A stretch of 39,986 nt of DNA from positions 1-39,986 of the IMG/VR virus record IMGVR_UViG_3300035227_000053; one strand, written 5' to 3'. The stretch comes from a virus. Taxonomy: Duplodnaviria > Caudoviricetes. Both the position numbers and the translations under genes were made by a program. The notes under the pieces were generated by a model. That model was not told the DNA's origin, did not search any database, and worked only from the letters and a program-made list of their open reading frames with translations. Positions 1 to 39,986 of this stretch are shown here, one piece after another (the first letter of the stretch is position 1; every line of letters starts with the position of its first letter).

Positions 1-202
1 AAAGTTCATTATCCATTATATGGTTAAATCCTTTACCATCTGCATTACGTCTTATTTCTTGTACAATTGAACCAATATCATCACCGTTAAGAGAAGGATC
101 TTGTCCGCAATATAATTGAGGTCCAAATCGGTTGTCATGGGCAAGCCACCAATGTATAGCTGGTGCATGTGCATTTACTGTTTGATATATTCCTATGTTC
201 AT
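1..202 (-). CDS. hypothetical protein, N-terminal part (runs off window edge); paralog of 706..1575
   Basis: Not in the ORF track. Manual translation MNIGIYQTVNAHAPAIHWWLAHDNRFGPQLY... aligns with MDISVYQNNTGSAPAIHWWLSQELNIGPELY. Confidence 0.85.
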   Translation of the reverse strand, partial: MNIGIYQTVNAHAPAIHWWLAHDNRFGPQLYCGQDPSLNGDDIGSIVQEIRRNADGKGFNHIMDNEL

Positions 203-214
203 ATATATATATGC

Positions 215-634
215 TTAACCGTATTGTGGTAAGCCTAAAGATTTACGACCGTTTCCTGTGTTCTTTGCTCCAAATGTATCTTGTTGTGAATCACAATTTG
301 GACATACCAGTTGGAAGTTGCTTTGATCATTGTTAGTAGCATTACCATCTATATGATCACACCACAAAGTAATCGCTTTGCCGTTCCACTCTGTTATACC
401 ACAACAATTACATTTGTTGCCATCGCGTTTAATAACAAATTCTCTAATTAGCCGACGAGGAGTTTTTAATCCTAAATCCTTGCCAGCTAACCAATCATTG
501 TAACGTTGTTCACGTAACGTTTCTTTGCTTTGTAATCTAAATGCTTTATTGCAATCTATACTACAAAATTTTCCTCTTTTATGATGTGGGTTATAATTAA
601 ATTCTATATCACACTGTTGACATTTTCCTAACAT
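215..634 (-). CDS. HNH endonuclease with N-terminal Zn finger (putative free-standing homing endonuclease)
   Basis: CQQC..FCSIDC Zn finger; C-terminal CNCCG...DHIDGN..NN..SN..LVCPNCD HNH motif; SD AAGGAG upstream. Confidence 0.9.
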   Translation of the reverse strand: MLGKCQQCDIEFNYNPHHKRGKFCSIDCNKAFRLQSKETLREQRYNDWLAGKDLGLKTPRRLIREFVIKRDGNKCNCCGITEWNGKAITLWCDHIDGNATNNDQSNFQLVCPNCDSQQDTFGAKNTGNGRKSLGLPQYG

Positions 635-680
635 GGTAGAGCTCCTTTAATTTACATATGTATTTATGACAGTTCTACCA
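634..680 (-). promoter_or_regulatory. RBS/start-codon-sequestering hairpin with a late promoter (CATAAATA, 661-668) in its loop
   Basis: Minus-strand UGGUAGAACU pairs with AGCUCUACCA (9/10), covering the end of the SD and the A of the HNH AUG. Confidence 0.6.
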
Positions 681-696
681 ACTGAGCTACCAAGGA
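672..696 (-). pseudogene. truncated tRNA (5' acceptor strand plus D-arm only)
   Basis: TCCTTGG-TA-GCTCAGTTGGTAGAAC. The 16-mer TAGCTCAGTTGGTAGA is identical to the D-arm of tRNA-Thr at 1673-1748. No anticodon arm, T-arm or CCA follows. Confidence 0.7.
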
Positions 697-702
697 TCAT
701 AT

Positions 703-710
703 TATTTATA
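703..710 (-). promoter_or_regulatory. T4-type late promoter TATAAATA
   Basis: Exact T4 late consensus 6 nt upstream of the tRNA remnant. Confidence 0.55.
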
Positions 711-1575
711 AATATTTTGAAAAAGTGTCCAGGTATAGCTGTTTTTTACGTTTATATAAGTTAGTATAGTCTATTAGAAATTTTTTTAATCTAAAAGAAC
801 CAATAATTTCTGTATAATCTATTATTTGTTCAGAATCATTAAACCAATCATCACCAACTACAATATGACTTACTTCATTATTTGCATAAGAGAATAATGT
901 GTCTGTAAAATCTTCTTTTTGTTTTTTTACTTCAAATAGTCTTACGTGATCATCAGCATCAACTAATGTTATATCATCCTTGCCTTTTTGTAACTGATCC
1001 ATTAAGTCATGATGAGCAAAATTAAGTTGCCACATATATTTCAATTTGTTATCTTTAAAGGCTTGTACAAAATCATTATGATACTTTTCGTTCCAAACAT
1101 CTTCCCAATTTTCAATATTATGTTCATTTGCCCACGACTTAGTTTGTTGGGCAATATCATCAACTGACTCTAACCATGCAAATGCGTATTGACTAATGTA
1201 GAAAAATAATTGCTCTGCTGAACTGTTATCAACAAGAATTGTTTTATCTGCTTTAATAATATTATCTGGATTAAATAAATTACCACTATAATTACTCCAA
1301 ACAAAATAATCAAATTCTTCTTTAACATCATTAAAGGGAGCCATAACATCAATAATGCTTGTTGACTCTTCTAGTAATTTAATTGATTGTTTATGTAGTT
1401 GATGATATTTAGATTGCTCATTTTCAATAACAATGGCACCTACATGATGCCCACTGGGTCTACAATAACCTGTGTTAAAATCATATAATTCAGGACCTAT
1501 GTTAAGTTCCTGTGAAAGCCACCAGTGAATTGCTGGTGCACTTCCTGTGTTATTTTGATATACTGATATGTCCAT
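706..1575 (-). CDS. hypothetical protein (APAIHWWL family)
   Basis: 289-aa ORF with a paralogous N-terminus at 1..202. Confidence 0.85.
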   Translation of the reverse strand: MDISVYQNNTGSAPAIHWWLSQELNIGPELYDFNTGYCRPSGHHVGAIVIENEQSKYHQLHKQSIKLLEESTSIIDVMAPFNDVKEEFDYFVWSNYSGNLFNPDNIIKADKTILVDNSSAEQLFFYISQYAFAWLESVDDIAQQTKSWANEHNIENWEDVWNEKYHNDFVQAFKDNKLKYMWQLNFAHHDLMDQLQKGKDDITLVDADDHVRLFEVKKQKEDFTDTLFSYANNEVSHIVVGDDWFNDSEQIIDYTEIIGSFRLKKFLIDYTNLYKRKKQLYLDTFSKYL

Positions 1576-1588
1576 AGATTATCCTAAA

Positions 1589-1664
1589 TGGTGGAGGATA
1601 TCAGGATCGAACTGACGACCTCCTGGATGCAAACCAGGCGCTCTCCCATCTGAGCTAATCCCCC
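1589..1664 (-). tRNA. tRNA-Ala(UGC)
   Basis: GGGGGATTAGCTCAGATGGGAGAGCGCCTGGTTTGCATCCAGGAGGTCGTCAGTTCGATCCTGATATCCTCCACCA: full cloverleaf, G3:U70, encoded CCA. Confidence 0.97.
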
Positions 1665-1672
1665 ACGTTACG

Positions 1673-1748
1673 TGGTGCCGGCAGAATGATTTGAACACTC
1701 GACCTCCTGATTACAAATCAGATGCTCTACCAACTGAGCTATACCGGC
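1673..1748 (-). tRNA. tRNA-Thr(UGU)
   Basis: GCCGGTATAGCTCAGTTGGTAGAGCATCTGATTTGTAATCAGGAGGTCGAGTGTTCAAATCATTCTGCCGGCACCA: full cloverleaf, encoded CCA. Confidence 0.97.
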
Positions 1749-1756
1749 TACTGTAT

Positions 1757-1764
1757 TATTTATC
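1757..1764 (-). promoter_or_regulatory. late-type promoter GATAAATA for the tRNA pair
   Basis: NATAAATA motif 8 nt upstream of tRNA-Thr; the motif recurs before other late genes. Confidence 0.55.
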
Positions 1765-1939
1765 AGGCCGCTTGAACTTGCTCGTTAACTCGTTCTACAG
1801 CTAATAGCACATCTTGGCCTAACATAGGTTGCATATCAATAAAGGGGTCAATAATACCCTCATCTTCTTCTGACCAATCTCGATGTTTCATGTAATTCTC
1901 AAACATCTCGAAACGCTCATCTTCGGTTTCATGCCCCAT
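1763..1939 (-). CDS. small acidic hypothetical protein (58 aa)
   Basis: Missing from the ORF track. MGHETEDERFEMFENYMKHRDWSEEDEGIIDPF...QVQAA*; TAATG overlap with the upstream gene. Confidence 0.7.
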   Translation of the reverse strand: MGHETEDERFEMFENYMKHRDWSEEDEGIIDPFIDMQPMLGQDVLLAVERVNEQVQAA

Positions 1940-2220
1940 TATTGTAACTCTGGGAACATCTGCTTTACATAGTTTCTTACAATGACTTTAGTATCATTAT
2001 CAACAGATTCAATAGAAATAGATTGTATTCCTTTTTGTTTTACTTCTTCTTTCGCTAATTGTAACAATTCGCGTTTATTAAGTTTTTGTATCTGTGTCAA
2101 ATCAACGGCGTTATGTGCAAGAGCACTAAGTACGTAATTACTAACATCAAGTTCACTCATAGGAACCTCAATCTTAGCCTTTATACGTTTTATTCCATCT
2201 TTATATTCTGTTGCTCTCAT
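1939..2220 (-). CDS. hypothetical protein
   Basis: 93-aa ORF downstream of a sigma70-like promoter. Confidence 0.8.
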   Translation of the reverse strand: MRATEYKDGIKRIKAKIEVPMSELDVSNYVLSALAHNAVDLTQIQKLNKRELLQLAKEEVKQKGIQSISIESVDNDTKVIVRNYVKQMFPELQ

Positions 2221-2278
2221 TTTTATACCATAATTATATAATTAATTAATTTGATAAGATTTTACTCTTATTAGTAAT

Positions 2279-2307
2279 ACTATACTACTAAGATGAGGTT
2301 TTGTCAA
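2279..2307 (-). promoter_or_regulatory. sigma70-like promoter
   Basis: TTGACA-N17-TATAGT. Confidence 0.7.
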
Positions 2308-2342
2308 CCAAGAAATACCGGTTTTTTTATAAAATATGCTAA

Positions 2343-3887
2343 TTATGAAGCAGAAAGAACAAAACTGCTGTTAAAAGGCGTATATAGTAGCTTATTGGGT
2401 GCATCTAACAGTGATCTATTATCGTTATAGTCAATACCGGAAGAAGTACTATGTAACACGTCATTTGGTGCTAAATTCGTCATTTTTTGCTGTAATTGTG
2501 CTGTAGTTAGGTGTGGATTTAGTTGTAAAATAGTTGCTCCTAAGCCACAAACCTGTGGGCTAGCCATACTAGTACCCGAAATACTTCCTTGCCTAAATGA
2601 TGAGTCTAAATAATAATCAGCGTCGTTATGTCCATTTGTATCACTAAATGCACTTCTAATATTACTTCCTGGAGCCCATATTGTAACACCTGGACCTCTT
2701 GTACTAAAACTACTAATTCTATCTAAACCACCAGTATGTGTAGCAGAATCTACACTACCTACCATAAATGCTCCATCGCTGTATGGTGAACTACCTCTAT
2801 GATAATTTCTAGTAGTAGATGAATACGTTAATGTATTATCATAGTCTGTTCCAGTACTTACATCCACTTTAAAACTATTATTACCAGCGGCAATACATAC
2901 ATGTACTCCAGCCGCTATCATTTCTTCTACATCAGAGTCTACACTTGCCACTCTTACTGGAACTCGAAAATTTCCCCAGACTAGATAAGGAAAAAATCCA
3001 TACGTTTCAGACATATACGCATTACTTTCATTCCATTGTGTATCATTATTTTCATCATATGTTGTTCCTCTATAATTAATACTTGTTATATTATCAAATG
3101 AATTACCAATAGATGTACTATATCCCCAACTCATATTAACTATAGTTGGTCTACCATTTGTTTTATTATTGTGCCATTCTTTGATAACATCAAAACAGTT
3201 GCTAATAGGAATACCGCCACTATCGCCACTACCTTCGAGACCACCTACTTTAACAGAATAAATTCTAGCATTTTTGGCCCATCCATAAGTTAATCCTGTC
3301 GCTGTTCCAGCAACATGTGTACCGTGTCCATTAAAATCTCTATAATGATTGGCACTTTGCGTTCCAGTTAATCCACTTTCGTCATACCAATCTATTTCTT
3401 GTACTCTACTAACACCATCCGCATCTTCAAATTCTGGATGATCTACTTGTAATCCTGAATCTTGTATTACTACATCAACACCTGTACCATCTAATGTATA
3501 TGTAAAATCCCCGCCTGGATCAATATTACTTGTACCATATGGATTTGTGCTTTCCATACATCTACGCATACCCCAATTAAGCTGACTCCCACTATCAGAT
3601 GTAGTTTTTGTAAAATTTCCAGATTGAGATGCTAAAAATCCAATTTCAATATCATCTCGTTGATCGGGTGGTATTTCTACATCACGTACTCTAGGGTCGT
3701 TTTTTAGTTGTTCTGCTTCTTGATCTGTTAATGAGTAGTGTGTGCTTCGTTGACTACCTGGTCTAGGATTGGCTACGTCAACTACTCTATTTGGAATAAC
3801 ACCTGCACCCGTGTTATCAATCATTTCTTGATTGAATTGAGCAAAATCTATATCAGGGTTTAAAACAACAATGTATTCTTTTTCCAT
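2343..3887 (-). CDS. subtilisin-family (S8) serine peptidase with N-terminal propeptide
   Basis: Triad motifs VVIQDSG, HGTHVAG, GTSMASP and oxyanion AAGN. Start moved to MEKEYIVV at 3887 (TAATG overlap). Confidence 0.93.
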   Translation of the reverse strand: MEKEYIVVLNPDIDFAQFNQEMIDNTGAGVIPNRVVDVANPRPGSQRSTHYSLTDQEAEQLKNDPRVRDVEIPPDQRDDIEIGFLASQSGNFTKTTSDSGSQLNWGMRRCMESTNPYGTSNIDPGGDFTYTLDGTGVDVVIQDSGLQVDHPEFEDADGVSRVQEIDWYDESGLTGTQSANHYRDFNGHGTHVAGTATGLTYGWAKNARIYSVKVGGLEGSGDSGGIPISNCFDVIKEWHNNKTNGRPTIVNMSWGYSTSIGNSFDNITSINYRGTTYDENNDTQWNESNAYMSETYGFFPYLVWGNFRVPVRVASVDSDVEEMIAAGVHVCIAAGNNSFKVDVSTGTDYDNTLTYSSTTRNYHRGSSPYSDGAFMVGSVDSATHTGGLDRISSFSTRGPGVTIWAPGSNIRSAFSDTNGHNDADYYLDSSFRQGSISGTSMASPQVCGLGATILQLNPHLTTAQLQQKMTNLAPNDVLHSTSSGIDYNDNRSLLDAPNKLLYTPFNSSFVLSAS

Positions 3888-5596
3888 TAATGTAGATCCG
3901 CCCATGCTCCGTTTGCGTAGCCTTGGAATTTATTAGTAGTTGTATTATAAATCATATCTCCATTTTCTGCCAATGAAAGTGCATTACGCTCTGTTGTAGT
4001 CATTGTAGCAAGTTTGAATGGAGTAAGTCCTGTTATTTTTACTCTGTCTGTTGCAGTTAATGATAAATCATTTCCACTTGCGAGTGTTATACTGCCTGTG
4101 CCTGTTACTGTTAAATTTGTTGTTGTTATACCTGTAAATGTTGGACTAGCAGTAGCATAAGGTTGCATAGCTGTAATCGATGCTGTATTAGTTGTAATTA
4201 ACGCTGAATTTGTATCAATATTTCCTTGAAGTGTTGCATCTGCTATAGCGAACTCTGTACGTATTACTGCACGATCTGTTGTTGCTGTAGTATCTGCCGC
4301 TGTAAACGCAGTTGTTACTACTGCATCTGCCGCACCGAATGCAGTTGTTACTACTGCATCTGCTGCACCGAATGCAGTTGTTACTACTGCATCTGCCGCC
4401 TGCATTTGTGCTGTAGTAGAATATCCACTTAAATCAGCACTACCACTTGATGTAGTTGTTGTACCACCACTTCCTAGATTTGTTGTACTTGCTGGTGGAC
4501 TACTTACTACTGCACCACTTTCTGATAATCCTGTTACACCAGGCTGTACTATGTTTTCTGCTGGGCCACCGCTACTAACTCCTTGTACTGTTTGTATACT
4601 TCTTTCAGTATAGCCAGTTATTCTGTTGCAGTGATCATATACTGGTTCTCTTTCTCCTAATGGAACTGTAGGTGAACCATCATTTTCTAATTGTGCTAAC
4701 ATCTCAGGTTCTAACAAATAAGCAAAAATATTATTACCGTTAGCATCTACTTCATAACCTTTTAAACTGTTAAATAATGCCTGCAAACTGCCTGCATACA
4801 TTTGACTTTGTGCTAGTGTCATACTACCTATGTCAATTGCTACACCAACACCAGTGTTTATTCTTAAACTAGGAGAAAATATACTACCGCCAACACTATC
4901 AGATCCTTTAAAATTATTTTCAAATGTCATAAGATTTGTAATATCTGATTTAAATGCATTTAAGTCATTAATAATACTTTGTTTTACTTCCGCTGGCATA
5001 CCAAGTAAATTACCAATGTTGTCTCCTAATTGTTTTAATAATCCACCTGTAAATGCATCTGGTCTAAATCCGCTAGAACCAATACATCCACCTATTTCAC
5101 TGTCAGCCATAGTTCCTAGTGTGTCAAGTATATCTTTACCTGCGCCTGTGAAACTACCCATTGCGTCTCTAACAACATTTGGTATGGCTTTTGGTACTAC
5201 TGGTGTTCCACAAAAATTAATCATATTTGCAATAGCGGCAAATTCTGCTACTGCGGCATTTAGTCTTGCTAGTACATTATCAATGTTAGTATGTGAAATA
5301 AAATCGTCGAGGGCTTTTTCAGCTTCTTCAAGTGCTTCTTTTAAATCTTCTAAGCCTGCAGGAATCTCTGGTATTAATCTACCTAAGTTTACTTTTAAAC
5401 ATATCTGTAAGTTTGGAAGTTTTATGCCATTTCCGGCTAATAGCATACATATAATTTCTTTTAGGCTATATGAATGAGTTTGAGCGATTACAGTGCCTGT
5501 TTTAGCGTCTACTATAACTTCACCTGTAGGTATATCTACCTTAGTGGCGTTAAGGTATTCACTTGCATCTTTAATACCGTCTGTGAAATCACTCAT
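3887..5596 (-). CDS. putative virion structural protein (baseplate/fibre-like C-terminus)
   Basis: Follows PAAR; has an Ala/Thr repeat stalk and a C-terminal TTTERNAL...GDMIYNTTTNKFQGY...W motif typical of phage fibre proteins. Confidence 0.6.
   Translation of the reverse strand: MSDFTDGIKDASEYLNATKVDIPTGEVIVDAKTGTVIAQTHSYSLKEIICMLLAGNGIKLPNLQICLKVNLGRLIPEIPAGLEDLKEALEEAEKALDDFISHTNIDNVLARLNAAVAEFAAIANMINFCGTPVVPKAIPNVVRDAMGSFTGAGKDILDTLGTMADSEIGGCIGSSGFRPDAFTGGLLKQLGDNIGNLLGMPAEVKQSIINDLNAFKSDITNLMTFENNFKGSDSVGGSIFSPSLRINTGVGVAIDIGSMTLAQSQMYAGSLQALFNSLKGYEVDANGNNIFAYLLEPEMLAQLENDGSPTVPLGEREPVYDHCNRITGYTERSIQTVQGVSSGGPAENIVQPGVTGLSESGAVVSSPPASTTNLGSGGTTTTSSGSADLSGYSTTAQMQAADAVVTTAFGAADAVVTTAFGAADAVVTTAFTAADTTATTDRAVIRTEFAIADATLQGNIDTNSALITTNTASITAMQPYATASPTFTGITTTNLTVTGTGSITLASGNDLSLTATDRVKITGLTPFKLATMTTTERNALSLAENGDMIYNTTTNKFQGYANGAWADLH
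4301..4399 (-). repeat. 33-bp in-frame tandem repeat x3 (AADAVVTTAFG)
   Basis: Near-identical units gcagttgttactactgcatctgc(c/t)gcaccgaat. Confidence 0.9.
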
Positions 5597-5597
5597 G

Positions 5598-5888
5598 TTA
5601 TTGACCTATATATACATTAGGGCTACCTGAGGTAGCATCTGGACCACAATGTGGGCCTCCTGGAATAGGACATAAGTTGTCTGGTTTGGCTGAATTGCCG
5701 TTTAGCACTACTAACTTACCACCTACATATACATTTCTGCATTGTGCTGATAAGGCACCATCGCCATGGTTGTTTGGATCACCATTAACGCTGATTGGTT
5801 GACTGTTTACATACACGTTTTTGTGTGCTGATGCTATTGTTACTGCACCGCACTTACGTGAATCATTATTTCTATGAACCTGTGGCAC
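5598..5888 (-). CDS. PAAR-like spike tip protein (T4 gp5.4-like)
   Basis: 96 aa with repeated NVYVN/NVYVG/GSPNVYIG strands and Cys/His metal ligands. Confidence 0.8.
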   Translation of the reverse strand: MPQVHRNNDSRKCGAVTIASAHKNVYVNSQPISVNGDPNNHGDGALSAQCRNVYVGGKLVVLNGNSAKPDNLCPIPGGPHCGPDATSGSPNVYIGQ

Positions 5889-6177
5889 TTGCTATTGCTA
5901 TTCCTGTACTTTGTTTAATATACATATCACTAGCATCTTTTGCTGATTTAACTATGCATATAACATTATTTATCTTCAGCCTTATCTTAGCTTCTGGATT
6001 AACTGTAAACATGTACGGTGCAAGTGCAACGCCCTTTTGTGCTGCGACTAAGATATAAGGTTTAAGAACTGTGATGTCATCACCTTCTTCTTTATCTAAT
6101 CGTGCAATCATTTCTTCTCCTGATGAAAGTTTTATACTTATTATATCACCAGATTTATATTGTTCTTCTATTAACAT
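5872..6177 (-). CDS. conserved phage hypothetical protein (possible Sm-like fold)
   Basis: IISIKLSSGEEMIAR N-terminal motif common in T4-like phages. Confidence 0.65.
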   Translation of the reverse strand: MLIEEQYKSGDIISIKLSSGEEMIARLDKEEGDDITVLKPYILVAAQKGVALAPYMFTVNPEAKIRLKINNVICIVKSAKDASDMYIKQSTGIAIASATGS

Positions 6178-6201
6178 ATTGTCCTCCTATTTAAATTAAT
6201 A

Positions 6202-6435
6202 CTATGCCATTGGCGTTTCTTCAATGTATTGAATTAGTTGCTCGTATCCGCCTATTTTATCATCATTGACAATAATTTGTGGGAACGTCCTTGCTCCCGG
6301 AAATGTTTTAATAATGTCTTCTCTTGTAAAATCCTTATCAAGTTGTTTATACTTGTACTTGTATCCCCTTGTTTCGCATAATTGTTTTGCTGCATCACAA
6401 AAACCGCATGCTGTTTTTCCATAAATTGTAATCAT
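6202..6435 (-). CDS. nrdC: glutaredoxin
   Basis: CGFC active site, TFPQI and IGGY motifs; adjacent to nrdB. Confidence 0.92.
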   Translation of the reverse strand: MITIYGKTACGFCDAAKQLCETRGYKYKYKQLDKDFTREDIIKTFPGARTFPQIIVNDDKIGGYEQLIQYIEETPMA

Positions 6436-7559
6436 AAACTTAATCCTGTAAATGTATCTTCTGATACGTCTTTTTTAACACCACCAACAACATATGAACT
6501 AATTTCTGTTTCTTGTGGTGCTACTTGTACTTCTTTGCCACTAATCCATTTTTGTGTCCATGGGAGTGGATTGGCTTGTGGGGTTGTATAAGGACATTTT
6601 ATGCCCAGTGATACCATACGCTTACAGCAAATCCATTCAATGTAGTCACATAGCAATTGTGCATTTAAACCAATCATAGATCCATCTTGAAACAAATAAT
6701 CTGCCCACTTCTTTTCTTGTTCTACTGCTGAAACAAACATATCACTAACATCTTGTTTGCATTCTTCTGCAATTTTTTTAAAATCTTTATCTTCTTTAGT
6801 TAATACTTTTGTCAATAGATACTGTGTACTTGCCAAATGCAAGTTTTCATCACGTGCAATGAATTTAATAATTTTAGCATTACCTTCCATTTTCTTTAGT
6901 TCAGCAAATGCCCAACTACATGCAAAACTTACATAAAAACGAACACCTTCTAATATATTAACACTATTAAGACACATCCAAATCTTTTTCTTTAACTCAT
7001 ATTTATTAATAGTAATTTTCTTTCCATTAATAGTATGTGTGCCTGTGCCTAGTAATTGATAGTGCATACTATATTCATTTAAATCATCATAATATCTGGA
7101 AATATCATCCGCACACTCCATAATTTCTTTGCTATCTGATAGTTCATCAAAAACTGTAGTTGGATTAGCATAAATGTTACGAATAATATGTGTATAACTG
7201 CGTGAATGTATTGTTTCACTAAATGTCCATGTTAGAATCCAGTTTTCTAATTCTGGTAAACTTACAATAGGACTAAACACTTCTACTGGTGCTCTACCTT
7301 GTACACTGTCGAGTAGAATTTGACGCTTTAAATTACTAGTAAAGATATGTTGTTCATGTTTAGTAAGATCTTTAAAATCTTTTGAATCTTTACTTACATC
7401 AATTTCATCTGGTCGCCAAAAGAAACCTAATTGTTTCTCAGTCAATTTGTCAAACTGTTTATATTTTACAGTATCATATCTTTGAAAACCTAAAGACCCA
7501 TCTAAAAATGCATTTGCTTCTGTATGGTATTTGTCAGTTTTTACATTTAAAATTGTCAT
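6432..7559 (-). CDS. nrdB: ribonucleotide reductase class Ia beta subunit
   Basis: FFWRPDE, ETIHSRSYTH, LEGVRFYVSF, RDENLH and QVAPQETEISSY motifs. Confidence 0.97.
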   Translation of the reverse strand: MTILNVKTDKYHTEANAFLDGSLGFQRYDTVKYKQFDKLTEKQLGFFWRPDEIDVSKDSKDFKDLTKHEQHIFTSNLKRQILLDSVQGRAPVEVFSPIVSLPELENWILTWTFSETIHSRSYTHIIRNIYANPTTVFDELSDSKEIMECADDISRYYDDLNEYSMHYQLLGTGTHTINGKKITINKYELKKKIWMCLNSVNILEGVRFYVSFACSWAFAELKKMEGNAKIIKFIARDENLHLASTQYLLTKVLTKEDKDFKKIAEECKQDVSDMFVSAVEQEKKWADYLFQDGSMIGLNAQLLCDYIEWICCKRMVSLGIKCPYTTPQANPLPWTQKWISGKEVQVAPQETEISSYVVGGVKKDVSEDTFTGLSL

Positions 7560-7575
7560 TCATGATTTTCCTTAA

Positions 7576-9912
7576 TTAAAGTACACAACTTTCGCAATAG
7601 TCGTCGTAGTCTTTGTCTGACTCAAAAGATTCTCTATCTAATAAGTTTTCTTCTGGTCTATTTTCTTCATTTTTATCCATTAAATCTATTTCACCTTGCC
7701 CATCATTAGTATTAAAGTAATAAAGCTGTTTGCCTCCATACTTGTAAAACATTACAAGATGCTGTAGCAAAATACTCATTGGTATCTTTTCTTCTTCAAA
7801 AAATTCTGGGTTATAACTTGTATTAACACTAATGCCTTGATCAATATATTTTTGCAATACTGCCATAATTTTTAAATAACCTTCTGGGCTTTTCTGGTCC
7901 CACAGTAGGTCATATTTGTTCTTTAAGCGTGGATAACCTGGAACTACTTGTTTGAGTACTCCGTGTTTACTTTGCTTTACACTAACAAATGCACGTGGCG
8001 GTTCAATGCCGTTTGTGCTGTTACTAATTTGTGCTGATGTTTCAGCAGGCATAAGTGCCATTAATGTACTGTTACGGATACCTGTTTTTTTAAGTTGATT
8101 ACGTAAACTTTTCCACGGCATACGTTCTTTATGTGGTATAAGTTCATCTAATTCTTTTTTATAAGTCATATTAGGTGTAATTCCATCACCATATTTTGTT
8201 TCATATATACCATCAATGCTACCTTTTTCTGCTGCCAAATCTGCACTTGCTTTGATTAAATAATAACTCCATGCTTCTGCCCATTCGTCAACCTTCGCTA
8301 AACCTTTTGAATCAATATGTTGATAATTTAAATCATTTTTTGCTAACCAAAATGCAAAATTAATAATTCCAATACCTAATGGACGTCTTCTCATTGTGCT
8401 ACGTTCTGCTGATATTACTGGATATCGTTGATAACTTAATAGTTCATCTAATCCACGAACTGATAATCTACATACACGCTCAAAATCTTTTGGTGTTTTA
8501 ATATTACCCCAATTAATAGCACTCAATGTACATAGACTAATTTCACCGTTGTTATCATTAAAAAAGTCTAATGGTTTTGTGGGTAAAGTAATCTCACAAC
8601 ATAAGTTACTTTGTTTAATTGGTGCTACTTCTGGTTTGAATGAACCATGCTCATTTGCATGATCTACGTTTTGTAAATATATACGTCCTGTATTTTTGCG
8701 TTCTTCCATAAAACTACTGAATAAGTCAGCGGCAGAAACTACTGTTTGTCTTTCTACTGTTTTTTCTGCTTCTTCATATAATTCTTTAAATTTTTCCTGA
8801 TTATCAAAAAAGGATTCATACAAGCCTGGAACATCACTGGGTGAAAATAATGTTATGTTTCCACCAGTAAGTAATCTTTCATACATAAGTTTATTAAACT
8901 GTACACCATAATCCATATGTCGTACACGGTTGTCCTCTGTACCTTTATTGTTCTTTAGAACGAGTAAATCTTCTACTTCTAAATGCCATATTGGATAATA
9001 TAATGTTGCCGCTCCACCTCTAACTCCGCCCTGTGAGCAAGATTTTACTGAGCTTTGAAATAGTTTAAAAAATGGAATAACACCTGTGTGACTTGCATCA
9101 CCATTTCTAATTGGTGAACCGATAGCACGAATACTGCCTGCGCCTATACCAATACCTGCTTTTTGAGAAACATATTTAACAATAGCACTACTTGTAGCAT
9201 TAATACTATCAAGACTATCATTGGTTTCAATAAGTACACAACTACTAAACTGGCGTTGTGGCGTTCTAAGCCCAGCCATTACAGGAGTAGGTAAAGAAAT
9301 ATCAAAATTACTAATAGCATCATAATAGTCTTTTACATACTTCATTCTTGTTTCTACTGGATACGCAGAAAACAATGTAGCCGCAATCATCATATAAGCT
9401 ACTTGTGGAGTTTCGTAAACTTCTCCAGTTACACGATTTTGAACAAGATACTTGCCACGAAACTGTTCCATGCCAACATATGCAATGTTTTCATCTCTAT
9501 CGTGTTTAATATAATTGTTTAATTGATCGATTTCGTCTGTGTTATAATCAGAGAAAAAACTTTTGTCGTAATAACCCTCGTCTACATTTTTACGAGCAAT
9601 TTCAATAATGTGGGGTGGTTTAAATGATTTGTAAACTACTTTTCTTAAATGATAATTAATTAATCTACCTGCTACCCATTGATAATTAGGTGTTTCTTCA
9701 GTAATAAGATCTGCGGCAGCTTTAATTAATGTTTCTTGTATTTGATCTGTTTCTATGCCATTATAAAATTGTATATGACTCTTTAATTCTACTTGACTTG
9801 CACTTACTCCAGTAACACCTTCACACGCATAAAAAACTACATTATGCATTTTTTCTAAATCTAATTCTTCACGTGATCCATCACGTTTTACAATTGTTAT
9901 GTCTTTGCTCAT
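7576..9912 (-). CDS. nrdA: ribonucleotide reductase class Ia alpha subunit with ATP-cone
   Basis: VKRDG ATP-cone, FSSCVL, SNLCCEI, LMPAETS, LYY and C-terminal CESC. Confidence 0.98.
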   Translation of the reverse strand: MSKDITIVKRDGSREELDLEKMHNVVFYACEGVTGVSASQVELKSHIQFYNGIETDQIQETLIKAAADLITEETPNYQWVAGRLINYHLRKVVYKSFKPPHIIEIARKNVDEGYYDKSFFSDYNTDEIDQLNNYIKHDRDENIAYVGMEQFRGKYLVQNRVTGEVYETPQVAYMMIAATLFSAYPVETRMKYVKDYYDAISNFDISLPTPVMAGLRTPQRQFSSCVLIETNDSLDSINATSSAIVKYVSQKAGIGIGAGSIRAIGSPIRNGDASHTGVIPFFKLFQSSVKSCSQGGVRGGAATLYYPIWHLEVEDLLVLKNNKGTEDNRVRHMDYGVQFNKLMYERLLTGGNITLFSPSDVPGLYESFFDNQEKFKELYEEAEKTVERQTVVSAADLFSSFMEERKNTGRIYLQNVDHANEHGSFKPEVAPIKQSNLCCEITLPTKPLDFFNDNNGEISLCTLSAINWGNIKTPKDFERVCRLSVRGLDELLSYQRYPVISAERSTMRRRPLGIGIINFAFWLAKNDLNYQHIDSKGLAKVDEWAEAWSYYLIKASADLAAEKGSIDGIYETKYGDGITPNMTYKKELDELIPHKERMPWKSLRNQLKKTGIRNSTLMALMPAETSAQISNSTNGIEPPRAFVSVKQSKHGVLKQVVPGYPRLKNKYDLLWDQKSPEGYLKIMAVLQKYIDQGISVNTSYNPEFFEEEKIPMSILLQHLVMFYKYGGKQLYYFNTNDGQGEIDLMDKNEENRPEENLLDRESFESDKDYDDYCESCVL

Positions 9913-10001
9913 TTATTATCCAATTTCTTTTGTTTATAGTTAAAAACTATTTTACCAAGGTACTGCGTACATTGAATTTGTGCTTACTTCTTTGAATTGA
10001 T

Positions 10002-10040
10002 ACTATAATTAATTATAGTTTATAATGTGAATATCGTCAA
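10002..10040 (-). promoter_or_regulatory. sigma70-like nrdA promoter overlapped by an 18-bp palindrome
   Basis: TTGACG-N17-TATAAT (10012-10040); ACTATAATTAATTATAGT at 10002-10019. Confidence 0.6.
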
Positions 10041-10093
10041 CCAAAACTATTAGTTTTATTTCATTGTTTTCCACATTTTGTACAAGTCATTAA

Positions 10094-10888
10094 TTATTTA
10101 AATGACTTTTGAATATATGTAAATGTATGTGCATTTGTTATATCTGTTGAATCAAATGTAAGATACCACTTAGTGTTATTCACAGAGTCTGCTTCTAACC
10201 CAAATATAACTGGTACTGTTCCTGTTGATATGTCATATTCATCTTTTATAGATGCATTAGTAGGAGTACCTGTTTCGTCTATAAGAATCTTTATAGTTCC
10301 ATGCCTAAATCCAGTAGTAACTTTAAGTGTGTAGTCAATTGTTACACTATTTTTGTTTGCTATTAAGAAAGCTACTTCCTTACCAGTATTAACATCGTCA
10401 TTTAATACTTCAGCTGTGCCTGCCGCTTGTGATTTAGTAAAAGTAATCTGTTGTCTTGGATTCGGGAATGCTTCAGCATGATAGCCAAATTCTCTATTAT
10501 AATTAAAATAAACTCTATCAACATTAGTTACTATTGAAGGTACTCTAGCTAAGCCACTATCGAACTGTGCCATACCATCAATAAAAGTAATATTAGAACC
10601 GTCTATTATTGTATCAGTTGCACTATCATGTGGATCAATTGTAACCCAATATGTAATTTCATTTAATAACTCAATAAAATCTTCAGTAATTGGAGTATTT
10701 CCAGCGGTGAATTCTACTTTCCATAATGATGCTGTACTGTTTGTTACATCAATAGAACCTTGTGCAGGTTCCATTCCCATAAAAACTTTCTGTTCATCTG
10801 ATGCTAGTCCTAGTTCACCTGGAAGTAATCTTGGCAAATCTGCTAGATTGCCTTTTCGTGCTGTCATTCGTGCTGTAATTGTTGCCAT
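10094..10888 (-). CDS. putative tail/fibre-associated structural protein
   Basis: N-terminal RKG..ADLP.L.PGELG...D motif resembles Mtd/fibre N-terminal domains; late promoter upstream. Confidence 0.6.
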   Translation of the reverse strand: MATITARMTARKGNLADLPRLLPGELGLASDEQKVFMGMEPAQGSIDVTNSTASLWKVEFTAGNTPITEDFIELLNEITYWVTIDPHDSATDTIIDGSNITFIDGMAQFDSGLARVPSIVTNVDRVYFNYNREFGYHAEAFPNPRQQITFTKSQAAGTAEVLNDDVNTGKEVAFLIANKNSVTIDYTLKVTTGFRHGTIKILIDETGTPTNASIKDEYDISTGTVPVIFGLEADSVNNTKWYLTFDSTDITNAHTFTYIQKSFK

Positions 10889-10911
10889 ATTTCTTCTTCC
10901 TTATAATAAAG

Positions 10912-10919
10912 TATTTATG
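10912..10919 (-). promoter_or_regulatory. late-type promoter CATAAATA
   Basis: NATAAATA upstream of 10094..10888. Confidence 0.5.
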
Positions 10920-11604
10920 ATAAATTATAAAATTTCTCTAATCTCTCTGCCCATTTTAATTCATATTCTGGAAATTCATCTGGTCCACATTCAAACAGTT
11001 GCCATTGACAATCACCACTGCACATAAAGATAGCAATACGGCTAATATCAGTGCCATACATCTCATTATGTGCAATTGCATAAGCGGCGCCTTGTAGGAA
11101 ATAATCGTCAATCCATTCACGCTTCTTAGGCTTATTAGTTTGTTTAAAGTCCATAATAGTAGGCTTTCCCTTATACACACCAACTAAGTCTGTTGTACCT
11201 GCATATAATTCTTTTGCTACTAAATTTACTTCTGTACCCCATAATTCATCAATATCATTTTCAATGTTTTCAACAACAACTTGCGCCATTGCTTTAGCCT
11301 GCCTATGTACTATATTGTTACCAGGATTATAAGTTTCGTATTCTCCAAGAGCCCAATGTTCAAGTATATTGTGCATTACTGTTCCACGATTTGCGGCAGT
11401 AGTTGTAATGCGTTGTGCTTCTTCTTTACCTACACGTTTTCGCCAAGCGGCAAGTCCAGCACGTTTTTCTGCTGGTTGTGTATCACTTAATATTGTTGTG
11501 ACACTTGGAACAGGGTCGCCCCAAGGGTTTTGATATAGACGTTTACCATCTACACTTGTTCTTTTAAATTTTTTGTAATGGTAAGGACTATTAATTTCTG
11601 GCAT
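10915..11604 (-). CDS. PD-(D/E)XK exonuclease (RecB/Cas4-like phage family)
   Basis: PSVTTIL, RGT..H..LE, E...YAGTTD...IMDFK and Y.LQ..AYA motifs. Confidence 0.9.
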   Translation of the reverse strand: MPEINSPYHYKKFKRTSVDGKRLYQNPWGDPVPSVTTILSDTQPAEKRAGLAAWRKRVGKEEAQRITTTAANRGTVMHNILEHWALGEYETYNPGNNIVHRQAKAMAQVVVENIENDIDELWGTEVNLVAKELYAGTTDLVGVYKGKPTIMDFKQTNKPKKREWIDDYFLQGAAYAIAHNEMYGTDISRIAIFMCSGDCQWQLFECGPDEFPEYELKWAERLEKFYNLS

Positions 11605-11610
11605 AGAGTA

Positions 11611-11639
11611 AGTATACTATTATTCTGACAATATGTCAA
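11611..11639 (-). promoter_or_regulatory. sigma70-like promoter (probably leaderless transcript)
   Basis: TTGACA-N17-TATACT ending 6 nt before the ATG. Confidence 0.7.
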
Positions 11640-12363
11640 CGACTCTGGGCAAAATATAATTGTCAAATACCCATTGATTAGCAAACGGACTCCAGTGACT
11701 ATCTGTTTCAGAAACAGAAAGTCCTGCATCAAATATTTTTTTGCTTGGTTCCCATGCAACCTTTGCAGGATTAATTCCAAAAGCCCTTTGAAGTTGTCTA
11801 CATGCACTTTCGTCAGCTGACCTGTTAACTGAGTCGACTTCTAGTAATAAACTAAGTTTTAATATATGCTTAAAATTATAAAGTGAAGCCATATTTTCAT
11901 ACCATTTATCATTATGATCACGCTGAGCACCAGACAATGCTTTATTGCTCAATGATTCAGTTATTGAATTCTTTACAACTTGCGGTATTAGATTGGTATC
12001 ATTGCCTGTGAAAAAAACGTTTGTACCACTAGCAGTGCTATGTGGACTAAACCAAGCAAGATCTTCTAATATTAATTCAAAATACCTATTATTGACTTCT
12101 TTTAATTTGAAATTAAATTCATTATCAGAAATTAATTGTAATGCTCTATGATTAAATGTTGCATTAATAATAATAACATCTATATTTCTTATTTTTGCAT
12201 CAAGTAAACATAATTGATAATAATCATATCCTCGACCGCCAGAGGCATAATTATAATATTGATGTTGTGGGAAGTGTTCTGACAACAAATAGGTCCAACT
12301 ATTTTTCTGTTGTCCTTCTTGATTGTATGCTAAATAACTATCACCAATGAATGCTACACGCAT
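11620..12363 (-). CDS. SGNH/GDSL hydrolase-like protein
   Basis: N-terminal FIGDSY, NYASGG block II, C-terminal DSHWSP. Confidence 0.7.
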   Translation of the reverse strand: MRVAFIGDSYLAYNQEGQQKNSWTYLLSEHFPQHQYYNYASGGRGYDYYQLCLLDAKIRNIDVIIINATFNHRALQLISDNEFNFKLKEVNNRYFELILEDLAWFSPHSTASGTNVFFTGNDTNLIPQVVKNSITESLSNKALSGAQRDHNDKWYENMASLYNFKHILKLSLLLEVDSVNRSADESACRQLQRAFGINPAKVAWEPSKKIFDAGLSVSETDSHWSPFANQWVFDNYILPRVVDILSE

Positions 12364-12375
12364 AATTTTATAGTC

Positions 12376-12771
12376 CTATCGTAATTTATTTTTTGATTCT
12401 ATTGTAGTTAGACTTTTTTCTCTATCTAAGAATTTGTATTCTAGTTTTACTGGTTCAAATGCTTCATCAATCATATCGAATATAGTTTGTGGGTTAAATT
12501 CAGCACATGAATAAACATCCATTTGCAATAATCCAGGATCAACTTCGTCCCAAATATGTACTGCAATGTGTGATGTTTCTATAATTACTACGCCAGTTAG
12601 TCCTTTATTTCCTGGTACATCAACATATGCTGTAATAGGGCCTTGACATATGTCCATTTTTATTTCTTGTACTACTTTTACTAGCCATGAATGCAACCAC
12701 TTAGGATCAGTTGGTGTTTTGTTGGTTTCTGCTCTTATAATAAGATGCTTGTGTTTTATTATGTCAGCCAT
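12376..12771 (-). CDS. speD: pyruvoyl-dependent S-adenosylmethionine decarboxylase family proenzyme
   Basis: GLTGVVIIETSHIAVHIWDE self-cleavage motif and DVYSC. Confidence 0.88.
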   Translation of the reverse strand: MADIIKHKHLIIRAETNKTPTDPKWLHSWLVKVVQEIKMDICQGPITAYVDVPGNKGLTGVVIIETSHIAVHIWDEVDPGLLQMDVYSCAEFNPQTIFDMIDEAFEPVKLEYKFLDREKSLTTIESKNKLR

Positions 12772-12772
12772 T

Positions 12773-13390
12773 TTACCAATAGATATACCATTTAAACGTT
12801 CTATTAGTAGACGAATTTGTTAATCTTTCTATTTTATAACCTAAGTTATTGAATTCTCTAATTACTTCTTCCATTTGATTTTGAAGAGCACGATCTGCTG
12901 TAGTACCTTGCCAAACTTCAAAATAACTTACACTAGTTGGGTTTGTTAAACTGTATACACCTGCTGTAAAACCTAAAGAAGCATTTGCTGTTCCAGCTCC
13001 TATTTCATATGTCCATGTTTGGCCTGCGGCATCTTCTACAGTTAAAACTAAGTAGCCACCAGCTTTTGATGCTGTTAATCCTGTAACACCTGCATCATTA
13101 ATATCTGCAATAACTGCATTAAGTGATGTTCCTGTTGTTCCTAAAGTTACTGTTTGACTATCAATAATAAGAGTTTCACCTACAGAAATTGTGGGGTTGA
13201 TTACTGTACCAGTGTTTGCTACACTTGGAGTAGAGATTGTCATTGTAGTACCGTCATCTACGTATGCTTCAAACTTTCCTAATCCGCTTTCAGTGATGAC
13301 TTTTTCCATGATAGCTTGTGTTTCTTTATACACAATCATGTCTTGTGATGCTTTTGCTCTTGCCTGTGATGCGTTTAATCCTACACTCAT
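12773..13390 (-). CDS. putative virion structural protein
   Basis: Thr/Gly-rich beta module (AVIADINDAGVTGLTAS...ANASLGFTAG) like sheath/flagellin-type insert domains. Confidence 0.5.
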   Translation of the reverse strand: MSVGLNASQARAKASQDMIVYKETQAIMEKVITESGLGKFEAYVDDGTTMTISTPSVANTGTVINPTISVGETLIIDSQTVTLGTTGTSLNAVIADINDAGVTGLTASKAGGYLVLTVEDAAGQTWTYEIGAGTANASLGFTAGVYSLTNPTSVSYFEVWQGTTADRALQNQMEEVIREFNNLGYKIERLTNSSTNRTFKWYIYW

Positions 13391-13713
13391 TTGCTTAACT
13401 CTTTATCAACTTGCTTCTTAGCCATTGCTTTAACCTTTTTCTTATTTTTTTCTGGATCTACTTTATTTAGATTTGAAGCTTGTAAACTTGCTGTATTAAA
13501 ATAAACTGTACCATCTTTAATATTATTAACAATTGGTAGATTAGTTATCTCATCAAATAGAGACTCGTCATCAACATCTACACCCATTGACGTTAGTTCT
13601 TTGACTAATGCATCAAGTGGTATCTGGTTAACTCCTTCACTACTTAATATCGATAATAGATCAATAACCTTTGAATCTACTACTGAAATTTCAAAAAGAT
13701 CAGCGTATCTCAT
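13387..13713 (-). CDS. hypothetical protein
   Basis: 108-aa ORF; MRYADLFE N-terminus resembles prohead-protease-processed leaders. Confidence 0.75.
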   Translation of the reverse strand: MRYADLFEISVVDSKVIDLLSILSSEGVNQIPLDALVKELTSMGVDVDDESLFDEITNLPIVNNIKDGTVYFNTASLQASNLNKVDPEKNKKKVKAMAKKQVDKELSK

Positions 13714-13717
13714 TGCT

Positions 13718-14467
13718 TTACTTCTTTAATACCGCGAATGCTTGTTTTAAGACTTCTTTATTAATTTTACCATCAGCCTGTGCTTCTTTAACTAAACGTA
13801 ATGCATTAAGATATTTGTCTTCTTTCATCTCTCTGCCGTCTATGTCTGTTTCTGCACTTGCAGCGTCTGCGCCTTCAAAATCATCAACAGGAGTTTCTAT
13901 GTCATCTAATGGAGCGTCCATTGGAGCGTCCATAGGTTCTTCCATACCCATATCTGTTGCTGGTGCTTGGCCTTGAGCTACTAAAACTGCATCGCTTACT
14001 TGTGCGTTTGCTGATTTAACTGCTTCTAGAGCTGAACCGATTGCCGCTTCTGCTGATGCATTAAATGTATCTGCTTCTGCTGTACCAACTTCTTCTTTCA
14101 TTGCGTTAGTAATGCTCATTAGTTCTTCTACTTGCATACTGGCTAAATTTTCAGCCATTTTTTGTAGATCGTCTGCCATGTTTTTCGCTGCTAAAAGGAC
14201 TTCTGCTGAATCTAATTCGTCTTCCATTATTGGATTTTGTGCCATAACTGTTTCAATACCTTCTAGAACTAGCAATAACTTCTGATATTGCTTATCGTTT
14301 ACTGCAACACCACTTTCACGTAGTGCTTTAATCTTTTGTTCAGTAACAGTTTTTACTTTAGTTAATTTTGCATTACCTGCATTAAAGTTAAAACTCGTAC
14401 CAAATACTTCTTTAAGAACAGAATCTAATTTGTTTAGACTGTTTACTTGTAAATGTTTTAATTCCAT
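13718..14467 (-). CDS. hypothetical helical/acidic protein (possible prohead core/scaffold)
   Basis: Ala/Glu-rich coiled-coil character; late promoter upstream. Confidence 0.6.
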   Translation of the reverse strand: MELKHLQVNSLNKLDSVLKEVFGTSFNFNAGNAKLTKVKTVTEQKIKALRESGVAVNDKQYQKLLLVLEGIETVMAQNPIMEDELDSAEVLLAAKNMADDLQKMAENLASMQVEELMSITNAMKEEVGTAEADTFNASAEAAIGSALEAVKSANAQVSDAVLVAQGQAPATDMGMEEPMDAPMDAPLDDIETPVDDFEGADAASAETDIDGREMKEDKYLNALRLVKEAQADGKINKEVLKQAFAVLKK

Positions 14468-14501
14468 ATCATTACCCCACTAGAGTTTTTATTATATATT
14501 G

Positions 14502-14509
14502 TATTTATG
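14502..14509 (-). promoter_or_regulatory. late-type promoter CATAAATA
   Basis: NATAAATA in the intergenic gap. Confidence 0.55.
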
Positions 14510-14510
14510 C

Positions 14511-15128
14511 CTACAGGGCTGATTTGATTTGGTTTTTAATGTCTCTCATCTTATAAACCGCATGACTTTGCTTTGCCATAGCAATATCTAACTTATTAGT
14601 TTCAGTAATTGTCTTACATCTTACTCTATGTTCAGCTGCTTCTGTCAATGCACTTCTATATTTACAATCAAGCTCTAATAATCTATCAACCTTACTATTA
14701 TTATCAAATAATAAACCTTTTACAATAGCCATCGCTGTTTCAAACAATGCTATTTGCTTGTATAAAGTTTTATTGCCTTCTTTGATGTTATAAAACGTCT
14801 TTTTTATACCTGGTACAACTCGCGCCTTTTCTAACACAATTTCAAATTTCTCTACTTTTACTGAATTACCTTTTTTACTCATTGCTGTTAATTCAACATC
14901 GTTACGTGATTCTTCTATTATATCTTTTGTAACTTTTGTCGTTGTTTCATCGAGTTTTTGCAAAATTTTTAGCATCCCCTGAGCGTTCTTACTCACACTA
15001 CCTAATACAGTAGGAGATGGTTTGTTTTTTTCATTTTTTAATTTTTGAGCTGCTGTTGGCTCTTTTGATGCAGATTCATTAAGTTTGTTAATAATATCCA
15101 TCATTCCTTGCACTTCTTTTGTTGGCAT
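14511..15128 (-). CDS. hypothetical protein
   Basis: 205-aa ORF, TAATG-coupled. Confidence 0.8.
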   Translation of the reverse strand: MPTKEVQGMMDIINKLNESASKEPTAAQKLKNEKNKPSPTVLGSVSKNAQGMLKILQKLDETTTKVTKDIIEESRNDVELTAMSKKGNSVKVEKFEIVLEKARVVPGIKKTFYNIKEGNKTLYKQIALFETAMAIVKGLLFDNNSKVDRLLELDCKYRSALTEAAEHRVRCKTITETNKLDIAMAKQSHAVYKMRDIKNQIKSAL

Positions 15129-15337
15129 TATATGCTCCCTTTCATTCGTTCAAAATAAACTTTATTATTCTCCACTATCTTTTTAACAATATTCTTGTTA
15201 ACTAGGCTTTGAATTAGGTATACTTCACGTTCAGATAAATCATCTTTACATGTACGTTCTAATAAATTCTCGTACATTTCGCATTCGTGAAGCGAAATAA
15301 ATGTTGGTATGCCGCCGGGAGTTTCAATGCTTTTCAT
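15128..15337 (-). CDS. small hypothetical protein (possible winged-helix)
   Basis: LSEREVYLIQSLVNKNIVKK...KVYF pattern. Confidence 0.7.
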   Translation of the reverse strand: MKSIETPGGIPTFISLHECEMYENLLERTCKDDLSEREVYLIQSLVNKNIVKKIVENNKVYFERMKGSI

Positions 15338-15339
15338 TA

Positions 15340-16923
15340 TTAACCACCCATTGCTAATTGTTTTAATCGTTCAATTTCTTGTGCATTCATGTTGGCTTGT
15401 TCTGCATTAGCGTTAGATTGATTTGAGTTATGAGCTCTTTCTATATCATCTGGATCTTCACTTCCAGCTCTTACTGCGCCTTGCCCTGTTGCTTGTTTTA
15501 CGCCACCTGCTACTGTTCTTTCTATTCCTTTTGCATCTCTGTTCTGATCTTGTACTGTAATATTGTAACGTCTATTTGCTACGTTTGAATTCTGTTTGTT
15601 TACTGTTGCTCTACTAGATTGTGCTGTGGCTGCTGTTCCATATCCAATTTCTTTTAATTCTTCTTCTGATTCATTAGGATGTCTTTTATACAGGTCATCA
15701 AAGTATTCGGCATCTGTTTCTTCTCTATGACCTAGTTTATCTAATTTTTCATATAAACTTGCCACTAATTCAAGTATTGCTTGGTCACTTAAATTCATTG
15801 TTTCTCTTTGAGCCTGTAAACGATAATCTGGGCCTTCTACTACTTTTTCTTCTGTGACACCTGCTAATACTTTTATTTGATCTGCTGTCATTGTTTTTGA
15901 TCTTTCAAAATCATCACCTTGTAATCTGTGTTGGTATGGACCACGTCCAAGACTAATATCTTCTTTTTCTAGTTCGTTTCCTAAATCATATCCTAAATCT
16001 TCACTATTTTTGTAAATGCTAAAGTGGTCATTGCCAATATAAACATCATTATCGCCAATTTGTACGTCTAGCATATCATCACCTGTTTCAGCGTGATAAT
16101 AGTCTTCAATTTTATCCATTAGTCCATGCATTGTTGAATCTTGAAGATCATCACCGTGTGGCGTTTCTGTTGAATACACATCTGCTGGTGCTTCTTTAAT
16201 TCCTGCTAATTTTTTTAGTCTACTTGTATCTTCACCTGCCATTATTGGCTCACCCATTGGTTCACCTGCGTAATAATTATTAACAGTTGTGTTGCCATCT
16301 TTTTCTTTTTCCTTATCACGTGTCATGTAATCTTTAAGTTTTTTGCCACCATATATCGCCGCAATAACGGCTGCAACTGGAAGTTTATGCTTCCATATGG
16401 CCTTTCCAAGCTCATCAACAGATGCTGCATCTAACCACCCGCCTACAAAGTCTGTAAGCATATTAAACACTTCAGCTAGGCTTGTAAACGTTAAACCAGC
16501 TGAAAACCATTTTAAAGTCTTGCCTGGGTTATTTAGAACCTTTGTACTTGTTGACACTACGCTCTTAGCAACTTTATCGCTAGTTTTTGTGACTATAGGT
16601 GTCGCGGCTTGTTTGCCTTTCCAAATCTTCTCCCAAACCCACTTTAGAATCTTGACTTTTCCTTCGTCTAATTGTTGTATATCAAATTCGTCTATTCGTC
16701 GCATATCAAGTTCAAATGCATTTTCTGATACAGCACTTAAATCCATAATTTCTGAAAATGCATCATTGTCGTCTGCTTTTATTGAGTTAATAAGTTTTAA
16801 TGTTTCTGAAAAGGATAAATTTCTTAATTGTTCTGATACTTGATCTTTTGTAAGTTCCATTCCGAACTTAACATTTGCAAAGTCTATTACTGTATCAATT
16901 GTGCTATTATTTATTACGTCCAT
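15340..16923 (-). CDS. hypothetical mosaic protein, putative head-internal protein
   Basis: 527 aa; repeated RLKKLAG/QIKVLAG/RLKQLAM motifs; hydrophobic/amphipathic segment in the N-terminal half. Confidence 0.7.
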   Translation of the reverse strand: MDVINNSTIDTVIDFANVKFGMELTKDQVSEQLRNLSFSETLKLINSIKADDNDAFSEIMDLSAVSENAFELDMRRIDEFDIQQLDEGKVKILKWVWEKIWKGKQAATPIVTKTSDKVAKSVVSTSTKVLNNPGKTLKWFSAGLTFTSLAEVFNMLTDFVGGWLDAASVDELGKAIWKHKLPVAAVIAAIYGGKKLKDYMTRDKEKEKDGNTTVNNYYAGEPMGEPIMAGEDTSRLKKLAGIKEAPADVYSTETPHGDDLQDSTMHGLMDKIEDYYHAETGDDMLDVQIGDNDVYIGNDHFSIYKNSEDLGYDLGNELEKEDISLGRGPYQHRLQGDDFERSKTMTADQIKVLAGVTEEKVVEGPDYRLQAQRETMNLSDQAILELVASLYEKLDKLGHREETDAEYFDDLYKRHPNESEEELKEIGYGTAATAQSSRATVNKQNSNVANRRYNITVQDQNRDAKGIERTVAGGVKQATGQGAVRAGSEDPDDIERAHNSNQSNANAEQANMNAQEIERLKQLAMGG

Positions 16924-16927
16924 AATA

Positions 16928-17215
16928 TTACCCTCTCGCTTTATTTAGCCTTGCTACAATACGACTTGCTGGATTTAATCGTTTTGTTCTCTGTGCTTTC
17001 TTCGTCATTCTTGCGCCTTTGGCTGCTTTTGTTCTTCGCATTACAAATCTCTTTTTGAGATTTATCGGAGCCGCACATTGCGAAGGATTCGCAACTGGCC
17101 TCCCTTTACGTGGCCCTACTGTACAACGAAATGCTCGTACAACTTTATTTCCTCTTTTACGAAATATTACTTTCGCCTCAGAAATAATAGTATTGTATGA
17201 TTCATTAAGTAACAT
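16928..17215 (-). CDS. small highly basic protein (putative nucleic-acid-binding head protein)
   Basis: 95 aa, very Arg/Lys-rich after an LNE/ISE-containing leader. Confidence 0.75.
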   Translation of the reverse strand: MLLNESYNTIISEAKVIFRKRGNKVVRAFRCTVGPRKGRPVANPSQCAAPINLKKRFVMRRTKAAKGARMTKKAQRTKRLNPASRIVARLNKARG

Positions 17216-17221
17216 TACTAT

Positions 17222-17512
17222 TTATCCACCACTTATAGCCAACGCACCGGCTGCATTTAAATTTAATAGCAATACCACTACAGTTGAAAGCAATCCTGCA
17301 ATAACTGTTGCTGCCGCACCAATAACTAGTTTATTACTAGATAATGTACTTGCTGTTTGTTTATCTGCTACTTTAGTAAGAGCTTCTGTAAGAGAATCCA
17401 TTTTGGCTTCTAATCTGTTTAATTTTTCTTCTAACACGCGATATCTCTCCGCACATAAATCTACATGTGCCTCTAGATTTTCACGCTCAAGTCTTGACTG
17501 ATTCATTGCCAT
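17222..17512 (-). CDS. coiled-coil plus single C-terminal TM protein (holin/XhlA-like candidate)
   Basis: Heptad N-terminus followed by hydrophobic LVIGAAATVIAGLLSTVVVLLL. Confidence 0.55.
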   Translation of the reverse strand: MAMNQSRLERENLEAHVDLCAERYRVLEEKLNRLEAKMDSLTEALTKVADKQTASTLSSNKLVIGAAATVIAGLLSTVVVLLLNLNAAGALAISGG

Positions 17513-17534
17513 ATTTTGTTCTCACAATCTTTAG

Positions 17535-17593
17535 CAGCGTCTTATTAGAGCTGATTTAATATAAGTACATCATTGCACTTATATGTATTTATC
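17535..17593 (-). promoter_or_regulatory. late promoter GATAAATA (17586-17593) followed by a two-hairpin 5' leader
   Basis: AUAUAAGUGCA-AUGA-UGUACUUAUAU and CAGCUCU-AAUA-AGA(C)GCUG. Confidence 0.55.
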
Positions 17594-17597
17594 GTAT

Positions 17598-18053
17598 TTA
17601 TATATTTTCGCTAAATTTAAAGTATGTATTAGTCTTTACTGTACTTGTATCAACACTTTCAGGATTAATAACTGCTGTTTCATCTAAAGTTATATGAATA
17701 GGCATTGTATCAAAGTCTTGTTTTAGAAAATAAACATCATCATTGTCTTTTTTCCAAGCATCTGCTGTTTCACTAGCAAATTTAAGAACCCATACGTTAT
17801 GTAAACCGGTAAAATTACTACCAAATTCATAGTCAGATAAATCTTTTGCAGTTAATATCGTAACACTGCTCAATACAGGTTGAGATCTTAAACTTACACT
17901 TTGAATAAAAGTATTTAAATTTTGAGCTTGAAAGAATCCGTTAGCGTTAACTTTAGGACTAACTATACCTGAATCGGTGATATCTATTAGTGTATAAACT
18001 GTATAAAAATCTGTTGACCCTGTTAAAACCTCTACCGGTCTACTAATACCCAT
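17598..18053 (-). CDS. hypothetical protein (likely structural)
   Basis: 151-aa ORF in the late cluster. Confidence 0.8.
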   Translation of the reverse strand: MGISRPVEVLTGSTDFYTVYTLIDITDSGIVSPKVNANGFFQAQNLNTFIQSVSLRSQPVLSSVTILTAKDLSDYEFGSNFTGLHNVWVLKFASETADAWKKDNDDVYFLKQDFDTMPIHITLDETAVINPESVDTSTVKTNTYFKFSENI

Positions 18054-18055
18054 AG

Positions 18056-18790
18056 TTACATACCAGTCATTTTACCAGCTGTATAACCTGCTGCGAAAGC
18101 CGCTGCTCCACGTACAATACGTTGCTTGATTGTTTTCTTTTCTTTTCCATCAATATTTAATCCACCATCTTCAGAATACTTTTTAAATGTTGGCATTAAA
18201 TCACTACGCCTAGCATTTATTCTATAATGTTTGTTTATTTGTGTGGCCGCTAGTTTTTGTTGCGTAGTACTTAGATTAGTCCAATCGCCAACTAACCTTC
18301 TTGCTGCTCTCAATTTTGGATCTTGAATGGCTAACTGTTTTTCTAGTTTATAAAAGAATGCTCTTGCTTGTCCTGGCATTACTTTTCCAGTTTCTAGTTG
18401 TTTTAAAAACTGTCTCATCTTAGGCTGATTTATTTTTATTTTAGCAAGTAATAACTTATCTGCTGGTGTACTGTCAACTAATCCTTCAGGTTTTACAAGT
18501 GCAAAAAGTGTTTGGTATACATCTGTACCACTTGGACTAGCTCTTCCAAACCCGCCATACATACCTGTTCTTCGTGCATATTTTTGTGCTTCTGGAGCAT
18601 ATTTATAATCATTTGCCATAGCATAAAGACTCATCAATCCTACAAATAAATGATCTGAGAGCTGTCTAACACCTGAACCTTGTAGCTGATGTTTTGTTTT
18701 AAACATACGAGCTTCACCTAGGGATTGCATAAATTCTAATCCCTTTTTATTGCTTTCTTCTGAATATTGTTTTACTATATCATTACTCAT
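18056..18790 (-). CDS. hypothetical protein
   Basis: 244 aa with a C-terminal GAAAFAAGY glycine-zipper-like tail. Confidence 0.8.
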   Translation of the reverse strand: MSNDIVKQYSEESNKKGLEFMQSLGEARMFKTKHQLQGSGVRQLSDHLFVGLMSLYAMANDYKYAPEAQKYARRTGMYGGFGRASPSGTDVYQTLFALVKPEGLVDSTPADKLLLAKIKINQPKMRQFLKQLETGKVMPGQARAFFYKLEKQLAIQDPKLRAARRLVGDWTNLSTTQQKLAATQINKHYRINARRSDLMPTFKKYSEDGGLNIDGKEKKTIKQRIVRGAAAFAAGYTAGKMTGM

Positions 18791-18984
18791 ATATTATTCT
18801 CTGTTACAATCTTTTTACATGTATTTGTTGCATACTTTTTAAACCATCTTGGAAAAAAAGCATGAATAAAAACTGCACATGCTGCCATTTCCATATGGAA
18901 AGCAATACTTACTGCATGTTTAAAGTGTTGCCAACGAGTCATTCCAGCTTCTTCTAAGTGCTGTTTACTCGAGTTACTAAACAT
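18787..18984 (-). CDS. small His-rich protein (DUF6356-like)
   Basis: HL...G.T..QH...A...IHAFFP.WF pattern. Confidence 0.65.
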   Translation of the reverse strand: MFSNSSKQHLEEAGMTRWQHFKHAVSIAFHMEMAACAVFIHAFFPRWFKKYATNTCKKIVTENNI

Positions 18985-18985
18985 T

Positions 18986-20182
18986 TTATCTTTCCTTTGC
19001 CATATTAGCCGCTGTAAAGCCGGCTCTATTAACTAATTTAACATCTTTGTCTACTACATACCCTTCGCCGCCTCTTTGGCCTGCTGTGTATGCTTCTATG
19101 TCTGCCTTCTGTGCATCCAATGCCTTAATAACTTCATTTTTTACTTTTTTAATTCCTTTGATAAAATTAAATGTTGCATTAAATCCATCTATATTACTAT
19201 TTATGTATTCTCCTAGACGTTGTTTCTTAGGTGCTGACAATTTACTATTATCAACCCATTGCATGAAATCTGAACCTAAGTTATCTAGCCCGCCTGTTTT
19301 AACTGATGAATTAATGTATGCATATAGTACTTTACCAAAGTCTGCCATTTTTAATTCAGGTGGTACATTAAACAATTTATCAATTGCTCCTGCATTTTTA
19401 CTTAGGTAATTTTCTAACTCGTCTACTGCTGGAATATCTACACCTGGTGATTTTGTTACCATTGCTGGTGGCATAATATAAGTTTGCCCACCTTGAAACT
19501 GGCTCATATCTACATTACTTTTTTGACCGTCTAGTCCAATGGATTGATGTACTACTACGCCAACATCGCTGTTTACTATTTTTTTACCAATGTCGCTTTC
19601 AGCATTTACTGCATATGTTGTAGTATTTGGCGTGAATGTTATTTTGTTATCTTTTACTTGAGGTTTTGTTAACCAAAGTAAGTCACCATGTACATACCCT
19701 CTAAAGCCTGTAGGTACAGTACTTTCTACTCTGTCCCATATATTTCTCATTTTACTTGCAAATTCTTTACGATCTGGATCTGGTTTTCCTGTACCTCTAC
19801 TCAATAGCATGTTTTCTAATGCATCACTACTAGTAACTTTCCCATCATATCCTTTTGCAGTAAATCCACTTTTGTCAGTGAGTACAAATACACCGTTTTC
19901 ATTTCGCCCAAAAATAACAGCTGGTGAGCCGTCCCATTTAATAGTGACTGAATTAGGTTGTTGTTCTACTTGGTGTAATGCGGCAATGGCTTTTTTAGCA
20001 CCTACACTGCCTGCCTGGCCGTCATCAAGGCCTAGAATAAGGTCTTCTAAATGCTGAATTCTAGCATTCTCATTTAGATTTTTTGCTGTTGGAGTATATA
20101 AACCTTTACCTTTTAGTCTAATATTTCGTAAAATTCTAGGTTTACGTTTTTTAGTTCCGGCTAAAATGTCTTCTATTTTCAT
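18986..20182 (-). CDS. ligase-fold nucleotidyltransferase-like protein (DUF6267-like)
   Basis: HLED...TIKWDGSPA (KxDG), YVHGDLL, GEGYV and VKLV resemble covalent nucleotidyltransferase motifs I, III, IV and V. Confidence 0.65.
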   Translation of the reverse strand: MKIEDILAGTKKRKPRILRNIRLKGKGLYTPTAKNLNENARIQHLEDLILGLDDGQAGSVGAKKAIAALHQVEQQPNSVTIKWDGSPAVIFGRNENGVFVLTDKSGFTAKGYDGKVTSSDALENMLLSRGTGKPDPDRKEFASKMRNIWDRVESTVPTGFRGYVHGDLLWLTKPQVKDNKITFTPNTTTYAVNAESDIGKKIVNSDVGVVVHQSIGLDGQKSNVDMSQFQGGQTYIMPPAMVTKSPGVDIPAVDELENYLSKNAGAIDKLFNVPPELKMADFGKVLYAYINSSVKTGGLDNLGSDFMQWVDNSKLSAPKKQRLGEYINSNIDGFNATFNFIKGIKKVKNEVIKALDAQKADIEAYTAGQRGGEGYVVDKDVKLVNRAGFTAANMAKER

Positions 20183-20427
20183 TTAGAGCCTCTAATTTTC
20201 TTAACACCGCGGTTAAATCTCTCTGGGTCTCTATTTTTTATACTTAACATGATACGTTTAGTTAGGTCCTGAGCGGTATCATCGTCATAATTAGATTCTA
20301 TCATTTCTAATATGTTAATAATACTACTAATAGCATTATTACCTTTACTTTCTAGTATTGCTGTTTTAGATTTAACAGGTGCTAAAGAATTAATTTCTTC
20401 TAATAAGCTACGAGTACGTTTTTTCAT
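20179..20427 (-). CDS. conserved phage hypothetical protein
   Basis: 82 aa, RSLLEEIN N-terminus; late promoter upstream. Confidence 0.8.
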   Translation of the reverse strand: MKKRTRSLLEEINSLAPVKSKTAILESKGNNAISSIINILEMIESNYDDDTAQDLTKRIMLSIKNRDPERFNRGVKKIRGSK

Positions 20428-20460
20428 GTCTATATCCCCAGGTAATAGTTACCTATATAG

Positions 20461-20468
20461 TATTTATC
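20461..20468 (-). promoter_or_regulatory. late-type promoter GATAAATA
   Basis: Located at the boundary between the helicase gene and the late cluster. Confidence 0.6.
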
Positions 20469-21877
20469 TAACTATTGCTTCTTTTGAGCATACTACGTAA
20501 TTTGTCATGCCCTTCAATGGTACTTTCAACAACACTATTTTCTGCAATATTCTTTTCTTGATGTGAAACTTTGTTTTTTGCCTTAATCTTTTCAAACATA
20601 GCACTAGAATTACTCATAGTATCGTGTTTCTCATCTTCGTCTAAGTCACTAATACGTAACCCTGCTATATCAAATTTAAGATCTACTTTATGCCCAACGC
20701 CACTGCTACTACGTGTTTTCATAAATTGTACTTGATAACGCCCACGTTCACGCATCGCTTGACTTGTAAAGATACCAATTACATTATCTGCTGTTTGTAC
20801 TTTACTTAAACCACCTGCAATGTGCGAATGATCGTATTCTACTTCTTCTACTGCACCTCTATTTAACTGTGATGCTGTTGCAAACAATATATCATGTTCT
20901 ACTGCAAAATTACGCATTTCTTCTGATACAAACTTATCTTTAATATATAAATCACTTGGATTAACTTTACTTTGTGCTGGCATCATAAGATCTAAGTAGT
21001 CAATACACATTGCATCAACTTTAACATCATTTTTAACTTCGTATTCACGCAAATAACTAGTAATGTTATTAATTGTAATACCGTTTGGAAGTTGTACAAT
21101 TTGTAGTTTGCCTGCTTTCTTGCCTTTCATACGTACTTTTAAATCTACATCATCTGCATTTTTAAATACTGTACGAGTATCATATCCAGTAATCATGCTG
21201 TCTAATCGCATACTAGATAATTCTTCACTAAGTTCCAAAGTAATGTATACAACATTTAATCCTGCAACCGACCAATTAAGTGCTAAATTCTGCAAGAACA
21301 AACTCTTACCACCACCCGATGGTGCAGCAAATATGTTTAGTTCGCCTCTATTAAATCCACCAAAAAGTTTTTTATCAATATCTTTCCAACCTGTGCTTAC
21401 ACCACCACGCAAATTACGAACACGTTCAATACGCTCTGCTGGTGATTCCCAATAGTCAGTACCCATATGTTTAGCCAGTCCAATTTGAACTGCTTCTTTG
21501 ATTCTTCGTTCAACTGGGCCATACTCACCTCGTTCTAGCATGTCTGCACTTGCTAAAATTGCTGCTTCTAATGCTTTATGTTTACAAAATGTTTCAAATT
21601 CATCAATAAACCATTTATGATGTCTATCATCTACATCTTTAAGTTCTTGTAACTCGAGCCCTGTTGCCGCTAGAATTTGCTCACGTGTAGGCAATGCACT
21701 ATACCCAGTAACATGTTCTTGTATAAATGCTACTCCTTTACGTAATTCTCTATCAAAATATAATGGATCTATAATTCCATTAACTCTAGCGAATAGATCT
21801 TTATCTTGTGCTAGAAATTCAACAAACAATCGTTGTAAGTCTACATTATACTCTTTCGCTTGTGACTGTTCTCTCAT
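20468..21877 (-). CDS. replicative DnaB-family helicase (T4 gp41-like)
   Basis: Walker A APSGGGKS; ITLELSE, IDYLDLM, TASQLNR and MKTR motifs. Confidence 0.95.
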   Translation of the reverse strand: MREQSQAKEYNVDLQRLFVEFLAQDKDLFARVNGIIDPLYFDRELRKGVAFIQEHVTGYSALPTREQILAATGLELQELKDVDDRHHKWFIDEFETFCKHKALEAAILASADMLERGEYGPVERRIKEAVQIGLAKHMGTDYWESPAERIERVRNLRGGVSTGWKDIDKKLFGGFNRGELNIFAAPSGGGKSLFLQNLALNWSVAGLNVVYITLELSEELSSMRLDSMITGYDTRTVFKNADDVDLKVRMKGKKAGKLQIVQLPNGITINNITSYLREYEVKNDVKVDAMCIDYLDLMMPAQSKVNPSDLYIKDKFVSEEMRNFAVEHDILFATASQLNRGAVEEVEYDHSHIAGGLSKVQTADNVIGIFTSQAMRERGRYQVQFMKTRSSSGVGHKVDLKFDIAGLRISDLDEDEKHDTMSNSSAMFEKIKAKNKVSHQEKNIAENSVVESTIEGHDKLRSMLKRSNS

Positions 21878-22887
21878 TTACAATATTTCCTCATTAATAA
21901 TTCAATTTTTGTTGGATTAGTTTCAGCACTATTTATTATACTCTTTATTGTATACAATCTTCCGTGTTTTGTCAAGGAATCACTTGCATCTTTACAATCT
22001 TTCCATTCTGGAAAAGAAACACTCCAACCGTGCTTTATTGCCGCCTTACACATTAACTTACCTGCTTCATCTGCGTCTGGTAATACAATAATTCGTTTGT
22101 TCAAACTGTGCAATATATCTGCTTGGTCATCATTTATGTTATTACTGCCTATTGCACATCCATCTGTTACTATTGCATCAAGTTGTCCTTCAGATACAAT
22201 AACAACTTCTTTATTGTGTGTTTGTCTATCTAAACCATACACAAAATCATTCTTAGGTTGCTGATTATAGTATTTAGGCATTTTTGCAGGAATATTGTCT
22301 CCTGCCCATCTTGCTGTATAACCAACTACTTTACTTTTATATGTAAACGGCAAAATAAATCTTTTGTTAACTCTACCTTGTTTTTTACTAGGGCTCCACA
22401 TAAACCTATCATCAGTAATATCAAATCCACGATCAGTTAAGTATGTTACCGCGGCTGTCCAATCAGCGTCTGGTTCAGTGAACTCCATAAATGGCTTGGC
22501 ATCTTCTGGTAGTTCTTTTTCGTCCCAATCAATAACTAAATTTTTACGCCTTTTAGTTTTTATTAATAAGGTTGCTACATCTTGTTCACGTAACAATTCA
22601 AGTTGTATACGTTGTATATCAGCTTCATCGGCACCTAATGTTGTTAATAGTTGCTTTAATCTTACTGATATTCTACTTTGTGGACTCCAACCTGTTTTAA
22701 AGTTACAATTAAAACAATTATACTGAAACTTTCCTTCATCAAAATGAAATCCGCCTCTGCCTTTTGTATCTGGTCTACTTTGCCCATTCCTTACACACAT
22801 TGGACAGTTACCACTAATCCAACCACTAGGATTAGATCGCCAGTTAGTAGGAACCAGGGCTCTGACGTAATCATTCATTAAAGTCAT
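21874..22887 (-). CDS. DNA primase (T4 gp61-like)
   Basis: CPMC...YNCFNC Zn finger; TOPRIM SEGQLDA and PDADEAG. Confidence 0.92.
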   Translation of the reverse strand: MTLMNDYVRALVPTNWRSNPSGWISGNCPMCVRNGQSRPDTKGRGGFHFDEGKFQYNCFNCNFKTGWSPQSRISVRLKQLLTTLGADEADIQRIQLELLREQDVATLLIKTKRRKNLVIDWDEKELPEDAKPFMEFTEPDADWTAAVTYLTDRGFDITDDRFMWSPSKKQGRVNKRFILPFTYKSKVVGYTARWAGDNIPAKMPKYYNQQPKNDFVYGLDRQTHNKEVVIVSEGQLDAIVTDGCAIGSNNINDDQADILHSLNKRIIVLPDADEAGKLMCKAAIKHGWSVSFPEWKDCKDASDSLTKHGRLYTIKSIINSAETNPTKIELLMRKYCK

Positions 22888-22893
22888 AGTGTT

Positions 22894-22922
22894 ATATTAC
22901 ACTCTAACTACGATTTTGTCAA
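22894..22922 (-). promoter_or_regulatory. sigma70-like promoter (probably leaderless transcript)
   Basis: TTGACA-N17-TAATAT ending 6 nt before the primase ATG. Confidence 0.65.
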
Positions 22923-23730
22923 GTGTTCCTGTAGGTTGTGTATGTTTTGTTCTGATATAATTTACGTTTGTACGGAATGTCCAAGGATCTATTCCTGTGT
23001 GAGCAATATATGGGTAAAATGGGTCTGTGTATGAACCTAAAGTAATATTAAACCAATCGCCTTCTGTAGGATTTTCACTTAACGCACCTTCTACATAGAA
23101 GTTTCCAGTATATCCTGTTCCATATACTGCTAATGTAACTAATCCATTTGGTTTATTAAAATATCCTGTTGCTTTTAAGGCACTGCTATAATAATATGTT
23201 ACTGTGTTTATTACTTTTGTAGTAAACGTATCATTGATCTGTGTAGTGAGTGGTAACGCATCGCCTTCTTCAGAACATTCAACTGTAAAGTTAGGTCGCA
23301 TATTTACATCACAATACAATGGTAATACTAGCCCTACATCATTTGTATAACTAAACACAAGATCATATAACCCTTGAGAAAATAATGAACTTTCTCCAAC
23401 AGTTAATATAACCTTAATACTGCCTTGATCGTAATCTGTTATAATTGCTTTTTTACTTACTACTGTTGATCTATCTGTTCTATCAATGAAAGATGCATTT
23501 ACTGAAACACCTTGTAACATTATTGGTTTTCTATCTTGATTCTTTACAAAAAAGAAAAACTGAGAATCAAATCCACGAAATAGTTTTAAAAATCTGTAAT
23601 TTAATGGACTATTTACTGATGTACCTTTAGAACTAGCATATTTGCCTAATCCTGGTGCTGACCCGTGATCTTGTAATGTAAAAAGATCGCCTTCTTGGTT
23701 AATATTATATGTTGATCCGTAATTTGCCAT
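22897..23730 (-). CDS. putative structural protein with Ig-like (BppU-like) domain
   Basis: Beta-rich sequence (GSIKVILT..ES..F..GLYDLVF); late promoter upstream. Confidence 0.55.
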   Translation of the reverse strand: MANYGSTYNINQEGDLFTLQDHGSAPGLGKYASSKGTSVNSPLNYRFLKLFRGFDSQFFFFVKNQDRKPIMLQGVSVNASFIDRTDRSTVVSKKAIITDYDQGSIKVILTVGESSLFSQGLYDLVFSYTNDVGLVLPLYCDVNMRPNFTVECSEEGDALPLTTQINDTFTTKVINTVTYYYSSALKATGYFNKPNGLVTLAVYGTGYTGNFYVEGALSENPTEGDWFNITLGSYTDPFYPYIAHTGIDPWTFRTNVNYIRTKHTQPTGTLDKIVVRV

Positions 23731-23749
23731 GCTTTAGACTCCTGTAAAG

Positions 23750-23787
23750 TATTTATCAAAATTTGTCAAATTTTTTTAGGCTAAATA
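23750..23787. promoter_or_regulatory. divergent late-type promoters
   Basis: GATAAATA on minus (23750-23757) and GCTAAATA on plus (23780-23787). Confidence 0.5.
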
Positions 23788-23793
23788 GAAGTA

Positions 23794-24165
23794 ATGCAAA
23801 CTAAACACCAGAAACTTTTAGATGAGTATCCATTTTTAACCGTTATCGAATATGCAGGCAAAGAATATCTTGGCGTAGTCCAAAACATAGATAGTCACGT
23901 GGCCAGCATATATATTTACGAGCGCCTAAAGGATAAAGCAGAACGAATTAGATTTTTAAAACTTGGCGACGAATGGTGGTGGGAAACAAATAGGAAACTA
24001 CCTATAAACATTGCATTACTTAATAGATGGAATTTCCAACACTGCATTATGAGTTATAATGTTAAACAAATGGAAATAGTAGCAGGACCAGAAGTAAGAT
24101 TAAGTGACAGCATCACTAAACGTATCAAACGTAGAAGTATTAACCTTGTAAAGAAAAGCCCTTAG
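23794..24165 (+). CDS. hypothetical protein; the only convincing plus-strand gene
   Basis: Fills an otherwise empty gap; natural composition (YPFLT...EYLGVVQN...WWWETNRKLPINI). Confidence 0.85.
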   Translation: MQTKHQKLLDEYPFLTVIEYAGKEYLGVVQNIDSHVASIYIYERLKDKAERIRFLKLGDEWWWETNRKLPINIALLNRWNFQHCIMSYNVKQMEIVAGPEVRLSDSITKRIKRRSINLVKKSP

Positions 24166-24724
24166 CCAGCATATTTAATTGCAACACTATAGCCATTGCG
24201 TAAGCGTGGCCATGTGCCTTCTTGAAGTAGTAACTTTCATTAGTAGGTTTAACCCATACATCTTTATTAATAGTATCCCAGTCTTTTCCTATTAAATATC
24301 TTTTAGCAGGTCTTATCACGGCTAATACGGCTGCTAGTTGTGATACACTTGTTGGCTTCATTTGACTTACAATTCCAAAGTGTTTATGAATGTGAAAACA
24401 TTGTTCAACTACTTCTTTGTGTTCTAACAACTCCCACATTGGGTCTTTATCAAGCAAATCTACTAATTGTTTCTTAGTTTTAATATGTTTGTATAAACTA
24501 ACATTAAGAACATCAATTTTAAAATAACCTATTTCTTCTGCTTCTTTATAATCAACTGTACTAAGACCAGTAAATGGATTACTAGGAATATCATGAAAGT
24601 AAACACCAGTATTATGTTTCACTTGTTTTTTATCTCTAGCAATCATTGCCGGTGTGCCTTTAATTATTTTCAATAACTTATCTCTATTTGCTGTATCTAT
24701 ATCAATGTCTGTGTTTACTATCAT
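24140..24724 (-). CDS. miniature family C DNA polymerase (DnaE/Pol III alpha catalytic core-like), 194 aa
   Basis: TDIDID, KHNTGVY, GYFKIDVL, LAVIRP and YYFKKAHGHAY in DnaE order. Start at MIVNT via ATGA overlap. Confidence 0.85.
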   Translation of the reverse strand: MIVNTDIDIDTANRDKLLKIIKGTPAMIARDKKQVKHNTGVYFHDIPSNPFTGLSTVDYKEAEEIGYFKIDVLNVSLYKHIKTKKQLVDLLDKDPMWELLEHKEVVEQCFHIHKHFGIVSQMKPTSVSQLAAVLAVIRPAKRYLIGKDWDTINKDVWVKPTNESYYFKKAHGHAYAMAIVLQLNMLAKGFSLQG

Positions 24725-25392
24725 ATTCCTGCCTGCTCCAATATTCTTTCTACCCATTTACTATCTTGTGGATTTACACTCATTGTGCGTTGCCAATAGC
24801 CTGTTTCTAGATAATCAGTTATCATTTTTAACTGTTCATCATTTAGGCTATCAATTAACCTTTGTGCTTCTTTACTATTAAATAAAACCCATGGTGATAT
24901 TTTTCCACTACATATATGAAACACTGCTAAATTAGTTGGTATATCATTAAAATACTGACTGTAGTGCGTATTATTTTCTTCTGCCCATTCTTGTAAAAAT
25001 ATAATTGTACGTTCTACACCCCTATCAACAGATTCTGTCTTTAAACGATCTTTCATCCAATTTGCAAATTGGCTATCCTTGCCCCAATTATCAAGTTTTA
25101 TTTGATTTCTTATAAGCCAGGTTGCATACCCAGGTACATCATCAATGCCAATATCACGACAATAATAGCCAAATTTACAAAAACTAATGTAATATTGACT
25201 CTTTGCAAATTCTTCATATGTTTTATCATTTTTTGTATTTGTTCCTATTTTGTAAAATAATTGATATGCTCTAAAACCAAGTTGTACATTTTTATCACCT
25301 TTTTGCACAATCCTGCGTTTCTGCTCACACATATGGACAGCTAATGTGCTTTCTCTTTTAAAAATTTTTGAGCAGTAATCACATTTATACAT
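24721..25392 (-). CDS. Zn-finger (C2H2/C2HC-like) protein in the replication operon
   Basis: YKCDYCSKIFKRESTLAVHMC at the N-terminus. Confidence 0.75.
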   Translation of the reverse strand: MYKCDYCSKIFKRESTLAVHMCEQKRRIVQKGDKNVQLGFRAYQLFYKIGTNTKNDKTYEEFAKSQYYISFCKFGYYCRDIGIDDVPGYATWLIRNQIKLDNWGKDSQFANWMKDRLKTESVDRGVERTIIFLQEWAEENNTHYSQYFNDIPTNLAVFHICSGKISPWVLFNSKEAQRLIDSLNDEQLKMITDYLETGYWQRTMSVNPQDSKWVERILEQAGI

Positions 25393-25393
25393 T

Positions 25394-25852
25394 TTATTTC
25401 TTCAACAACTCTTTTATTTCTTTCTTATTCATTCCATGTTCTTCAAACAATTCAATAAAATCATATTTTGTTTTAGTACTAACAAAGATCTCAACTTCGT
25501 CATCATTTAAATGACTGTAATTCTCTATGACCCACTTTTGTACCTTACTTTGTTTCATTGACTTGCCGGGTGCTATCCAAGGATGGAAAGTAGTTTTTCC
25601 TAATCCAACTAACTGCATCAATTGAAACTGTAACTGTGGGTGCTTACGTAACTTATTAAAGTGTACATTAACAACTTCGTTAGTCCATTCTAAATAATGC
25701 TTAGTAAAATGTTTATCACCTGCACTACTAGTATAACGCATAAGTAGCCAAATACCAAGTTTTTTCTTTTCTTCAGCAGTAAGGCTATCATACCAGCCTC
25801 TATCTTTAGTATCAATCGCTCTCATCTCTTCTTTGATGCTTAGTTTGCTCAT
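25394..25852 (-). CDS. clamp loader small subunit (T4 gp62-like)
   Basis: LLMRYTSS...NEVVN...HPQLQFQLM...FHPWI pattern and size match gp62-like proteins. Confidence 0.65.
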   Translation of the reverse strand: MSKLSIKEEMRAIDTKDRGWYDSLTAEEKKKLGIWLLMRYTSSAGDKHFTKHYLEWTNEVVNVHFNKLRKHPQLQFQLMQLVGLGKTTFHPWIAPGKSMKQSKVQKWVIENYSHLNDDEVEIFVSTKTKYDFIELFEEHGMNKKEIKELLKK

Positions 25853-26067
25853 AATATAACGACTTCCCCGTCAGTCTCGATCCAAACCTTTGCTCCACAT
25901 GATAGTGGCTTGTCTGGTCTATATACAACTCTAGAAGGACCTTTAATAATGACTTCGTGACCGTAAATGTTTTCTTTATACGTTTTGCAAGTAAGGACCG
26001 GTTCTCTTTCGCCCGTTTTAGCATTTCTTTTAATAATATGTTGGTTGACATGTATTTTAGTTTTCAT
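25849..26067 (-). CDS. conserved phage hypothetical protein
   Basis: IHVNQH.I..N...KPLSCGAKVWIET motif. Confidence 0.8.
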   Translation of the reverse strand: MKTKIHVNQHIIKRNAKTGEREPVLTCKTYKENIYGHEVIIKGPSRVVYRPDKPLSCGAKVWIETDGEVVIL

Positions 26068-26073
26068 CTTTCT

Positions 26074-26574
26074 CTACCATAATTCACTAATATCAAGTAC
26101 CTCTGGTAACTTATTAGCTTCTTTAACAAATAGTACACAAGGCGGGTTATCACCACTATGTAACGGAACATTTAACAAATGTCCAAATTTTAATTTAGGT
26201 GCATACCATTTTACATCTGTGTATATATTAGTTATATTAACATCTAAATACTTAGGTGTCCACCCGGTTAGTGGATTAAAAGCAAATACACTAAAACCTC
26301 TATCATTTAAACTCATTAAACTTATTACTTCTGGGTCACCTACGTCTGGATCGCAAATAACCACGCTCCAATCTAATGGCATAGTAATTGAGTGTTGTCC
26401 TATTTGTATTACTGCTGCTGGTGCATAAAAACTTTCTAAAAATACTAATGGAATAAAGTAATAATCAATATGTCCTGGATTACTATAATCCAATATACTA
26501 TATCGCAAATCTTCTATTGTATCAGGTATGTCATCGAGCTCATATGTTTTATTTTCAACTGTTAATATTCTCAT
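26074..26574 (-). CDS. hypothetical beta-rich protein
   Basis: 166-aa ORF with SD AAGGA, directly after uvsW. Confidence 0.8.
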   Translation of the reverse strand: MRILTVENKTYELDDIPDTIEDLRYSILDYSNPGHIDYYFIPLVFLESFYAPAAVIQIGQHSITMPLDWSVVICDPDVGDPEVISLMSLNDRGFSVFAFNPLTGWTPKYLDVNITNIYTDVKWYAPKLKFGHLLNVPLHSGDNPPCVLFVKEANKLPEVLDISELW

Positions 26575-26584
26575 ATTATTTTCC

Positions 26585-28036
26585 TTATTGCCAATCTACT
26601 TTTTCTATAGTAAACGGATAGTTCGCTTCTTTGTAAAATTTCTTACGTTGTGTTAAGTGTCTTTTACTAAATTTTGCTGAACTAGTAATGTCCCATATTT
26701 GAACATTGTCTTTATCTTCGGCTTTTCTTATTCCACGACCAATACTTTGAATAACTCTAACAAAACTCTTGCCAGGCTCGATAAGCACCAAATTAAAAAT
26801 ACGTGGAATGTTAATACCAACTGATGCAACTCCATATGTTGCCACAACAATTTGATTTGTTCCTTCATTAATATCGTCATAATGATCTCTACGATCATTT
26901 GTTTTCATAGATCCACTAACAAAGTTAGCATGTGGTAAATTATCACAAATTAATCCACCTGCTTTAATTCTGTCTACTAATACAAGTGTATTACCTGATT
27001 GAGATATTTTATCAATCAATCCACTTATATGTTCCATACGTGCTTTATCAGTAGTAAGATATGATAACTCACTTTGGTAGTTATTGTATTCAGCAAACTC
27101 TTTTAACTGAATTACATTAACATGACACTGACTAAGTACATCTATTTTTTGTAGTTCACTTGCACTAAGTCTATTAGTTACTTCACCTAAACATGCTTGT
27201 AAACTAACTTTCTCATGATCTGCTTTTGGAATTGTTCCTGTAAGTCCCCAACGAATTGGTACATTTGCAAATTCCTTAGTTAATAAGTCTTTGAGTACAT
27301 CAGCCTTCGCTTGATGTACTTCGTCCACTATAACGCAAACTACGTTGTCTGTGAAGTCCTGTAAACTAAGTTCGCTTAATCCATCACGGAACCTTTTTCT
27401 AATACTGTTTAAACTCTGCCACGTGCAGATAGTATGGGTCTTTCCTATCTCTTTTTTGTCGCCGAAATAAACGCCGACATCTAGTCCTAAGTTCGCGTAA
27501 TCGTCAGAAGTTTGTCTAACCAAGTCTTTATTTGGTACGATAACAATTGACCTTCCATACTTTTCTGCACGTTCAGAGAGTGCTGCCGTAATAAGTGTTT
27601 TACCTGCTCCTGTTGCAATTTCTTGCAAACAATGAGGTGTTTCTAAAAATTTATTTATACATTCAATTTGATAATCACGTAACGTGATCTTTTCACCAGC
27701 TAATTGGTGCTTTTCTGGCCATACTTTATGTTCAAATGTTGTTTCATCTACATGAGCGAATTTAAAATCATATATATTTCTAAGGTCATTAACATCTATT
27801 TGATAACCATCGTTCATTATAATAGGTAATACTCTATCAAGTAGATTAGTGTAAGTTATTCCACCAACTGTAAAGTAACTCGTACAACCATCCCATCTAC
27901 CTAACTTATATGCTGGTACATGAAACGCATACGGAAGAAAGAATTTTAATTCTTTTTCACATTTTCTACGGGTGGTAATATTTAGACCTTCTACTTTACA
28001 ATTTACTTCATCTTTTAAAGTAATTTTACATTTCAT
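26585..28036 (-). CDS. uvsW: SF2 DNA helicase UvsW
   Basis: LRDYQ, ATGAGKT, DEVH, GLTGT and QSIGRGIR motifs. Confidence 0.92.
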   Translation of the reverse strand: MKCKITLKDEVNCKVEGLNITTRRKCEKELKFFLPYAFHVPAYKLGRWDGCTSYFTVGGITYTNLLDRVLPIIMNDGYQIDVNDLRNIYDFKFAHVDETTFEHKVWPEKHQLAGEKITLRDYQIECINKFLETPHCLQEIATGAGKTLITAALSERAEKYGRSIVIVPNKDLVRQTSDDYANLGLDVGVYFGDKKEIGKTHTICTWQSLNSIRKRFRDGLSELSLQDFTDNVVCVIVDEVHQAKADVLKDLLTKEFANVPIRWGLTGTIPKADHEKVSLQACLGEVTNRLSASELQKIDVLSQCHVNVIQLKEFAEYNNYQSELSYLTTDKARMEHISGLIDKISQSGNTLVLVDRIKAGGLICDNLPHANFVSGSMKTNDRRDHYDDINEGTNQIVVATYGVASVGINIPRIFNLVLIEPGKSFVRVIQSIGRGIRKAEDKDNVQIWDITSSAKFSKRHLTQRKKFYKEANYPFTIEKVDWQ

Positions 28037-28059
28037 AAAAGTTTATATCCTTTAGTAGT

Positions 28060-28088
28060 ATAATACACTATTGTATAAGAAAAGTCAA
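28060..28088 (-). promoter_or_regulatory. sigma70-like promoter
   Basis: TTGACT-N17-TATTAT upstream of uvsW. Confidence 0.55.
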
Positions 28089-28112
28089 TGGTATTAAAGA
28101 TATTTAGCCAAT

Positions 28113-28138
28113 AAAAAAGCCCCGAAGGGCTTTTTTTT
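28113..28138 (-). terminator. rho-independent terminator with UUCG tetraloop (bidirectional)
   Basis: A8-GCCC-TTCG-GGGC-T6 on the minus strand. Confidence 0.9.
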
Positions 28139-28152
28139 AATATTTATTTTTA

Positions 28153-29019
28153 TTATGCTCTTCGCATACAAGTAACTTCTGCAGTTCGTTTCCACTTCTC
28201 GTCACCAAAACTCTTTTTCAAGTCTGCAAGTTTAGTTACCATACGTAAACTAATTTCACGCATCCTATCTTTATTATCAAGCATGAAATTTAAAATCTCT
28301 GCCTCTTCTTTTGCAGTAAATTGATATTCATTAAGCATACCATCTGCAACAATTTGTTGACATCTTAAAATCTTTTCACGCATAGTATCCATTGTAAGAT
28401 CTAAGTAATGACATCTTGACATAATTGCCGCTAAGTGATCTTTAATTTTACCACGTACATTATCAAACTTAAGGTTAGTAATAAAAATAACACTACCTTG
28501 GAATTCAAACATATCTGGAATTCCTTCACGTCTTAGTAATGCACTATCTGTATTCCAGTTCAATGTACGTTTCTTACATGAATCAAGTGCCGCTTTAAGT
28601 AAGTTAAGTGATGTTTCATCATATAGTACTGTATCACAGTCATCTAATACTAATACACTTTTTGAGTTAGCATTATTAAAAAGTACTTTGTACAAACCAA
28701 TTGCACTAGAAGCACCTTTAACAGTTTCAAATTTTGTTCCGTTACCAGCCATAACGTCAAACAAACTATTTTTTTCTAATACTTGTTCAACACCATAACT
28801 TTTACCAACTCCTGGAGGGCCTGTTACAACCATACCACGCACAACACCATCAATTGAGGCTTGTGTCATTTCATCTAATATTTGAAAACGCTCTCGCATA
28901 CGTTCTATAATTTGAGCATCTGTTTCGTTAGGGTTGTCCTTCACATTATTAGGAAGAACTTCAACAATTGTCTCGCCTTTTCTATTTTTACGAGATCTTT
29001 TAAGTTGCATCTTAGCCAT
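28153..29019 (-). CDS. AAA+ P-loop ATPase
   Basis: Walker A GPPGVGKS, Walker B VLVLDDCD, sensor IFITN and Arg-finger SRC. Confidence 0.88.
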   Translation of the reverse strand: MAKMQLKRSRKNRKGETIVEVLPNNVKDNPNETDAQIIERMRERFQILDEMTQASIDGVVRGMVVTGPPGVGKSYGVEQVLEKNSLFDVMAGNGTKFETVKGASSAIGLYKVLFNNANSKSVLVLDDCDTVLYDETSLNLLKAALDSCKKRTLNWNTDSALLRREGIPDMFEFQGSVIFITNLKFDNVRGKIKDHLAAIMSRCHYLDLTMDTMREKILRCQQIVADGMLNEYQFTAKEEAEILNFMLDNKDRMREISLRMVTKLADLKKSFGDEKWKRTAEVTCMRRA

Positions 29020-29052
29020 TTAAACTCCTTATTTTTAATTAACTATAACTAT

Positions 29053-29081
29053 AGTATACAGTAAGACGTCTTACTTGTCAA
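29053..29081 (-). promoter_or_regulatory. sigma70-like promoter with a 16-bp palindromic spacer
   Basis: TTGACA-N17-TATACT; the spacer contains AGTAAGACGTCTTACT (29060-29075). Confidence 0.8.
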
Positions 29082-29127
29082 CCTTTATTTTGTCTTATTT
29101 CCGATTTTTTAGGGGTTTTTATCATGG

Positions 29128-29161
29128 AATTGGGCCTATTTTTTTAAAAAAAGGCCCAATT
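29128..29161. terminator. stem-loop, probable terminator
   Basis: AATTGGGCCT...AGGCCCAATT inverted repeat downstream of the wHTH gene. Confidence 0.55.
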
Positions 29162-29182
29162 TTCAGCGTTAATAGCAATAAA

Positions 29183-29443
29183 TTATGCTAATACTCTTCT
29201 TTTAGCAATTACGTATTCATTTGATGCTCTTCCGACCATTCCTGAATCAACTGCTGTAGCTTTTACGTTAAAACCTTCATCTCTTAATTCTGAAAGTCTT
29301 GCACCTGGAGATGCTATATCTAATTTTTCTCTTAGATCATCTGCGGTAAATGATTTACCTGTTCCCCAGAATTTAGCTAATATTCTTTGGTTTTGAGTAC
29401 CTTCTTTAAAAAATTTAGTACCCACTTTGTTTTTCTTTGGCAT
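29183..29443 (-). CDS. winged helix-turn-helix DNA-binding protein
   Basis: TQNQRIL...FTADDLREKLDIASPGARLSELRDEGFNV...EY pattern. Confidence 0.8.
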   Translation of the reverse strand: MPKKNKVGTKFFKEGTQNQRILAKFWGTGKSFTADDLREKLDIASPGARLSELRDEGFNVKATAVDSGMVGRASNEYVIAKRRVLA

Positions 29444-29469
29444 TTTAACTCCTTTGTAGTTATTATGTC

Positions 29470-29524
29470 AAATAACATCATGTTATTTAAATACAATATT
29501 ATACTTGTTTTGCTAAATTGTCAA
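29470..29524 (-). promoter_or_regulatory. promoter plus downstream dyad (candidate autoregulatory operator)
   Basis: TTGACA-N17-TAATAT (29496-29524) and AAATAACAT-C-ATGTTATTT (29470-29488). Confidence 0.6.
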
Positions 29525-29536
29525 CCTTTAAAAACC

Positions 29537-30280
29537 CTATACTTCAAGGATTTTAACTCTATTAACCATTGTTTCTTTAGCATTTGTATACTTGGATAAT
29601 TCGTGTTTATTAATTGTTGCACGAATTTTAATGATTTTATCAGTAATAATATCACTAATATCTGGTTGATCTCTCCACCAAAACTTAATAATGTCTTTTT
29701 TAGCATAAATTGTAGTAATCATGTATATATCACTAGTTTGAATATACTTAACATCTAATACTTCTACAGTAATATCATAACGTTTCTTTTTTGTACCAAA
29801 ATATTGACTACTATGCTTCAAAGAAGACATTTTATCTTCTACTATTTCACGTTTTTTGTCAATACTTATACTATGTGGCAAACTAGCAATAATACTTACA
29901 GCAAATTTATTAACATCTGCATCATTTAATACCTTTGCAACGTTTTGTTCAAAATTGTTAAGACTATTAGTCATTTTCTTAATCATCAACTTACCATTGA
30001 TATTATCTATAAGATTATTAGCCTCATCATATTGTTCTTGTGTGAATTTAACTTTTGTATCTAAATATTGTGCCATTATGACAGTTTTGTTGTCAAATGT
30101 CTCTATAGGATCGATGTCTGGATTACTGTTATCAGTATATCCTTGCCCAGATCTAACAAAACCTTGCTTATTATGTACCGCAATAGCGGCACACATTACA
30201 TCACTAACTGTACTATATGGAAATGGTGTTTTTCTAGTCATTTTAGACTCCACTGGAATTATTAAATCATTATCAAACAT
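29537..30280 (-). CDS. hypothetical protein (possible C-terminal OB fold)
   Basis: 247-aa ORF with a beta-rich C-terminus ending ETMVNRVKI. Confidence 0.8.
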   Translation of the reverse strand: MFDNDLIIPVESKMTRKTPFPYSTVSDVMCAAIAVHNKQGFVRSGQGYTDNSNPDIDPIETFDNKTVIMAQYLDTKVKFTQEQYDEANNLIDNINGKLMIKKMTNSLNNFEQNVAKVLNDADVNKFAVSIIASLPHSISIDKKREIVEDKMSSLKHSSQYFGTKKKRYDITVEVLDVKYIQTSDIYMITTIYAKKDIIKFWWRDQPDISDIITDKIIKIRATINKHELSKYTNAKETMVNRVKILEV

Positions 30281-30294
30281 TTATTTATAAGTAT

Positions 30295-30323
30295 ATTATA
30301 TAACAAGACATCTTACTTGTCAA
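30295..30323 (-). promoter_or_regulatory. sigma70-like promoter sharing the operator-like spacer of 29053-29081
   Basis: TTGACA-N17-TATAAT; GGTTGACAAGTAAGAYGTCTT is shared between the two promoters. Confidence 0.8.
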
Positions 30324-31000
30324 CCGAAAAAACCATATTCTTTGTCAATTTTCGCCATTTGTTCTACTAACTGCTCAATTGATTGATTTTGCCAATCAGG
30401 AAAATATTTGTCAAGAAGTACATTATCACGCTCATAGTACTGTGTAACTGCATCTTTCATTGTCTGCGTATATTCTATTTCTAAGAAATCTTCTAGTTTT
30501 TCCAAATTTTTATTGTGTAACCAATCTTTAATATCTATATACAATATACTATCAGTTGTATGTTTCATCTCTTTTGGCCATTGACCAAACCTATATGGTG
30601 AATGACTTTGGCCTAACAAATGAGTCTTATCAAGTAATTTAATACATTGTAGTAATACTCCACGTCTTTCATACATTGGATCTTTTGTGTATAATCTAAC
30701 TACTGGCAATGTTCGTGTAGTTATGTGATCATGGGAGTTAGTTATAATTGGCTTGCCATGCCAAGTGCTGTAATATTCTACAGTATCGTCAGTTTGATAT
30801 TTGTTCTCTAGTATTGGCCCTATTGAATCATAATCTGGATCTTGTGGGTTGCGTTCAATAGCCTTATATGCATAAGCATTGAGTTTCTCTGAACGACAGA
30901 AGAATTGAAAATAATAAAATTTATCTGTATTAGTAACAATGTTACCAATAAAAAATTCACCGTGGAATCCACCAGGATACAATACAATGATACTTTTCAT
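30320..31000 (-). CDS. hypothetical protein (possible sulfotransferase/P-loop-like)
   Basis: N-terminal IIVLYPGGFHGEF loop; C-terminal LEKLEDFLEI. Confidence 0.6.
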   Translation of the reverse strand: MKSIIVLYPGGFHGEFFIGNIVTNTDKFYYFQFFCRSEKLNAYAYKAIERNPQDPDYDSIGPILENKYQTDDTVEYYSTWHGKPIITNSHDHITTRTLPVVRLYTKDPMYERRGVLLQCIKLLDKTHLLGQSHSPYRFGQWPKEMKHTTDSILYIDIKDWLHNKNLEKLEDFLEIEYTQTMKDAVTQYYERDNVLLDKYFPDWQNQSIEQLVEQMAKIDKEYGFFG

Positions 31001-31008
31001 ATTATTCT

Positions 31009-31467
31009 CTATAGTGAAATATCTTCAAGACCTGCCGCTCTGAGCTTAACAATGTTATTAATTTGGAATCCTTTAGCCTCTAGTGCTTTAATTATTCCAA
31101 TGTACTTGTTTCGTACTAAACTAAAATCATTAATAAGATATTGTAAATCTACAATTTCTTGTTCACCATCTACAAATTTATCTGCATCACGTGAACTAAG
31201 TGCTTTGTTATAATTTTCTAAAAACTTACGAAATGTTCTGGCTCGTATTTTACGCATTTCTATATTAAGAAACTCAAGTATTGCCTCAACCTCTTGTAAC
31301 TGGTTGAATCTATGTTCTACTATACCTGGCATTTCTCTACTATGCTTTTCTAGGATACCTTTCATACTGCATTCATACCGAGCCTCATCTATTTGTTTCT
31401 CATAATGAGCAATAGCAGGAACTATCTCTCCTAGATTTTCTGTTACTTTACGATACCACGTACTCAT
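31009..31467 (-). CDS. uvsY: recombination mediator UvsY
   Basis: C-terminal KGFQINNIVKLRAAGLED; near uvsX. Confidence 0.85.
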   Translation of the reverse strand: MSTWYRKVTENLGEIVPAIAHYEKQIDEARYECSMKGILEKHSREMPGIVEHRFNQLQEVEAILEFLNIEMRKIRARTFRKFLENYNKALSSRDADKFVDGEQEIVDLQYLINDFSLVRNKYIGIIKALEAKGFQINNIVKLRAAGLEDISL

Positions 31468-31733
31468 TAATACTCGTGCTCCTCATCATCATTATATTCT
31501 TCAACAAATTCATCTTCCTCTTCTTCTTCCGTAAAATGAGTATCTAATGCTTCAGCTAAGTATTCGCAATGATCTGCTATTTCTTTATAAGCTGGTTTAA
31601 GATCAAATCCAAAATCCTCCATATGATTTAAAGTTTTACGAGCCCATTCTAACTTATCTTTGTCTGCTATAAATTCTTGTGCTTCATCATATAAATTAAA
31701 AACAAACTCAAAATCTCCATCAGTTAAATTCAT
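31467..31733 (-). CDS. small acidic hypothetical protein
   Basis: 88 aa with an Asp/Glu tail, coupled between uvsX and uvsY. Confidence 0.8.
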   Translation of the reverse strand: MNLTDGDFEFVFNLYDEAQEFIADKDKLEWARKTLNHMEDFGFDLKPAYKEIADHCEYLAEALDTHFTEEEEEDEFVEEYNDDEEHEY

Positions 31734-32812
31734 ACTGTCTCCTCCTGTGTTGTTTCTTCAGTTTTCTCAGCATCAGCAACGTCATCATCATATTCTAACA
31801 TTATTGTGTCTAATGCACCATTTTTATTTGCATTCCATGGTTTACGAAACATTTTAATTATTTCACCTGTTACAGGACTAGTGTATTCTAAACTGTTTCC
31901 ACTTTTTACTAGCAAACCCTTCGCTTCAAAAAAGTCTGTTAGTCCGCTATGCACACTCATACCTGTTTCATATGGAATTTCAACTTGTACTGATTCAAAT
32001 GGTTTTGCATAACGTGATTTCATTACTTTACACGCCGCTCTAATACCAAATACTTGACTAGTTTTATTTCCATCAGCATCTATTTTTAATTTAAGTTTCT
32101 TCATCGCAATAACGATACTTGATGCATATATAAATCCTTGTCCACCTGATATCTTATCATCTGGATCAAACATATCTTGCGATGCATATGTATGGTTAGT
32201 TGCTAGTAATCCTACGTTGTATTGTCCAAACATATTAACTGTGTTACGTACTAATGATGTTAGTGCTTTAGGTTTACGACCCATATCACCCTTCATGTCA
32301 CCTTTTTGAAACTGGTCAACATCTGTTGGAGTTAGTAGCATACCTAATGAATCAACTACAAACAACACTTTAGGTCGCTCTTCTGATTCTGTCTCAGAAT
32401 ACTCTGCTTTGTAATCTTTCATAAAGTCACTAATTGTTTTAGCAACATCATCAATCATACTCATGTTTAATTTTAGTAGTTTTTCTGGTGTAGTGTCTAC
32501 GTTTAGTGCATGGAGCCATTTCTCATCGAGTGCGTTTTCCGAATCAATAAGAATAACAAAAATGCCCTGGTCTTGTGCCGCTTTAACTACGTTACCTGCG
32601 GCAATAAATGATTTACCTGCACCGCTTTCGCCTGCAAGTACTGTTACTTTACCTAATGGAATGCCTTTATTAAAGTCATTACTAATAAGTTTGTTTAATG
32701 TGTAATTTCCGGTACTAATCCAAGTATCTGGGTCGTTGAATCCAACACTTAACCCAGGAACACTTTTAGTAATACTTTTTCGGAATTTACTTACGTCAAA
32801 TGGTCTTGCCAT
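31730..32812 (-). CDS. uvsX: RecA-like recombinase UvsX
   Basis: GESGAGKS, IDSENA, VVDSLG, TNHTY and SGGQG motifs. Confidence 0.95.
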   Translation of the reverse strand: MARPFDVSKFRKSITKSVPGLSVGFNDPDTWISTGNYTLNKLISNDFNKGIPLGKVTVLAGESGAGKSFIAAGNVVKAAQDQGIFVILIDSENALDEKWLHALNVDTTPEKLLKLNMSMIDDVAKTISDFMKDYKAEYSETESEERPKVLFVVDSLGMLLTPTDVDQFQKGDMKGDMGRKPKALTSLVRNTVNMFGQYNVGLLATNHTYASQDMFDPDDKISGGQGFIYASSIVIAMKKLKLKIDADGNKTSQVFGIRAACKVMKSRYAKPFESVQVEIPYETGMSVHSGLTDFFEAKGLLVKSGNSLEYTSPVTGEIIKMFRKPWNANKNGALDTIMLEYDDDVADAEKTEETTQEETV

Positions 32813-32829
32813 AATTTTCTCCTTCTAAG

Positions 32830-32852
32830 AGTGGGGGATTTTACCCCCCACT
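32830..32852 (-). terminator. GC-rich stem-loop after the SSB gene (terminator or stabiliser)
   Basis: AGTGGGGGG-TAAAA-TCCCCCACT followed by a short pyrimidine run. Confidence 0.6.
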
Positions 32853-32864
32853 AATTTATATTAC

Positions 32865-33869
32865 TTATTGTTTTCTATTTCTAATAGCTGTCAATATGTC
32901 CTGAGCACTCGGTGTCTCAGTTGTAGGTGCCGCTGTAGCAGTAGCCATTTCTGGCTCTTTTGCTGGTGCCGCTTGAGCAACTGGTGCTGGTGTTGGTGCT
33001 GTCGCAACAACTGGTGCTGTTTCAACAACTGGTGCTGTAGGTGCTGGTGTTGGTGCAGGTTTTGCTCCTGTAACCAACGGTGCATCTACACCAAATGGAC
33101 GATAGTAAGAACCAAAACGTGCTGGATCATACAACTGCCCATCAACACTTGCTTCGAACATTTCGAATATAGCATTTAGAGTTTCAGCGTCTGGTCTTTT
33201 AGGAAGATAATCATTTAGATTATACAAACCGTGTGTTGCAACTGCATCACGTTCTGTTTGATCTAAACTACGCTCCCTACGAGCCCAATTAGATGTGCTG
33301 TAATCAGCATACTGACCTTTGGTAGACTTTTTAACTGTAAAATCTGTACCTAGTTCATAGTCAGTTGGAATTTCCTGGAATTCAGGATCCATTAGTGCTG
33401 AACTGATAATTTTATAAATTTGAGGTGAAATCACAAAACGTCGAATTGGATTTTCAGGAACTGTGTCCTCTTGCAATTCGCTTTGTGTTACAAAACCTTG
33501 GAAGATGTACGAACGTTTCTTCCAATACTTACGACCCATGTCTTCCATAGTAGGGTCTTTAAACCAAGGACGAATCTCTGCGTGAACAGGACATTGTTCG
33601 CCCCACATTTCAACGCATGGAACTTGTACTGTTACAGGTTTAGTTTCGTCTTGACCTTTTACACCTGGAAAACTCAAACGAATCATTTGACGTTCTTTCC
33701 AAAAGAACGTATTACCTTCGTCTGCGTCAGGTAGGAAACGTAGTGTTGCACTAGTTCCTTCTGGAATATTCCAATGTGTGAAAATGGCGTTATCGCCAGT
33801 TGTGTTGGAGCTTGAGCTCCTAGATTCCTGTGCTTGTAGTTTTGCACGGATTTCTGCTAAAGATGCCAT
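32865..33869 (-). CDS. single-stranded DNA-binding protein (T4 gp32-like)
   Basis: LRFLPD, C.EMWGEQCPV, YWKKRSY, G.DF..KK..KGQYADYSTSNW; Pro/Ala linker. Confidence 0.9.
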   Translation of the reverse strand: MASLAEIRAKLQAQESRSSSSNTTGDNAIFTHWNIPEGTSATLRFLPDADEGNTFFWKERQMIRLSFPGVKGQDETKPVTVQVPCVEMWGEQCPVHAEIRPWFKDPTMEDMGRKYWKKRSYIFQGFVTQSELQEDTVPENPIRRFVISPQIYKIISSALMDPEFQEIPTDYELGTDFTVKKSTKGQYADYSTSNWARRERSLDQTERDAVATHGLYNLNDYLPKRPDAETLNAIFEMFEASVDGQLYDPARFGSYYRPFGVDAPLVTGAKPAPTPAPTAPVVETAPVVATAPTPAPVAQAAPAKEPEMATATAAPTTETPSAQDILTAIRNRKQ

Positions 33870-33970
33870 AATGTTTCTCCTTTATTAGCCTTTAATAGTT
33901 TTTCGTGTAACCTATTGATTACTTTTGCCTTTGTGTAGCATTTAGCTACTTTTGCCTTTAGTTGCCCTTA
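33870..33970 (-). ncRNA. structured repetitive 5' leader of the SSB gene (candidate cis-regulatory RNA)
   Basis: Two tandem AAAGGCAAAA-hairpin-AC units plus further AAGG(G)C copies. Confidence 0.6.
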
Positions 33971-33971
33971 C

Positions 33972-34000
33972 AGTATAACATTTATAGTACTCACTGTCAA
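33972..34000 (-). promoter_or_regulatory. sigma70-like promoter
   Basis: TTGACA-N17-TATACT upstream of the SSB leader. Confidence 0.75.
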
Positions 34001-34017
34001 GTACTTTTTAAGAAAAA

Positions 34018-36771
34018 TTATGCAATTTTTCTTCGTATATCAAATAAAATTGATTCTGCAATATCTTCTACTTCTACTTCCTTGGAAGACGTTTTATAGT
34101 TCTTGTCAAGGTATTTTGTAATCTTATCGAGTAAAATAACATGCTGATTAGGCAGGTTATATAACTCACTTCCAAGATGACTTAGTATATTAAATGCTTC
34201 ATCATTTTTACTCGATACAGCAAGGTAAGATAACATTGCACTTAGTTTTGCCATTACACCCATTCCACCTGAATACTTAATAGGATCTTCATTATCAGGA
34301 TGTTCTGGATCATTTGGATCAAGAGTAAGTTTAAAATCTTCCTTGTTCTTTATCATATCATATAGTCTACTGATATATTGTTTAGTTAGATCTGTCATGC
34401 CGTCCCTTTCTTTTACAATACGAGCTACTGTTTCTAATACTGCGTCCATATTTGCAGTCTTAGTAAATGTATTATACATAAACTTGTTAGTTAAGTCAAC
34501 CGATTCTTTATCATTTTCTTCTACAATTGCAGTAGTAGGGACCTGATAGTTGTTATAACCTCTAAGAGTCTGTAGACTCTTAACTGTATTCTTAAATTCT
34601 TTTAATTGTTCTTTAATTGTTTCAACAATGTGTTCATTTCCTTCGTTAACTAATTTGTTTGTACGCACATGTCTCAAAAATTGAGTACATTGTGCTACTT
34701 CTTCACATAATTTTATAATTGATTCACCAATTGCATCATATGGCGTTCCGCCATGACTTACATGGTTGGCCATAGCTTTAGCGCCTTGTAAATATTTTTG
34801 TGGGAATCTAAATCTTTCACCTGCACTATTTTCAATAAACAATGCTTTGATGTTACGTGATCTACTACCACGTACTTCTTCGTTAACACCTTTTGAATGC
34901 TTAATAATAAGTTTAGTGTTTTCTGGTAATTGAATATAACTTGTTTTAAGGCTACCTGTTGCAGGAGTATATCCTTCAGCAATAAAACCATCACCAAACT
35001 TAGATATAGTTATTGAATCAGTTGATTCAACTAGAGTTAATTCGCTTGGATCGTATTCTGCGTCTGCTTCCTCTTCAGATGCACCTTGTACAAGATGCCC
35101 TGGAATGTAACCTGATCTATTAAACATATCTTGTGGAGTATAAGTAACACTTCCTTCTCTGTTAATAGTATCAACTGCTTCTTGTCCTAAGCCAGCATAC
35201 TCATCATCGCCTGAGTCTGAGAAAAACCAGCTCATAAAGTCTTTGAAACTTACTTTCTTTTCGCCTGCTTCAGTAACTGTTTCTTCTTTTTTATCACCTG
35301 CCCATTCATATCTTGGATCACCTGCTCTAAAACGTTTCCATGCTTCTGTATTGCCTTCTTTATCAGCATTTGTTACTTGCATTTTACGTGCTTCGGGATC
35401 TTCCTTAATACCTGATAATTCTTTTAATCTTTCAACTGCTTCTTTCATATCATATGCTTCCAAGTGTGCTACACCTGGTGCCTGCATACCTTGTTCGCTC
35501 CAATGAACCTCTTTACCAACTAGTTTACTAATTTCTTTTTCAAATCCAGTGTCTGTGTAAATTTCCCAAGGACCATTATGCTCGACATGTACTTGTGTGT
35601 AACCATCTTCATCTGTTTCAACTGTAACATCTGAAACTTCAATATAATCACTTTCCCACATCTCGTCTTCAATCCAACGACTATCACCTGCTAATTCAAC
35701 TTCTTCTGGAAATACTGGCTCTTCATTAATTGGTTCTTCTTCAGTTGCTTCTGAATTAAAAATATTCCTATCACCTATTTCGTTGTTAGTTTTGCCATCA
35801 CGTGGAATTTCAGTAGGTTCTCCATCTGGAATTTTACTTACGTCAAACTCACCTGCTGGTGAATTATCACCTCTTTGACGTTTAAGATCTGGATCTCTTG
35901 GATCCATACGTCTAAACGGATGAGAACCATGCTCTAGAGCAAAGTCTGGATACATTTCAACTGCTTTAGCATAAATGTCTGGATGTTCATTTTTTAATTT
36001 AGTTTTGTGTTCTGCGTTTGCTTCGTCAGTTAATCCTGCCATACGAGATTCCATATCGCCTGCCCACATTTCAAGTGACCATTGTTCTTTATCTTTATCA
36101 AGTTGCGGGTGCATACTTGCAAGACCATATTTTGGAATTGGAGCTGATCCTTCGATATCCATACCTTGTGGTGGCATTTCTGCTTCGTTCCATTCATCAT
36201 ATGATAAAACTTCACCTGTATCACCGTCTGAATAGTTTCCTTCTGCTGGATTATAATAAATTACACGACCCGAGTGAGTCGCAATAGGACCATACTGCTT
36301 TTTATTTGCTGGATATTTTTTTGGATCTGGCTCTGGCATACTGCGATCCCAATTTACATTTCGTCTGCTTCTATATTCGTTAAGTTCTTTGTCTTCGGTT
36401 TTAACACCTGCTAGTTCTTTTAATCTATCTATTAATTCACTTTCTTCTCTTACTACATCGTGAGCAAAGTCTTTTGGTTCGATATTCTTATCAAATTTTC
36501 TAATGTTATATTCTGCCATGGCATTATGTCCTGCTTTTTTAATACTATTTAATACATCTTTATGTTCGCTAAAGTTGAAACTTGCTCCTGCTTGTACAAC
36601 TAGCTCAACTTGATCATCCTCTTCTCTTATTGTAACTAAAAAGTCCTTATCATAGGCGTAAAATCTTGCCGAGTTCTCCGGATCTAAAGTCTTATTTCCA
36701 GTTGGATCAAACAATTTTAATTTAATGTTTGCTCCTTTGAGAATGTTAAAAATTTCTTGCGATAGTTGCAT
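34018..36771 (-). CDS. large hypothetical protein, putative head-internal/structural, with an acidic mosaic centre
   Basis: 917 aa; globular N- and C-terminal parts; RLKELAG/RLKELSG repeats; late promoter upstream. Confidence 0.75.
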   Translation of the reverse strand: MQLSQEIFNILKGANIKLKLFDPTGNKTLDPENSARFYAYDKDFLVTIREEDDQVELVVQAGASFNFSEHKDVLNSIKKAGHNAMAEYNIRKFDKNIEPKDFAHDVVREESELIDRLKELAGVKTEDKELNEYRSRRNVNWDRSMPEPDPKKYPANKKQYGPIATHSGRVIYYNPAEGNYSDGDTGEVLSYDEWNEAEMPPQGMDIEGSAPIPKYGLASMHPQLDKDKEQWSLEMWAGDMESRMAGLTDEANAEHKTKLKNEHPDIYAKAVEMYPDFALEHGSHPFRRMDPRDPDLKRQRGDNSPAGEFDVSKIPDGEPTEIPRDGKTNNEIGDRNIFNSEATEEEPINEEPVFPEEVELAGDSRWIEDEMWESDYIEVSDVTVETDEDGYTQVHVEHNGPWEIYTDTGFEKEISKLVGKEVHWSEQGMQAPGVAHLEAYDMKEAVERLKELSGIKEDPEARKMQVTNADKEGNTEAWKRFRAGDPRYEWAGDKKEETVTEAGEKKVSFKDFMSWFFSDSGDDEYAGLGQEAVDTINREGSVTYTPQDMFNRSGYIPGHLVQGASEEEADAEYDPSELTLVESTDSITISKFGDGFIAEGYTPATGSLKTSYIQLPENTKLIIKHSKGVNEEVRGSRSRNIKALFIENSAGERFRFPQKYLQGAKAMANHVSHGGTPYDAIGESIIKLCEEVAQCTQFLRHVRTNKLVNEGNEHIVETIKEQLKEFKNTVKSLQTLRGYNNYQVPTTAIVEENDKESVDLTNKFMYNTFTKTANMDAVLETVARIVKERDGMTDLTKQYISRLYDMIKNKEDFKLTLDPNDPEHPDNEDPIKYSGGMGVMAKLSAMLSYLAVSSKNDEAFNILSHLGSELYNLPNQHVILLDKITKYLDKNYKTSSKEVEVEDIAESILFDIRRKIA

Positions 36772-36789
36772 TATAGTATTCCTTTAATG

Positions 36790-36797
36790 TATTTATC
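36790..36797 (-). promoter_or_regulatory. late-type promoter GATAAATA
   Basis: Upstream of SD AAAGGA and the ATG at 36771. Confidence 0.6.
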
Positions 36798-36817
36798 AAG
36801 AAACATTGAAAATATTA

Positions 36818-37843
36818 CTATTCAAAATAGTTTTCCATTCCACCTTCGCGATATAAATCTAATGTTACACAATGTAAACCGCCATCCCAAAAGAATCTAT
36901 GTCTAAAGGGCACAATTATGGGTTCTATATTATGTTTCTTTAAAAAATCAAATACAATCTTGTTATAGCCATTTACACATACATGCTTATCATCTAGCAT
37001 TAGTACATTAACATCAAATACACTTTCTTCACAATATCCTACCCAATCCGTTAACCATGTTTCTACAAAATCAGTGAAATCGTTATTTTTCTCTTCCCCT
37101 GCTAACCACCATTTTCCTTTATTTTTTAGTTTTAAGTCAAGCCAATTTCTTACTAAGTTCCAAGACTGATCTGGAAGATAACAAACATCCCAACCTGGAA
37201 ATGTATCTTCATATTGTTGATATCGTAATAAAGATAATATTGCCCCAGGTTTTAATGTGTGGAAGCATCCATCATTATGTCCACCAATTTTTACTTGAAT
37301 AAATTCTCTTTCTAGGTATCTTTCTTGCAAATGCTTAATAACATATTCGGGAATTTCTTTTCTATCAATATAAACTCTATTTCCAACACATGTTATAAAT
37401 GGAGCATCAAACATAAAATTCTTTGGCACATCTGAAAAATCATATCTATCATCACTATTATATTCCATTAGCTTTTCTTTTATACTAGGGTGATCATAAC
37501 CTGTAAACAGCATCTCATTACCCATTACTAATTGGCCGTCTCTTGGTTGAGCTGGAGGTCTTAGAAACGCACTTGACCTATGTTGCATTATTTCTTTATT
37601 GTCTATTTTCTCTTGTAAGTTTTCGTTTATGTCTAACTCAGGTCTAATAACTTCACAGCCGTATTCTTTTAAAATTTTTTCGTAGTTCTTAAAATCTTCT
37701 TCTGTTTCTTCTGCTATCCTAACTAAACAATCTTTTACTTTTGGATTTTGAATATCTCTGTAAAATTCTGGGTGATACGATCTACCCAACATTACTGTTT
37801 TTAATGGGTGCCATTTGCACCACGAGTTGTATTCATTATTCAT
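36818..37843 (-). CDS. amidinotransferase (pentein superfamily; glycine/inosamine amidinotransferase-like)
   Basis: [24 protein letters not shown] and GGLHCVTLD catalytic motifs. Confidence 0.88.
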
Positions 37844-38055
37844 TTTCTTTTAAATCCTTTATAACGTTTATTAAACTTATCAACACGACCTAGGGTATCA
37901 ACAACCCTAGACTGTCCTGTATAGAATGGATGACATTTAGAACATATATCTAAATTCATCTTCTCTTTTGTGAGGGTTGACCGAGTTTCAAACGTAGCAC
38001 CGCAGCTACATATAGCAGTAATAGTCTTGTATAGTGGATGTATGTCTTTCTTCAC
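37840..38055 (-). CDS. rpmE: 50S ribosomal protein bL31 (Zn-binding type)
   Basis: (M)KKDIHP.Y...CSCG...[12 protein letters not shown]...[10 protein letters not shown]; GTG start at 38055 with SD GGAG. Confidence 0.96.
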
Positions 38056-38082
38056 GCATCTTATCTCCGTATACACTATTTA

Positions 38083-39639
38083 TTATAATAGGCTAAATGG
38101 CATAGGTTCCATACCATCAGAATCTTCAAAATCATCATTCAAGTAATCAAATGCTTCTTCTTCATACTTTGATACTTCCATACTCATACGTACAATTAAA
38201 TTAACTGCCATTACAAGGTCATCTGTTTCCCCAGATTTTGCAGAATAACTATTACCTTTTGCTATAAATGTTTTTAATTCTCTTAATAATGGTTTACTTG
38301 CTACTTCTAATTTTTCTGTTTCTACCCAGTGTTTTAATTTAGAACAAGCAGATATTTTAGATTTATGAGTAGTAGTAAATCCTCGTCTATATCGCCTAGC
38401 ATTACCATGTTGTCTTGTTTCAGTTAAAAATGAGCCAGGAAAGTTTTCTTCGCCCGTTTCTTCTACAACTACTAATGCGGCTTCGCCTAGTGTATTGTTC
38501 TCCATACTATAGTATATTTCACAATCGCCATCAGTTTCAGTCTCAATGTGTTGTGCTATTTCTCGCAAAATTTTCACCTGCCCTTGAACCGTTGTTCTAT
38601 TGTGCATCCACTCTGCTACTTGTTTCATTCCTGGCATACTGTATACTTCTATAGCACTATTATCGCCACCTGTACCTAAACTAGGATCAAGTCCTATCAT
38701 GTAAAGTTTACCTTTAGCAATTGGAGCATACCAACGTACTTGCCCTGATATAGCATATGGATCACGTGCTCTCATGTTAGAAAGTTTAATACTATCAATT
38801 AGCGTTTCATCAAACGCAATAAATTCACATTTATGTTCACGTCTAAATCTTTCTTCGCCAATTTTTCCTTGTTCTAAATCTGCCCAGTCTTGATCTCTTT
38901 CTGGATGTCTTTCCCATGTAGCTAGATAGTGTGCAAATCCATTTACGCCTGCGGCTGTTTCAATACCATATTCGTCAATATTTTTATTAGCATCTCGCCA
39001 AATTTGGGCAAACTGATCATCATCCATATTAGGTGTACTTGTAATAATACATTTACCACCTGTTGCTAATGTAGGTGACAGTGAAGTCCAAAATTCTCTT
39101 GCTACATTTGGACGGACAAATGCAAACTCGTCTAAGTATGCAAGTGAAATGGAAAGACCACGTCCAGTATTTTCTGTTGTACTTTGTGCAATAATACGTG
39201 AACCGTTATCAAAAGTTAATGTTCCTTTATTATATTCTGTTACACCTGCTCTAATATAATTTGGCAATGTTTCGTATGAAAACCGTACACGTTGCATAAT
39301 TTCTGCTGCGCCTGCATATTTGTGGGCTGCTACTAAAATAGTTTGATCTGCGTTAAACATTGCGTACCATAATAAGTATCCTGCCGCACAAGTTGACTTA
39401 CCCATCTGGCGGGCCAGCATATTAATACTGTATCTATTGTTGTGATAAATGTCGACTAGTTCGTCTTGAAAATCATATAAACTAAACTTTAGCCTACCTT
39501 GTATAGGATGTTGAATATAACAATGATTCCTCATAAAATATTTGGGATCATTTGCACATCGAGCTAGTTCTAAAAGTTGCTCTTCTGTGTATTTCTCTTT
39601 TCTATACGGAGTTTTTGTTAATTTACTATCTATTGCCAT
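38083..39639 (-). CDS. terL: terminase large subunit (T4 gp17-like)
   Basis: ARQMGKS, YLDEFAF, ITSTPN, GLDPSLGTGGD and DDLVMA motifs; start MAIDSK with SD GGAG. Confidence 0.96.
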   Translation of the reverse strand: MAIDSKLTKTPYRKEKYTEEQLLELARCANDPKYFMRNHCYIQHPIQGRLKFSLYDFQDELVDIYHNNRYSINMLARQMGKSTCAAGYLLWYAMFNADQTILVAAHKYAGAAEIMQRVRFSYETLPNYIRAGVTEYNKGTLTFDNGSRIIAQSTTENTGRGLSISLAYLDEFAFVRPNVAREFWTSLSPTLATGGKCIITSTPNMDDDQFAQIWRDANKNIDEYGIETAAGVNGFAHYLATWERHPERDQDWADLEQGKIGEERFRREHKCEFIAFDETLIDSIKLSNMRARDPYAISGQVRWYAPIAKGKLYMIGLDPSLGTGGDNSAIEVYSMPGMKQVAEWMHNRTTVQGQVKILREIAQHIETETDGDCEIYYSMENNTLGEAALVVVEETGEENFPGSFLTETRQHGNARRYRRGFTTTHKSKISACSKLKHWVETEKLEVASKPLLRELKTFIAKGNSYSAKSGETDDLVMAVNLIVRMSMEVSKYEEEAFDYLNDDFEDSDGMEPMPFSLL

Positions 39640-39986
39640 TAATATCTCCCAAACGCCCATTCTCGTTCTTTACACCACCAGCATTCACCACAATGTGTAA
39701 CCATCCAAGTAGGTGTATCCATATTTTCTTCTGCATGTTGTTCACAACTTCTTGTGTATGGTAATAATTCTTCCAACATATTAAAATGATTATATAAATG
39801 TGCTATCATACGCTTATCAACACCCATAACAGGCATCCAACGTGTAATTCCTGGTGCAGATTCATATAATGTAGGTCTTCCATGCCCTGGATCACGTGGT
39901 TTATGTCTATTATTTTTAGTATCAAACTTAATATCTAACGGAGGATTTTGATTAGTTCCATGTACAGTAAATGTAATACCGTGTAA
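39639..39986 (-). CDS. QueC-like (7-cyano-7-deazaguanine synthase-like) protein, C-terminal part
   Basis: Frame is open to the window edge; TRSC...HCGECWWCKER.WAF Zn motif of the QueC family. Confidence 0.7.
   Translation of the reverse strand, partial: LHGITFTVHGTNQNPPLDIKFDTKNNRHKPRDPGHGRPTLYESAPGITRWMPVMGVDKRMIAHLYNHFNMLEELLPYTRSCEQHAEENMDTPTWMVTHCGECWWCKEREWAFGRY

What the first reader, a model, noticed from the sequence alone, without database searches (positions are those of the whole stretch)
24140..24724. Miniature 194-aa family C DNA polymerase core inside a T4-type replisome operon
Seen: DnaE-like motifs in correct order (DIDID, HNTGV, FKIDVL, LAVIRP, YYFKKAHGHAY) in an intact ORF coupled by ATGA to a Zn-finger gene, itself directly after a gp62-like clamp-loader gene. 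Known: cellular DnaE is over 1000 aa with PHP, thumb, finger and OB domains, while T4-like replisomes use a family B polymerase. Inference: all three catalytic aspartates seem retained with the intervening domains cleanly removed. That suggests a selected minimal nucleotidyltransferase (priming/repair, or a multi-subunit polymerase completed by the neighbouring genes) rather than decay.
Basis: partly seen in the sequence, partly recalled or inferred. Interest (0 to 1): 0.8.

Follow-up and report, generated by a model that had tools for sequence, protein, structure and literature searches.

The report
Half of a split phage mini-polymerase
This small phage gene is real and strongly conserved, but it is the aspartate-bearing half of a two-gene, stripped-down bacterial-type DNA polymerase described from sequence in 2021; it is predicted to pair with a second half encoded far away and likely fills short DNA stretches beside the phage's main polymerase, which I found no bench test of.

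Summary
The ORF is real (24140-24724, minus strand, 194 aa), under purifying selection, and folds like DnaE/PolC residues ~398-788. It keeps D401/D403/D555, K553, R639-P640 and the H760 steric gate; the thumb and most fingers are deleted. It is not a self-contained core: it lacks the GRGS nucleotide-binding motif (DnaE ~320-392). That part is a separate ~168-aa gene: present in 92 of 96 phage records matched by a natural fusion, and 117 kb away in a relative whose copy is 83% identical and which also encodes a family B polymerase. The two cognate halves dock in prediction (ipSAE 0.90, best control 0.01; likeness to solved DnaE may drive this). Iyer et al. 2021 (PMC7824862) described this split minimal Pol III alpha of group 2.2 jumbo phages, and this scan found it three times before on other DNA. 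The window (11% of a genome) holds neither the N-half nor PolB. Likely function: a low-processivity dNTP primer-extender or gap-filler beside PolB; untested. Added here: one natural N+C fusion, a non-jumbo 141-kb carrier, and a residue map arguing against RNA priming. New member of a known, uncharacterised family.

The parts
24140..24724 (-). C-terminal (Mg2+- and template-binding) half of a split minimal Pol III alpha, 194 aa. D6/D8/D10 = E. coli D401/D403/D405; H37 = H511; K69/D71 = K553/D555; R138-P139 = R639-P640; Y165/F167/K169/H171/Y175 = Y754/F756/K758/H760/Y764. Thumb (~DnaE 415-508) replaced by a beta-hairpin, fingers ~642-749 replaced by ~20 residues.
   Evidence: the D6/D8 and H37 anchors were set by hand from the motifs and agree with the 398-788 range of the structural match
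24721..25392 (-). 223-aa protein with an N-terminal C2H2/C2HC-type zinc finger and an all-helical body, ATGA-coupled to the mini-polymerase; possibly a gp59-like helicase loader (weak lead only). Not shown to be a polymerase subunit.
   Evidence: VIA 1c1k (T4 gp59) only Z 3.4, rank 45; Foldseek 'Loader of DNA helicase' ranks 6-7, E 0.56-0.59
25394..25852 (-). 152-aa protein, likely small clamp-loader subunit (T4 gp62-like); lead-level support
   Evidence: Its homologue (E 8.8e-12) directly follows the RFC-type clamp-loader ATPase gene in phage Slicko01; ESM Atlas 0.94 to a cluster with PF16790 on 11% of members; no direct Pfam, PHROG-name or PDB support
23794..24165 (+). 123-aa conserved protein of unknown function (PHROG 11637), convergent with the mini-polymerase and overlapping its 3' end by 26 nt; adjacent in 82 of 82 loci
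21874..22887 (-). Toprim DNA primase (T4 gp61-like), context
20468..21877 (-). DnaB-like replicative helicase (gp41-like), context
26585..28036 (-). UvsW-like SF2 helicase, context (UvsY-like 31009-31467 and UvsX-like 31730-32812 lie further upstream)

Best explanation
The gene encodes the aspartate-bearing C-terminal half of the split minimal DNA polymerase III alpha of group 2.2 jumbo phages, which is predicted to pair with a ~168-aa GRGS-motif N-terminal half encoded far away and likely works as a low-processivity, DNA-templated dNTP polymerase that extends primers or fills short gaps at the fork beside the family B replicase. Shown: homology, fold match, residue retention, purifying selection, and distant N-half plus PolB in relatives. 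Predicted: the heterodimer. Inferred: activity, dNTP preference, low processivity (no thumb, PHP, OB or clamp-binding region) and a role in primer extension or gap filling.
For: The C-half model matches DnaE 398-788 (5m1s Z 8.5, rmsd 3.6, 192 aligned; best 2hpi Z 9.6, rmsd 3.4). The N-half profile matches DnaE 320-392 including GRGS (E 1.2e-7; PF07733 E 1.1e-8), so the halves abut at 393/398. One natural protein, P0174, fuses them in the right order with an ~8-residue linker, and Pfam PF07733 reads across its junction (residues 97-207). tblastn of P0174 gives 188 places in 96 phage records, and its N part alone hits 92 records. G001 (C-half 83% identical; 14 window genes 75-90% identical) carries the N-half ~117 kb away and a PolB in an 897-aa open frame. 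4 of 4 complete or whole records tested carry N-half and PolB, each also the C-half. The cognate pair of G001 scores ipSAE 0.90 against a best control of 0.01; the runs agree in at least 95% of contacts, partner pLDDT at least 88; the mark was reached by 116 of 157 solved and 2 of 215 mismatched pairs; the interface includes C-half 1-13 and 168-175 and N-half 129-142. Of the residues listed within 4 A of dGTP or the templating base in E. coli Pol III (bioRxiv 10.64898/2026.06.29.735100, passages), the halves together keep R362, G363, S364 (85 of 85 each), D401, D403 (96 of 96), Y754 (69 of 96), F756 (83), H760 (95), R639 (95), P640 (96), and also K553 (96). H760 is the ribonucleotide steric gate. 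Iyer et al. describe the same two-part anatomy and name Atu_ph07 as group 2.2; Atu_ph07 holds the syntenic orthologue.
Against: No activity has been shown, and I found no test in print. The window's own contig is ~11% complete and holds neither N-half nor PolB, so the partner is inferred from relatives. Several phosphate-binding residues of DnaE are lost: R390 aligns to E (84 of 85), R396 falls in the split, R709/K714/K715 are deleted, N757 is K; R390A lowers efficiency 27-fold in E. coli. Foldseek against the PDB gave no match at E 0.001 or better (best 1.7e-3). The complex pass may come from likeness to solved DnaE. The fusion is a single sequence on one 2.4-kb contig whose DNA I could not fetch. 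G004 (60% complete) has C-half and PolB but no N-half match. Nothing here separates fork work from repair.
Confidence: 0.7

Rival explanations
1. The same heterodimer works mainly in repair or recombination-dependent restart (lesion bypass, D-loop extension with UvsX/UvsY/UvsW) and not in normal fork progression.
For: uvsW, uvsY and uvsX lie in the same gene block (79, 66 and 64 of 82 loci, counts limited by contig ends). The loss of thumb, PHP and several phosphate contacts would suit a low-fidelity enzyme. Iyer et al. offer repair as one option.
Against: The base-pair pocket residues Y754/F756/H760 are kept. Both genes persist even in a 141-kb phage, as core replication genes do.
Confidence: 0.15
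2. One reading: the 194-aa protein is a self-contained nucleotidyltransferase or primase, or is completed by the neighbouring Zn-finger, gp62-like or convergent proteins.
For: All three aspartates are in this chain and it folds confidently alone (pLDDT 94.7). The neighbours are syntenic (81, 78 and 82 of 82 loci). 4 of 96 records gave no N-half place by tblastn.
Against: The GS motif and R362, whose mutation abolishes Pol III activity, are absent from this chain and from the window. One of the records with a single tblastn place (Slicko01) has an N-half by profile (E 3.5e-12), and another (W12-3, 109 kb) is far shorter than its 345-kb relatives. The whole block from ssb to helicase is syntenic, so adjacency singles out no partner, and extra DNA of 78 nt or more separates the Zn-finger gene from the polymerase gene in 44 of 81 loci. 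The steric-gate His argues against RNA priming.
Confidence: 0.06
3. The pair is a template-independent or non-DNA nucleotidyltransferase (terminal transferase, signalling or counter-defence nucleotide chemistry) that reuses the Pol-beta-type palm.
For: The DNA-gripping thumb and most fingers are gone. R390 is replaced by a conserved acid and the N-half has ~90 N-terminal residues with no DnaE match.
Against: The template-contacting R639-P640 and primer-contacting K553 equivalents are nearly invariant, and the gene stays inside the replication block.
Confidence: 0.06
4. A decayed or catalytically dead DnaE remnant, kept at most as a scaffold.
For: Loss of R390/R396/R709 equivalents; no activity data.
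Against: dN/dS 0.05-0.26; length 167-219 aa, median 196, in 87 full-length distant representatives; invariant catalytic residues; 7,958 of 8,000 scored candidates are homologues.
Confidence: 0.03

Closest known systems
Split minimal DNA polymerase III alpha of group 2.2 jumbo phages (Iyer et al. 2021, Viruses 13:63, PMC7824862); C-terminal unit = PHROG 11778
   Same: Two stand-alone proteins (N-terminal NTP-binding; C-terminal Mg2+- and template-binding) on distant genes, no other Pol III domains, family B polymerase alongside; orthologue in Atu_ph07, a phage the paper names as group 2.2.
   Different: Nothing structural found. The passages I read do not mention a natural fusion (P0174), a 141-kb non-jumbo carrier (Slicko01) or the residue-level losses (R390, R396, R709). 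Figure 3b and the supplement could not be seen, so identity by accession was not checked.
Bacterial replicative family C polymerases DnaE / PolC (E. coli Pol III alpha, 1160 aa)
   Same: Pol-beta-type palm fold, catalytic D401/D403/D555, K553, RP motif, helix-loop-helix with the H760 steric gate.
   Different: 194 aa (+168 aa in trans) against 1160 aa; no PHP, thumb, most fingers, OB or C-terminal region; GS motif on another chain; R390, R396, R709, K714, K715 not kept.
Bacillus subtilis DnaE as primer extender handing over to PolC, and eukaryotic Pol alpha / Pol beta gap fillers (recalled, no call)
   Same: A second, low-processivity polymerase beside the main replicase: a functional analogy only.
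   Different: Here the main replicase is family B and the helper is a two-gene family C miniature; no hand-over has been shown.

Membership tests
Split minimal Pol III alpha, group 2.2 jumbo phages (Iyer 2021) | Stand-alone protein homologous to the C-terminal Mg2+/template-binding part of Pol III alpha | tested here: met
   Profile hits DnaE 539-641 and 750-767; model aligns to DnaE 398-788 (Z 8.5, rmsd 3.6, 192 aligned)
Split minimal Pol III alpha, group 2.2 jumbo phages (Iyer 2021) | Separate N-terminal NTP-binding protein on a distant gene (in the lineage) | tested here: met
   G001, 83% identical C-half, N-half ~117 kb away; 92 of 96 records; GAP32 ~33 kb, Atu_ph07 ~182 kb, Slicko01 ~11 kb
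Split minimal Pol III alpha, group 2.2 jumbo phages (Iyer 2021) | N-half and PolB in this very genome | tested here: inconclusive
   Not in the 39,986-nt contig, which is estimated 11% complete
Split minimal Pol III alpha, group 2.2 jumbo phages (Iyer 2021) | No other Pol III domains in the protein | tested here: met
   The whole 194 aa aligns within DnaE 398-788; a search among longer proteins gave 1 hit of 1,483 candidates, without an N-half
Split minimal Pol III alpha, group 2.2 jumbo phages (Iyer 2021) | Co-occurs with a family B polymerase | tested here: met
   PF00136 over cut-off in 4 of 4 whole records and 2 of 5 partial relatives (the two longest)
Split minimal Pol III alpha, group 2.2 jumbo phages (Iyer 2021) | Same accessions as the paper's Figure 3b / supplement | not testable with these tools
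   Figure not held; supplement is an unreadable .rar
Canonical family C replicase (DnaE/PolC) | Three catalytic aspartates in a Pol-beta-type palm | tested here: met
   D6, D8, D71 invariant in 96 of 96; mapped to D401/D403/D555
Canonical family C replicase (DnaE/PolC) | GS motif, PHP, thumb, full fingers and OB on one chain | tested here: not met
   No GRGS in any frame of the window; chain covers 398-788 with internal deletions only
Canonical family C replicase (DnaE/PolC) | Template-directed DNA synthesis | not testable with these tools
   Needs a bench assay
T4 gp62 clamp-loader small subunit (for 25394-25852) | Match to PF16790 / gp62 structure | tested here: inconclusive
   No direct HMM hit; Atlas cluster with PF16790 on 11% of members, score 0.94; homologue follows the RFC gene in Slicko01
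T4 gp59 helicase loader (for 24721-25392) | Fold match to gp59 | tested here: inconclusive
   VIA Z 3.4, rmsd 3.3, 84 aligned, rank 45; Foldseek E 0.56-0.59

The most novel reading that the evidence does not exclude
These phages run a hybrid B + C replisome: a ~360-residue, two-gene family C heterodimer without thumb, PHP or OB is an essential Pol-alpha-like lagging-strand enzyme that takes RNA primers from the phage primase, adds a short DNA tract and hands over to the clamp-loaded PolB, with conserved lysines (C-half K141/K168, N-half K164/K168) standing in for the lost arginines. It would be by far the smallest working family C polymerase.
Probability: 0.25. Interest if true: 0.7.

Novelty: new member of a known kind. 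Interest (0 to 1): 0.3.

Why it matters
The gene itself is one more copy of a family described from sequence in 2021 and met three times before in this scan. The open question is still worth an experiment: whether two proteins of 168 and 194 aa rebuild a working family C active site would define the minimal Pol III catalytic module and explain why a large, widespread phage group keeps a second polymerase beside PolB.

Tried and rejected
Single-sequence searches missed the DnaE link: no Pfam family at E 0.1 and no PDB sequence at E 10; a family profile or fold was needed. Foldseek against the PDB gave no hit at E 0.001, though ranks 1-15 were Pol III/PolC chains or titled 'DNA polymerase'. N-half or PolB in the window: none; uninformative at 11% completeness. 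Stand-alone C-half in the Alishewanella phages, suggested by single tblastn places: rejected for Slicko01 by profile search; Slickus01 was not searched. Further fusions: the 'longer' search found only P0394, whose extension is not an N-half; the DNA of P0174 was not found in viral contigs. Idea that N-half residues 61-92 match DnaE 263-319: not supported (40 of 500 shuffles reach the score). Direct gp62 test by PF16790 in five genomes: 0 of 5. gp59 identity of the Zn-finger protein: no clear fold match. The 123-aa convergent protein: no informative PDB sequence match; not folded, and no binding to the polymerase was tested for any neighbour. Epsilon-like exonuclease next to uvsW in GAP32: no homologue in the other 81 of 82 loci or the window. 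Expression: three marine runs labelled RNA gave only short low-depth contigs (one 200-nt piece inside the ORF, in a run whose RNA status is a guess): no evidence either way. Literature: eight searches turned up no experimental study of the family, judged from listings; the Sharanji paper only lists the N-half as 'DnaE' (passages).

Full report
Observation. The finding's coordinates hold an intact ORF on the minus strand, 24724 to 24140, 194 aa; the plus strand is closed. The five motifs are present in the order given. The stop of the upstream Zn-finger gene overlaps the start as ATGA, and the 123-aa gene 23794-24165 converges on the 3' end with a 26-nt overlap. The window is a linear virus record of 39,986 nt, estimated 11% complete, 34% G+C, with terminase, UvsX-, UvsY- and UvsW-like genes, primase and DnaB-like helicase on the same strand.

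The gene is selected, not decayed. 7,958 of 8,000 scored candidates are homologues; 84 of 121 closest sequences are exactly 194 aa; 87 full-length representatives at 29-55% identity are 167-219 aa, median 196 (partial representatives and P0174 were left out of this count). D6, D8, K69, D71 and P139 are invariant in 96 of 96. Pairwise dN/dS against the window is 0.05-0.26 in 17 of 24 non-redundant loci; the other 7 are saturated at synonymous sites. 96 phage records hold it, among them Atu_ph07, PA5oct, XacN1, RaK2, GAP32 and 121Q. The gene order is conserved: in 82 loci the convergent gene follows in 82, the Zn-finger gene is found in 81, the 152-aa gene in 78 and the primase in 76, the misses partly at contig ends.

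What part of DnaE it is. The AF2 model (pLDDT 94.7) has family C polymerases as its seven best matches among 48,161 chains (Z 9.6 to 6.5; next 4.2), and aligns over 192 residues to E. coli alpha 398-788. Foldseek ranks the same entries first but none reaches E 0.001. A profile of 96 sequences aligns to E. coli DnaE 539-641 and 750-767. With hand-set anchors for the first two motifs: D6/D8 = D401/D403, H37 = H511, K69/D71 = K553/D555, R138-P139 = R639-P640, Y165/F167/H171 = Y754/F756/H760. About 95 residues between DnaE 415 and 509 (thumb) shrink to a hairpin and about 110 finger residues to about 20. But the chain starts at DnaE 398, so it lacks the N-terminal palm (271-393) with the GS motif R362-G363-S364, which contacts the incoming dNTP; R362A abolishes activity (bioRxiv 10.64898/2026.06.29.735100, passages). 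No GRGS motif occurs in any frame of the window.

The missing half exists elsewhere. One representative, P0174 (375 aa), carries a GRGSS-bearing domain directly in front of the C-half, and Pfam PF07733 reads across the junction. It is a single sequence on one 2,415-nt contig whose DNA I could not fetch. As a query it finds 188 places in 96 phage records; its first 180 residues find 92 records. In GAP32 the halves are ~33 kb apart, in Atu_ph07 ~182 kb. G001, a 205-kb contig whose orthologues of 14 window genes are 75-90% identical, carries a 168-aa N-half ~117 kb from the C-half and a family B polymerase in an 897-aa open frame. The N-half family has 1,698 hits among 1,710 candidates, maps to DnaE 320-392 and keeps GRGSS in 85 of 85 aligned sequences. 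None of 23 N-half loci shows any of the 14 window genes within 4 kb. Four whole records (G006, Atu_ph07, GAP32, Slicko01) all hold N-half and PolB and the C-half; Slicko01 is only 141 kb. Of five partial relatives picked by their C-half, one showed the N-half and two PolB. The cognate G001 halves were folded together: ipSAE 0.90 in the median run, best of three controls 0.01, runs agreeing in at least 95% of contacts, partner pLDDT at least 88; the mark was reached by 116 of 157 solved complexes and 2 of 215 mismatched pairs. Halves of a split gene can pass by likeness to solved DnaE, so this shows fit, not binding in the cell.

It is in print. Iyer et al. [quoted passage not shown] They name Atu_ph07 as group 2.2. 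The figure and the supplement could not be seen, which leaves accession-level identity unchecked. PHROG 11778 already labels the family DNA polymerase. Eight searches (listings only, apart from the four papers named here) showed no bench study. Three earlier reports of this scan reached the same reading on other genomes; I had written it down before opening them.

Likely mechanism. Shown: homology, fold match, residue retention, selection, co-occurrence. Predicted: the heterodimer. Inferred: the two halves together keep most residues that line the nascent base pair in E. coli Pol III (R362, G363, S364; D401, D403; Y754 69 of 96, F756 83, H760 95; R639 95, P640 96; K553 96), so a templated polymerase is the simplest reading. 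H760 is the steric gate against ribonucleotides (PMC8485763 passages), and a Toprim primase lies two genes downstream, so RNA priming is unlikely. Without thumb, PHP, OB and C-terminal region the enzyme would be distributive and without its own proofreading, which fits primer extension or gap filling with hand-over to PolB. Against easy activity: R390 aligns to glutamate (84 of 85), R396 falls in the split, and R709, K714 and K715 are deleted; conserved lysines (C-half K141 86 of 96, K168 89 of 96; N-half K164 79 of 85, K168 83 of 85) might stand in (inference). Fork work and repair cannot be told apart from these data.

Neighbours. The 152-aa gene is plausibly the small clamp-loader subunit: its homologue follows the RFC-type ATPase in Slicko01 and the Atlas links it to a cluster with PF16790 on 11% of members, but direct profile tests are negative. 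The Zn-finger protein folds confidently (pLDDT 91.6 without its first 20 residues) with only weak hints of gp59. The tight ATGA coupling is found in 31 of 81 loci. No binding of a neighbour to the polymerase was tested.

Verdict. Observation confirmed; interpretation partly supported. The gene is a new member of a family described from sequence in 2021 and, as far as my searches reach, still untested. Interest 0.3; the boldest reading (an essential Pol-alpha-like two-gene family C enzyme in a B + C replisome) has a probability of about 0.25 and would deserve 0.7.

Noticed in passing
P0174 (375 aa, one ENA contig of 2,415 nt): Natural in-order fusion of the N- and C-halves with an ~8-residue linker; the only one seen among 150 listed representatives and the 'longer' search; singleton, DNA not seen.
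   Followed up: partly
L118 (OQ508956.1, Alishewanella phage Slicko01, 141 kb): C-half 67570-68181, N-half 79020-79532 in the record: A non-jumbo phage carries both halves only ~11 kb apart plus PolB; there the RFC ATPase, the 152-aa homologue, the Zn-finger homologue, one extra gene and the C-half run in a row.
   Followed up: yes
window 23794-24165 (+): 123-aa protein with a conserved WWW-x-x-N-R motif and a basic tail, convergent with and overlapping the polymerase end, adjacent in 82 of 82 loci; no family name or PDB match.
   Followed up: partly
window 24721-25392 (-): Eukaryote-like C2H2/C2HC finger (PF00096 E 8.6e-5, below cut-off) on an all-helical body; weak hints of a gp59-like helicase loader.
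   Followed up: partly
L001:11986-12558 (Atu_ph07, YP_009611739.1): The annotated CDS starts at locus position 12067, downstream of where the match with the DxDxD motif begins (12001), so the database protein appears to lack two catalytic aspartates.
   Followed up: no
L002:6729-7574 (GAP32_275): A Pol III epsilon-like exonuclease lies just upstream of uvsW in GAP32; no homologue in the other 81 loci or the window, so it is not a general partner.
   Followed up: yes
L083 (GAP32 247206-249770): The GAP32 N-half gene lies four genes upstream of the gp44-like clamp-loader ATPase, while the likely small subunit lies beside the C-half: both two-part machines are split between the same two regions in this phage.
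   Followed up: no
window 28153-29019 (-): 288-aa AAA+ ATPase (PHROG 1250, unknown function; weak clamp-loader hit) upstream of uvsW in 71 of 82 loci.
   Followed up: no
window 2343-3905 (-), 12376-12771 (-), 215-634 (-): Subtilase-family peptidase (PF00082), S-adenosylmethionine decarboxylase (PF02675) and a Cys/His-rich ORF that looks like an HNH nuclease by eye (no Pfam hit at 0.001).
   Followed up: no
L089 (G001:31366-34674): The N-half of the close relative sits among genes that look like ClpP, GroES, RpiB and a MazG-type pyrophosphatase (labels by eye from the translations, no call), not among replication genes.
   Followed up: no
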